A DNA stretch of 64,000 nt. Source: Microthyrium microscopicum. Lineage: Eukaryota. Each line of letters opens with the position of its first letter. The first letter of the stretch is position 1. The position numbers and the translations under genes were made by a program. This document shows, piece by piece, positions 1-64,000 of the stretch. The DNA is taken from positions 3,770,884-3,834,883 of the forward strand of contig MU004231.1 in NCBI GenBank assembly GCA_010405405.1, in the 5' to 3' direction. The notes under the pieces were generated by a model. It was not told where the DNA came from. It saw nothing but the letters and a program-made list of their open reading frames with translations, and made no database searches.

Positions 1-1068
1 ACACAGAACAACATATTCCATGAAAGCGGTTTGGGTCGATAATGTATTCCAAAGAAAGTGAAGATAAGAGTAAGACAGACCTTCCATGCTGAATAATCGG
101 AGTCAAGGATAAGAGGAACAACTCCTGCTTTTATCCTCATGTTCCCATGAGAGCCTTATTGTTGATCAGGAAAACGCTCGAAATGACCATGCAACTGCTA
201 CATATGGTCTAGAGACACTACAAACTCAAGCTTAGAATATCAAATAGTCGACTCTGGGTTGGTAGCAGACGACGCACTCTTTCTGAAGCAAGTACTGCCA
301 ATGAATCTGTGCATTCGAAGACCAAAAGTGGAAAAACAATTGCTTTGCATCACGCATTGTACATCTCAGCCAGTCAACTGATTGAATCAGACTGCTACGG
401 TACCCATTTGTAGTTTTCTCTGGGCCTAGGGACACACGGGTAGCCCTGCAAGGCCGCTCATCGATCCTACAAACGGATCATTGCCGAACCACTGACTGAA
501 TCTTCAAGAATCATATCAACTAGCTGTTGATCTTGATGGCTCTGTGTCTAGCTCGAGATCTGTCTAATCTTCAAAATTCAAGCACTATCAAACTCACCAA
601 TGGTCTCCACTCCAAGTAAAACATGTCATTTTCTCATCGTAAAATGGTGACTTCATTTCCATGTATATTCATGGATACGGATAATAAGACTCCAGATACT
701 GCAATACTCGTCCTTAAGCGTAAGGAACATGCTGCTATAAGAGACATATCATCAGTGCGACGTACAACAGGAGGCAACCAGGGATACAAGGGATCGCTCT
801 CGATCTGTTTTAAGTTTACCGAAGCATTAATCGGATGATCAAAACAATTTCGCAGCTCACCAGATTCGGTGAGCACACCTCGTATTCATGTATGCGTTCT
901 GTACCTGAAGGTGAGATCCTCAACATGGTTCCAGTACATCACTGCGTATCTTCAAGCACCTTCGGTCTTGAAAACAAAAATACTCACCGAGATTGAAATA
1001 TATTACGTGCTAAACTATCCGCATCATAAATCTTTTTGTTTCCCACTTTGCGTTCAACAACACTCAAT

Positions 1069-1980
1069 ATGGCTTCGTCGCAAACATCAACACTACGCCC
1101 ATCAACATCAACATCAACCACCAAAATGTCCACAACATCCCCATCTTCCCAAGACCACCAACTCCCCGAGCCATCGAAATCTCCTTCACTCACAGCCGCC
1201 GCATGGGCAGATACACCTTACGCCCTAATCCCCACGCCCCTCCCCTCACAATCAGCATACACATCGCCCACCATACCCGCCGCTTCCCTGATAGCGCACG
1301 AAATGAGCCATCTACACTGCATGCTCCTCCGCGGCCTCAACTCACTATACCAACAAGCGCCCCACGTACAAACCGAGTCCTCCATAGCCTCCTTCCTGCA
1401 ATATGGGAACCACTGGTGCACAACGCTAAACCACCACCACGCCACAGAAGAAACCTTCCTATTCCCACGTATCGATGCGCTTGCCGGAGAAGCTCTAATG
1501 ACGCCTAATCTAGCGCAACATCTGACATTCGAAGCTGGCATCGAAGCGCTGGATCACTACTGCCTTACCACCGATCCCTCAGCATATAGCTCCCAAGATT
1601 TCCGCGGCATAATCGAATCTTTCGGATCTACATTACGAGCACACTTGAACGATGAAATAGGGACATTAGTTGCGCTAGATGGGAAAGTGGACGGTGATAA
1701 GTTGAAAGCGCTCTGGCGCGCAAGTAGTCTCCATGCGAGGAGTAAGACGGACAAGAATATAGGACTACCAATGATTATCGGAACATACGATGTAACATAT
1801 CAAGGAGGTGCGTTGAGCGAGTTCAATTTACCGATTGTGTTGCTTTGGGCAAATGAGTGGGTATATAGTCGCAAGTGGGCGGATTGTTGGCGATTTTTGC
1901 CATGTGATACTCGTGGACGGCCGCGGGCGTTGGTGGGTGCTGAGGAGGGGACGGGGATGAAGGAGAGATGGAAGATGTGA
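1069..1980 (+). CDS. Hemerythrin/HHE cation-binding domain protein with a Ser/Thr-rich N-terminus
   Basis: Intronless ORF. First ATG at 1069 (alternative 1126). HHE-type ligands HEMSHLH, HHHATEE, QH, HLNDE, and a fungal-type C-terminal CWRFLPCD. Confidence 0.85.
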   Translation: MASSQTSTLRPSTSTSTTKMSTTSPSSQDHQLPEPSKSPSLTAAAWADTPYALIPTPLPSQSAYTSPTIPAASLIAHEMSHLHCMLLRGLNSLYQQAPHVQTESSIASFLQYGNHWCTTLNHHHATEETFLFPRIDALAGEALMTPNLAQHLTFEAGIEALDHYCLTTDPSAYSSQDFRGIIESFGSTLRAHLNDEIGTLVALDGKVDGDKLKALWRASSLHARSKTDKNIGLPMIIGTYDVTYQGGALSEFNLPIVLLWANEWVYSRKWADCWRFLPCDTRGRPRALVGAEEGTGMKERWKM

Positions 1981-2647
1981 AAATAAGCGAGAAGTGAGAA
2001 GTGATATGGGAACAGGTGGTACCAGTTGATGGGAGTATCTAAAGGGCTAGTTCGTGTTTTATGGGATAGCGGTGGTTAATCACTAGTGATGTTAGGAGTT
2101 TAGGGATATGAAGGCGGTTTGAATAAATTATGTAGCACCTTTACGATGTACATTTTATTGAAAATTTGGCGTCCTAATTGCACGTTGAATCTGTCTGTGC
2201 AAAACAGTGGTATATACACAATGAAAGAAGAATGAATCTCCGGGAGCAAATTCCCACCCACTTTTTGAAGAAAGCCGATGCTAGGACCCCCAAAAACGAC
2301 GTCAGTTGATTGTGCTGGTGGTGAATAAGCATCCTCTCCGAACAGCAAGAAAAATAGCAACCAAGATCAAGGTTAGCCAACCTTATAGATCAGCGCCCAA
2401 TCCTGTATCCATTGAATTGCTCAGAAAATGGCAAGCCTCCAATTCATGATCCTCATGCTAGAGTTGAAACAAAAGCAACTCATCCCCAACGCCGGTGCAG
2501 TCTAAAAGACTCGACATCGTTAGCCAGTCAAAGACTCCGCGCAAAACATACAGAACAATTCATCAGGTGTATCATAAACAGCAAAAGACGCCAGTACAAG
2601 AATAAGGAAAGATTGGTCAACGACCAATTATGGTACAAGGGCGTTTA

Positions 2648-5600
2648 TCAAGTAGTGTTGGCACTTGACAAGGCTTCGGGCATTTTCTCTAGCTCTGGTT
2701 TGGGATCCACATCCATGGCAGCTGGATCCGAAGTTGGAAGCGTGGTTGAGCTGCTGGGGACATTGTCCATAGGCTGAGCTGCAGACGAAGGCGCTGGATC
2801 TGTCGTTTTCACTGCTTCGTCGATTTGCGATGTTTCAGAGACAGCTGGTAGGAAAGAAGGAACAGGTGACATATCTGGTTTCTCTTCAGCTGGGGTTTTG
2901 ACTGCGTCTAGAGGTCCAGGCCCAGTTGCAGAGAGAGGAGAATGTTGAGCCACTTGTTGAGCTTGCTCAATCTTCTTTTTCTTGTTGCGATTGGACCAAT
3001 CGCTAAGACTCATCTTCTTCTTAGTCGGCGTTGGTGCGGCGGCAAGTGTAATGGCTGAAGAAGAGATTGTAATGTTCAGAGGGGTCCTTGACAAAGTCGG
3101 CGATTGGGAAAGCACGGGCGTGTCAGGAGCTACTCCATGCGTCGTTGTTGGACTGTGATTCTCAAGCGGTCCTGACACCGATACAGAAGGAGTTGTTGGT
3201 GACTTGTTTGAATCAAGTGATTTATAAGAAAATGCAGGAGAGTTGAAGACTGGGACTGGAGGAAGTTCTACAGTCAAGGCTGGTTTAGGAGAAGGTTCAG
3301 ACGATGGCTTTGGCGAAATATCCTTGCCATTGAGTTTAGTGTGTTTCGATGCAGAATCAAAAGTCGCAGGCGCTGGTGGTATTGGTGAGATAGGAGGGGA
3401 AGACTCGACCTTTGCACTCAGCTGTTGGGTTTTGGGCTCTTCCGACGTTTGAGTGTGAGAGGAGACGAGAGGTGTAGCTTCGGCCGATATCTTTTCCTTC
3501 TCCTGTGATCGTGTTGGTGCCTCGGCCGATGGTTCCACTGTTGGCTTTACAGTTGGGGCGGAGACTGGCTCAACAGGTTGCTTGGCTGCTAATTCAGTCA
3601 ATGACTCGGAGGGAGTTTCCACAGCTAGTTCTGGTTGCAGGGCCGAAGAGTCTGTCATTTCGACATCTTTTGAGCCTTCATGGGTTTCACCCACAATTAT
3701 ATCCACCTGAGTAGTTTCTGTTGATAGTTTGGAGAGGTGGGCAGGGAGGGGAGGCGGCGGCATATCCTTGTTCGGAGTGCCAATGCGTACAGCGGACTCT
3801 CGTTCAGCTGAAGTGGACGTTGACGCTATAGACGGACTGGTGATACTATTTTGCCTCGAACTTGCCCGCGACTGCTGCAACGCCTGCCTCGCTCTAGATT
3901 GTTTCAGAAGTTTGTGGGCAAGGGTGGTGGTGCATCGATGTTTTCGTAATTGCTCCTTCCGCTGCTCTTTGGTTGGGGGCCAGATTTGAGGAGTTTGAGT
4001 TGATGAATCGACGGTAGGACGACGAGCTCGAGTTGATGGAGCCGACGTGTTGGCAGGTTGGGCAATGCTTGTAGTTCGAATTTTCAATTCAGAACCACGT
4101 CCGTTGACACGGGGCTTGCTAGCACTAGATGCAGATGTTGGAGAGGGATTGAAGGCATCGAGATGACCAAGTTGGTTCTGGCGCGTAGATTTAGCTACAG
4201 CGAGGGGTGCGCGCTCCGGTAGACTTACGGATGTGGACAGGCTGGGGGTGTTGAGAGCTGACCCAGCACTGTTACGCTTGCCCCGACGATTTCTGTCTTC
4301 TTCCATTCTTGCAAAGAGTCTCTCTTGCTCCTGGATCTTTCGTTGCTCGCGACTTGAGAGCTCAACGCCCAAGCCAATAGATGATTCTGTTCCATGCGCC
4401 ATGGGAGTAATGTCTCGACTCTGGATCGATCCAGATGCGGAACGACTCTCGACAGCTTCGTCATCGACATCAATGTGATTGACAGCCTCACTTCCAGCAC
4501 GGCTGTTTGTGGCACGACCTGTACTTAGAGGTGATATTTGAAGTATGCCTTTTTTGTGCTTTTTTCGTGGAGGTTTCGTGGACAGGCCATTTGTTTCTTG
4601 TGTAGGCACGGGTAGTCTGGGAAACCCCGCAAGGTTGAAGACACATTGATCTTTAGGACGGTTGCATGCGCAAGCGCCAAAATGAGCTAAAACCCCACTC
4701 ACCCAGTTGGCTTTGTACTCGCAATCCTCTGCGCTAACATTCTTTTTATCAACCATCGCTTTTGATATTTCCATTACTTTAGGATCAATATACCAAGGAA
4801 TGGTAATTTCCTCTTCTTGCTGAATGGCGCGTGTTGAGATGAGACAGAAACGGTATTCCTGACCAACTATTATGATTTGCATAATGGAATTTGGTTGACA
4901 ACTGCGACGAGTATATCGTAACTCTGAGCCATGTTTCCGAGCATCGATGCAAATGGGAAGCAAATCGCTATAAAATACAAAAGGTTCTGGATGCCGTAAG
5001 ATAGGCCAAACCTCTGATTTTGCTTCATATTCGGCTTTTTGTGCAATCTCGCCATTCAGTTCCCCAAGAAATGAGTTTGGATCGGCGGGTCGCTGCGCGG
5101 TAAGGCCAATGTAGAGCGGATGTCGTCCATGAGCAGTGACGGACGTGTCTTCGTGACGAGTTTGCACAATGCCAGGAGACATTGATTGCAGTTCTGACCA
5201 TGGCTTGTCCCATCGCTTGAAAACATCATGTTGAGTCTTACCTCGGGCGACTTTTTCAAACAGGTCATTGTCATTGAGCCAGCCAGCAAGAGAGTTGGTT
5301 GTCTCAAGACTGCAGAAAACATTGGAGTCTGTTGATTCCCAAGGCTTATCGTGTAGCTGCATAAACTCGATAGAGAATCGTTCGTTTGGACTCTGTGGGC
5401 CATCGGGTGAGAAGGGGGATTTGGTAGGACTAGCGCGAGGAAGGGCTACTGAGTTGGTTCGCTTCCTCGATGGATTTGGTTGAAGGGGATTTATAATAGA
5501 TGTTGTAGAGGATGAGGTTCGATGACTTGTCTTGGGACGCTTGGCTGGAGGGGGATCGTGAGGACTACCAGACAAGCGATCGTGTCCAAATTTGTCAGGC

Positions 5601-6025
5601 AGCGAGGTGCCGTTGACTTGTGTAGCACTTTGTGGCTCTTTCGTTTTCTTCTTGTGGCTCTTTGAGGGTGCCTTCTTCTGCTTTCGCTCGCCCGAGATAG
5701 GGGCGGACCGAGACTGGCGTTGTCGGTCGGCAGCAGCCTTTACATCAATGTGACGAGGTTGACAGTTGATGCATTGATGAACCTCTGGTACGTCGGTATT
5801 GGGATAATAGCACTCGATGTGTTGCCAAGTGCTGCAGTCCTCGCAATAAACGGTGAGACCATCATCGTCGTTGTAGCCACAGATGCACTTTATCGTCGAG
5901 TCGTCCTCGACAGGCGCCTCTGCTTGAGCTGCAAAGCCATTTGTGAGAGGCGCATCGCTGGGTAATGTAGGGCCGGCAATGAGCGCAGGCTCTTGAATAT
6001 GGTTTGGCGGAGATAACTCAGTCAT
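2648..6025 (-). CDS. SET3: PHD finger + SET-like domain chromatin protein (Set3/Set4-like)
   Basis: PHD motif CICG...CEDC..WQHIEC...CINC. Degenerate SET motif RYTRRSCQPNS...EEEITIPW, then CACN. C-terminal KKKMSLSDW. ATG at 6025. Probable intron 4178-4228 (GTAAGT...CAG). Confidence 0.85.
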   Translation of the reverse strand: MTELSPPNHIQEPALIAGPTLPSDAPLTNGFAAQAEAPVEDDSTIKCICGYNDDDGLTVYCEDCSTWQHIECYYPNTDVPEVHQCINCQPRHIDVKAAADRQRQSRSAPISGERKQKKAPSKSHKKKTKEPQSATQVNGTSLPDKFGHDRLSGSPHDPPPAKRPKTSHRTSSSTTSIINPLQPNPSRKRTNSVALPRASPTKSPFSPDGPQSPNERFSIEFMQLHDKPWESTDSNVFCSLETTNSLAGWLNDNDLFEKVARGKTQHDVFKRWDKPWSELQSMSPGIVQTRHEDTSVTAHGRHPLYIGLTAQRPADPNSFLGELNGEIAQKAEYEAKSEVWPILRHPEPFVFYSDLLPICIDARKHGSELRYTRRSCQPNSIMQIIIVGQEYRFCLISTRAIQQEEEITIPWYIDPKVMEISKAMVDKKNVSAEDCEYKANWVSGVLAHFGACACNRPKDQCVFNLAGFPRLPVPTQETNGLSTKPPRKKHKKGILQISPLSTGRATNSRAGSEAVNHIDVDDEAVESRSASGSIQSRDITPMAHGTESSIGLGVELSSREQRKIQEQERLFARMEEDRNRRGKRNSAGSALNTPSLSTSVSLPERAPLAVAKSTRQNQLGHLDAFNPSPTSASSASKPRVNGRGSELKIRTTSIAQPANTSAPSTRARRPTVDSSTQTPQIWPPTKEQRKEQLRKHRCTTTLAHKLLKQSRARQALQQSRASSRQNSITSPSIASTSTSAERESAVRIGTPNKDMPPPPLPAHLSKLSTETTQVDIIVGETHEGSKDVEMTDSSALQPELAVETPSESLTELAAKQPVEPVSAPTVKPTVEPSAEAPTRSQEKEKISAEATPLVSSHTQTSEEPKTQQLSAKVESSPPISPIPPAPATFDSASKHTKLNGKDISPKPSSEPSPKPALTVELPPVPVFNSPAFSYKSLDSNKSPTTPSVSVSGPLENHSPTTTHGVAPDTPVLSQSPTLSRTPLNITISSSAITLAAAPTPTKKKMSLSDWSNRNKKKKIEQAQQVAQHSPLSATGPGPLDAVKTPAEEKPDMSPVPSFLPAVSETSQIDEAVKTTDPAPSSAAQPMDNVPSSSTTLPTSDPAAMDVDPKPELEKMPEALSSANTT

Positions 6026-8349
6026 TCTACAGTAGGGATTGAGCGCTTCAACGTAATGCTTGTCTGGGTCGCATGACGAAGTGAGATGAATGAAGCGATC
6101 CAAATGAGGAATAAGGGAATCTGATCGATCTCAGGTTACTCCGACCCACATGGGACGTGATCTCTACCGTGTAGAGAAGGAGCAATGGCCTCTTGAGTCA
6201 AGACAGCGAGGATTTCGGGACGCAAGCGCCTTGAGTAAAGCAACAGCTGAGGGCAGCGGGCGGTATTTAGGACGAGAAGAGAGTAATAGCGTATGATGAA
6301 ATGTATATTCCGAAGAATCAGAAGGCAGAAGGGTTGTGAAGGTGGATGTTTAGTTGGAAAAGGTGGGAGAATAGGATGGATCGTGGAGGCAAAAGGCGAG
6401 TGCTGCGGCGCAAGGAGTAGGAGACCAGACAGGCGCGCACGAGAGATGAGAAGAGAGTACAGAGGTAGTAGATGATGAATGAGAATGAGATGTCAAGAGA
6501 ATGATGGGCGCTCGTGGTCTGGTAGGAGGGAGACGAGAGGGAAAATGCGGACTGGGTGGAGGGAAAGCGAGAGTTGAGAGGAAGGTGTGAGAGCAGTCTT
6601 TGGCTCTTCCCCCAACAGAAGCCAGAGCCAGCTTAGAGAGAGAGAGGAGAACTCTTGAGTCTTTGCCTGCACTTTCTGTCCGGGTTAGCCAATCACAACC
6701 CTAGTCGAACGTGGCCCAAGTCCTCCTCCTACATTCAAGTGCTCAAACTGCCAGTACTGTCTGAAGGTTGCAGCCAGCAGCTACTCGAGCAAAAGTTTGC
6801 AGCAACCAACGCTGTGGGCCATGCATAGTAACGGCTGCAGCGATGGAAACCCCAGACTTGTTTTTCAGCTATCATGAGCAAGTCCGGGATATCATAGCCC
6901 AAGGAATTCAAGATCCACAGAGGCCTGGCAGTGGCAGGACTTTAGAAGACAGTTTGGCTGATGGAGAGTGGAGGAGACCAGTGCACAGAGCCAAGCCCCT
7001 AGCAAGCGTCCCTCCATATCTTCTAGTCTCTTAATGGCTTAGTCTGGCCTGGTTTATCGCGCTTGTCTTCTTTGAGCACTAGTCGCCAGCTGGTGCGTGC
7101 CTTCCATTCGCTTCATCTTGATTTCCGTTCGCTCTCTCTCTCCGCTCCAGTGCTCCACAATCTCCATTGAACAGCATTTCCATATCTCCATCACTTCAAC
7201 TTGCCAGTCTGTTCGCTGTTGCCATTAAATCCTATCGGAATCTGATCGCATACATCATCTGCTTAACCATGTGTTGCTGTATCGTGCCTGTCACGACTTG
7301 GACTCGGCATATGACACCCATGTAACTGTCCGCCTTCACTCTTGACGCGATTCTGTTGCAGATTACTTGTCGCTCTAGCAGTTTTTTCGGCTGCATTGTT
7401 GCATTGGCCAAGCCACCCCGCGAGCGGTTGACCCGCTGTAGACATGGAATATATGAACTGTCTGCCATTGGTTGCTGTGTCGATAACCATCTTTCTCTCT
7501 TTCTTTACACGCGCATCATCTTTTATCCTCCGCTTTACACCTCCTCGAATCCTACAAGATGATCGAGTCTGCACTGTGCTGCCTTGCGTTTGATGATTCG
7601 AAAAATCTAAACCGATTTCAACTCGTTGACGCACGCCGAACACCACTTGAAGTGATGCCATTGTGGTCCGCTGTGTGACAATCAGTATTCTTGTGTGGAT
7701 GCAGCATTATTAAGCCTCTGCTAATCTTGTGCAACTAGAGAACACAGCGGAAGATTACTTCTTTATGTTGTACATGACTCTCAAGTCTTGTCGCGAGACC
7801 TGGCAGCGATCCTGCAATCGAGCCCTCCATTGGACCACTTCCATGCGATTCGTGCCCTCTAGACCCGCGGGGTTGATGCAATCCAAATACTTTAAAAGCT
7901 GCATGTCTGGCATTAAAGGCGACTTGAACGGCGAAATCAAATCTTGACCGCTCCTTCATGCCTTCGTCACCGTCCACAACCCCTCAATCGTTCTGATCCA
8001 TTCGCGTCCATGTGCTTGTCGATGGACAATGTCGCTACAGATGTATGAAAATGACGTGCAGTCAGCCGAATTTGCAACATGGCTCGAATCGCTGTCGAAG
8101 TGGTGAAATTGGGGTCAAGTTGACGATAAGAAAGAGCGAGTGCCTGGTTTCAAGTCGCTCTTGCCTCTGTTTACCAGGGCTCCCTCTGTCCCTGAACAGA
8201 CGCCGCACAATCATTAAAGCGCAAATAATCGCCTTTCCAGAGAACATCTAACAATTTTCAAAGGGCTCTGGACCTGTAGGTACGTTGACAGGCAACCGTT
8301 ATCAGCAAGAGCAAGGATATTTTGCCACTTTGCCTCCTAGATCGCAGAA

Positions 8350-8735
8350 CGGGTTCACAGGTTGGTTTCATACTCGATGGCTCTTCTCGACGTTCAATTA
8401 CCTGTCTTCAAGCATCGATCTATAGATGATTCTAGCAATAGTCGAGGAGTGCGGAAAGCTACAACGTTCTTCGCTTTTTTCATGTTGACTTGAGCCAGGC
8501 CAAGTGACAAATGAAACAACTACAATCATCTTTCGACTCACTATTTTGCGCGCAGACTATGAGGTTGAGGTAAGGTTTACACGTCCGATGGAACGCGCAG
8601 TATGACGAGCTAGAAAGGAAGAACGGGGAGCAGGATACAACGCTGGCGACATTGAAACTCAAATCTCTTGTTGCCGGATTGGAAGAGAGAATCACACGGT
8701 TGGAGAAAGCTGTAGGTTTAACGTCAAAGACATAA
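8350..8735 (+). pseudogene. Possible decayed coiled-coil gene remnant
   Basis: Hand translation gives ...QAK*QMKQLQSSFDSL..RLR*GLHVRWNAQYDELERKNGEQDTTLATLKLKSLVAGLEERITRLEKAVG. The stops TGA and TAA are each one C>T change from sense codons. Confidence 0.3.
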
Positions 8736-9765
8736 GCCCATGCAGATATGAAGGAAGTTGAAGGTATCAGGTGAAATAGATTTCAATTCTATCATTATAC
8801 TTTGATAGCATTGTAGCTTTAGGTATTCCGCTACATCGATTTGCTCAGACTGACTGTTTGGAGACATAATGCAGTGAACATGGTGAGTTTTCGGCTGAGC
8901 TCTTGCTGAAAGTCAAGATGTTTCTTGTGGATGAGGTAGTCGACTGTAGCATTGCCTTGATTATATGAGATACGTCTAGCCATCAATCTGACTCCACTTT
9001 CCTGTCCCAGTCATGCTAGCCATAAGGCTGCTAAGCAAAAGCCCATTTTGCCCACTACTTTGATGGAATTCAGCGTTATAAACTATAGCAAAAAAAAGTA
9101 ATATGCCATCTCGCCGACATCAAATACAATAAGTAATAGCCATACATACCTCCACATTCACACTTCACGTGTGAGTATCCCATAAAACAGATACAACCAC
9201 AAAGAAGCATTTCCCCACATCCTATAAACCGTGCCTGTCTAAGCCGCAGATGTTGGTTGCATACTTGCATAAGGCTTAAACCCTCAACAGCCAATGAATC
9301 CAACTCGTCTACTCTGCATCGCCCCGAGGCTGATAAGCCAGACAAAAAAAGCCACTCGTTGTATTTGTGCAAATTTAAGAGGCCGCCATAACATCTTTTA
9401 GTTTGGGGTCCGAAATAGAAAATTGGTTGGTGCTTTGCTTTTTTTTCAGGTTCTATTTCAGTCTGGCTTTTGCCTGTTTGTGCATGATGGATTTCTCCAC
9501 ATTCACCTTCCTGCTCTTTTGCGATCGCTAATAAGACAACAAATCGTATATACTAGAGTACCCGTGGGCTTTTTCTGGGTTTGGTGTTACTGCTTTTCGA
9601 TAGTTGACGGGTTTTCTGCAACAATATCACGGGCGTTTTGAGTCACCTACCAGAACACTTGGGAGGTAAATAAAACAGCTCCAGATGTCGAGCTAGTTTT
9701 GGAGCAGTCCAACTTCCAGTGCTTCGACATTCAAGTAGCGTGGACGACAGCGCTTTTAGTAAACG

Positions 9766-11609
9766 ATGGGGGACCTCCATACTATTCCAGAGCAGCTCAT
9801 CTTCAACTTGACGGCTGGCAACTTGTTTCCCCAGCTGAGCGGCTCAAAAATCTGGAGTACTTTGCCTGACAACACGACAAATCCCAACATATCGACAATC
9901 ATCAACAAAAATGACATCCAGTTGACTTACCAAATTGGCAATGGAAACTCCTCCTTGGCCTTACCGCTGGTGGCCATGCTACTCCAGCCAAATGCCACAG
10001 TCGTGCCTGTCTGGTAAGCACCCCTCTGATCCTCCATCGTGACTATATCAGTCATCACCAAGAGAAAAGCCTACTTCAACAAACCACCAGCTAACACAAC
10101 ACCAGGTGCACCTACCCCCTTTCCGGCCAATACGACGTCCTTCCTCGCTTCCTCTTCTACCTAACCCTCACCGTCGCAATACTCTTCCGCCGCTTCAAAT
10201 GGCTCGCCGGTGCTGCTCTCGGCGTCGCCATAACCTACTCCACCATCTCAGCCATTCACTTCTTCATCCTGCTCGCGCGCTTCACATGGTTCCACTCCAC
10301 CACCTTCTCCAGCAACCCAGAGCCCTGGAACGTCAATGATTCCCGCAATTTCGGCGACATCGATTTCTTCGGCATCATACCTGTCCTTAGCGCCGCAGCG
10401 GTCATGTTGAGCCCAATCATCACGTGGAGTTCTACATTTCGCGCTCATCGGGCTAGACCGCTAGTCGTGCTTTGGGGATTGTTGATATTTGCAGCACTCA
10501 TCCCGGCGTTACTGTTGCTATATCGCTTCGTGGAGGATCTATGGGGTCTGAATAGTCCGCCGAGTTTTGCGTATTGTACGGGAACACTGCCGAAGTGTCG
10601 GTGGGATAGTATGGCGAGGCCGGATTCTTTTGACTTGGAGTTGTACACGGATTGCAATTGTGTGGACTTTTGCTCTCTCCTATCACCCAAAGCGCCATTG
10701 CGCGCAAATATGAATATGAGCGTTGATCTTAAGCGCCAAATCAGCGCAAAGGTCAAGCTGAAGGGCAGATATCGAAGGTTTTTTATCGTTATTATGATTG
10801 TTTGGGGTGTGGCGACGGCGCATGGGATGCTGAATTTGCTGTTTAGTGCGTGGGCGCCTACAAAGACAAGGAATACGCTTTTCAATGCGTTGTATGCGAG
10901 ACCGTTGGCGTTGTTGCTGAGGGTGTTTGAGGGAAGTAGGAGGCAGCGCATTGAGGCGAAGTGGAATGTGAAGCCGAATAATGCAAGAGGGAAGACGGGG
11001 CTTTGGTGGAGGTTTAGGAGCTTTGTTGCTGCGAGTATAGCTGGGACTGTATACTTGCTGGCGATGGCGGGCGCGTTGATCTATCCCTTGACGTTTGGGG
11101 CTACCATTGTGGTGAATGAGTTGTTGGCGGCGGAATATCCGGTCAGTGAGCATTCTGATGCCATTGGCGCGTGGTCCCCGTGGTTGGGTCTGGGACTTGT
11201 GCTCATTGCGTCGATTGTTATGGGGTGGCATAGTACTGTTGCTGGTTCCGCGACGGGTATTGCGACGTGGATGGTCAACTTTATACGGTATGATGCGGAT
11301 GAGAGGACGGGCTTGCAGGAGCTGGTGAGACAGCATCGCAATTCGAAGCTGGATCCGGATGAGAAGGAGGAAGAGAATCTCTTGACGGCATTGCCTAAGG
11401 AAATTTCCCTTGCGTGGCGCGCAATGATTAAGAGAATGGAAGAGTTCTTTAACTGGTGGAGAGATCCTGTTACTGGATCGGCGGAGAATCGTGATGAGGG
11501 TGTTGGATTGGTGGATTTGCCAAAAGATGCAGAGTATGCCCAACTGTCTCCACAGCGAGGGGCGTCTCCATCGGATTCGATTACAGCGGGAACAGCACGG
11601 AGTCCTTGA
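9766..11609 (+). CDS. Uncharacterised multi-pass membrane protein with a Cys-rich loop
   Basis: Intron 10014-10105 (GTAAGC...CTAAC...CAG) joins the 9766 ORF to WCTYPLSGQYDVLPRFLFY..., which continues in frame into the 10404 ORF. Several hydrophobic helices and a CNCVDFC loop. True start uncertain. Confidence 0.75.
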
Positions 11610-13022
11610 GGGAATTTGAACAGCATAGGTTTGGTGTTTGCATTGGATTGGATTGGAAATTGTCCGGAAAGATACCATTTGATTTCAAACCATAGTTTCT
11701 GCGATAATAGTAATTTCAGCAGCCTGATCTTGATATAAGCTGGTGAACAAGAGCATGTGAGATACAAACTCTTTTATCATATCAACCTAGTTTTTGGGTC
11801 GCGACTCGTGGGATAATGAAGGGTGGTGCTGTTGGGCGGCTTGGGCCGGACATAGTGGGATATATTGAACATGATATAGGTCTTGCAAACAAATGCAAGA
11901 AGCTGCGAACAGTAGGGCAGTGCTCAGTGGTAAGACTTTAATAGAACACCTGCAATTACTACGACAAACAGTGCCAATGAATATATCCTTTGTATGACAG
12001 AGGTCGTGGGCGAGATCAGACATATGGGGAAGGGGTGGTTAGGTGGAGCTTTGAAACGTTGGATATTCTCCTAGCTGCAGGATGAATAAGGCTGACGGGT
12101 AGTTTAAAAGGCGGGCGGCTATATGTTTATGCAGGCCAAGATGTTGGAATTGAAGCGCCAGGAAGGATTAATGAGGCGGCAGGATGGCGGTGATGCAGCG
12201 GCTCCAGCGAGCGGTATTATCGTGTCTTAAGTAGATAGAGTAGCAATTGAATGTGTGCAAATGTTGGTTTTGCTAGATTACCTGCAGACCATTGATCTTG
12301 ATAGATATAACTGTAGAGTACAGTGAAATTATGAATGAAAATGGTAGTTGTACGTTGCGACGGGAGACTACTGGTTGAGGGGAAAGAGCTGAGCAGGGAC
12401 TTCCCGAGACCTTGCCAAAAACAGTCTGGTGTGAGGCTATCATTAACTAAGAGTCTAAGATGGGGCAAGAGCATTGGAGAAGGAACATTTGAATGCTGCA
12501 AGAACAGATCGCCGTACTTGTTAGAGGCCACGGCCATCAACGTCAATTCGATAATGATAACCACCGAAAGGAAGAGTAGCAAGTAGCAGTGAGATAGAGC
12601 AATGCGGCTACTTGCTTGAATCGGTAAAAGTGTACCTGTCCATTGCTGCCACAAAAGGAAGTAACGATCAGTCAGTCGCATCTGGTGTTTGGTCTTGCCT
12701 TGAAAATACAGTACCAACGCTATTGCCGCACCAAACGAAGCCAGGGTCTCTCCTTCCCCAAGAGTCCAAAGCTTCCTTCTCAATTCACCTTTGGGGCCCT
12801 GGGCCAAGCCGCCGCCATACCTAACAATTCACATCTCATCGCACCACTACCAATTTCACTCTTCCCTCTCCTCCATACCGACCACCGTAACTTTCACTCT
12901 TCTCTATTCCCTGATCCTTCTCCTCTTCCTCTCAATTTAACAACTTTCTAATTTCTGCATCAAACAACCTCGACGCCGACCTTCTAAAATTACAAACTTG
13001 TTGCTCTCGTGCTCTACTCTTG

Positions 13023-13046
13023 CAAGGCTCAAGGCTCAAGGCTCAA
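13023..13046. repeat. Short tandem repeat (CAAGGCT)x3 in the pyrimidine-rich region upstream of PBP1
   Basis: Read directly: caaggctcaaggctcaaggctcaa. Confidence 0.8.
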
Positions 13047-13420
13047 TCCAGCTGGCCGCCAAGCCTAAAGCATCAGTGCACACATCTCCCAGACTCCTCA
13101 ATTCTCCACTGCCAAAACCAACTCACCCTAGCCAGCACTGAGCAGCCCAGCCAACCAGCCTGCTGTCAACTCACCTGTTACTTCTTTTTCTCCTACTTCA
13201 ACCACCATCTCAATTCTCTCCCATCCATCCCATCTCCCCCTTTCCCATCTCTCTGTTTTCCTCTCCTCTCCCCTCTCTGCCCTCTAAGCCGAGCCTCTTT
13301 CCTTGACCTTCTTCCCCTTATCCCAGTTGCTCGGTGCCCGTGTGCCCTGCCGCCATTCGGGGCGCCTGGACCTCGACTCCTCGTGAACCGACAGCTCATC
13401 AATTCCCTGTATGAGAGCAA

Positions 13421-16400
13421 ATGTCTTCATCTGCCAACGGAAATTCGCGCCTTCCTCCTTCTACATCCTCTTCGCCTGTTCATGCGAACCCTTCCCGTAC
13501 ATCATCCAAGATGAATTCTGCTGGTGGGAAGCCAGTTGATGGCCAGCGAAAGCAGACCTCTAGTCCAATGGACCCACAGTCTCAACGGTGAGTTGTACAC
13601 TTTTTCTCTCATGCGCCATGTATGAGCACGATATGATGCAACTTGAAAAGCGTTGGCTTTCGGCAGCTTTGTGCTTTCTTAACAAAGCTTGTTAACTTCA
13701 ATCATCCACTTCCGTCTATCATAACTGCATATCGCAATTTGATCACCGATACCAGCCAGATCATTCACTGACTTTGTGTACAGTAAGCAATCTGTGCCCA
13801 ATGCCTGGGCAAAGGGAAGTACAAATCCTGTTACACAGCGACCCGCGGGGACGCTGCCATCCAACGGTACCACAAATACCCAGAACAAGCAAAACACCGC
13901 TCCAAAGGGTCAATCGACACCCTCGAAAGAGACCAATACTCTACACAATCATTTCAATGATCGTCTACATTATGCATATGCTAGTTACATTGTCAGTAAA
14001 CTGTAGCTTCCGTGAATCGTCGTGTAAGCGTGCTAACCACACAATTGCAGGGTCTATCTAGCACTGTCACCCTTCAAAATGGCGAGAAGTATACTGGCGT
14101 CTTTTCCTCGGCTACATCAGACCAATCCGACGTCAAATACCTGTTGAAGATGGTAAAACGAGTTGGAGGTCAAGATTCGCAGGTCAATGGGGCTAGTGAT
14201 GCCTTGGAATCCTACGTTGGCAACGGAGAAGACCACGTTATGACATTTCTCGCTCGTGACGTTGAGTTACACGTTCCTAATGCCCAATTAGCAAAGCCAA
14301 AGTCCAAGGCTGCGCAAAACGGTATGTATTTGTCGCTTAGTTTGTTGAAAATACTAACATAACTCAGGAGCCTCTGGGTTCAAGACAGACACTGATATTT
14401 CCGGTGGTCTTGCCACCCGAGAACGAGCGCTTCAGCCGTGGGACGGTGGTGTCGAAAATGATGTTGATATGTCCCTTGATGGCCCTGCTAATGGCCAACC
14501 ATGGGATCAGTTCGAGGCGAACCAGCGGCTCTACGGAGTGCAGACCAACTACGACGAAAGCTATTATACTACCACTATCGATAGATCTCGTCCCGATTTC
14601 AAAGAGCGAGAAAATCAAGCTGCTCGCATAGCACGCGAGATTGAAACCAGCTCGACCTCCAACTCGCATGTTGCAGAAGAACGAGGACAAAAAGCTCCGG
14701 AAGACAACGGGGAAGATGAGGAGTCAAAGTACGAATAATTTTGATGGTACTTTCATTTTACTAACGGTACTCTAGATACAGCGGCGTCCAACGTGATTTT
14801 CAGCAGCTCAACTCTGGTCAACCAAATAAATACACCCCACCCGCCCGTCGTGCTCCTTCTGCACACCCCACCGTTTCTGGAGCTCCTGTTGATCCTGCCA
14901 TCATCTCCTCAAGTCTCGCAAAAGGTGAAAAAGACAACGCACATGGTAAAGAGAACGAATCCGCTACGAAATCATCCAAACCGCCTGCCTCAAGTGATAT
15001 GCCAAAGATCGAACTACCCAAACCTCAGGCATCAGTCTCAGGCGCAAAGCCAATTTTGCCTGCTGCTAAAGTCTCTCCAGCAAAGGAAGGAGGTGCTACT
15101 GCAACGGTAGAGAAGGACGTTGTCAACGCATTCAAACAGTTCACTGCGAACGAGAAGCTCAAAGCGCAAGAGCATCAACGCAGTCTTGCTAAACGAGACA
15201 AAGCTGTTAAGCTGAACGATCTCAAGAAGTTTGCTCAAAACTTCAAACTCAACACCCCAGTACCTCAAGACTTGGTTCCCATTCTAGCCAAGGACACTGA
15301 TAAACAACAAAAGATTGTGGAAAAGGCTCTGAAGAACGTGACTGAACAGAAAACTCCAAAGCTGGGCGATTCAGTATCACCACCTCCATCTGCGCAACCA
15401 TCTTCATCGCGCCCACCTGCTACCCTCCGTGGTACAAGTGGAGCTAGTGGTCAGAACACTCCTCCTTCGGTCCAACCTGATCGTCAAAGTCAGCGATCTC
15501 GTCAGAGTCAAGGTCCATACCAGCCGAATCTTCGTAACGGAGGAGCGCCTGAACGAAACAACCAGTCCACACCCAACGTTCCTCGTCAAAATCAGCAACA
15601 ACTTGCTCATCGTCTTCAACAACAATATCCTAACAATAGGCAAGCTATGCCATCCATGCCTCATCTCCAAGATCCACGGGTTACACCCACCGGGCCTATG
15701 AACAACTCTGTCCAGAGTCCCACTAGTCGCATGCACTACAACGCAAAAATGCCCGAATTCAAGCCCAATCCCGCCGCAAATACCTTCCAACCAATTACCA
15801 ACAACAGCTCCGGGAATAGCCCGGTGAGAGCTGCCTCAATCAGCTCATCCGCAAAGCCAGAACCAAAACGCGGAAATTTCTGGGAAGGCCGACGTGCCAA
15901 GATTCCTGCAGAAGAGAGAAAACCCCTTGCTGCAAACTACAATCCCATTACGCGACTCAAGAAGGAGGTCAAAGCAGAGGGTCGAGAACAGGATTATCTT
16001 TACAATGGAGGTATTCCTCAAGCTTACCGTACCCAGCCAATTTGGGAAGTCGCAGAAGCTAACAAAGAGCAAACATATAATCAGGTGTTTGAGAAGGAAA
16101 ACCGACCTTCTGCCACCTCGCCTCAGCACCATATGTCTCATCAAACTATGCCTCATCAACATCAGCTGCCTATTCATCTACAGCCTAGCGCACCGATTCC
16201 TGTCGGCCACACTCCTCAACACACTCCGCGTCATGCCAATGTTCAGCCACATATGGGTCCAAACGGCCCACAGCAGTACGACGATCATCATCGGATGCAA
16301 TACTCGGCCTCGAGTGGGCCAATACATCCTTCACCGCGGGGAGTGCCACCTTTTGCGTATAACGCACAAGGAGGCCAACCAATGCAGGGTCATCCACAGC

Positions 16401-17034
16401 CCATGCCTGGTTATGGCATGAGCCCCAGTGGTGGCTATCCAATGCAAATGCGTCAAGTCTCCAATGGTCCACCACATTACATGAATCAAGGTCCTCCTCA
16501 AATGGGTGGTCATGTAATGACCAATCAGCAATCATCCGGTCCATATATGAACTATCAACAAATGAACCCTCAGATGCCAATGATGTCGCCTGGACCAAAC
16601 CATGCATATCCTCATCCCAATGGACCCATGCCATCTCATACTGGTGCCAATGGGTTTGGTAGTCCGCGTCCTCCTGCACCTATGATGGCTCATCAAGGTT
16701 CGCAGCAAGGTCATCATCCTGCCATGTACATGTCTGGTCAACAACCAGGTCAACACATGTACTCTCAACCACCCAACGCTCCAAGTAAGCATCACCGGTC
16801 CCATCATGGAAAGTGATATTAATTGTCTTAGTGGGAATGCGACCCTATGGTCAACCAGGTCATTATGGCTCCAGTCCTCATCAGCATCATGGTTTCCCTC
16901 AACAGCCGCAGCCACCTCATAGAGCAACTCCCAGTGCAAGTTATGCTCAACCAATGATGGGTAATCATAATATGCAACCTGGAATGCCTCCGACCGGCGG
17001 TCAACCGATGGGCAACGAAGCTCCCGAGACCTGA
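13421..17034 (+). CDS. PBP1: Ataxin-2/Pbp1 family poly(A)-binding-protein interactor (Lsm, LsmAD, PAM2-like, low-complexity C-terminus)
   Basis: Six exons. Introns 13588-13783, 13992-14050, 14322-14367, 14729-14775 and 16785-16831 all keep frame. Motifs VTLQNGEKYTGVF, GFKTDTDISG, WDQFEANQRLYGVQTNYDESYYTT..AARIAREIE..HVAEERG..DEESKYSGV, and NAKMPEFKPNPAANTFQP. Confidence 0.95.
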
Positions 17035-17850
17035 GATGGAGGCATGGAATTAGAAACCGGTTTCTTGTTTGAAAAGTAGCGATGTCATCAGTCTTGCTGC
17101 ATCACGCGTCTCGCGCCGAGCGTAAGCTCATACTGTATCCTCCAGTGTTGATGGAGAATATACAAGTTTTGGCGCAATAGTGATACGCGTTCGCTCGGAT
17201 TCTTTGCAACAATCATGTAGTCAACACGGAGATTCAACGAGAGTTGAATGCTCTACTTTGTTTGCGTGCAAAGATATCCTTGTTGAAAATTGCCAGGATT
17301 CGATAGACTACAGGCGCAAGATCAAGGCTTGGACAGCTTGCTCATACGGGTAGAACATCAGGAAGGCTTTTTAGCGATTCAAAACTTGGAATTGAGGATA
17401 CTCTATTCTTGGGCAGTTGGTTTTGACTGCTCAATGACGATCCCACAATCCTGATGAAAGGCCATGTCCTGTTGATCGAAAGTGTATAGAGTTTTTTTTT
17501 TGGCGAGTATAGCTGAAACCTTTTCAGCTGTACCATCTTTCAGATAGGAAAATCAAAGAATATATAAATGCTTCTGCCTCAAAATTGGATATTTGTGACT
17601 GTAGCCAATGGAAGGAGTTTGTCAGGTCGCTTCGATTTTTCTAGCGCACAGACCATACATGTTGTTGCTGTGCCATTTGTTGACTTGTTTACGCCTCTTT
17701 CTCTCTCCAAACTTTCTCACCACCACTTCCAACGCTCAAGAAACCCCTTGCACCTTATTCTCTCACCAACTTTATCCCCAACCCATAATCCCATTGGAAT
17801 CAATTCAATCCTCCACTCGGACATTTGTCCACCCATAATTCGAAAACATA

Positions 17851-20014
17851 ATGGACACATTCAAGTTTCCCGCCTCGCCATCAACACCACTCTACCCACT
17901 CTCTCCCGAACGCGTCAACGGCACCCGTCCACCCTACGCAGGTCCAATCTCCCACCATTCCCATACACCATCTCTCCCAGAATTTGGCAAATCTACGCCT
18001 CTCGCCGCCGCACATAACCGTCCTCTTCACGGCTCTATACCTACTGTCGCGCCATTCCAGCTTGATCCCATTGCGCCTTCGTCTCCACCAAAGTCCCCTC
18101 TACGTAGTGCAGGTAGCCATTCGCGCACTAACAGCGATGCGTTGGTTCAAGGCATGATTGCTCGCTTTGACGGACTCAGCGTGAAAGATTGGAAAGCACA
18201 GAGCGAGACGGCAGTCAAGCGTGCAGAAATCGCGCGCGAGATGGCTGAGCTGGAGACGCGTAAGATCAAGGAACTTTGTGGGGAGGTGGAAGGTGAGCGG
18301 AAGAAGAAGAGTGAGGAGGCGAGAAAGTTGAAGCGGGAGTTGGAGGAGAGTCGGGAGCGGGAACGGAAGGTTGCGAGACGGCTGGAGGTTCTTATGGTAA
18401 GTCCTGAATTCCCTTAATTTGCAATTCGGATGACGGTGACTAATAAGTGATTTGTTATAGGAGGAACTCCATCGCGCTAAAGAGACACATGGCCATACAA
18501 TTTCCGTCTATGAGAAGGAGGTTCGTAAGGCACGCAAGGAGGCGTTCAAGAGCTCCTCGGCTTTTGTCAAAGTGCAGGAAGATGCCAAGGCCGCGCGTGC
18601 GCATGTCAAGGCTATGCAAACAAATTTAGAGACGGAGAAGGCAAAGGCGGCCAACCGTGAGCAGGAGGCTTTTACGGCGCAGTATCAGCTTGTCGGTGCC
18701 CAGCAGGAGCATCAAAAGGCGCTGGAGCAGATTCTAGTTTTGCAGCAGGAGCGTGATTCGCTCAAGACTAGCTTGCAAGAAGAGGAGGTTGCGCGAATGG
18801 CGGTCGAGGGCCGCTTCGCATTACCGCCGCCGAAAGACGATGACGAAGATGAGGATTTACTACAGTCACCGACACGATCACCAGTCAAAAGTCCACGCAA
18901 GATGCAACAGCGGTCGAAGACGCAGAGCTCAGATTCAGAGAAGGAGAATGTTATGCCGGTCAAGAAGTCTCTATTGCAGCTCAAGGCGCTGCAGGAGGAA
19001 CTTGCTCTTGAGCGACGGTTGAGACAGAAGGCGGTGGATCAGATTGACTTTATGAAGATGGAGTGTCAATTTGAGTGTTGTTCGTGCCGTATTGCTGAGC
19101 AACGTGGAAATCACTATGTTCATGACAGTACGTATCTAACGGATATGGAGCGCATCAAGAAGGAGGTTCCTGCTGCTGAGGATGCTATGGACGTCGACGT
19201 CAAAGACTTTGCAGAGAACGCTGAACAGTCATCGCCATCTAAAGATGCCCAAGAAACTCAAGAGGTTGTTGCCTTCTCACCGGACTCTGGTACATTTAAA
19301 GCTCTCGATACTCCAATGGACGACGACATCAGCGAGTTCACCAAACAAGCACCACTTACAAACCGTCGCGCGACTGGCATGAGACAACGCCACTCCTCAT
19401 TCCGTCTATCAGGATCAGTTAAGCACTCCACCCCCGACATTGAAGACTCCCACACAATCCTCCAAGAAGAAATCGCCAAAATCCACGAAATCGTCCCACA
19501 ACCCAGCGCCACTCCACCCGCCGAGCACGACGAGTCCTCACACTCTGACTCTGACCCCATGGAATCCCAGCACTCCTCTCCTGAACCACTCTCCCAAAAC
19601 AATCCATCAACACCGCCCGCCTCTCCACCCCTAGCACCACAAACACCCGCCGGCCTAGCCATCCGCACCATCACAACAACAACCACTATCCCCATGCAGT
19701 TCAGCCCCGAAAAGGCCATGCACAAGCCATATCAACCTTCCCACCACCAAGATGCTTCTAGCATGCCGACCACTCCACAAACAATCTCACACCCACCGTC
19801 CTTTGGCATCCTCAACAACGAGAACTTACCACCAACTCCTGGCGCTTTCAAGGCAGATGGCACGATTGATCGAGAGGCGGCGTTGGAGATGATTCGACAG
19901 CGACGGAACCGGAGTCGGAGTATGGTGATTGGGCAGGCGACGCCGCATAAGGGCATGGTGGAAGGAAATATCCGACGCGACATTAGTGCGCCTGTTGGGG
20001 GGAAGACTCGTTAA
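17851..20014 (+). CDS. Fungal coiled-coil protein with a CQFECCSC motif, function unknown
   Basis: Intron 18397-18460 (GTAAGT...CTAAT...TAG) joins the 17851 ORF to the frame of the 18572 ORF. Long heptad E/K/R-rich region and C-terminal DREAALEMIRQRR..RRDISAP. Confidence 0.85.
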
Positions 20015-20311
20015 GAGCTTGACGGATCGAGTTTTAGAATGTGGCCAATTGGTGCATAGCAAGGTGTTTTATGGCGCTTTGGATTATTTGCACTTCACTC
20101 CGTTTGGCGTTCTTGTGTAGTGCCTTGCAGGTCATGATGGCTTTTGTAGCTTGTTGGTTGGGTTGAATGCTTTTATTGTATTGTAGGGATATTGTACATA
20201 GGCCCAATGCGTAATCTGTTCTATACACATACTTCTTTTTACATCGAGTTATACATCTCCTCCACGTTCTCGTTCAGTGCTATATATATCCGTCCCACAC
20301 TTGACATTATC

Positions 20312-21445
20312 TTAAGCTGTCCTCTTCATTCCATTGACCAACAACACGACACCCCCCAGCTGTCTCCTCAAATCCTCCTTCTCCACATCATGTGTATCTT
20401 CCACTTCCCCCCACTGTCCAGTCTGCCACGCTACTTCCGCACTCACCGCGATCGCCGCATCTTCCACTCCAAATTTCTTCCCTTCTGAGCTCCCTAATCC
20501 TAATTCTTCACTCCACTCAGCCACCAACCGTGCCGCCACACAAAGACTCTTTGTCGCCAACACAGCCCTCTCCACGCCAGCAAGTTCCCAAGCTGGCAAA
20601 CCCGCCAACCACCCCCTGACCACGTCCAGCGAACTCTGCTCCTGCGCCTTGGGCACAATACTGTCTGCCAGCGTCGGCTCCAAACGTACTCCAGGCCACA
20701 TACGGCCTGTCAAATGCGCTACAATTGGCTCCGCCAACGCCCGTTGCCGTGCTCTCAAATTATCGTGCCCGACATCTACACCGACGGGCTCAGGTGCCCA
20801 GCAGAGAAGTGTATCCGTCGTCAGATATCGGATCAGCATGCGCACGATGCTAGCTCTTGGCTCCGCATTACCGGCTCCGTCAGCGGCCTGTATCTCAAGG
20901 GCGCGTGCAACGAGCGATGTAAGCGGGATATAATGTGTCTTGAGCGCCTGTTGGGCAGACGTGAGCATGTCCCATTCGAGAGCGAGGGCGGTGGCGAGGT
21001 GGGGTTTGGATCGTGGGACTTTGATGAGCGTCTTTTCTATGTCGCGGACTGGGCGGGCGTCGAGGTGGATTTGGTAGTGGCCGTCTTCTACATTGGACAT
21101 CATATGTTAGCTTGGAAAGGAGACGAAGAGAAGGGGGGATTTACCGGGTGATTGGATGATGTGGACGTCTGTCCAGAATCGTTTCTTGAGTGGGCTGGTT
21201 GTGGTAGGCTTTGCGGCATCGGCGCGGATGGTTTGTGCGGCGCGGAGAAGGGCGGCTTGTTTCTTCTTGCGGGCGATGCGGGCTTCGCGGTCGCTGGTGG
21301 GTGTTGTTGGCGGAGGAGGTGGTGGGCCGGGGGCGGTTGGATGAGCGATGGGCGTGGCGGCTTTGGGGATGGAGGCGTGGATTGAGCGGATGGATATGAG
21401 AGGAGTGTGCGCACGATGGCGGAGTGGTTGTATTAGTGACCGCAT
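20312..21445 (-). CDS. ATP12: Mitochondrial F1-ATPase assembly chaperone Atp12
   Basis: Arg-rich presequence, then LKKRFWTDV, YQIHLDARPVR, ALEWD, YLTTDTLLCW and WGEVEDTHDVE. Intron 21088-21144 (GTAAAT...CTAAC...TAG). Confidence 0.95.
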
Positions 21446-24400
21446 TGTGTTGGATGTGGCGATTGCAACGACGTTGATGATAGCAACTGAGGGACCTTGA
21501 ACCATCAATTGGAGTTGGAGAAGTTTGAGATCTAGGTCTAGGGCGTCGTGGAGCTAGCAGGGATCCAGGGTCTTGTTCATATAAAAAGCTTCAGATTGTC
21601 TGACCGTTGCGTATCCAAGAGATAAATCTTGAACAGCTGCATTGAACAAGTGAGTTGCTACAAAAGCAGTTTAGGGGTTGGATATTTAACTACTGCCAGT
21701 CTCTACTCTGAGTTGATTCTGTTGATTTGAAATTTTGTATCACGACTTTCCATCCAGTGCGATAAGCAGGATTTCTTACATAATTTTCACGCCAGCATTC
21801 ACTTGAATATGGGAGAATGAATTGTACACCATACAGAAGCACTACTTGCATATGAACTATGACCTCTACCAGCCGCGGATCGGCTTGAATGAACGATAGG
21901 TCTGGCAACTAGGTAGGTACCTAGGCACTCAGTTTTGTTCCCCGAAAACCTTTCAAAGGCGTCCAGTTTTGGCACAGAACTTTCTCTAGAGCTTTTATGT
22001 TTGCATTTATGAAGGAGCCACGAGTAAGCAAAAAGAAGTCGGCGTTCTTCTAATAGGTATCATGTGTAGTACATATAGGCCACCCTCCCTACTCATTACA
22101 CTTTTTCATTGGCTCCTCAGTTTTAGATTGGAAAAATCTTGACACTTTATACACAGCGATGGTAATTGAGTATCTCCGTGCACCCTATTATACCTGTCAC
22201 CGCAATAAGCAAGACTGCCTATATGCTCATGCCTCCACCAATCGCGCTTGATTCGATCTAAGTGACGTGGTGAGAATATTCAACCAAGGCATGTTTTGCT
22301 GAAAGTTCGTTGTCACTTCTTGTCTTGGAGTCCTTACAAGAAAATCTGTTTCCTAACTAAATATATTGCAGTTATTACAGCACGCATTTCGTTGCGGCTG
22401 AGCTCATGTTCGTGAGCTCTTCGATAGTTAGGATATTTGCAGTAGACATTAATAAGTTATTGTAAGTAGAGTACCTCTATACTGACTGGGTGGGTGAAAG
22501 CGCGGGCAAGTTTCAATTAGAACGAAGATTGATGATGGTGCGGGCTTCAGCCAAGTTACCCAGTAGGTTCGATTCCAACTGCGGATGTAATTGACCACAG
22601 CGGCCTCAAACAAGAGTTATTAAAACCAAAGAAAGAAATGAGATCATTGTTGACGAGGGATAAATAGGTACACTAGCAAGAATCTATCTTGTAATATGTT
22701 TTGCCGATGTCCTTGTGCAGGCTCAGGTGTGTGTGAATTAAAGGGCGAGCAGACGACCTGAGCAACTGGCCTTTATTGTTTCTTATGACTAACCCGAAGG
22801 AGCCTAGAACCAACTACGCGTGAAGCATATCAAGCATCTGATTCGTCCGTTCCACTGCATATGTACTTGGTGCTATCCTTGAATATTTACATATTACACT
22901 AGGTGGTTGATCTCAGAACGCCACGGCTTGAAAGGCTGTTTTTTATCAAATATATAGCTTCTAATTGAACATCTTGAGATCTTCAACAAAATGGGCGCCA
23001 GAACACCAATTATAGCTCTCCAAAAGTTCTGTTGATCGTGGTTAAAACTCCCCAAAGATTAGCGTTTTAGCTTCCACATGTTGAAATAAACAGGGATAGC
23101 ACCAAGTAAACACGGAAGCATATCCAGCCATCGCAATAGTTCTCCCATTTTTTCAATACTTTGTAGACAAACTGCACGTTTTTCAATGTCTAGTGAAGCT
23201 AGATCACCCCACCGTGGGATTTCACCATTCCAGGATTACAAATATCCCGCATTAAAATTTCTTGTACCCATTCAAACCAAACAACGTACCTAGTCACGAT
23301 GTTTTATCATAATTTACTCAGAGCCATATACTTCCAAGACTGCGACTCATAATAGCACAGCTCCAATAACAGCCAAGATGCGGTCCTTGGATACTCTTAT
23401 GGTTTCTCAGTGGTCCAAAATACTTGTGAGTCTCAGTACTGTAGGAGCTAAGCCCATTCCGAAATTTCTATCGATCGTGCTCTTAGTCAGACATCATTAA
23501 AATTGCGAGATGCAACCTTGATTTTTTCAGTCCAACGCTAAGCACACTGGCATCAAGCGCTTTTAAATCAATTTAAGGAGCCGAGGTTCGTCTGGGCGGA
23601 AAATTCGAAAGGTTGCACGTTTTATGACCCACAGTCGCTGACTCGTTACCATGAAATTGGTGGTCCATATTATCAACAACTGGCTTTACTAAACTTTCCG
23701 ATTAAGCTGATAGTATCAATTTTACCTCTCTCGGCTTTAGTGATACTAATAGAACTTGAACTTATTGATTTGCTCGATAAATGATTCTCAGAAATCAAAC
23801 TTCAACTGCACGAAGACTCGGGAACTAAACCACGTGACGCGTTGTGTCGACCTTTTTGCACTCTTTCTGATTTCATAACTGCTGATGTTCTCACAAGTGC
23901 TCTTCAATGGTAATCTGATGCCTTCGTCCTAGTCCGACGCGTCTGGAGCCAACGGACAAGATATCGAGCACAGCTTCCCTTGCATGTTGACAGATGAAGT
24001 TGGAGCCAGCAAGGAAAAGTGGGTAGGGCCCTTGTTAGCCTCCTCTAGCGGCATGATTTCAGGCTCAATTTCAACGCCACTGCGAGATATCATTGGTTGC
24101 ATGGTGATAATTCAACAGGGGTCTGAAATGAACTGGAGCATTGATACTGATTTGCACTTGAATCATTCTTATCTAATGAGGTTGTTCCACTGCAGTGTTT
24201 TTCAGAACAGATCCTGAGATCTCACCTTGGCTTCCATTTATTCTCCTACTTACCATTGTATTTACAAGGCTTTAGCTCCGTTCATCGGGCTGATGCAGTG
24301 AGCTAAACCCGCCTTGCCTGCTAAGCGATCTTTATGATGTTGTATCCGGTCCTCTAAGCATATTTTCAAGTCCCGTGCTCTACACGAAGAATATACATTC

Positions 24401-24896
24401 CGCATCAGGTCATAGGAGCAGGGTCGAAATATCACATGTCCCCTGCCTATTATCACTATTCAGCGCAATAAGTTGAGACAACTATCATTTGCTCACACCA
24501 GTCACAAGGGACATTTGATGCAGCCTCAAGCTCATGCCCTGATTGTAAGTAGGTAAATTGCTAACACAGTTTCGATAGCAATGATCGGTTGGAGGAACCA
24601 GAGAATAACTCAACAATCCGTATCATTTATGTGTGAAGCACTTATTGTGAAGGCATAGCAGCACTTGTCGACCGGGGCATATACCTAATATGGATACAAT
24701 CCAATTCATAAAGACATAAAGTGAATATGATTACAAGATGTTGCTTCCACAGCAGTTTGAACTCTCAACCAGCCCAGCAAAACTCAGGACGGTAGTCAAT
24801 GCGAGCAGCATCAGTGGCCATCTTAGTCAGATCTATGCAAACATTTGCGTCGAAAAAGGCTCCAGCAGCCCATACTTCAACAGCGTCAAATCTTCC

Positions 24897-26404
24897 TCAA
24901 AAATCTCCCTCCTCGCTCGTAAAACTTAATGCGGCATTTTTAAAGACTAGCGCGTCGGTGAAACCAACAACCCTGGGTAGCTTGAGCTTCTGACGTCGAA
25001 CAAGAAGGTCGCTCTGGTCCTTGCGGCCACTGCGAAGGCTCCGCACTTTGTCGATGCTCTTCACGGTTGGCGGAACGAATTTCTTCAGAGCCATATTCAT
25101 AACCCATTCATGCCAGTCCCAATCACCAGGCTGGGTTCGGGAATGAACGTAGTGCATATGCTCTTGAAGAGCTTTCATACCGCCCATATACGCAGCTGTT
25201 GTTCCACCTTCCTTATTGTGCATGGCATTGTTTTTGTCGTAAACATGGTGCTCTTGTTGACCGCATTCCGTGTTCCCACCACAATCAGGACAATGCAACG
25301 AGTACCAATGGCCGTTGGGGTGCTTGACGACCGTTGGAAACTTGACAAGGCGACAGTACGGATGCGCGTCTTGCGGGTGCCCTTTGCGAGGTGGGCGTTC
25401 CGTCTCAGTGGACTCCATGTCCCAGAACTCAATAAGGTCGGGCGCCATGTTGAAGTTGATGCGGATGTTGAACTTCAGCTCCGCACCTGTCAATTCTACA
25501 TGTTGAACAAGTTTTCGCGCAAATTCTCTCATTCTGTTGATCTTTGCATTGCGTTTAGAAGCAATTTCCTAGACTTCGTTAGTGGCGGATACAATAGCTC
25601 AAATGACAAACCTACCTCGTAGCCTTTAAGTCTGTTCCAGTTCAGAGCTTTATGCAGAATGATGTCAGAACTATCCTGTAGATCCTTAAGTCGACCAATC
25701 CAGATCGCCTCTTTGAGCAACTTGAGGTCGTTCAGTGTTAGGAAGTGTTCTAGAATGCCGTCCGTCTCATCAGATTGGTCAATGGTCTTAGCTTGGCTCC
25801 GAGTGTACTTGGTGGAATGCTATGCCTCCAAGTGAATCTTGAGCCCATATAAGCCTTTGTAGAGTTTCTTATCATGATCTGTGGTTGTGGCACATTCAGG
25901 ACAATGAAGGAGCCAGATATCGAAAGGTTCTTCATCGTCATTTTCGTTTTCCATGAGGACGATGATAGGACATGGAACATAACACCAAGTGTGATGTGTT
26001 GCTTGAGACGAGGTTTGTCGGATCCAGGGGCCGGTTCCCTCTATCATCTTGACCTCAAAAGCACGAGTAGTCTTTGAGGGAGCATGGTATAAGGAGACCT
26101 CTTCACCGCCATATGTGATGGACAAGGATGATGAAGGCTGCGTTTCCAAAAACGTACGCAGGGTGTTCATGTTGGTAGTAGTTGGAGACACGATGAATTT
26201 TAGTGCATCTGCGCTCTGATCCACGACACTGGGAAGGCTCTCTGTAGATGCTTCTGTGGCTTGGGTATTGGTAGAAGTCAGCGAAATCAAGGAACTGTCT
26301 TCATTCGCGTCGAGACTGGCATAAGTGCTATCAGATTGATCGATATCGTCATCTTCGTCTATGAAAGAGACGGTGTTATGCTGAGAATCAGATATAATGT
26401 TCAT
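24897..26404 (-). pseudogene. Two-repeat CxxC...HxxxxH zinc-finger-like gene interrupted by one in-frame TAG (pseudogene or readthrough)
   Basis: ORFs 25820-26404 and 25529-25720 share a frame and are separated only by TAG at 25820-25822. A canonical 47-nt intron at 25569-25615 joins them to the 24897-25532 ORF, giving about 487 codons. Confidence 0.7.
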
Positions 26405-27495
26405 AGCGAGTGGTGCGTCGACATTGTGGTATTTTTGTGAGTCAATGGGGCTCTATATCGGATGTTAGAATTCACCGAACGGTTTCAAAATGGAAAGGAG
26501 ACTTACGGCGCGATGCATTGGTTGAGGGCGCGACATCGTAGGCAATGTTTGTTTGGAAACTGTTGGGATTCGAGTGGTGAGGGAGAGAGTAAGATTGGGA
26601 GACATCGAAGACATTTTATAGGAACCATCGAAAGTGGATGCTGGATATCAGTGAAATTCCCATGCCCATAAACAGTGAATTAAAAGGTCTGGGAGCGAAT
26701 CTACTAACAGATTCTAGGTTGCGCCTGGAATTCCGTCCAGTGAAGTATCAAGAGCCATCTATAATCGAGCTAATCTCTGTCCTCCTACATAGTTATTGGC
26801 TTACCGTGCTAGGCTGCTAGAGTTAATGGCCCAGTGCGATCATATCGCTTGGACTTCGAAGCACCTCTTCGAATAACTTTGCAACATTGATAGAACTATA
26901 ACTGGCACACTAATGGTAAAAGCTTGTTGAGATTGTGCTTGACTGCATAAAGAAGGTAACACTATGGGATCATACTGCGCTTTGTGGTAGATTTAGCTCT
27001 CGCAAAATAGGCGCCATAGTTATCAAATTATGCCAAGAACGAAGGTAAGTACGATGTATTAACATAAACCAGCATTAGTAGCATAAAGTGATATGGGTAG
27101 ACTTTTCTTTCGGGTTGGATGAAGATCATGACGAAAGACAAAGACAAACTGACAGGTTGAAAGGAGGTTGAAATGATGACAGGGATTAGGTAGGCCACGC
27201 CTGGCACGCCAACCATGCTACGCCACGCGCTAAATCAAGCGCGTCCACGGGTTCGCGTGGAGCTGCCACATGTGAAATGAATTGTTTGTGCTTCGCCCTC
27301 CCAACCCTCCGCTGAGTGGCTGATGCCTTTCGACTAACTTTTGGTAAGGCTTGGTTGTGAACCGGCTGCCGATTATTGCGAGAATGGAGTAGTCTTTCAC
27401 CTTGTCTAGAGACTGTCCACCTCCCTCGCCAGTTATTTGCTCGAAGTTCCCTCAATTGCATCTTGAGGAGCAACAAAAACTACAAACTTTCCATC

Positions 27496-29080
27496 ATGAG
27501 TCCCAAAGACCCAGCAATGTCGTCAGAGAACGATATCCGACACGCTATCTCTATGAGACCACTTCCGTTCCACTCAAACACCGAGCCTGTCCGACGAGAT
27601 TCCTCCTCTACTCCGACTTACTCCGACTTCTCACACCATCGCTCGCATGGAGAAAATGTGCCGCCGCCTAATAACACCACCTCTGAATCTGCCGCGTCAA
27701 ATGCTCAAGGTCGTAGCACGGCCTGGGAGCCCTCGACTCCTCCAGCAGATGGTGGAAAGTCCGATCCTATCGCGCGCCATGTCGCGACCTCCCCGAACGC
27801 GGAGGACGACGTCGAAGGCAACCCGCCCAAGTACACCCGTGAGAATGATCCTTACGAGCTGAGCACCAAACTCAAAAGCCCTACCGAGATACAGGAAATT
27901 CGAGCAAATACGGCGAAGAAACGGAACAATGATACTCGAGCAGTTCGGTCACCCTTGGAAACTGGAAAGCAAGCTTACGTTGCCAAGAAACTCTCGGACT
28001 TCTACGAAAGCCAAAATGAGAACATTGAACGCCTCCTCAAGCCAGTTGACGATCATAGACGAGAGGCTCGAGAATCCGAAGATGAAAACCATCTCAAGCT
28101 GAAAATTGCGATTACTGGAAGCTTCATTGCTAATGTGCTGCTTGCGATACTTCAGGTATATGCAGCAGCATCATCCGGATCTCTCTCACTTTTCACAACA
28201 ATGGCCGATGCGTTATTTGATCCCTTATCCAACATCACGCTGATTTTGACACATCGAGCTGTCAATCGGGTTGATGGACGAAGATTTCCGTCCGGCAAAG
28301 CCCGTATTGAAACCGCAGGAAACATTGTTTTCTGTTTCCTGATGACAGCTGTTTCGCTGGTGATCATTGTACAGTCCATAAGAGATCTGGTCGAAGGTTC
28401 ATCTACCAAGCTGGCCAAGTTTCATCTGCCTGCAGTCATCGTGGTTGGCGTAGCTTTTAGCACCAAGTTCGCTCTATTTTTGTATTGCTATGCTCTTCGC
28501 AATTTGTATTCCCAAATCCGCATTCTTTGGGAGGACCATCGAAATGATCTGATTATCAACGCCACCGGTCTTTGCTTCTCAATCCTGGGCTCCAAGGTAC
28601 GTCTAGCTCTGTTATTTTTCGAACATGCACATTAACCTGGACAGGTTTTCTGGGCTATAGATCCAGCGGGGGCCATAGCTATATCTTGCTTGATTATCTG
28701 CCTTTGGCTTCGAACAGCTTGGTCTGAGTTCTTACTGCTCATTGGCGTTACAGCTGATACTCATATGTTGCAACACATCACCTATATCTGTAGGTCGAAT
28801 ATCAAATTTTACTGACTGTAGTTGCTGACTCCGCTTAGCTATGACACACTCTCCAGATATCAAGGCGATCGATACCGTCCGCTCTTACTACAGTGGTCCC
28901 CGGCTTATTGTCGAAGTCGACATTGTTATGGATGCAGATGATAGTCTCAGACACACCCACGACACTGCTGAAGATCTTCAAATCAAGCTCGAGTCACTGC
29001 CCAATGTCGAACGTGCCTATGTCCACGTCGATTTCGAGACTGACCATTCACCGGAGCATTTCCTCCGCAAGCAACTATGA
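27496..29080 (+). CDS. Cation diffusion facilitator, Mn-CDF (MTP8/11-like) type
   Basis: SLSLFTTMADALFD, FPSGKARIE, DHRND, IDPAGA and ERAYVHVDFETDHSPEH. Introns 28597-28644 and 28790-28838. Confidence 0.92.
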
Positions 29081-29210
29081 GCATTTTACATCCATGATCT
29101 TGGATAATTTATAATCGGCACACGCAGCAGTGGGTGGTTCATATCGGAAATCTACTGGGCAGCAAAGTCACTGCATTTTTAGCAGGCGTAACATTCTCTT
29201 TTCGAGCGTT

Positions 29211-30131
29211 TTATTGTTTTAATTCATTCATTTGCTTGGGTTCCACTACTATGGCAATACTCGAAGTTAAGCCCGCGTCTACTGTCAAGGTCGTACCAGT
29301 TATCCATCGAGCCTCGTCGCATGCTAAAAAACGAACAGCGGCCCCGCAATCCCATCCAGTCCCCTCGGTTTTCAAAAGGCTTTGCTCACGGCGAGTCTTT
29401 CTCATCTCTTCGGTCATTCCGAAACCGTACGTCATGGGCGTATAGAGCATTCCAGGACAAACACAATTTACTCTGATTCCATCCGGGGCGTGATGGTTCG
29501 CCATCGATCTCTATCACAATATTAGCAACGTTTCTTCAGTCTTGCTCATCACAATCAGACTTGCCGTTAAATTCATCACCGCCCCTTTACTTGTCGGATA
29601 CAGTAAACTCGGCGCTCCACCCATCAGCCCTGTAATACTTCCCATGTTCACAATCGCGCCTCTCCATCCTTTCGCATTATCATTCTTTTTCATCTCTGGA
29701 ATCGCATACTTGGCCATCATCACCATACTGCTTACATTCACCCGCATGCCAACGTCCCACTCGGCCATATCCACCGTCTCCGCCGTGCCCTTGGCGCCCA
29801 TAATACCCACGTTGTTTACCAAAATGTCCAATCGACCGTACTTCTCCACTGTTGACTGAACAATGCTCTTGCATTGCAACTCATCTGTAACGTTCGCGCT
29901 GAGCGCAATGGCGCTCTGTGAGCCGGTTCTGTCTGCCTCGATCATTGATGCGGTCTTCTCGGCATATGTGGCAGAGAGGTCAACGCATACTACTGAGCAG
30001 CCTGCTTCAGCTAAGAGAATGGCGCTAGCGCGTCCGTTGCCTATGCCTTCGTCTGCGCTGCCAGCGCCGGTGACGATGGCGACGTAGCCTTTTAGTGAGC
30101 GTGATGGGCGGGCGGAAATTGTTGATGTCAT
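29211..30131 (-). CDS. Short-chain dehydrogenase/reductase (classical SDR)
   Basis: TGAG..GIG, NNVG, YPTSK, IRVNCVCPG and ITGTTLTVDAG. One intron at 29511-29564 with a GC donor. Confidence 0.93.
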
Positions 30132-31611
30132 GATCCTTCAGTAATGTACTGTTGCAGTGTGTTTGTATCTGATTCGGGACCTATACGTTGTGTAGATGTT
30201 GGGAAAAGGTTCAGAATTCAATTTGCTATCGGTACTGGTGAACGAGGGGTACTTCTTAAGGTGCTAGCACCTCTGGGTTTGCATTATCCGAGGCATGTTC
30301 TGTATCTCTCAGTGCGCCATAATGCTCAAATGCCATGATGAATACTCCTTGTGCTCTATTCCGAGTTGCTACTCTTTTGCAATTCATGCGGCTCTTAGAA
30401 AGGCTTCAACAAATTCGACATCTTCACAAGGACATTACTCAATTACTCAAGGCTCCGCGCGTGCTCCTATGTCTCAATGCTGAACTTGAATAACATGAGT
30501 GTAAGAGAGAACTGGTTGAGCCAACACACGAGGAGATTAGTGACGAGAATTCTGATGAATCGGATTCACTCAATATCCTTGATCAGTATCTAGGTACTTG
30601 TCGACATGCCAGATCAAGTAAGCCTAGAATCCGCATAAGCCGACATGTGCCATGGCATGACTGGCAACGCTTTTACTTTCCCACCCGGAGAAAGGAGAGA
30701 TCGTTTTCTAGCACTAGCTACAGAATAAAAGGTACGAGAGGGGTATGACAAAGATACCTTTGAATGTTGTGATCATGGAAGCAAATAGTCTCTGGGATTT
30801 GGCGCCTTTGGAAGAGTAATTGGAGGGACAAGTAACAAGGCTGTTATTTGGGATCTGATGACATTCGACGGTTTATGTTGTTTTTCTGCGCTCCATTGCC
30901 GACGTAATGGGTCTGTCCAACGTAACCTAAGATTTGATTAGAAGCTAAGTTGTAGTACAAAGTCATGACATCGAATGTGAGCAGTCGATGTATGGGCATC
31001 TCTCATCATCCGGAATGAATATCTACTTACCTACGTACCATTGGGTTTGGAAGTGAGCCACGCAGTATCTGGTATCACAATAATATCTTGATGACCGCCG
31101 CCATCCAAATATTGCACCACCACTTAAGCTCAACACCAGGTATTCATCCCTCCACGTTGAGTTGCAACACTGACATCCTCCTCACTCTCAACTTCATTGT
31201 GATTGCTAGCGGTCTCTTCATGTGCACCAGGTTCCTCAATTTCCTTAGCGTCCTCTTTTTCTTCCTTGCGCTCCCCTACACCGAAACTTTCTTCTGAGCT
31301 TTTGTACACATAGAAGGAAGTATCGGCGATGATTTCACACATGAATAGGTTGTTCGTTGTCAACACCTTGTTCCGTTGTGTTTGATGATGTGCTTTTACA
31401 ATTATTGAAGCACTTTTTCCGGTTTCTCGATGCACTTCTCCGATCTCTAACGAAGTTTCCTTGTTTTATCACTGTAGTTGTCGTTGTGGCACCTAGATGG
31501 CATGGCTCCTCAAAATTATGGGTTTTATCGAGCAAGCAGATAATGGAAAGTGAGGAGCGGGGAGAACGGTTTCGTATATCTAGCATACATTTTCAACATA
31601 GTCGCGGTGTT

Positions 31612-33074
31612 TTAGTCAGCCGCAAGTCCATTCTTCCCCAGAAAGTCGAAAATTTGGCTATATGTCGTAACGTGGGAGTATTCCTAAGGTTATTTTAGCA
31701 TGCCATGCAACCTGCGTATGACATTACGTTTGGGACTTACGAGATTAAGCCCGTGACCTGCGCCGGGGACGATGTAAGCCTCAAAGTTGCTTGAAGCATT
31801 GAGGAACTGCTTGCTCGACATTGGAATGGATGCTAGCCCAGGATCACCTGTAGCAAGGCAATTGCCTCCACAGAAAGGGATATCTCGCTCTGGAAAGAAG
31901 TCAATCGATCGCGTATGTCAAACGAAAGTCTACTTACCCCCAGTTATAACCAAAACAGGACCTGCAAATTCGCTGGGCACCCCGGAGAGCCCACCTATTG
32001 TCAGCAGTTCTCCCGGGGTTACTGGTTGTCCAGTTGAATAGGCTACCGATAAAATGTCTGGATCAAAGTCGCCGGGTGAGAAGAAATTCCGCTGAGCAGA
32101 AGAGACATCTGATGAAGCCAAATAGCCTGTTGGAAACTCTTGCAATGACGAAAGTGTGTTGGCTTCAATCAACCCGCCCGCGTACAAAAAGTCTGAAATG
32201 AAGGAGCCGTTTTGTGAAAAGCCCGTGAGGATCTAACAACGGTTAGCCTGCAGTACAATGTTATGAATAGTCTCAACGTGATAGAAACAAGATTCAGAAT
32301 ATTGTCGCGTTCCTTAGCGACTAGAATGTGCAAAGATAATAGCTTACCAGGCCATCGGATATGCTTGGGTTGATGACTGCGAGCGTATAGCTCTGAATTG
32401 AGCCAAATGAGTGTCCAACATGGATTAGCTTCTCGTACTTCTGACCAGCGCCTGGAAGACTTCCGTTTCGCAGCAGACCTGTAAGGGATGAGAGTGCTGC
32501 TACTTCAAGCCAGACTTGAATCTCATTGATGGGTTCCCCGTGCGATGATTCTCCAACACCCAATCTATCCCAGGAGAAGGTAGAATATCCGTATTTATCG
32601 ACAGCCTGGTTTACATAAGAGTAATTATAACCATTGTAGGAGAAGTCCCAGTAACTTTTAATGTCAGGGCTGGAACTGTGCAGTCGGGATTTCAAAGAAC
32701 TTACCCTCTATCGAATGCAATTCCATGCGTTAATACCTGAAGGATTGAACTCGGCCCGCTATCTGGATGACAAAGCGTTGTAGAAATGTTGTAATCTCCC
32801 GAAACTGTCTGATACTACATCGAGTCAATATTATTTCAAGTGCTGCTTTAGGAGGTTCACCTACACCAGAAAGGAGGGTTGCCGAATAATTTTGGCCCGC
32901 CTGCGCGAGGTTGAGAACAAAATTCGTAGCTTCGATGTTATTTGCCGGGGCTGAGAGGTTGAAAACTCCATTGCGCGCAGAGATGGATATTGGCACAGTT
33001 ATATTGGAACACTTCTTCGCTGTTGTGAGAGCAACAAGCCCGAAAACTGGGAGAGCGAGCATGAATCGTCGCAT
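31612..33074 (-). CDS. Secreted alpha/beta hydrolase
   Basis: Signal peptide MRRFMLALPVFGLVALTTA, THGIAFDRGYW, DRLGVGES, nucleophile GHSFG, GERDIPFC and GAGHGLN. Five canonical introns: 32815-32864, 32655-32704, 32233-32347, 31890-31937, 31684-31740. Confidence 0.9.
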
Positions 33075-33834
33075 ATTTCAGTAATTCCAAAGGTACATGA
33101 ATTGGGAGCTCGGTCAAATTGTAAGGTTGGGCTGTAAGCTTTCCATGTTACATATATCCTTACCTTGGTACTTATATATATCTTTGCGACACCCCTGGGT
33201 ACTACCGGTACCATGTCGCTTACCATTTATGGTCGGCGCTGACAGTAACTGACTAAAGCTTTCCAATCAAATGCTCGTTTGGGTATACTAAGAAATTATA
33301 TCAGTCTAGCTCTTTGCGCTACTTGGGCGATTGTGAGACTGCTTTAGGAATGACGTTAAGAGTATTTGCTCAGGCTGTACTTGTAGCTAGTTCACATCAA
33401 TGATCAATGATCATGGACGTGGGTTATTTGTAAAAACCTACATGTATATACTGGTACCGTGCCTTGCGTGCCTACCGCGCCTCCAGCTACCTTCAGGGAT
33501 TCAAGCTCCGGCCCCACAGCTTTGAGCTCAGCTTGTTCTTGAGCTAGAGATAGATGTTGACGAGTCGAAATGAATCATCATATCCTGATCAGTGCCATGT
33601 CTTGGGCTTCTTTAGCGCAGATCTTCGATCTTGCATGACAAATAAGGTACAACCATGTACTATGAACTCACGAACTCTGATCTCCACTTTAAACACCTGG
33701 GGCACGCTGGGGAACCAGGAACTGGGGCTTCATTCAGTGCTTCTGCAAACACAATTCAATCATTCCAATTTATTTATCTCCCCGTCAAAAAGCGACCCGA
33801 CCCAAAACAGATTGCATGTGCATCCTCTCCTGCC

Positions 33835-35478
33835 TTACGATGCGTGTAAATCATTCCAAAAGTTCTCAAACTGAGCACGATGTGCCTTCTCCGACCAAAT
33901 GAACTGATTTAGAATTTGTACCAGCTCACTTATTGAATCATATCGTTCTTTAGATCTCGATGCATGGTCAAATAGTAAGATAGCCTTGTAACCTGAGCGT
34001 ACAATTCCGGTTGGCGAGTATGAGCCGCCCATATGCAGCATCCAGATGAAGAGATCTCGATGATCAATCCAAAACAGATCATGTTGCGATTCTTGTAACT
34101 TCTCTAGCAGGTTTTTTGAAACACAGGACTAAAGCCAAAGTTAACATTGGAAATGAAACTAGAGAGCTCTTTCTGAGCAGTTCACATAACTTACAGGTAT
34201 TACCGAATGGCGCCAACATTTAGAGCATAACGTGGCTGCGCAAAGATACGCTGCCATGTAGCATGCGTCCATAACAGCGGAGAGTTTTGGTAAATCCACG
34301 AGCCTAGATCCGATTGATGCTTGGTGATTATCAACCCGGCACATTTCGATTGCGTTTTGGCAAGAATAGCCCGGGAGGTTTTGAATGCACTGCAGCGCAT
34401 GAATATCCTTCAGAACCTCGAGAAATTCCTCTGGGAAAATGTGGGCCATCTTCTGAAATCCTGGTGCTAGAATAAAGAAGTGAGGAGCGAAGGGATCGCG
34501 AGCCCAGTGAAGCTCTGCAAAAGCACTGTTATTAATCATGCGCTTTGATCCAGTCATGACGGATGAGTTGAGATCTTGCCTGCTCCAGCGAAAAATAAGT
34601 TGCTGAAATCCAGAAGAGATCATTTAATAGACAAGCAAAAGCAGCTACTCACCAGAAAATGGCTCGCTTGATTCCATCCGTCAGATAAATTGTTCTGGAT
34701 TTACTCAAGTCCAGAAGTCGACGAATAGCGTCCATATGCAACTGAACTTGCCATCGCATTCCTAGACGGGCCTAAACGCACCATACCAAGTCAGCTTTAA
34801 GAGAGTTCTTCTGTTGACTGAACCGACAATTACTCCAATTGATGGAATTCTCCAACTTACCTCCACACCAGCAAGAAGTAAGATGGCCCCTAAAGTTGGA
34901 AGCGTTAAAGCGCTCTCTGGGGAGCTCATCCTTTCACGTATGGTGCTTATGGCTTGGTTTTGATAATCAAGGCACTCATAGTCGATATTCCCGCCCGTCA
35001 CAGCAAACGCAAGCGTAAGCTTGACTGCACTTGAGAGAGCCGGATCATCAAGGTCCGTACGGAAAACGGAATCAAAATCCTGGAAGATGATTGGGTCTGT
35101 GATACTGAATACTGGCTCTGCAGCCTGCCTTACGATGTCTGGGTGATTGATGTTAGCGTTCATGCGTCTTTTTTCATCGCCTTGACTTAAGCCATCATCA
35201 AGCCTACCGTTGCTCAGTAGAGCCCTCAATTTTGGCGAGTCTCCGAGTAATGTCTCGAATGGACCATATGCAGATGCTGGGGCAAGAGCGGACCATGGCA
35301 CTTGAGTTGTGCTTGACGCACTGGAAACATGGGATGTCAACGCCTGTGGAGGCCTCTGTCTTTTCTGTATGGCCTGCTTCACTGCGTGTGAACGAGCCAG
35401 GCGTCGCTTTCCCGGGTCCCTTGCGTCTACCGGGTTGTCTATGGAGATGAAAACAAAATCATCTGTTGCTTGGATCAT
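33835..35478 (-). CDS. Fungal transcription-factor-like protein with no visible Zn2Cys6 cluster
   Basis: N-terminal FVFI...RRLARSHA basic motif and a helical regulatory-type body (AISTIRERMS, AILLLAGVE, AIFWQD, LFIWMLHMGG). Introns 35139-35207, 34772-34860, 34580-34652 and 34129-34194 restore one frame. Confidence 0.75.
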
Positions 35479-36328
35479 TAGTTTCTCAACTTTATACCTG
35501 ATATATTAGAAGGAGAACTTGCCCGCGCCAGGATTGTTCTCAGAGTTTTCGTGAGGAGTGGGAGCACTTGGCTGCATGATGTCCGTTGCCCCAGTTGGCC
35601 AAGGAAAGCAGTAGTAACATAAATTGACCTGGGATTATTAGTAAACAGGTGGCCCTATTTGCTTATCTACAAGCTAGCGGGCCAGTCAAATTCTCTCGTG
35701 TGGATTGTACAGGGGAAAGAGCCGTCTCAACAGGCAGAATGTCGGAGATGCATCTATCGCATTGAACCACACCAGAAACAATTCAAGTAGAGAAAAGTAT
35801 CCTAGGAACATTGAGTTTGTATTTAATCTATTATCACATCATCCCAAAGTTGGATAGAGGTAAATTTCAATAAGACCTGTTTCAGGATTTCATTCTAGTT
35901 GTGATTATAAATCACGATTCCTAATTCCTTATAGGTAGAGACTGGAATAGCTTATGACTAGCACAATGATTTCGCAGAAAAGAAGAAAAAGCGAGCTCTC
36001 TGCCCCATGAGAGCTGATTCAATATGATTTCATTGGCAATAATTTGTAAAACCGCCTTGTTCGCTATACTGCGCCCTCCTAGTTGTAGTTGTAGTAATCA
36101 GGTTGGTATCAGCAATATGATCCACCGAGAACAAAATATCTATTAGGAGCAAATTAGGTATGAGAACCGTGACTATCTCCCAGCTGCTGCCCTACACGTT
36201 TGACGCATTCTTAACCACCGTAGTAGTAGAATGTTGAAGGGAAAGTTGTAGCTCGACCGAGTTGAAGGATTTTTTCTATATAGCATGACTACCAACCTAA
36301 GTATTCAAGATAAGTTCTCCCATCGACA

Positions 36329-36976
36329 TTAAGTGATAGCGCGATAGCTCTCTTCATCGACCTTAGCAAGCTCGGACTCGAGTGGGATCATCTCGCCCCG
36401 CCCGTAGTACTGCGAGAATGCCATGAAGAGCGGATGGAACTTGGTCACATCAATTCGGTTCTCGTATCCGTTCAGGCGTAGTTCATCTAGCACGTGTGTC
36501 CTCAAAATCTTGACCTCGAAAGACAACATCAAACCCTTCCTATCAGGCAAGTCCGGCATCATCTCATTCCACGCCACCACTTCAGCCTCCATTTGTACGG
36601 GGCATTCGAGAATCCTAGGTGGCTCTATGAGATCTGATTTCTGTGGCGTGAGTTTCGCGTGGGCGAATTTGTCTTTGACAAATGTGTAACCGATGGCCGC
36701 TTTGAAGTCCGGGACAGGATCCGTACCAGTTGTACGGGCGAGTAGATTGACGTTTGGTGTCATGTCTTGAGAGGCCAGGTTCAAAACGCATTTCTTCGTA
36801 CGAAGCATATTCTGCGCTGTTTTCGACAAAGATAAGACACCAAGCATGCTGCGATGTGCAAACCACCAGGCGGAGGACATGGGGCTGATGTTGAAGGTAC
36901 CATCTTCGTTTTCCGTAGTGATAAGGACAACTGGTGTACCCCAGAACAAAACAGCTGGCGAGATAACGCTGTGCAT
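36329..36976 (-). CDS. Flavin reductase-like FMN-binding split-barrel protein
   Basis: Intronless 215-aa ORF. GTPVVLITTENEDGTFNISPMSS, KTAQNM, KDKF and PPRILECPVQMEA. Confidence 0.88.
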   Translation of the reverse strand: MHSVISPAVLFWGTPVVLITTENEDGTFNISPMSSAWWFAHRSMLGVLSLSKTAQNMLRTKKCVLNLASQDMTPNVNLLARTTGTDPVPDFKAAIGYTFVKDKFAHAKLTPQKSDLIEPPRILECPVQMEAEVVAWNEMMPDLPDRKGLMLSFEVKILRTHVLDELRLNGYENRIDVTKFHPLFMAFSQYYGRGEMIPLESELAKVDEESYRAIT

Positions 36977-39250
36977 AATGAAGACTCGAAGGGGGAGACG
37001 ATTAGGATAGGCTACATGTAGATTTTGCCATGAAAAAGGCTTAGGTATAACAAGATATGTTTGCTCGTTGTGGTGTCTTGGGGTAAGGTTGCTTTCAAGG
37101 TACCTGAGAGAACTGTCATGTCAGTATTTATACCTCAGATTTTAGTTTCAGTCTCAGAGACTAGAACACCAAATGAGACAAGGATGACCCCACAGAGTTT
37201 CTGTTTGTCTTAAAGCCGGAGTGACTTTTTTAGCTACTTAGGCAGACAATATTCTGCAGTTCAATCACTTGGCGATGCTATAAGCGTCGACAAGCTGTAT
37301 AGTTTTTGTTCGCGCAAGGCTTATGAGGTCCATAATTGGACAATACTCGAGTGTACAGGCATTGTTAAGACCAGCCACCCTTGGAGCTACTCGTTTAGGA
37401 AGAATCTCAGGTAGTGCCTTTTTAGGATCTCTGCAGTCCTACCTACCTACCTACCTAGGTACACACCCATATACGAAACAAGTCAAGCAGTGCAGTGTGC
37501 CTATAACGCGGTACACAAGTCCATATTCTATTGAAGCCTTTGTCTCTTGCCGTACGCGCCACTCAAAGCCTCTTTTTCCATCTTCCAACCTTTTCAACTT
37601 CTCACCCCTGTACAGAGCAGAATATCTCTTAATGATCGGTCTGTTACGTCCCTTTGAGCCATATGTAGCATAATTTTGAGCTCTCTAGGTGCACTATTCA
37701 ACTGTATGAATCTGGATAGTGGTCCATAACACGATAGCATTCTGGTAATCCCCCATGATCTGTTCAACATAAGTCTATAGGAACGGTTCATCGAGAGTTG
37801 AGCAAGATCTATAGGTTGACACCAAGAAAGCTGTATGTATCCAGATATATCTGCCCACAAGAACGCAGATCGCTCATGATTGGTCGTGATTGTTCAAACC
37901 GAACTTCTTGTACAATATATTGGACTGTTGCCTTGTGGCAACATTGTTGTATATCTCGACGTATCCGAAGAAATGAAGCCTATTGAGGAAATCATTGGTA
38001 TTAGTCGTCCGCAGTCACCACGGATCTTTGTAGTCTTGGTTGACGCAGAGAAAAATCTTGGTCCCAAAGCTCCATGGGATTGCTCCCAAGACCTTCTCTA
38101 CAGCCTCAATCATGACTTGATCAATTTCAACTTCGACCTTGCTATAACACTGGGTAATGCATAAGTGGTACTCCTCTAAAGTCAATCGGGTTGGAACTGT
38201 GGTCGTAGTTCTTGATCCAAGTATTAAGTCACATCAGAGTCCAGGAGGGCTGGCTCACGAACTTTGAGATGTATTTACATTTTCAAGAATGAAGACTGGA
38301 TCAGATGAATTCAACCTGTACTAGAGTATGTAACACTCCCGGTCTAGAAAAGAGGAGATTTTTCAATAGTCCACGTTAATATAGCAAATTCTGCGAGCAA
38401 TTACCGGCTCTGCCGATTACGAGCATCAGGGGTGATTCTCGCTTAAGAGTTATTCGCGGTACAGTTTGTCCAATGCCAACCGGCGAGTCTTTATGCTGAA
38501 TTACTCTACCAGCATCACCACAAGTGAACATCACCCAAAGCATATCAATTGTCTTGTAAATTCTCTTTCAGTAAAGAACGGAACGGCAAAATGTCAGCGT
38601 CTGGAGCAAATTGCTACAAAGCCCTCTACTAGTTTCCACTGCGATCTCACCTGGACCCGACCCTAATTCTCCATATATACAGCGCTTAATAAAGTAGACA
38701 AGACAGGTACAGGGGTAAGTTCATCTAGATTCTTCATTTACTCCACAAGCTCTGGTGCTAATAGCGGGAGAGCACCATTAACACAGCAAAATCGGACATG
38801 ATCCTTGCCAATCATTCGAGATGTAGTGTGGCCTCAAGCCAATAAGACATTATCTCGGCCAAAATCATATCTATGTTAGATGCGACTATATCCTGTGATG
38901 GGCTATCATAGTAGTTTGGCCCCTCCCAATGATCCCGTGCCATAGTATATTCGAGGTTAGGATGTTTCCGTTCTGTAGCCATCTGCGTTATGCTCCGAGG
39001 TCGTTTTGCATGGTTTTTGGCTCAAACTAACTAGATAGAGGGAGGACTGAGCTTTTGCTTTGCTGGTTTCGGTATTGCTTGCCCAGGGTGATTCATGTTC
39101 GCCTATCGTGATTTCATCTCACAGGATCTTGCTTTGAGATCAGTTGAAGGACTTGATCAATACATTCGCTTGCGACCTTCAACGTTTTACGGTCGCCACT
39201 GGCCTGGCCTATGAGTTACAAATGATCCCATAACTGATCAGAAACAAAAG

Positions 39251-41077
39251 ATGAAGGCATCACTGGCCTTAATCCCCGGCCTGTTGGTTCAATGGGCGTT
39301 GGCAGATGAACCGAAATCGCGGACGGGAAAAAGCTCGACCGGGGTGGATACTTGGTGCGGAAAGGCGTATAAGGCAAAGTACGTTAATCGTCAAAGAGAC
39401 AAGTTCTTTTGCCAGAAACTGGGAGGATACAAGAAACCCGTTTACTAACAAAGCCGCAGTGACCGCGCCTTCGATCCACAAGGCAGATTTCCCGAGCCTC
39501 CTGCAAGGGGCAACGATCAATTAGACCTTCGCATATACCCTCGACACAACATATATCTCAGTAATGATCAATGGGGCGGATTTGTTGTGGATGCCATTAT
39601 AAGTCGAACCCATGGTTCGCACTACTGCAATCAGTTTGGGAACGCACAACTGGATGTTGCAGCAGGAATCCGGGTCAACACTGTTATATTTCGAGCCGAC
39701 ACTGGGCAAACAGTGGTGGAACGGGTTGATGTGCCAATAAACGCCACTGGAGTGGAAGCTCACTTTTCTCTGGCAGATTTTGAACCGCGCATGGAACCTT
39801 ACGAGATCGTATTGCGGACGAATATTTTGCGTTGCGCGCAAACGTATCAAGCAAAAACGCTTTTATATCGATTACCTGCACGATCCGATGCTGGAAATGT
39901 GGTTCGGATAGACAACAAGTACGGAGGAATCGCAGTGTCGAACCCACCCTGGAATAGACCAGCGGAATGGAAACCACTGATGCCAGTCTCGTTCTACGTC
40001 GACTGGGGTTCTTGGCTCGTTGCTGGACCGGAGAGACTGGAATACTACGCAGAACAAGGATACAATGTGATTCATCCAGTGCCTGGCGGTGGAGATCTTC
40101 CCTGGGGGCAAAACTATACTCGATATGACAATTTCATTCAAGCAGCTGAAAAGCTGGGAATGTATGTCATGTATGACATGAGATGGTCATATAAAAATCT
40201 GCCACTAGTGACTGAGCAGATCAAAAGATACTCACAGAGTCCGAGTATAATTAGTTGGTATACTGGCGACGAGCCAGATGGAAATGGAGATCCACTGGAT
40301 GCGACAACGAAATCCTACGACACGATCAAAGCGCTTGATCCATACAAACCAGTATCATTAGTGCTGAATTGCGCCAATTATCATTTTAAGGAATACTCTG
40401 CAGGAGCAGATATCATTTTAACGGATCCATATCCCGTTGCGATCAACGCGACCTTTTCGACAATCTACAACACGCCTTGCAACGAAACCTATGGAGATTG
40501 CGGGTGTGATGGCTGTAGAGGAGATGTCTCTGATGTTAGCAATCGCATTGAAAAGTACAAGTACTATCAACGCAACTTAGGGGGTGAGGCTGGCACCAAG
40601 GTCATATGGGGCGTGCCGCAAGCCTTTGGTGGTAGTGAGTATTGGTCTCGACCGCCAACCCATCAGGAAGAAGGGGTGATGGCCATGCTCTTTCTCAACC
40701 ATGGAGCCAAAGGACTAGTTTCATGGAACTGGCCCACCACTGACGAGATACGGGCATTGACTAGCGGTCTAGCAAAGGCCTTGACGGCCAGGGAAGTGAC
40801 GGACTTTCTACTCTTCTCCGCACCAACACAGCTGACGATCTCGTCAACGTTCGATGCTACGGCTTGGAGGATTGGAAAGCAGATAATGTTCAGCATAATC
40901 CATCTTTCAGGCAAACCGTATACCCGGGACCTCAACATTGGACTAGGAGTCACTCCCGTCGCCATGAAGATGATATGGCCGCCAGATGACCAAAATTGGT
41001 ACATAGGAAACAAGAGCGTGGTGAGAAATGGCATGGGAGCCTACGATGTCAACGTCTTTCTCCTACTGACGGAATGA
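39251..41077 (+). CDS. Secreted glycoside-hydrolase-like (TIM-barrel) protein
   Basis: Signal peptide and TWCGKAY. Intron 39379-39459 puts exon 1 in frame with the 39587 ORF. GYNVIH, SWYTGDEPDG, ADIILTDPYP, VPQAFGG and HGAKG. Confidence 0.8.
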
Positions 41078-42266
41078 AAAAATATTAGTCCGACTTACCT
41101 ATGTATACTTAATTGGGGTTTTCGAAGCAGAACTAATACTTATTTTATGAAGCAAACTCCAGAAAATATGACAGTTGAAAAGCTTAGAAACATGATTTTC
41201 ATTGGCTAATCTGTTTCGCAGGATTTCGCCATTGGTGTCCGCGAAAGGCAAGCAATCAAAGTCTACCTCCAACTAGGTAGACTGACCGAAAGCAGCGGAG
41301 ATGAAAATGCTAGCAATCCGCAAGGCCCACTCGCCCTGGCTCGGCGAGGACCAGTTGAAGCAAGACAAAAGTGCCGCAAAAAGCTGTTTGTGGTACACGT
41401 GGGTATCATGTCTCGTAGTGGCTGCATTGGTAAAGTTGTCCAGATGATGGGTTGTGCAACAAGCGGTCAAGCCCAAATGGAGGGAATTTACAATCTCAAA
41501 GGTAAACTCTTGGGCGGAAGCATGCAGGTAAGCTCCGCGACAGACAAAAATGCCGCACTAGAGACTAGACAGCTGCGGGTTCAACGGGATAGCAGCGTTG
41601 GCATGCGGGACAGCTCCCCAAAACTCTGCAAGCTCAGCAGGCACAGCAGGCACAGCAGCAGGACTAGAACTGGAAACTCACGATATCGGATAGAGCAAAG
41701 AGGCGGTGGAAGGTGGGGTGAGTTGTGTTGTGTTGAAAAAGAAAGAGTACTTGGGTGTTTGGGTGTTTTGGTGTGCGTATAAAGAGGTGACCGTCTATCG
41801 TCGTCTGGCCATGTTTGGTGTTGAGTTTTGTCCAACAACGTCTGGTCCCATCAATGATCGAAGCTTCCTCAACAAGTTCCAAATTCTAGACCATCCAGAT
41901 TGTCCAGAAGCTCTTTCCAAAGCTGATCCTTGTTTTCCATCGCGGCTTCCGTTTTTAAGTTTTTTAACTTTTATCACCGCCATCCCGTCGCTCCTGCCCA
42001 ATCACTGCCACACTACCCGTCGCTCCTGCCCCACCTTTCATCCCACCATCACTGGTCCCACCTTCCATTGACGTAGACGTCACAATTTTCTCTCCTCTCC
42101 AGTCCCATACCCTATCAGATTGATCAGACATCCACTCTTCAGTCTCTATATTCATCTATATTCTGAGAATTTCATATTCTCTCCCTTCTACGTATTTGGA
42201 GTGTTATCGCTATAGTCCATCATTATACCTGTTACACCCATTTCTACACAGATACATTGCGTCAAA

Positions 42267-43071
42267 ATGCCTGGCCAGGTAAGCTCACTCCAGTACTCTT
42301 CTTATCTTTCACATAAATCAAAACTAATTGACAAAACTATAGACCACCACCATCCTCTTTGACTGTGACAACACACTCGTCCTGTCTGAAGAGCTTGCCT
42401 TTGAAGCATGTGCTGAACTTGCCAACGAGATCTTGGAGAAGCAAGGAATTGAGGATCGATACACTGGCCCCAGTCTCCTCAAGGACTTTGTCGGCCAAAA
42501 CTTCCGCGGCATGATCCTCAACCTCTGCAAAAAGTACAACTTTACCATATCCCCAGAGGACCTCGAGTCTTACGTCGACCGTGAGCTCGGAAAAGTCATC
42601 GAGACCCTCGAGAAGAAGGCCCAACCCTGCCCTGGTGTCATGGAGGAGCTCGATGGCCTCCAAGAGATGAAAAAGTACAAGCTTGCCGTCGTCAGCTCTT
42701 CGGCCCTCAGCCGTGTCCAAGCATCCATCAAGAAGGTCGGCATGGAAAAGTACTTCCGTTCCGACTGGGTCTACAGCGCTGCTACCTCTCTACCCAAGCC
42801 AACCTCCAAGCCCGACCCAGCCGTCTACATATATGCTATGGAACAAATCGGCGTCAAGCCAGAAGAGTGTGTTGCTGTTGAGGACTCTCGCAGCGGAGCC
42901 ACTGCTGCCATGCGGGCCAAGATCCCACTCATTGGGTACATTGGACCATATGACGAGGAGGAGCGCAAGAAGATGATCCCAATTCTCCGCGACGAGTGCG
43001 GTGCCAAGTACATCATGAAGCACTGGTCCGAATTCCCAGAGGCTCTCAAGGCCGTTGCTGCCTCGTTGTAA
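42267..43071 (+). CDS. HAD-superfamily hydrolase (subfamily IA, CbbY/beta-PGM-like)
   Basis: Short exon MPGQ, intron 42279-42342, then ILFDCDNTL (motif I), VVSSS, KPDPAVY and VEDSRSG. Strongly biased codon usage. Confidence 0.92.
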
Positions 43072-46000
43072 GTTTCATCACAACGCTGCTGATTTGATTA
43101 CGTGGTCCAACCTATGGGGGACTATATCATGTCATCGCTTGGATAGATGTTGTAAACATCACAACACCATTTTTATAAAAGTCAAGGATTCAGAGTAGAA
43201 CCCACAATAGAATATTTCATGGCTAATGCTTCGTTTACTCTCAAGGGAACTAGGCGAAGAGCTTGAACAAGTTTTGAAACGAATCCATCCTGGCCTGTAC
43301 AAGCTATAGATACGAAAGCGATTCTGATACACATTAGTAGAGCACGAAAGCAGGAAGAGCATGATTCTTCCTTCTCGGTCAGAAAACCCGCGGAATCGCA
43401 AGGCCCATTCACAAGCTCATCACGCGTGATAGTACCGTGTGCTCTAGGTCTATCGCAGCTAGCGACAGATCCTTTGTCTCAATTCTTCTTTTATTTGTGG
43501 TTATTTCCGCCTTGATACGGGGCAACTCTTCCCACTTATTACCTCAGATCTAACCACACCATTCATAGCGCGAAGATAGTGATACAGACGCATCCAAACA
43601 GAGGAAATTCCCCGCTCGCCGTTAATCGCGTAGCGTTTCCCCTCATTAAACTCGGGATGGTTGAGTCAGTCAGGTACAGAAGTTTCCAAGAAGAACACCA
43701 CACGAAGAGATCCACGTGCTACAACAGCGTACTTCCTTGCCAACCCATCGGTGACCCCACTGTATTGTTGCTCACTGTGTGGAATGCGACAATCCCAGTG
43801 GCGATTAGCGCCGAATCAATAGGTGATCTTGGTAAGCGAACCTACTCAGGCTCGAAGGGTGGATATAGTCGTTGCATTCGAATCTAACAATGGACTGAGA
43901 TAGCTTGTCTGTATGATCATGGTTTATATAGCGCAAATGGCGCACAATGGGCTCGTGGCATAGAAGCACAGGCAGGTGAAACCAGAGGTGGTCAATTGTT
44001 CTGCAGCTTGGCGGCCTGCATGTATCCCGGAAAAATGTGCCTGGTGATAGATAGCACGCGGTGCCGATCATGCGTGATAGACTCCGCGCCTCGGATTCCT
44101 AGTCTACTCGTAGAGGCAGCTGGAGGGATGATTCGCGGATGGTAAAGATCCGAGGGCGAGAGGGTTGACAATTATAGACAAGAGCGTATTTAATCTTGAG
44201 GCTCTAGTGGCTAATGATATTAGATTTCGCCATGGTCCTTTTGGTGCTCAGGGCGCACACGACGGGGTCTGTCTATCCGCGAGCCAAGTAGGGACGAAAA
44301 TGCCGAAATCGGACCACTATACAGAACGAGTGAGAATGATACAACCAAGAGATTCGAAAGTAGATGATATCTGTTCTTAGAGCGGTTGCTATAGAGTGCC
44401 CAACGGCTGTCAACAACCATCAAGCCATGCAGACGCCACATCCGGGGAGTGTGCAAGGCTGCACATTGTGGATGTAGCCAATTGTCTACATTCGGAAATT
44501 ATCAATGCCCAACACGTTTTCACGAAACTTACTTTTTGACAGGCTTAAAAAGCCCGCATACAGCCGAGTGGTCGCGGCACTAAACAAATCCAGAGTTTTG
44601 GCAACGTCCCTTTGCTAATCATTCCAGTGCTATAATATCCTATATTAATTTTTAGACAATGCCTTCTTCCTTCGAAACGTGCCTGCGCTTGGAATACCTA
44701 GAAGGACAGGAGTAGCACTAGGATTATGCTGCAGGTACCTGAATCTCGAGATGGACAGGGAATGATTTTGGAGGGATCATAGTCAGTCATGCGGAGAATC
44801 CCCATGTCACCATGTTTTTCCAACAGCGAGGGGCTGGTAACATCATCGGGAGGAAGCTGAATTACAGGGAATTGTGAGTCTCTCAGCATCTTTGTGGGCA
44901 ACATGATGCTTCACGCTGTACAATTCCACGGCATTTGCTGGTGGTAAGCGAAGTGCTTTTATCAAGAGCGCTATGCGAGTGTCTGTGTCGGTTTGCTACT
45001 GCAGAAGTAACATACACTAGGTAGTTTTAGCAAAACACTACCATTGATAAACGGCACGGGAGTTAGAGTCTGTAAATAGATTTGAGAGTTGTTGGTAATC
45101 AGCGAATGGCGTGGGAAACGTTGATCGAGTTGAATACATGAGAATGAATGTAATGGTGGTTGAAGACTGAAGTTGTGCAAACGAACTAGTCTAAAAAGAC
45201 ACTAGCGTGAAACGACTCGAGTGTTTAAATCTGCAACCACATGTCTGTCTCTCGTTGTGCAACCCCAATCCATCAAAGATCTCAAGCTCGAAGCTGTCAT
45301 GGCTGATTCCATCATCATTCTATCCACTTCACGGATCATTGATCTTCTTCCTTCTCACATCTTGATCTGCTTCATCTTGTCTCATGCGTTATCTACCACA
45401 AGCGCTCAAGATCGCCCAACCTGATCCTTCCAAGTACCTAACCAAGCCATGATGTGACAGGAGTTGGCTTGTCTCAATGTTCCAGTATGAGATTAAATAA
45501 AATCGATATTGCAACAATGAGAATTGAGGCTCAAGGTTGGCACCTGCGCTGTTCCGTGGAGCTGGCTGACGACCATTGAAAATCCCAAACTTTGATTAGT
45601 GGATGGGCCTAGTAAGACATGAACCCTACGACTTGTTCTTGGACTTCCTACTATAGGGAATTGTACAGGAATGACCAGTGCTATCACCTCGTCTATCATG
45701 ATATCTCTACATGGACCGCTGTGAAGTCCAATTCCACTATGGTCTTATTGCTCGGAGGTCAAAATTTGGCATCCTCCTCAATGCCTGTATGACTTTTGCC
45801 ACCATCAAACGTGGCTTTGGTACTGGACCATGTGTGCAAAGGCAGCCAATCGTCCAAACACCTTCGATCCGTATCAGCACATTTCCGTAGTCCGCTATGC
45901 GAGACATGCCTTAGGCCGACTAGACGATCATTACCTGAGTCAAGTTGGCTTCATACCCGAACCACGCTTAGTCTGACTCAATGCACCCCAAAGCGTTAAA

Positions 46001-47042
46001 CTACTCCACAATGCGTGTAAACACCTAGTTTATCTCTACTTCTCTCGGTCTCAGTCTGGGCGTTTGGCCTGACAAATATGACAGGACCTCAATAAACCGC
46101 TTGCCCGGGTCAAAGACACTACCTGTACCTGGAAACCGCTTGGCACTACTTGTGGCACTATAGAGCATCTATAAACGTCTTGTACTAGCGACAAAACATT
46201 TCCGATGGAAAAATGGGCTGGAAAGCTGCGTTTATTTGTCGACTAATATGTGCTTTTTCTATTTCTTGATTGAACTCAGCTAATACCATCGGTTATAGAA
46301 CGATAATTGCCTATATTGGTCGACATAAACCAATCGCTGGCTATCGGCTGGGCTAGTTATATTAAATTTATATCGAGCTAGGTATCTCATTTGTACCTGT
46401 ACTGGATCTACTGGGGGCGATAATTCAGGCCTGTTCGACAAGGCTACCTTGACCATGCCGTAGAACTTGAAAGGCGTACGAACTACTGCAATATACTGAC
46501 TCTACGAACATCAAGTCTGCACATGGCTAGTGCCAACGTATGCCAATGTTGAGTGCACACGCTTGATCCCGTCCGTCTCGCATTTCCGAGCAGCACGCAA
46601 CCCGTCTCCCACGTCAGCCTTCCTCACATATCCGGCTCGTGCATATACCTGAGACGCAGATCAAGGAACATGAACGTTCTGCTCTGGATGTTCCTTGTCT
46701 AGTGCTCGGCAGGAACAGGATTCATACTCTCTATTTGCTCTACGTTGTTTATGTTAGTTCGATTATCTGAACATGTTGATTCGCCCACTTGCAAAATAAT
46801 TGGTATAAACACTGGGGAGACATGGTATTACAGCTGCCCTAGTCTGTCAGGTTGGTGTATTGACACTAGCGCCACATCCGCAGTACTGGAACGGTCCTCT
46901 GAATTGATATTATAATCACTCACGGTGGCACTTAGAATTCGTCCTTTCAGATTTGCGATTGATACTTCAAGATCTCAATTCTGGCCCTCCAGATTGACCT
47001 CTCAACAAGAGTCCTACCCGATCCATAGCATACATCTGCAAC

Positions 47043-48917
47043 ATGGACAAGTATAGCGGCAATAGTCCGTATGGCAATCGGCCACTGAACAGCAAGTTGG
47101 ATGAGGAGAAGACGCCATATGTGGAAGTCGATGGGTCGTCGCCAGACAGATCACCGTCCAGAGGGACTTTTATTCGAACGCAAATCAACGAGAGGAAACT
47201 GATATGGAAGATTGACTTGAGCATCCTACCTATCTTGTTCGCCGCCTACTTCCTTCAATTCCTGGACAAGGTTATATACAATGTATGCACATCGTTGTTA
47301 CGCCTTGCTCTACCCTTTGCTAACTGGCGACAGTATTCCAATGTCATGGGCATTCAGAAAGACTTGAAGCTCAAGCCCAACGACTTTACTTGGGGTGTGT
47401 ACATAAATTTGCCTTTTGTTTATATCTACCTGTTCGGTGACTGACACGTTTCGCAGGAGCGACGGCCTTCTTTATCGGCTACGCCTTCGCTGAAATTCCG
47501 CAAGGTACCATTCTCGTCCTCCCATTACTCAGCAATACTGACTATTATAGGCTTTCTTTTGCAGCGTTACAATGTCTCCAAAGTGCTTGGAGGCAATATA
47601 TTCTTTTGGGGAATAGTCACCGCATGCACCGCTGCAGTACAAAATGGCACCCAACTCATTGCTTTACGAACACTGCTAGGCTGCTGCGAAGCTGTCATAA
47701 CACCGGCACTCATTATGCTCACATCTGCATGGTATCAGAAAGATGAATCCGCACCAAGATTCGGATTCTGGTACTGCGGTCTCGGCGCTGGTCAAATTAT
47801 TGGAGGTCTCATCTCGTACGGGGCCCAAATCCACGCAAAAGCCAGTTCATTCCAAGGCTGGCGCATCATGTTTATCTGCATCGGATTTATCAATGTCCTT
47901 GTTGCAATGACAATCTGGGTCTGGCTCCCTGCCACACCGGAAGAAGCGTCATTTTTGAGCCACGACGAGAAAGAAGTGATTGCTCAACGCTTGCACGAGG
48001 ATCACTCTGGACTCGGAGCCAAGAAACTACGGCCTCGTTCTATTATGGAGACTTTCCTTGATCTTCAAACGTGGCTTCTTTGCCTTCTAACTATCCTTAA
48101 CGTCATTCCAAGTGGAGTCATTACAACGTATTCTGCTATTCTCATCAAAAACTTTGGCTACACCGCGCCACAGGCGGCACTACTAAATATGCCCTCTGGC
48201 GTTGTTTCAATCATTTGCCTGATGGGCTCCACCTGGATCATCACCAAAGGATATCAACGATGGGCCGCAATCATTGGCGCACTATGCGTTACACTTCTTG
48301 GCGCATGTCTAATGTCATTTGCTCCAAAAACCAACCACGCCGCGCTTCTTGCCGGAATCTACCTCGTCAATGCGGTAAGTTGACAGCTTCCCTGCTATAT
48401 GAAACGAAACAACAAAAACTGACCCTTCACGCCATAGGCTGTTGCTCCCTACGCATTAATCCTTGCAACCGCCGGAGCCAACTATCGGGGCTACACACGA
48501 AAGGTATGTTTCTATTCTCATCCCCACCCTTAACACACTCCATAAGACTAGAACACGCATGAACCCCTCTCAATACACCACTCGCATCACCATCAAGCCC
48601 CCAATGAACGTCACTAACACACTTCATAGGTCGCCGGTGGGTCCATCATCGCCGCCGCCTTTTCGATCGCCAACATTATCGGCCCACAGACGTTCCAAGC
48701 AAAAGACGCACCAAACTACTACCCCGCAAAAGTCGCCCTCGTCAGCACCACCGCTGCCGCGATCGTCGTTGCGATCCTGCTCCGTTTCCTGTATGGTTAC
48801 CGAAACCACCGCGCAGACCAGCTAGGCGAGCCAGCGATGAGCCACGTCGAGGCCAAAGCAGTTCGTGGGCGCACCAGTGTCGACTTTGCCGATCCAGACT
48901 ATCGCTATGCGTACTAG
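47043..48917 (+). CDS. MFS transporter, Dal5/allantoate permease (ACS) family
   Basis: WKIDLSILP, LQFLDK, AEIPQG, LRTLLGCCEA and NIIGPQTFQAKDAPNY. Introns 47283-47333, 47395-47456, 47505-47550, 48375-48437 and 48504-48629. Confidence 0.92.
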
Positions 48918-50110
48918 TTGGATCAAAGAGGAGATGTGGTTAGTTGTTTCACGAACGAGTCTAGCGCGCTATGCGACCGCTTGCCGTACTTATGATAAAT
49001 ACACGGCCTTGAGGTCGGGCACTCTGTCGTTAATATCGATAGCTGGAAATAAGCGGGCTATTTTGTCAGCGAACGGGTCGATGGTACTTGAGCTTTGTCA
49101 TCAAGCCACCAGACGCGGAGCTGGGGCGTTTTCTCACCTTTGTCAAGTGTGTTTTGTCTATTCTTCCAGTCAGTCTCTTGGAGAGGTACCTATTTATGGA
49201 TTGGCTATGGCCATCTTATAGGGTTCAGGTGGAGATGCTGCTGACTCATTCGCTATAAGGTCTATTGAAAGGCCGCATGATATCGCACATGTTCTTGGTA
49301 CCTAATACGCACTAGGTAGCCGCAATTAGTTTGTTATGTATAAGATTACTTTTAAGATTTAAAGCCGAAATGTAAAGTTGACTTGAATAAGTCGGCCCTT
49401 TTAAGAAATTTGAACAAACATAATCTGTTGATATCATAGGATGAGATCAAAGCATTTCTCCGCATGGTCTTCGACCACTTTAGAGAACAACCGTACAAAA
49501 CCTGAGCCACGCTTGACATGGATTTCTATGACTATTACTGACATTGTTCCAGCTCTTTCCATATATTTGGGGCTCATAATTTGGGCAGAAACAGACTGCT
49601 CACATCCTCGAGCAAGGCTCACAATGTCATCTCACTTCCAGGGTTGTAGATAGAGTATTCCACGATGGCAAGCATGCTTGGTTTCTAAACCTCCGACGTG
49701 CTGACAAGCAGATTTTGAGAAATTACCATGACGAGATGAAGAGTGAACTGAAAGCTGAAGTCTCAGATGTTTAGCTGCGCTAGGTAGTTTCTCTATGAAC
49801 GATCAAAGCAAGTTTTGCTCTTCCACGCCTAATCTGGGAAAACTGCAAATGTTGTATTTGTTCCATGCTTCAGATGTGCTGTTGCTACCATGTATGATGT
49901 ACAAAACTATCCACAAAAGGTCCTCATCCTCGATGTAATCGTCTATATCCAGTGAATGTGGGGACCTCTACCTCATATGATCCCAATATCTCCACTCTCG
50001 CCTATGCTCACGGCCTCGAGACAAGTGAGACCATTGTCATTACAAAACAAAGACAACGCAACAAGCATTCATGTATAAAACATCTCGATTCTTCTATCTT
50101 CAAACCCAAT

Positions 50111-51037
50111 CTAATGCAGCTTCATATACTTCAACTTAGCCGGCGCAACCGGTGCTGGTGTCGCGCGCGCACACTGGTTGTTCCTTAGACTCGACACTGC
50201 GGCATTCGCTGTCAACGCGCCAGGCGTCGGATTCTGCGCCAAAAAGAAGTTTCCTGCCAACGGCCTTGTATTGACCCTCGATGCCCGCAAAAATTGCGCA
50301 ATGTCGAATCCCACGCGGCCCGTCCGATCTGGCGTGGCACCCGGTTGCGCTACAATGTTCTGAAAGCATGCTGGCACGCTGAAGTTTGCAGGTTGCGCAA
50401 ACAGCACTTGCACGTAGCGATGTGGTGGGCCAGGTGGTGGTGCAGGTCCAAAGTAGACGGCTTGCGCGCGGGTGCCGAGGGCACCAGGGGCGAGGTTGTT
50501 TGGGTTCGCGGCGGGTGGTGGAGGAAGCGGTGGGAGTTGACGTTTGCGGAAGTCATTGAGAACAGCTGAGGTTGGGTTGTAGGTGGCGCCTGGAGAGACT
50601 TTGAGGAGGACGGAGGATGTGTTGGTGCCGGTCAGGACTAGAGAGTTGCCTTCGGGGATGAGATCAGGCTGGAACCAGTGCAGGACTGTGGTCGCAACAT
50701 TGTCGCGGACAACGTCAATGTCGATCATGAAGATCATAAATTTGGAGTTCGTGGCGAGTTTGCCGTCTGCGCTGACAAGAGTGGACTGGGGGATCATGAG
50801 GGATGGGACCGTGGAGACGACTGTGTGGGATTAGTCTTGTGGATTAGTTGATGAAGGAAATGGGAAGCGCGTACGATCGAGACTTTGGACATCAGTTCCT
50901 GGTGGGTTGATGTCGATTTTTGGATATATTACGCCCAGTTTCACCAAGGTCCCGGGAGTGAAATCATTCGGAGTCTGTCCAACAACACTGCAGATCAGAC
51001 CAGCTGCTACTGCGATGCTTCGTAGTAACGAAGGCAT
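50111..51037 (-). CDS. Secreted PEBP (phosphatidylethanolamine-binding protein)-like protein
   Basis: Signal peptide then QTP. Intron 50821-50874. MIDID, LHWFQ and YFGPAPPPGPPHRYVQVLFAQP. Confidence 0.85.
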
Positions 51038-51574
51038 TTTCTGTTGTGATGTGTAGTCTTCCTTTCGCCGGCAAAAGTGGCTCCACGGATCCCTCGAGTG
51101 TTAAAAGACGCTACCGAATCAATCAGTTGATCATCACCAAGAAAAAGAGAAAAGGTGGCTGCAGCCGTTGGGTGCATGAGGAATATAGGACATGTCGGCG
51201 GTGCATCGGAAGTTTTTGGTGCTTGAGAACCGGCAACATGAAACCTGCGACGAGACGAGTTTTGTAGAAGCCTTTCCCACAACACCATTGAAGACGCCTC
51301 ATTTATTCAAAGAAACGAAACATATTTCTTGTGATCTCGGAAAACCTCGATCCTATCTCGATTGTTTTTAAGCCAGTTGATTGTAGTCGCTTCAGCCCCT
51401 TGTCCAACAGGCGAAGATGGAAGATTTGGAAAAGCGAACACGTTCGAGAAGACACTGCCTGCTCAAGATGAAGAAATGGCCCTAAAGTCAGCAACTTGAA
51501 AAACCAGGTGTCACGTGTAGATAGAAATTTCATGAGAGTTGCTCACTTCCTGTTGGTTTAACAGGTGAAGATGT

Positions 51575-53069
51575 TTATAATGGAGCATTAAAAACGAGGG
51601 ATACCGAACTGGCTGAGGTTAGCGGAACGTTCTCTATAAGTTTTCAAGGAGCAAACTTACTCATCTCCTGCGGTAACTATACGGCCGGTGTCGCTACTTT
51701 GCACAAATCCTAGCACACCACCTTCTTCTCCGCCGCCTCGATGACCTTTGAGCTCTTGGATAAGACCTTTTGCCGCCGCGGCCGTACCACCACGACAATC
51801 CCATCTTCTCACAATCCCATCATTCCCGGCACTAGTTAAGATCCAGCTGTTTGTAACTCTAGCACCGGAACCATGAACAAATTCAACCTTGATAACAGCT
51901 TCTTCCTCGTGGGCTGCTTCGATTCTCCGCCGGAGGGCATATCTGTGCGCCACATCGAAGAGAACAATGCTTCCATCCACGCTTCCAGCCGCAAGTAGCG
52001 TGGTAGGTGGGTCCGAAAATGAAAGTGTTTCGACCGAGTCTGTCTGTGCCTGCAAGCTGGCCAGTATCTGGCCTGCCTGACTGCCCGATGCTTGACTTCC
52101 TCCTTTTCCCTTGGCCAATTTCGGCAGACCAACCACTCTTATCATGCCTTGCGCTCCACCAACAGCCGCAAGAGTACCACCAGGTGATATAGCAATGCTA
52201 TAGAGACCTCCTTCAACCTTGAAGCGTTCGTCCTCTGGAGTCAAGGTCACCAAGGCTTGACCACCATTGGGCGCAGTGGTGCCAGCTGCTGCTGCTTCGC
52301 CCCATGGATCCCAGACGTAGAAGCTCCCATCTTCTGATATGGTAGACAGAAGGTTTCCGTCAGACGTCCAGGCGCCAGCTGTACATGGTCCAGAGTGGAG
52401 ATAGTAAGCTTGAACAGGACTTAGTGGCGCATCTTGAGATTCGCCGATTTCATATACCCAGACACTACCATCAGAAGCACCTAGTGCGATGGAGTTTGGA
52501 TGTGCTGGTGATGGACAAGATTCGACCCAGTTAATCTCCTCGACTTCTTTTGCGTTTGCCACGTTTTTCCAGACCAGTTTTGATCCCTCTGTATCTTTCC
52601 AGACGAGTACCTGACCATCCAATCCAGCAGTGACCAAATATTCTCCTCTTGGTAAGGTGAACGTTAGAGCATTGACTGAATCAGTGTGGCCTTCTAGTCT
52701 GGCAACAATATCCAAGCTCTTCCGCTCCACAGGTTGGGGGTTTGATTGATAGCTTGAAGGAAGTACTGGAGAAGGCTCAGGGGTTGAATCAAAGATGTAG
52801 GCTAGATCATCACCGCCTCCGGTTGCGACGATGCTAGGATCGGTTGGATGTTGACTAATGCAAAATATGCTGTCGTTATGGGCGTCGAAATGGGCAGAGC
52901 TGTCATTTTGCAAGGCGATGGCTTCCTCTATCCCATCATCATCTTCGTCGTCCATTGGTACATCTCCGTCCACATCAATAACTTCGTCAGCCTCCATGGG
53001 ATCGAGCATGGCGGGTTCTCGGTCATCCTCGTCATCATCATGGTGGTTGTTGGGATTTTGAGAAGACAT
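51575..53069 (-). CDS. SQT1: WD40-repeat ribosome assembly chaperone Sqt1 (AAMP-like)
   Basis: Acidic N-terminus, NDSSAHFDAHNDSIF, ATGGGDD, GHTDSVN and HSGPCTAG. Last intron 51609-51660 gives ...TAGDDSVSLVFNAPL*. Confidence 0.9.
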
Positions 53070-53225
53070 TTTGAAATGAAGAAGCGTGGGAAGAAGCGTT
53101 ACGAGCAAGAGTATAGTGTTATGCGAATGAGTCAAGGCCAATCATTTTATAACTGGTGTGTCTGGCGACGCTTATAAATCCGAGGGTGAAATTATTTGGA
53201 GTTGCTCCGGGTCTGAAATGTTCTG

Positions 53226-53284
53226 TGATAATCCATACCTAGATAGGATAAGATAAGATCTTCCTAGCCCTGTCCTTATCAGAT
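53226..53284. promoter_or_regulatory. Cluster of GATA sites including ATCTGATAA in the divergent intergenic region
   Basis: TGATAA 53226, AGATAG 53241, GATAAG 53247, AGATAA 53251, and TTATCAGAT 53276-53284 (reverse complement ATCTGATAA). Confidence 0.4.
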
Positions 53285-53809
53285 CAGATTAGATCAATCC
53301 AGATGGGAAAGCGCAATATGCATCTTTTGGCAACTACCGCCGACTCTCCACTCTTCTGAGAAGACTTCCTATTCCGGTAAAGTAAGTAGAAACATGTTAC
53401 TACAAAAACACCATGACCATCATCAAATTTATGTTCACCCGACTCTTATGCAAAGCATGACGTGGCTGAGTTCATCACGATCTTCAGATTCTGAGGCGCA
53501 GCCAGGGTCCAGTTGCACAGTTTTGGTTGCCTCGAATGCCTGGCCAATCATCGCGCGCCATTTGCGACCACGGGCACAGTCGCCATCTGATCCCCGCCGG
53601 TCGCTGCTCGCTGGGCTGGTTTGGCTGGTCTTGGTCCAGGCAGCAGAATAATCCCCAATTTCGCCCATCAACCTCCATTGCTGCAGCCTTTGTGATCGCA
53701 TTCCCTTTTCAACACCTTCTCTTCTCTTTTTATTTCTTCTAGTCTTTTATTTCACTTCCAATTTGTTCCGCGACCACCTTGCCACCCGGAAAACGATAAA
53801 TACTACACC

Positions 53810-56800
53810 ATGGAAACCATCGGCGGCCTGCAGCGGCGGCTGACCAGACTCTATACAGACACTAAACAATCCTGCGAAGCCGTCACCAAGACCGAAAAAG
53901 TTTCCAATCTACCTGAACTACTAGCCTTACATCTTGAATTTCGCATACAACGAGAAAGACTGTCAGCCTGGGGCTTGGAATGGAGTGATGATAATGCCTC
54001 GTCAGAAGGTTCAATTGATGAAGCTGTCGCAGAAGCTGGGGTGACCGAGCCGGTTGGGGAGGTCTTACAAAACATACACACGGTTCTCGAAGAGGCTGAA
54101 AGGATAAGCAGCGCTGGATCAGGCGCAACCCATCAGATGATCGGGTCAGAAAAGACTCGAATTCGACGGGACAACCAGGTCGTCCGTTGGTCTATTGAAG
54201 ATCGCGAAAGATATGAGCAACTCGCCAAGGATCTCAGAGATTCTATAGATCTTCTTTATGATCTATCCAAAACCCGGCGAGCATTTCGGGAAGGCACCTA
54301 TCCGACCAAAGGCAAGCAAGAACAAGAGCGAGAAGCTTCACCTCCCTTACCTCCTCCCACCAAAGCATTATTATATGGAACTCCTGCCTTTAGTGAATCC
54401 GCGGATACATTGGTCAATCCCACTCGGGCATCCACTACCAAGACTGCCTCATCATTGGAGCTTCCTACTCGACTAGATCCCACGTTATTAGAACTCCCAG
54501 CCGAACAGCCTCCCCCTTATGATCGTATAGGCGCAACACTGCCAGTACGCGTAATCGCATATCTCAAGCAACCCACGTATCCTTCTTCATCATCCAACGT
54601 CGAAGAAAGTGTTGTTCGTATTCCCGTTCTGGTAGAGTTTGCTCCTTTCGACCCGGCGTATCGGGCAACTGGAGTGGCTATCCCGAACGGGCGATTGAAC
54701 GCTCTCCTCTCTTTCTATGGAAGAGCGTCAATGGCTTTTGATGAGCACGTAGGCGGCAACCTTTCTTGTTTAGGCTTCTTTGAAGACACATCAAATCCTC
54801 GTTTTGGTTTGGTGTATGAGCTTCCAAAGTCGGTCTTGGGCTCCATGTCAGCTAGCCAGCCTGAACAAGCGAAAGTAGAGCCAACAAACCTTTTCAAATT
54901 GTTAAAGTCTTCATCTAAAGCTGCACACCCAACAAGCAAAAACCTCCCGCCTAGTCCTCCACTTGAGGACCGCTTTCGAATGGCCTTTAACCTCGTCTAT
55001 GCTTTTAAGCGAATGCACAGCGAGGAGCGATTCACTCATAAGAACGTGCACAGCGCCAATGTCATATTCTTCCCACATCCCGTCGATCAAGGCACCCACA
55101 TCGCGTCTCAAGAAGATTGGGGTCATGGCTACAAGCATGATGTCCGAACACCCTATATCACGTCCTTTGATCTATTCACGGAATTTGCTCTGGAAAGGCC
55201 AGACTCCACCCCAGGCATGAACATATACCGAAATACGGAAGATCCTTTCATATCCAGACAAACATGTGGCACTTGCAGCAATGAAGAATGCAAATGCTTC
55301 CCGTATCGATTCGACATTCATGGGTTGGCGCTAATTCTTCTTGAAGTCGGTCTTTGGCTACCTATCGCCGACCTCTACAAGCCTAAGTACACCCTTTCAG
55401 ATTTGAAGAAACGCGTTGAAGGAATCTGGCTCAAGCGACTTCGTTCTAAGAGTGGAAGTCTCTACGCTGAAGTTGTCAGAGACATGCTTCTCCAGGCATC
55501 CACCGACATGACCGAGGAATCCCAGCGGAATTCGTACCAAGAGTGGATGAGCAAGCTAGCAAGATGCTGTCAAATTGACAATCATGCCAAGAGTCCCGAA
55601 GATTCGTTACTCGGCAGCCTAGTTTTGCCACCACAAGCCATGAGGCAACAGCGTTCGTGGAGTCCCAAGCAAAGCACTTTTGGTGGATCCATTCGAAACT
55701 CCCAAGCCACTCAGATTCCATTCGCCATTCATGAATCCGACGAAGAAGATCCCAGTCAAACTTCCAAGCTTTTTCAAAGTAACCGAACTCGGTCGATGAG
55801 TGTTCCGGATAACACCAAAAACACATCAGTGCCTTCCGGAAACGACAAACTCTTGAAGGCAGCAAACACCATTCAACGAGCGTGGCGCTCTAGACAAGAT
55901 AGAGTGTCTTTTCAAGAATACCGACGCAAGGTATCCGTCATTCAAACACAGTGGCGCAAAAGAACCTCCAAGCTTTCAAAGCGTGGGTCAAATATCAATA
56001 GCCAAGTCTCAAATAGCATTGTTATTGAGTCTGAGGTTGTCAAGTCCACTACTACTGCTGAGCATACCTTTGTTCATATTGAGCACCCTGTCGTACCAAC
56101 TTCCCGTCCAAAGCTTCGAGTTCACAACGTTAAACTTCAGCCCGAGGTATTACAGAAATGGCACTCAGAATATCAACCTGGGCTCGAGAAGATTGTCATG
56201 CGTGCGCTTAGACACTCTCCGGAGTCTTGTAGCATTGAAATACACATGGTTGGTGAAACACCTGTCACTGCCAAACCCACGGTTTTTGTCACTTGCTCCA
56301 GTATCTCCAAAGTACGAAGTGCTCTGGCTCGCAAATGGACATGCGATCCCGCAATCCTTGATGTAAAGATTCGTCGGGGCAAGATCAGACGCTCAAAGGC
56401 TACGAAACCAAAGCATAACCAAGTCCCTCATCGATCCATGGCCAATGATACCGAGCAAATGCCCCTGAATCCCTATCATCAGCAACGCCCTCTTTGTGGT
56501 GCATCTATCGGTGCCTTTACGAACAAACATCTTCCTCCAGGTAAGACTCCATGTGCAGAGACTTTCCTGATTATGGCAGCTGCGGGATCTAGCTAACGGC
56601 ATCCTAGTCTCCTTTGGCGGCGTCGTAGATGTTGACGGCGAGCTGTATGGCATGACCGTTCATCATCTACTCGATGACCCTAGTGATGACGAAGAAGATG
56701 ACGAAAGTGTCTATGAGGATGCTACTGCTGGTGCGCTCAGGTCAAGTGGCCGTCGAACTAATTATGACGAACTGGAGAATATGATGACAGGTTTTGGTGA

Positions 56801-57906
56801 AAATCCAACATTGCAGCGCTTCCCTACTGATTCCATGTTTCCTTTCGAGATCTCTGATGACGAGGAAGAATTCAGCGACGACGAAGATAATGACACTGGC
56901 TACTCTTCTGATGAGAGCTCCTCTGAAGACACAGACGATAGTGGTACTCAAGGCGATATTGGAGGCATCATCGCTGGTTCACGACCTGATATCCGTGTCA
57001 CTCAACCAGCTTTGGATGATGTTGAAGACGAGTTCTTTCCCTGCCCTGAAGATCGGGATGAGGATCACCTCGACAGCCACGAACTTGGGCACGTGTATGC
57101 CTCATCCGGAATCAAACGCTGGAATCGGAAAGGCGTTTTGCACGAGATCGACTGGGCTCTGCTCAAACTCAACAAAGACAGGCTGCAGCCCTGTAATCTA
57201 ATTCAAGGCGGTAAACGCTACTGCCGTAAGCGCAGCGATGTTCGTGACGTTTCTTCTCGGCTAGTCGAACCCGTCAACCGTGGTGGATATCAACCCGACG
57301 AAGACGAGTTCCCTACTCAAGTAGCAAAGTCTGAGCAGTTGAGCAACCTGAGTGTGCATTGCTTCGGCCGCACATCCGGCTTGCAGGGTGGTGTCATTGG
57401 CAATGCCATGGCCAGCGTTCGTATCTACAAGCGGCGTAGTTTTTCCCGCTCCTGGTTCGTCATGGGCGACTTTGGTGGTATGTCTCTGTTCTTATCTCTT
57501 GTCACTTGAATCGAACTAACATGTTTCAGTGGGCGGCGATTCTGGTGCTTGGGTCATCGACAATGATGATGGTCGTGTTTGCGGCCACGTCCTTGCCTGG
57601 TGCTCACGCAACTCCATTGCGTATATCTGTCCTGCAGATGTCCTGCTTGACGACATGAAGCGCACGCTTAATGCTGACCGCATCGGCCTGCCGGGCGACG
57701 TGGAGTCAATGTCCAAGCGCGGTACCAACACATCGACGCGCTTACTCCGCAGCCCACAGAGCGACGAATCTGAGGAACTTTCTGATTTGGCACGCCTCAA
57801 TATGGGAGAACCTCCGAGCGCATTATTGCGAAGCAGGTTGAACGGCAGTGCAGTTAGTCCGCGGTTGGAGATGCTGGGACTCTATGGACAGCAGATTGCG
57901 AGATGA
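53810..57906 (+). CDS. HeLo-like + pseudokinase + IQ + trypsin-like (Ssy5/S64-like) serine protease fusion, ~1325 aa
   Basis: Exons 53810-56540, 56608-57477 and 57530-57906 total 3978 nt, with canonical introns. Motifs FRIQRERLSAWG, RWSIEDRERY, HKNVHSANV, DIHGLALILLEVGLW, IQRAWR, IQTQWR, GMTVHH, EIDWAL, GRTSG and GGDSGAW. Confidence 0.88.
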
Positions 57907-58176
57907 CAATGTGGAAATGATATTGTGAATGTTTTTTTAATTTGACTAGATATACCCCTCTGGCTACCTGGTATGTATTATATCAAGGCTAATTATAAAC
58001 TCTTGAGTCTGTCTCTGCTCAATGCGTTAGGTCGAATAGTCGAATACATAATGGAGAAACAGAATTAGATATGGTCGAAACTTCTACCTTGCAGCTTCAA
58101 AAACACTGTCCACGACCATCTTCATACGATTGTATACAGCATCGCCATTATCACGAAATACAGTCTGCCAGCGTCT

Positions 58177-59390
58177 CTATCTTTGCAATGCGCCAAACTC
58201 GGTCGCGACTCTGTCAACCAATTCATGAACTTCCTGAAGCTTTTGTTCATAGAAGTCGCCTTTGCTTGCGTCATCCCATCCGAAGCTTGCGAAGTGAACT
58301 ACCACTGGCTCGTCTTTTAGTTTTATCGGCGAGTCCGTCATGTGCCTAAATGTGGCAGCGGGAATAAGCTGGTGCATGACTGCTGGTCGAAGTGATGCAT
58401 CTTGCTTGAGAAGCGGTCTCATGGCGTCTTCAAAAACATCCATGGTCTTCATCATCGCCTCCACATCATTGGTGGGTCCGTCTTGTAAAAAGTCTCTGAC
58501 CTCGTGGGCACATTGTCATATGTCAGACGGCTCAGACCTACCAGCGCAGCAGCAAGTTGAACTAGTGGACAAGCTGGTGAAGACGAATTCGAGCTGATGT
58601 TGCGCCCATAGGAATCTGTAACATATAATATCGCAGTGCGATATTGCGATGTTGCAGACCAAGAGAAGGGCATCGCGACCAAAAGTATAGCCAGCAACGA
58701 GCCGGCATCATTGAAGGTCGCAACTTGTCCAACATCTTCCGAACTGTGGGCAGAGTCCAGAAGAATGATTACCCCGAATATAAGAGAAGTATATGCAAAA
58801 GCTCCTAGTTCAAACCCTACAATGATGCCATATCTATTTTCCTCCTCCTCGAATGACCCAAAACAGGTCCGAGTGGGAATCTTCAGAAGGCATGCACAAT
58901 CGAGCCATTCGCCAAAACCACAGTTGCGCCTACAACATTATTTGATCCCCATCCCTTTCCGGGACCGTAATGTGAGATTCCACCTCTGAGGAGGAGTCGA
59001 CCGACTCCAGTTCTGATAGTCGGCCGCTAACAACTATCCATCCACGACCCTCCACAAAGTGGTAGACATCGGACCGTTTCGCTCCGGGCTGCACTCGTAC
59101 CATTCCTGCCTTCTCGTTCAAGTTGACGGAGCACATACGAGTATTGAAGTCAATTGTCACACCTTTGGCGACATTGTTGCTTCCGGCTACAATACTGTAA
59201 CGGCCGGAAGAAATGGTGAAGTTTAAACCTTCATCTGATATTAGCTTCATTGCAACAGTAACACCAGAAGATGAGGAAGGGGTAAAGCGACAAGACGGAT
59301 GGATGTCCCAATTCTGTATTGTCAGTATCCGGCAGTCTCAGTGGTTTATTCGGTGCTATCTGCAAAGATCGTCGGATTCGAGCTGCAGCG
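58177..59390 (-). pseudogene. Decayed FAD-linked oxidoreductase (FAD_binding_4/BBE-like)
   Basis: Fragments in different frames: HPSC.F, FTISSGRYS..GSNN..GVTID, VRVQPGA..SDVY, then frameshifted GVGGLLLRGGISHY..GWGSNNVV..VVLANG. In-frame stops at the 5' end (STE*TTETAGY*). Confidence 0.8.
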
Positions 59391-60748
59391 AGCAAATTTT
59401 TGATACTATGTTATTGTCAGATGCAATCTTTCTACTGTGAAAATCCGCTTAAGATGGTCTCACTGCTGCAACGGCGGCATATGTCTGCGCGTCAAATACC
59501 GGAACAATTCTACTTGTTCCACTCAGTACAGTCTTCGAAATAATCAATGGAATGATCGCTATGCATATCAAAGCTGAGGCAAGAGGCATCGTGATGAAGT
59601 GCATATATGCAATAGAGAGTCTACACAAGTAATGCAATTTGAGGCTTTATTGTTTTCCGATAGAGGGCCGATATGTAGGGTGCTATTCAAAAGTCACTGA
59701 CGCTTTAATTCATTTGAGCAATATTCGCCTTGTCACCTTTGGTGCAATGATCACGAGTCATTACCACGTGTTTTACCATACGTTTAAATTTTACGAAAAC
59801 AATGTACGAATCGTGAAATATAGCGCATTTTGAAGTCTGATTGTTCAGATAATGAAGTGTGGAACCCCACAAATGAAGTCTAGAGAGATTCTTCGCCGGG
59901 TGAACCACGATATCCCACATATGAGGCTCGTAGACCTCGCGCTGCATGGTCTCAAACATCATTTGAGCAGTGCACACTTTCGACGTTGTTTATTCAACCA
60001 AGCTAGCTCGGCCTAAAGTTGATGCAATGTCGATCGAAAACCAACGAAGTTGGAAAAGCTTTAGACATCGACAGAGGATTGGACAAGTACACCTGAGACT
60101 AGAAATAGCGCTCCTTCCTTGCCGAGCCTAGCTCCCGTCCCGTCTGCGGCCCGCACCGTATAGGGCACACACTACGCACGCTATAATTAACCCACAAAAT
60201 ATCATTTAACTACGATAACTAGTTGAAAGACTCAGAAAGGATATAAAGGAAAGGCAGGTCAAAACCAATAATATCGTGCACACAGGGATCTTAAGACCCG
60301 AGCAGTTCCGATTCTAGATATTGAATATTGTATCTTTTGGGTTTTATTAAGCTCTCAGAAATGTACCTCAACTAAAACCACTACATACCTGGGTATACTG
60401 CGAAAAAAAAAACCACCATCTTTTTCATTTCTGCGAAACAGAGTGAAATCCGATCGAAAACGCCGCATTGCGTGCCCATTGCCAGTACGAGATTACGCCA
60501 CGCCAGTATGAATTTGAAACGTTTGCAGCAAAATCGAATTGTCCTTGACCAATTGAACATCCCTGAAAATGCAAGCGTTAGATTTTGTTCCTTAATTCCA
60601 CCGTAGGCTCAGCGTAAAAGCTGAGCGTTCCAGGTTTACATCACTCGAAATAGCCCCAAGCGTGAGTAGAATGCTAGAATACTGTCAAATATATGAGATT
60701 ATTGCTGCCCCTGACACTCAGGCAAACCTACATTGACTTTGCTTTGAA

Positions 60749-62422
60749 TCAAGGTCCGCCGATGCGGCTCAGTCTATGAGTCCGGCTAATTCCGGGATCA
60801 GAGTACCGACGCCGTAATCGTTCACCGAAAAACATTGCGATGTTGTCATCTTCTTCATCGTCATCATCTCCAGCATGGCTTCCAGGCCGCGAATCTATAT
60901 CCCTCTCAAGGAACCCGTATGGTTCGTTTAGAGGATATGATCGGATTGGGAGGGAAATGTGATTTGTTATTGATTCTGGGGGTGGAGGCGGCGGTGGCGG
61001 CGGTGGCGGCGGTGGACCCTGAGGAGGAGCGGCAATGGTAACATCCAAACCAGTGTGCTTTTCAAAGGTAGGCCGGAGGTTGTTTTCCAGTTCAGAAAGC
61101 TTTGTTTGTTTGATCCAGGCGTTCACACGATTGTTCGACTGGTTCAACGACTCTTCGGGTCGCAATTTTTGACCTTCTTTTGTGACGAGGGTAAATTTAC
61201 GGGACACTGGCAGTGACAAGTCCAGGGGGTAGCCAGCCGGCTCAACTGATGGTAGGTTTGGCTCGTCGACAGGGACTTTGTGGTCTTTACAGAGGAGATA
61301 AAGATTCTGTACCATATGTCGAGCTTGTGTGTACTCTTCAATCAGACCTTTACGACCTTGAAAATATTCTTCATAAAATTCGTCGTCTGTGATTCGTGGC
61401 TCTACTCCCATTTGTCTTTGCGATTCGCGGTAGTACTCATTGCTCATGAAGGCAGCATCGTAGTTATGAATATGTTCCCGGGTCAAATTCACATCACCAA
61501 TCTTGTCGTAGTATTCTCGTTCCAACGGATGCATGTTGGTGGTTGAACCACTATGGGCAGATAGCGTACCAAGATCATCATCTTGTCCTATACTTGCGGC
61601 TGTTGCAGCCGGTTCTTCGACTGACATGGAATGTGGATCGCTAGCGGCCGACGCGGCGTCAGCGTCAACGATTTTTGTTTCACGTTTCATGAGCCGGGTA
61701 TCCAAACGTATGAGCTTCAACTCTGCCTTTCCCAAAGAGGATTCCATGTTTTCCAGTTCGCGATCTCGGCTAGTTAGCGCTACAGCATCATGTCTCATGG
61801 TTTCCCACAGATTTCTAATTTTTAACAAATCATCTGCGGGAAGGGTTTGTGTCAAAGTAGCAAGTATCTTCTCTCCATTTTGCAAAAATTCGTCTCTCAT
61901 GGTTGCATGTTGGGTTCTTTGGCTGATATAATTTCGCCTATCGCGCTCTAGTTTGTTCCGCTGGCTAATGAGCTCCGCGCGACGCGTCATCACATTTTCC
62001 AAGCGTTTGAGCATCCCTTTGGAGAGGTTCGCGTGCCGTTTGACAGTACGTGTTTCCTCCACAAACATGACACGGCCTTTTTTCTCTTTCGGCTTTTTCT
62101 GTGAGCGGTCCTTGACTGTCTCGCCTCGTTTCGATGAGAAATTATGCCCTGAGAGTTCTGAATCCAGCGCAAGCGTTGTATTCGAAGGTGGTCGTGGTGA
62201 ACCTCCGTCTGAAAGAGGAGGAGGAGGCGGCGGAGGCGGCGGAGGCGGTGGTGTCGGTCCTGAATTTGGGGGAGGTGGTTGAGGCGAATTAGGTGATGGA
62301 GGTAGGGTAATCTCAATGTTTATATCCGTACGGTCCGAGATAGGAGGATTTTGGGACGGCATGGGCATATCAGGACTGGGCGCAGGGTGCCGTCGATGCC
62401 CCGTCTCTTGTTGAGGCGCCAT
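60749..62422 (-). CDS. Uncharacterised coiled-coil protein flanked by two polyproline tracts
   Basis: 565-codon open frame with first ATG at 62422. Central heptad region (ELENMESSLGKAELKL, EYYDKIGDVNL) and poly-P runs near both ends. Upstream exons are possible. Confidence 0.75.
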   Translation of the reverse strand: MAPQQETGHRRHPAPSPDMPMPSQNPPISDRTDINIEITLPPSPNSPQPPPPNSGPTPPPPPPPPPPPPLSDGGSPRPPSNTTLALDSELSGHNFSSKRGETVKDRSQKKPKEKKGRVMFVEETRTVKRHANLSKGMLKRLENVMTRRAELISQRNKLERDRRNYISQRTQHATMRDEFLQNGEKILATLTQTLPADDLLKIRNLWETMRHDAVALTSRDRELENMESSLGKAELKLIRLDTRLMKRETKIVDADAASAASDPHSMSVEEPAATAASIGQDDDLGTLSAHSGSTTNMHPLEREYYDKIGDVNLTREHIHNYDAAFMSNEYYRESQRQMGVEPRITDDEFYEEYFQGRKGLIEEYTQARHMVQNLYLLCKDHKVPVDEPNLPSVEPAGYPLDLSLPVSRKFTLVTKEGQKLRPEESLNQSNNRVNAWIKQTKLSELENNLRPTFEKHTGLDVTIAAPPQGPPPPPPPPPPPPPESITNHISLPIRSYPLNEPYGFLERDIDSRPGSHAGDDDDEEDDNIAMFFGERLRRRYSDPGISRTHRLSRIGGP

Positions 62423-64000
62423 AGGAGAAGGAAGACTGTAGACCAACTATCAGAGACAGGGTTCAAGTGGATGCCATGATGTCTCACAAGCGCTGCCTTA
62501 GGGGTGAAGTTGTACTGGCCATCAAGGTAGTACTGTTTTATTGACGATAAGATGAAAATACTCAGGAGTTCGTCAAAGGGTACCCTAGAGTATCCTGGGA
62601 AAGCCTGAGCCGCAATGGCGAGGCCCAAGGTGAGAGGATGACAGCTGGCAGGGTCAAGATATCCTGGACGTTGACTCGGAGTATATCTAGTGGCATAGGT
62701 CGAAATGATGAAGCAACGAGTGTAGTTGCAGCTTGAGGGTCAAGGAGGGAGTCAAGAGTGTAGATCCACAAGATCCACAAGTCGCCTCGCTTTAGAAGAG
62801 CCTAATTTGGCTCCCGCTACTGGGGCCCGTTGTAGTGCAGACTGGCGTTTGAGCCATGGCCCATAATGCAGCGTGGATCCACTCATCTTTGGGCTGTTTT
62901 TAGGCCCTATATTAACCCTGCACCAATGAAAGTGTTTGTATTTTAGTCGCTCCACCTGCATGAAAGACCCCCTAGAGTCCCCACGCGGCTCCTTGAGAAT
63001 TACCAAGGTTTTCGAAGCACGGCTGCCTCTATCGTAGTGTTCTTGAGTTTGTGCCATATTCAGGTGTAAAGATAAATCCTTTAGAAAGAAGTTTTGTGCG
63101 CCTCCCAATCCTACAAGTCGGTCAATCAAGTAGAGCTGCAATTTGCTTCGCCGTTGATCATGCGGCTGAGAGGCACCTAGTGATTCCGCTCGCCTCACCT
63201 TTTACCCAGGTCCGAATGAAGTATGATAGGGGAAAGCGTGAAGCTTGGGCATTAAGGATACAAACCTTAAACCCTCCACATAATGGCCATTCATCCATTA
63301 AGATGTTAAGCGTCTCTAGAGGTGTACTTGGAGGAAAAGCGATGGATAAATAAACCATTTGGGCATGGCAATAGCTGAAGCTCAAAGGGAAGCTTCCTCA
63401 CCTTTACTTCATACCTTGCCACTGGTTCGTCGACTCGTTGACATACAATGGCGAAATCGCTTCCGCAATCATGGATAGAGGCGAACAAAATCCAATTAGG
63501 GGATCGATAAGTTTGAATACTCATACCTCTTGAAGATGCGGCAAAGAACTACCCATTTGGAATATTGAACAAGTTGCTCGCTGGCTTTCATCCTTATCCA
63601 ACCAGAAAACAGGCATTCAACAAAACCATTCACAAAACCAGGGTCCATTCACTGGAGCCTACTTCGAGGTGTATATTGGGAACCTTGCTGTCTTGCTTGT
63701 GACCACCATCTCAAGATCAGCCCCAGAGAGTAGTCCCGTCGACACTAGACAATGTACAAGGCCCAGCCTCCAGGATTACCTCCATATTGGTATTTTTCTT
63801 GAAAGCCATGCAAGCTCAGCTAACCAAAAAGAAAAAACTGAATTGATGAGATACCTGCGACAAAATTTCCCTATTGAACCTCATGCTTCGAGGCCCACTT
63901 TTACGCTACTCATCGGTCAAGGACACGATCACCCCAGGTGATCGGGGACAGCTCAGTGCTAAGGACAGCTCAACGCTATCTTTTGATAATATAGGCTCGC

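What the first reader, a model, noticed from the sequence alone, without database searches (positions are those of the whole stretch)
53810..57906. One gene fusing a HeLo-like domain, pseudokinase, IQ pair and intact serine protease: candidate self-contained MLKL-like, protease-gated module
Seen: splicing two canonical introns joins three ORFs of the track into ~1325 aa. The protein carries, in order, a HeLo-type N-terminus (RIQRERLSAWG...RWSIEDRERYEQLAKDL, ~aa 1-155), a kinase-like fold, two IQ motifs and a trypsin-fold protease. The protease has His (TVHH, 56661), Asp (EIDWAL, 57150) and Ser (GDSGA, 57541). Known: HeLo/HeLo-like domains are fungal cell-death effectors (HET-S). MLKL is a four-helix bundle plus a pseudokinase. 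Proteolysis activates fungal gasdermin (HET-Q1 by HET-Q2), and yeast Ssy5 is an autoprocessed signalling protease. Inference: sensor, switch and effector may sit in one chain, with autocleavage releasing the HeLo half or the protease. Caveat: the N-terminus (METIGGLQRRLTRLY) lacks the hydrophobic Gly-rich helix of cytotoxic HET-S, so it may signal rather than kill. Homologues may already exist in databases as hypothetical proteins.
Basis: partly seen in the sequence, partly recalled or inferred. Interest (0 to 1): 0.85.

Follow-up and report, generated by a model that had tools for sequence, protein, structure and literature searches.

The report
Fungal HeLo–pseudokinase fused to NAL1-like protease
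One three-exon fungal gene encodes a 1,325-residue protein that joins a cell-death-type HeLo bundle, a degenerate kinase domain, two calmodulin-type IQ motifs and an intact serine protease whose modelled fold is most like rice NAL1; the family is widespread in filamentous ascomycetes but unstudied.

Summary
Exons 53810-56540, 56608-57477 and 57530-57906 (+), joined over two canonical introns, give 1325 aa. This is letter for letter the NCBI hypothetical protein BT63DRAFT_368139 of Microthyrium microscopicum.

- **HeLo:** Pfam HeLo, 28.3 bits against a cut-off of 23.2.
- **Kinase fold:** Foldseek hits to kinases at E about 1e-7. The catalytic loop reads H-K-N, and there is no Gly-rich loop and no conserved beta3 Lys.
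- **IQ motifs:** two matches, at aa 688 and 711.
- **Protease:** a chymotrypsin-fold domain. His929/930 and Asp1092 are kept in 78 of 78 homologues; Ser1205 is kept in 67, with 10 gaps and 1 Thr.
- **New here:** no sequence library recognises the protease. Its model matches rice NARROW LEAF 1 best (E 4.6e-9), ahead of alpha-lytic protease.

The family looks single-copy and spans several Pezizomycotina classes. The protease is its best-conserved part.

A 2025 review already notes HELL domains in kinase/pseudokinase proteins. My searches found nothing in print on the added protease.

Autocleavage, killing activity and oligomerisation remain untested. I read it as a regulated intracellular protease with an MLKL-like regulatory half. 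It is a new variant of a known kind, of moderate to high interest.

The parts
53810..56540 (+). Exon 1 (aa 1-910 plus the first base of codon 911): HeLo, linker, kinase-like domain, IQ pair, pre-domain and the start of the protease core
56541..56607 (+). Intron 1: 67 nt, GTAAGA donor, CTAAC branch site, TAG acceptor, phase 1
56608..57477 (+). Exon 2 (aa 911-1201 in part): protease N-barrel with His and Asp, and the acidic insert
57478..57529 (+). Intron 2: 52 nt, GTATGT donor, CTAAC branch site, CAG acceptor, phase 1
   Evidence: P0008 from another species reads through the same position.
57530..57906 (+). Exon 3 (aa 1201-1325 and the stop codon): GDSGA serine, end of the protease, variable tail
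53810..54304 (+). HeLo domain, aa 1-165: helices at 6-24, 35-60, 69-76, 79-102 and 129-161
   Evidence: Pfam HeLo 28.3 bits, E 1.8e-6, cut-off 23.2. HeLo matched in 33 of 35 family members. Helices come from the model.
54305..54484 (+). Pro-rich linker, aa 166-225; residues 168-216 have pLDDT below 50
   Evidence: 33% mean identity
54485..55585 (+). Kinase-fold domain, aa 226-592 (DUF7580/Pkinase-like), catalytically degenerate
   Evidence: Foldseek MerTK E 3.9e-7. Family profile against CLK1, E 3.1e-4. DUF7580 matched in 22 of 35 and Pkinase in 17 of 35 members.
55037..55060 (+). Catalytic loop H410-K-N412-V-H-S-A-N417. The HRD Asp is replaced by Asn; the family consensus is H-K-D-V-N-S-S-N.
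55871..55972 (+). IQ pair: IQRAWRSRQDR at aa 688-698 and IQTQWRKRTSK at aa 711-721
   Evidence: motif match, shuffled mean 0.046 per protein; conserved in the Dothideomycetes rows shown; Pfam IQ matched in only 2 of 35 members
56105..56395 (+). Alpha/beta pre-domain, aa 766-862: four strands and two helices, ending in the conserved basic loop KIRRGKIRRSK
   Evidence: Model pLDDT 93-96. The NAL1 alignments span 518-568 columns against 361-381 for full-length bacterial protease hits; whether they include this pre-domain was not seen.
56396..56479 (+). Basic linker, aa 863-890, with conserved HRSM and NP.HQQRP motifs; low pLDDT. It is a candidate processing or regulatory site by inference only.
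56480..57699 (+). Chymotrypsin-fold serine protease, aa 891-1257 (spans both introns)
   Evidence: Foldseek NAL1 E 4.6e-9, alpha-lytic protease TM 0.69. Mean identity 77% and 63%.
56661..56666 (+). His929-His930 in the motif GMTVHHLL; His930 aligns by motif to the catalytic His
   Evidence: 78 of 78 conserved
56682..56981 (+). Acidic, Ser-rich disordered insert, aa 936-1035, between the catalytic His and Asp
   Evidence: pLDDT below 50; 37% mean identity
57150..57152 (+). Asp1092 in the motif HEIDWALLKL
   Evidence: 78 of 78 conserved
57541..57543 (+). Ser1205 in the motif GGDSGAW
   Evidence: 67 Ser, 10 gaps (mostly models that stop before or skip this segment), 1 Thr, of 78

Best explanation
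The locus is one expressed-type fungal gene for a 1325-aa cytosolic multidomain protein. Its core activity is most likely regulated intracellular proteolysis.

**Shown**
- An N-terminal HeLo helical bundle.
- A disordered linker.
- A kinase-fold domain that in this species lacks the Gly-rich loop, the beta3 Lys, the alphaC acidic residue and the HRD Asp, so it is a pseudokinase.
- A long disordered linker carrying two IQ motifs.
- An alpha/beta pre-domain followed by a chymotrypsin-fold protease with a complete His-Asp-Ser triad kept across the family. The whole C-terminal module is structurally most like rice NAL1.

**Inferred**
- The C-terminal protease is the catalytic output.
- The HeLo-pseudokinase half acts as an MLKL-like switch, or as a membrane-targeting or oligomerising part.
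- The IQ pair brings calmodulin control.
- The conserved basic linker before the protease and the acidic insert next to the active site are candidate regulatory or processing elements.

Whether the protein cuts itself, and whether the HeLo domain permeabilises membranes, is not known.
For: **Gene model.** The spliced product equals the NCBI protein. Conserved residues span both junctions.

**HeLo.** Pfam HeLo scores above its cut-off and matches 33 of 35 homologues.

**Kinase fold.**
- Foldseek hits to kinases at E 3.9e-7 and weaker.
- The CLK1 alignment pairs HkDvnssN with HTDLKPEN, FDLF with VDFG and yRhPE with YRAPE.

**Degeneracy of the kinase.**
- Position 412 is D in 65, N in 11, E in 1 and S in 1 of 78; the window protein has N.
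- Position 276 is E in 67 and D in 11. No residue at 216-345 is Lys in 80% or more of the 78 sequences; only mixed K/R columns at 221, 253 and 305.
- Position 297 is acidic in 73 of 78 but N in the window protein.
- D and N exchanged at least 3 times on the tree.

**Protease.**
- The model has pLDDT 80.8 and pTM 0.82.
- Foldseek gives NAL1 at E 4.6e-9 to 1e-7 with probability 1.00. Next come alpha-lytic protease, TFPA, SGPA and HtrA1.
- The triad is conserved.
- The motifs TVHHL, DWALLKL and GDSGAW sit at the canonical places relative to the modelled strands.

**The protease is the best-conserved part.** It shows 77% and 63% identity, against 49% for HeLo and 42% for the kinase.

**Coupling of the parts.**
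- Of 37 long proteins carrying the protease module, 27 also carry HeLo and/or DUF7580.
- A variant with a PX domain fits a membrane link.

**IQ motifs.**
- Two matches in the window protein. 43 of 78 homologues have at least one, against a shuffled mean of 0.046.

**Other.** The ESM Atlas neighbours of the C-terminal part include clusters tagged Nal1_C (19% of members) plus Trypsin (13%), and Peptidase_S64 (12%).
Against: - There is no expression, cleavage or activity data.
- The coordinates of the models were not available to me, so the triad geometry was not measured.
- The NAL1 likeness is structural only: TM 0.44-0.52, rmsd 7.5-12 Å. The profile of the module found no NAL1 or other protease among PDB sequences at E<=10. 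Pfam gave only Trypsin_2 at E 0.17.
- The HeLo fold itself was never compared with HET-s or MLKL. The 1-600 model returned only kinases in the 50 rows shown, with no MLKL among them. The N-terminal profile found no HET-s in PDB sequences.
- Pfam IQ reaches E<=0.01 in only 2 of 35 members, and not in the window protein.
- The IQ pair is absent from the two Sordariomycetes rows shown.
- Most family members keep the HKD Asp, the loop Asn (72 of 78) and the DFG-type Asp (77 of 78). Some atypical kinase activity in relatives cannot be excluded.
Confidence: 0.5

Rival explanations
1. This is the first reader's reading: a self-contained, protease-gated death module. The built-in protease cuts its own chain and frees the HeLo half, which then permeabilises the membrane like HET-S or MLKL.
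For: - A HeLo domain is present.
- The triad is intact and conserved.
- Conserved motifs lie in an otherwise disordered basic linker, HRSM and NP.HQQRP.
- Gasdermin activation by a protease in fungi is cited in the review passages seen.
Against: - The conserved linker motifs lie before the protease, not between HeLo and the kinase. That HeLo-kinase linker shows only 33% identity.
- The N-terminal 25 residues are polar (mean hydropathy -0.57), and the HeLo region has no hydrophobic 19-residue window (maximum 0.48).
- The family looks single-copy and tracks taxonomy, unlike typical het or immune genes.
- No partner genes lie nearby.
- No cleavage data exist.
Confidence: 0.15
2. The kinase domain is an active, atypical kinase in most of the family, and the protein is a kinase-plus-protease signalling enzyme. 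The window's copy has merely lost the catalytic Asp.
For: - Family consensus H-K-D: D in 65 of 78.
- The loop Asn is kept in 72 of 78 and the DFG-type Asp in 77 of 78.
- Arg247 is kept in 76 of 78 and could replace the missing Lys.
Against: - There is no Gly-rich loop and no residue in the N-lobe that is Lys in 80% or more of the 78 sequences.
- The beta3 position is Glu or Asp in 78 of 78.
- Asp412 was exchanged for Asn at least 3 times without loss of the domain.
- Pkinase scores stay below the Pfam cut-off: best 30.7 against 31.7.
Confidence: 0.12
3. The protease module serves mainly as an oligomerisation scaffold, a NAL1-type cage that clusters HeLo-pseudokinase arms. Catalysis would be secondary.
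For: - The best fold match is NAL1.
- NAL1 assembles into trimers and hexamers through its ATP-binding and protease domains (PMC12012508, section 5 read).
Against: - The invariant triad and the GDSGAW motif argue for catalysis.
- No counterpart of the NAL1 N-terminal strand-exchange domain was identified.
Confidence: 0.1
4. This is an annotation artefact: two neighbouring genes, HeLo-kinase and protease, wrongly merged.
For: - Many database entries of 430-900 aa hold only the C-terminal module.
- In Escovopsis weberi the HeLo part (ESCO_001547) and the module (ESCO_001546) are separate records.
Against: - One uninterrupted ORF covers aa 1-910. It includes HeLo, kinase, IQ, the pre-domain and the first conserved residues of the protease core.
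- About 78 homologues of 1100 aa or more share the full order.
- M1 and the N-terminus are conserved.
- The adjacent locus tags in E. weberi point to a split model, not to two genes.
Confidence: 0.03

Closest known systems
MLKL (vertebrate necroptosis executioner) and plant MLKL-like proteins
   Same: An N-terminal HeLo/four-helix-bundle-type domain is followed by a kinase-fold domain with degenerate catalytic motifs. [quoted passage not shown]
   Different: - No brace helices are predicted; the linker at 168-216 is disordered.
- MLKL is not among the 50 Foldseek rows shown.
- There are about 730 extra residues carrying IQ motifs and a protease.
- No RIPK3-type partner is known.
- The N-lobe here lacks the beta3 Lys. 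That MLKL keeps this Lys is recalled, not tested.
Rice NARROW LEAF 1 (NAL1), a serine protease that forms a hexameric cage
   Same: It is the best structural match to the C-terminal 496 aa (E 4.6e-9, probability 1.00). Both have a small alpha/beta domain with four strands followed by a two-barrel serine protease with His-Asp-Ser (NAL1: H234, D291, S385; PMC12012508, section 5 read). A conserved basic loop ends the fungal pre-domain, and NAL1 binds ATP phosphates through basic loop residues; this parallel is a lead only.
   Different: - No sequence-level match was found.
- TM is only 0.44-0.52.
- The fungal protein has a roughly 100-aa acidic insert between His and Asp.
- It is fused behind HeLo-pseudokinase-IQ.
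- ATP binding and hexamer formation are untested.
HET-S/HET-s of Podospora anserina (HeLo prototype)
   Same: It matches Pfam HeLo, PF14479. The ESM Atlas neighbours of aa 1-170 are HeLo clusters, with scores of 0.80-0.89, which the tool rates as leads only.
   Different: - There is no prion-forming domain.
- There is no hydrophobic N-terminal segment.
- It is not paired with an NLR gene in the window.
- The N-terminal profile did not find HET-s among PDB sequences.
Yeast Ssy5 (peptidase S64), an autoprocessed signalling endoprotease
   Same: Both are intracellular chymotrypsin-type proteases behind a large N-terminal regulatory region. One ESM Atlas neighbour cluster has Peptidase_S64 on 12% of its members. 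The Ssy5 biology is recalled, not read here.
   Different: Pfam Peptidase_S64 matched 0 of 10 C-terminal fragments at E<=10 and 0 of 35 full proteins at E<=0.01.
HET-Q2/HET-Q1 and other fungal protease-gasdermin pairs
   Same: A protease is linked to a membrane-targeting death domain in fungi (review passages).
   Different: - Those proteases are S8 subtilisins or CHAT caspase-like, and act in trans on a separate gasdermin encoded next door.
- Here a chymotrypsin-fold protease and a HeLo domain share one chain.
- No gasdermin neighbour is present.

Membership tests
HeLo domain (Pfam PF14479) | Match to the family profile at or above the curated cut-off | tested here: met
   P0004 scores 28.3 bits against 23.2, E 1.8e-6, covering aa 40-101 and profile positions 36-95 of 205. 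33 of 35 homologues match at E<=0.01. Across relatives the matches together cover profile positions 9-202.
HeLo domain (Pfam PF14479) | Helical-bundle fold that superposes on HET-s or the MLKL four-helix bundle | tested here: inconclusive
   The model shows five helices, with pLDDT 69-95 from residue 35 on and below 51 for residues 1-30. The fold search of the 1-600 model listed only kinases.
HeLo domain (cytotoxic HET-S type) | Hydrophobic N-terminal segment able to insert into membranes | tested here: not met
   Residues 1-25 have mean hydropathy -0.57, with 4 K/R and 3 D/E. The highest 19-residue window in aa 1-165 is 0.48.
MLKL-like architecture | N-terminal bundle followed by a kinase-fold domain lacking catalytic residues | tested here: met
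   HeLo is followed by a kinase fold. The catalytic loop reads HKN, position 276 is E, position 297 is N, and there is no GxGxxG.
MLKL-like architecture | Two-helix brace joining the bundle to the pseudokinase | tested here: not met
   Residues 168-216 have pLDDT below 50 and no helix.
MLKL-like architecture | Activation by an upstream kinase, followed by membrane permeabilisation | not testable with these tools
   This needs experiments.
Active eukaryotic protein kinase | Gly-rich loop, beta3 Lys, alphaC Glu, HRD Asp, catalytic-loop Asn and DFG Asp | tested here: not met
   The window protein keeps only N417 and D454. D412 is N, position 276 is E, position 297 is N, and there is no Gly-rich loop.
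IQ calmodulin-binding motif | Match to [FILVM]Qxxx[RK]xxxx[RK], or to Pfam IQ | tested here: inconclusive
   There are two motif matches, at aa 688 and 711, against a shuffled mean of 0.046 per protein. Q712, W715 and R716 are conserved in 90% or more. Pfam IQ is below threshold for the window protein and reaches E<=0.01 in only 2 of 35 members. Calmodulin binding is untested.
Chymotrypsin-fold (clan PA) serine protease | Two-barrel fold | tested here: met
   Foldseek probability is 1.00 to NAL1, alpha-lytic protease (TM 0.69), TFPA (TM 0.74), SGPA and HtrA1. The model has pLDDT 80.8.
Chymotrypsin-fold (clan PA) serine protease | His-Asp-Ser triad in the canonical order and motif context | tested here: met
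   TVHH, DWALLKL and GDSGAW are present. His and Asp are kept in 78 of 78; Ser in 67, with 10 gaps and 1 Thr. The distances between triad residues in the model could not be measured.
NAL1 family | Sequence-level homology to NAL1 or Pfam Nal1_C | tested here: not met
   The profile of the module found no NAL1 chain among PDB sequences at E<=10. Pfam gave no Nal1 family hit; the local Pfam copy may lack PF25819. One ESM Atlas neighbour cluster carries Nal1_C on 19% of its members, which is a lead only.
NAL1 family | Pre-domain plus protease arrangement like the NAL1 ATP-binding and protease domains | tested here: inconclusive
   NAL1 chains take the top 34 ranks with 518-568 alignment columns, but TM is 0.44-0.52 and rmsd 7.5-12 Å. 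No residue-level alignment was available.
NAL1 family | Trimer or hexamer cage; ATP bound by the pre-domain | not tested
This needs experiments.
Peptidase S64 (Ssy5) | Match to Pfam PF08192 | tested here: not met
   0 of 10 fragments at E<=10 and 0 of 35 full proteins at E<=0.01.

The most novel reading that the evidence does not exclude
This would be a single-chain fungal counterpart of necroptosis. In it, a NAL1-type cage protease is the activator, in place of an RIPK3-type kinase. Under calcium/calmodulin control through the IQ pair, the C-terminal module would oligomerise and cut within its own chain or that of neighbouring copies. That would release or cluster the HeLo-pseudokinase half at the membrane. 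The same fold family would then link plant NAL1, yeast Ssy5-type signalling proteases and fungal cell-death machinery.
Probability: 0.1. Interest if true: 0.85.

Novelty: new variant of a known kind. Interest (0 to 1): 0.62.

Why it matters
[quoted passage not shown] How the fungal ones that lack a prion switch or an NLR are controlled remains open. This family puts a HeLo domain, an MLKL-like pseudokinase, calmodulin-type motifs and an apparently active protease on one conserved chain. That gives a directly testable system: Ser1205Ala, tagged ends, calmodulin binding.

The protease escaped every sequence library used here and was recognised only by its modelled fold. Current domain surveys of fungal cell-death genes would therefore list these proteins simply as HeLo or kinase proteins. 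The likeness to NAL1, a yield gene of rice whose wider family is little described, hints at a broader eukaryotic family of cage-type intracellular proteases.

Tried and rejected
**Searches that found nothing useful**
- Pfam on exons 2 and 3 alone gave no family.
- The full-length profile A1 against PDB sequences showed only kinases among the 60 rows shown of 125.
- The C-terminal profile A4 against PDB sequences gave only an acidic low-complexity match to APC15 at E 7.9.
- Pfam on 10 C-terminal fragments at E<=10 gave only Trypsin_2 at E 0.17 in one fragment, plus three chance-level names.
- The N-terminal region against PDB sequences gave importin at E 0.26, taken as chance.
- The N-terminal profile A6 against PDB sequences gave designed helical proteins at E 0.15 or weaker, and no HET-s or MLKL.
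- A6 against the protein collection returned only short proteins, 3 from contigs under 1 kb and 3 marked partial, that look like pieces of this same family. It built no bridge to HET-s-type small proteins.
- A scan of bacterial and archaeal genomes with A4 matched 36 pattern stretches, none confirmed as a relative.

**Complex prediction**
The queue was full each time.
- The tool then reported itself unavailable. No job ran, so oligomerisation stays unchecked.

**Literature searches without a relevant hit**
- 'DUF7580': 0 papers.
- HeLo + pseudokinase + trypsin: 5 papers, none on this architecture by title or abstract.
- 'narrow leaf 1' + serine protease + phylogenetic + fungi: 0 papers.
- Ssy5 + NAL1: 0 papers.
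- Passages from PMC10197012, PMC9815663 and PMC4986451 do not describe it.

**Not checked**
- No supplements were opened.

**Considered and rejected**
- Two separate genes: see the rival explanations.
- Membership of S64: the Pfam test was not met.

Full report
**1. The observation**

The + strand between 53.7 and 57.9 kb holds three ORFs in different frames: 53696-56596, 56571-57509 and 57520-57906. The sequence shows an ATG at 53810 and two introns with canonical fungal signals.
- Intron 1 is 56541-56607: 67 nt, GTAAGA...CTAAC...TAG.
- Intron 2 is 57478-57529: 52 nt, GTATGT...CTAAC...CAG.
- Both are in phase 1.

Joining 53810-56540, 56608-57477 and 57530-57906 gives a 3978-nt CDS and a 1325-aa protein. 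It is identical to P0004, the NCBI record 'hypothetical protein BT63DRAFT_368139 [Microthyrium microscopicum]'. That species is a Dothideomycete of the order Microthyriales.

Without splicing, the frames stop at 56596 and 57509. The residues that span the junctions are conserved in homologues. One homologue's gene model, P0008, reads through the same second intron position.

Exon 1 alone encodes aa 1-910. That covers HeLo, the kinase-like domain, the IQ pair, the pre-domain and the first conserved residues of the protease core. The fusion therefore does not rest on the intron calls.

**2. The N-terminal half**

*HeLo.* Pfam finds HeLo (PF14479) in the full protein at 28.3 bits, above the curated cut-off of 23.2. 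It matches 33 of 35 homologues at E<=0.01.

An AlphaFold2 model of aa 1-600 was built on a 63-row alignment (pLDDT 77.3, pTM 0.66).
- It shows helices at 6-24, 35-60, 69-76, 79-102 and 129-161.
- Residues 168-216 form a disordered linker.
- A kinase fold follows.

*Kinase fold.* Foldseek against the PDB returns only kinases in the 50 rows shown. MerTK is first at E 3.9e-7, followed by EGFR, IRAK4, BRAF and the JAK1 pseudokinase. MLKL is not among them.

A profile of 62 full-length homologues aligns with CLK1 (E 3.1e-4). It pairs H-k-D-v-n-s-s-N with HTDLKPEN, F-D-L-F with VDFG and y-R-h-P-E with YRAPE.

Column counts over 78 homologues:
- The HRD-type Asp (position 412) is D in 65, N in 11, E in 1 and S in 1. 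The window protein has N.
- The loop Asn417 is kept in 72.
- The DFG-type Asp454 is kept in 77.
- The beta3 position 276 is E in 67 and D in 11.
- No column in aa 216-345 is Lys in 80% or more of the 78 sequences; only mixed K/R columns at 221, 253 and 305. There is no Gly-rich loop.
- The alphaC position 297 is acidic in 73, but N in the window protein.

A FastTree built on the C-terminal module columns, which leaves the kinase columns out, needs at least 3 D/N changes. The window's clade (P0004, P0005, P0007; support 97) has N while its sister sequences have D.

'Pseudokinase' is therefore well supported for this protein. It is likely for the family too, though relatives keep more of the catalytic loop.

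*N-terminal segment.* The HeLo part has no hydrophobic segment.

**3. The IQ pair**

Two matches to [FILVM]Qxxx[RK]xxxx[RK] lie at aa 688 and 711. Among 78 homologues, 43 have at least one match in this linker, against a shuffled mean of 0.046 per protein. Q712, W715 and R716 are conserved in 90% or more.

Both motifs are visible in the ten Dothideomycetes rows from P0004 to P0080. The first is lost in P0084 and P0085, and both are absent in the two Sordariomycetes rows. Pfam IQ stays below threshold in the window protein and reaches E<=0.01 in 2 of 35 members. Calmodulin binding is an inference.

**4. The C-terminal half**

No sequence library recognised it.
- Pfam found no peptidase family in 35 full proteins.
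- Pfam found only Trypsin_2 at E 0.17 in one of 10 fragments.
- A profile of the module found no protease among PDB sequences.

An AlphaFold2 model of aa 765-1260 was built on a 62-row alignment (pLDDT 80.8, pTM 0.82).
- It starts with an alpha/beta pre-domain of four strands and two helices (pLDDT 93-96).
- A low-confidence basic linker follows.
- Then comes a two-barrel domain, interrupted by a disordered acidic stretch of about 75-100 residues.

Foldseek ranks rice NARROW LEAF 1 chains first: E 4.6e-9 to 1e-7, probability 1.00, TM 0.44-0.52 on the target, 518-568 alignment columns. The bacterial chymotrypsin-fold enzymes come next: alpha-lytic protease (E 1.8e-4, TM 0.69), TFPA (TM 0.74), SGPA and HtrA1.

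According to PMC12012508 (section 5 read), NAL1 consists of three parts:
- an N-terminal domain;
- a small ATP-binding domain of four strands and a curved helix;
- a serine protease domain with H234, D291 and S385, which is active as a hexameric cage.

The fungal pre-domain plus protease resembles the last two parts. I could not see a residue-level alignment.

The motifs GMTVHHLL, HEIDWALLKL and GGDSGAW sit where a chymotrypsin-fold enzyme has its His, Asp and Ser. His929/930 and Asp1092 are kept in 78 of 78. Ser1205 is kept in 67, with 10 gaps and 1 Thr; most of the gapped models end before or skip this segment, and several have the length of models without the last exon.

The ESM Atlas neighbours of this part include clusters tagged Peptidase_S64 (12% of members) and Nal1_C (19%) plus Trypsin (13%). 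These are leads only.

**5. Distribution and context**

- The exon-1 query found 93 proteins. The 40 rows that carry an NCBI species name are 40 different species, 38 of them Dothideomycetes, plus Colletotrichum truncatum and Ophiocordyceps unilateralis.
- A profile of the C-terminal module scored 1589 cluster representatives at E<=1e-3. Of these, 496 reached 1e-10 and 236 reached 1e-30.
- I picked 37 long proteins from the best 150. 27 carry HeLo and/or DUF7580 (HeLo 17, DUF7580 24), 8 have no Pfam match and 2 have other N-termini. One variant has a PX domain between HeLo and the kinase, and one has a WD40 propeller.
- Further searches name Rhynchosporium, Cercophora, Escovopsis, Apiospora, Neofusicoccum, Monilinia, Golovinomyces, Pseudogymnoascus, Penicillium brasilianum and Beauveria. 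The family therefore spans several classes of Pezizomycotina.
- Many short entries look like split or truncated models. In Escovopsis weberi, for example, ESCO_001547 (HeLo) and ESCO_001546 (protease module) are separate records.
- No relative was found in the bacterial and archaeal genome collection.
- The neighbours in the window are a WD40 protein, a PEBP protein, an MFS transporter and an FAD-binding oxidase. None is an NLR, a gasdermin or an amyloid partner.
- Mean identity to the window protein by part: protease 77% and 63%, pre-domain 50%, HeLo 49%, kinase 42%, IQ pair 41%, linkers 16-33%.

**6. How it most likely works**

*Shown:* the architecture, the degenerate kinase, the intact conserved triad and the NAL1-like fold.

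*Inferred:*
- The protease is the best-conserved part and keeps its triad, so it is probably the catalytic output.
- The HeLo-pseudokinase half probably acts as an MLKL-like switch, or as a membrane or oligomerisation device. The PX-bearing variant supports a membrane link.
- The IQ pair probably adds calmodulin control.
- The conserved basic stretch (KIRRGKIRRSK...HRSM...NP.HQQRP) before the protease is a candidate regulatory or processing element.
- So is the acidic, Ser-rich insert beside the active site.

It is possible, but it has no direct support, and several findings sit poorly with it:
- the N-terminus is polar;
- the HeLo-kinase linker is weakly conserved;
- the family looks single-copy and orthologue-like;
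- there are no partner genes nearby.

I could not test oligomerisation, because complex prediction never accepted the job.

**7. Comparison with what is known, and novelty**

A 2025 review (PMC12881547, passages seen) already notes that some fungal HELL domains sit in proteins with a kinase/pseudokinase domain, like MLKL. The HeLo-pseudokinase pairing is therefore a known kind.

The same passages mention S8 and CHAT proteases that control gasdermins. The word 'trypsin' does not occur in that paper.

None of my searches found the further fusion to a chymotrypsin-fold, NAL1-like protease and an IQ pair. Nor did the passages read from PMC10197012, PMC9815663 and PMC4986451. The library is limited to open papers, so this is not proof of absence.

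The proteins themselves are in public databases under three kinds of name:
- 'hypothetical protein';
- 'Protein kinase domain-containing protein';
- 'HeLo domain containing protein' or 'het-s domain protein'.

I rate it a new variant of a known kind. Interest is 0.62.

Noticed in passing
window 55262-55297 (aa 485-496 of the protein): The kinase-like domain carries an insertion with four Cys (C486, C489, C494, C496). It is present in 21 of 78 homologues, all four Cys are kept in those 21, and the other 57 have a gap. It may be a small zinc-binding knuckle near the activation segment.
   Followed up: no
window 56363-56395 (aa 852-862) and on to about 56404: A conserved basic loop (K/R-V-R-R-G-x-I-R-R-S-K; V854, R855, G857, R861 and S862 kept in 90% or more) ends the pre-domain. 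NAL1 binds ATP phosphates through basic loop residues of its small domain (PMC12012508, section 5). This is a possible nucleotide-binding site and a lead only.
   Followed up: partly
P0135 and P0203 (homologues): These are architectural variants of the family. P0135 has a PX domain (E 5e-11) between HeLo and DUF7580. P0203 has a WD40 propeller between HeLo and the protease module.
   Followed up: partly
P0357 (ESCO_001547) and P0122 (ESCO_001546), Escovopsis weberi: The HeLo part and the protease module of this family are annotated as two records with adjacent locus tags on the same 3.83-Mb contig. This is probably a split gene model. Many of the 430-900 aa 'module only' entries may have the same cause.
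   Followed up: no
P0008 (homologue): Its gene model contains 22 extra residues just before VGGDSGAW. This looks like an unspliced intron at the same position as intron 2 of the window gene.
   Followed up: no
window 51657-53141 (-): A 494-codon open frame encodes a WD40-repeat protein (Pfam WD40, E 5.6e-28). It is transcribed divergently from the HeLo gene, about 670 bp upstream of its ATG.
   Followed up: no
window 60749-62446 (-): A 565-codon open frame has no Pfam match at E<=0.001.
   Followed up: no
window 56682-56981 (aa 936-1035): A roughly 100-residue acidic, Ser-rich disordered insert lies between the catalytic His and Asp. It is present across the family but poorly conserved in sequence (37% identity; pLDDT below 50). 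Its role is unknown.
   Followed up: no
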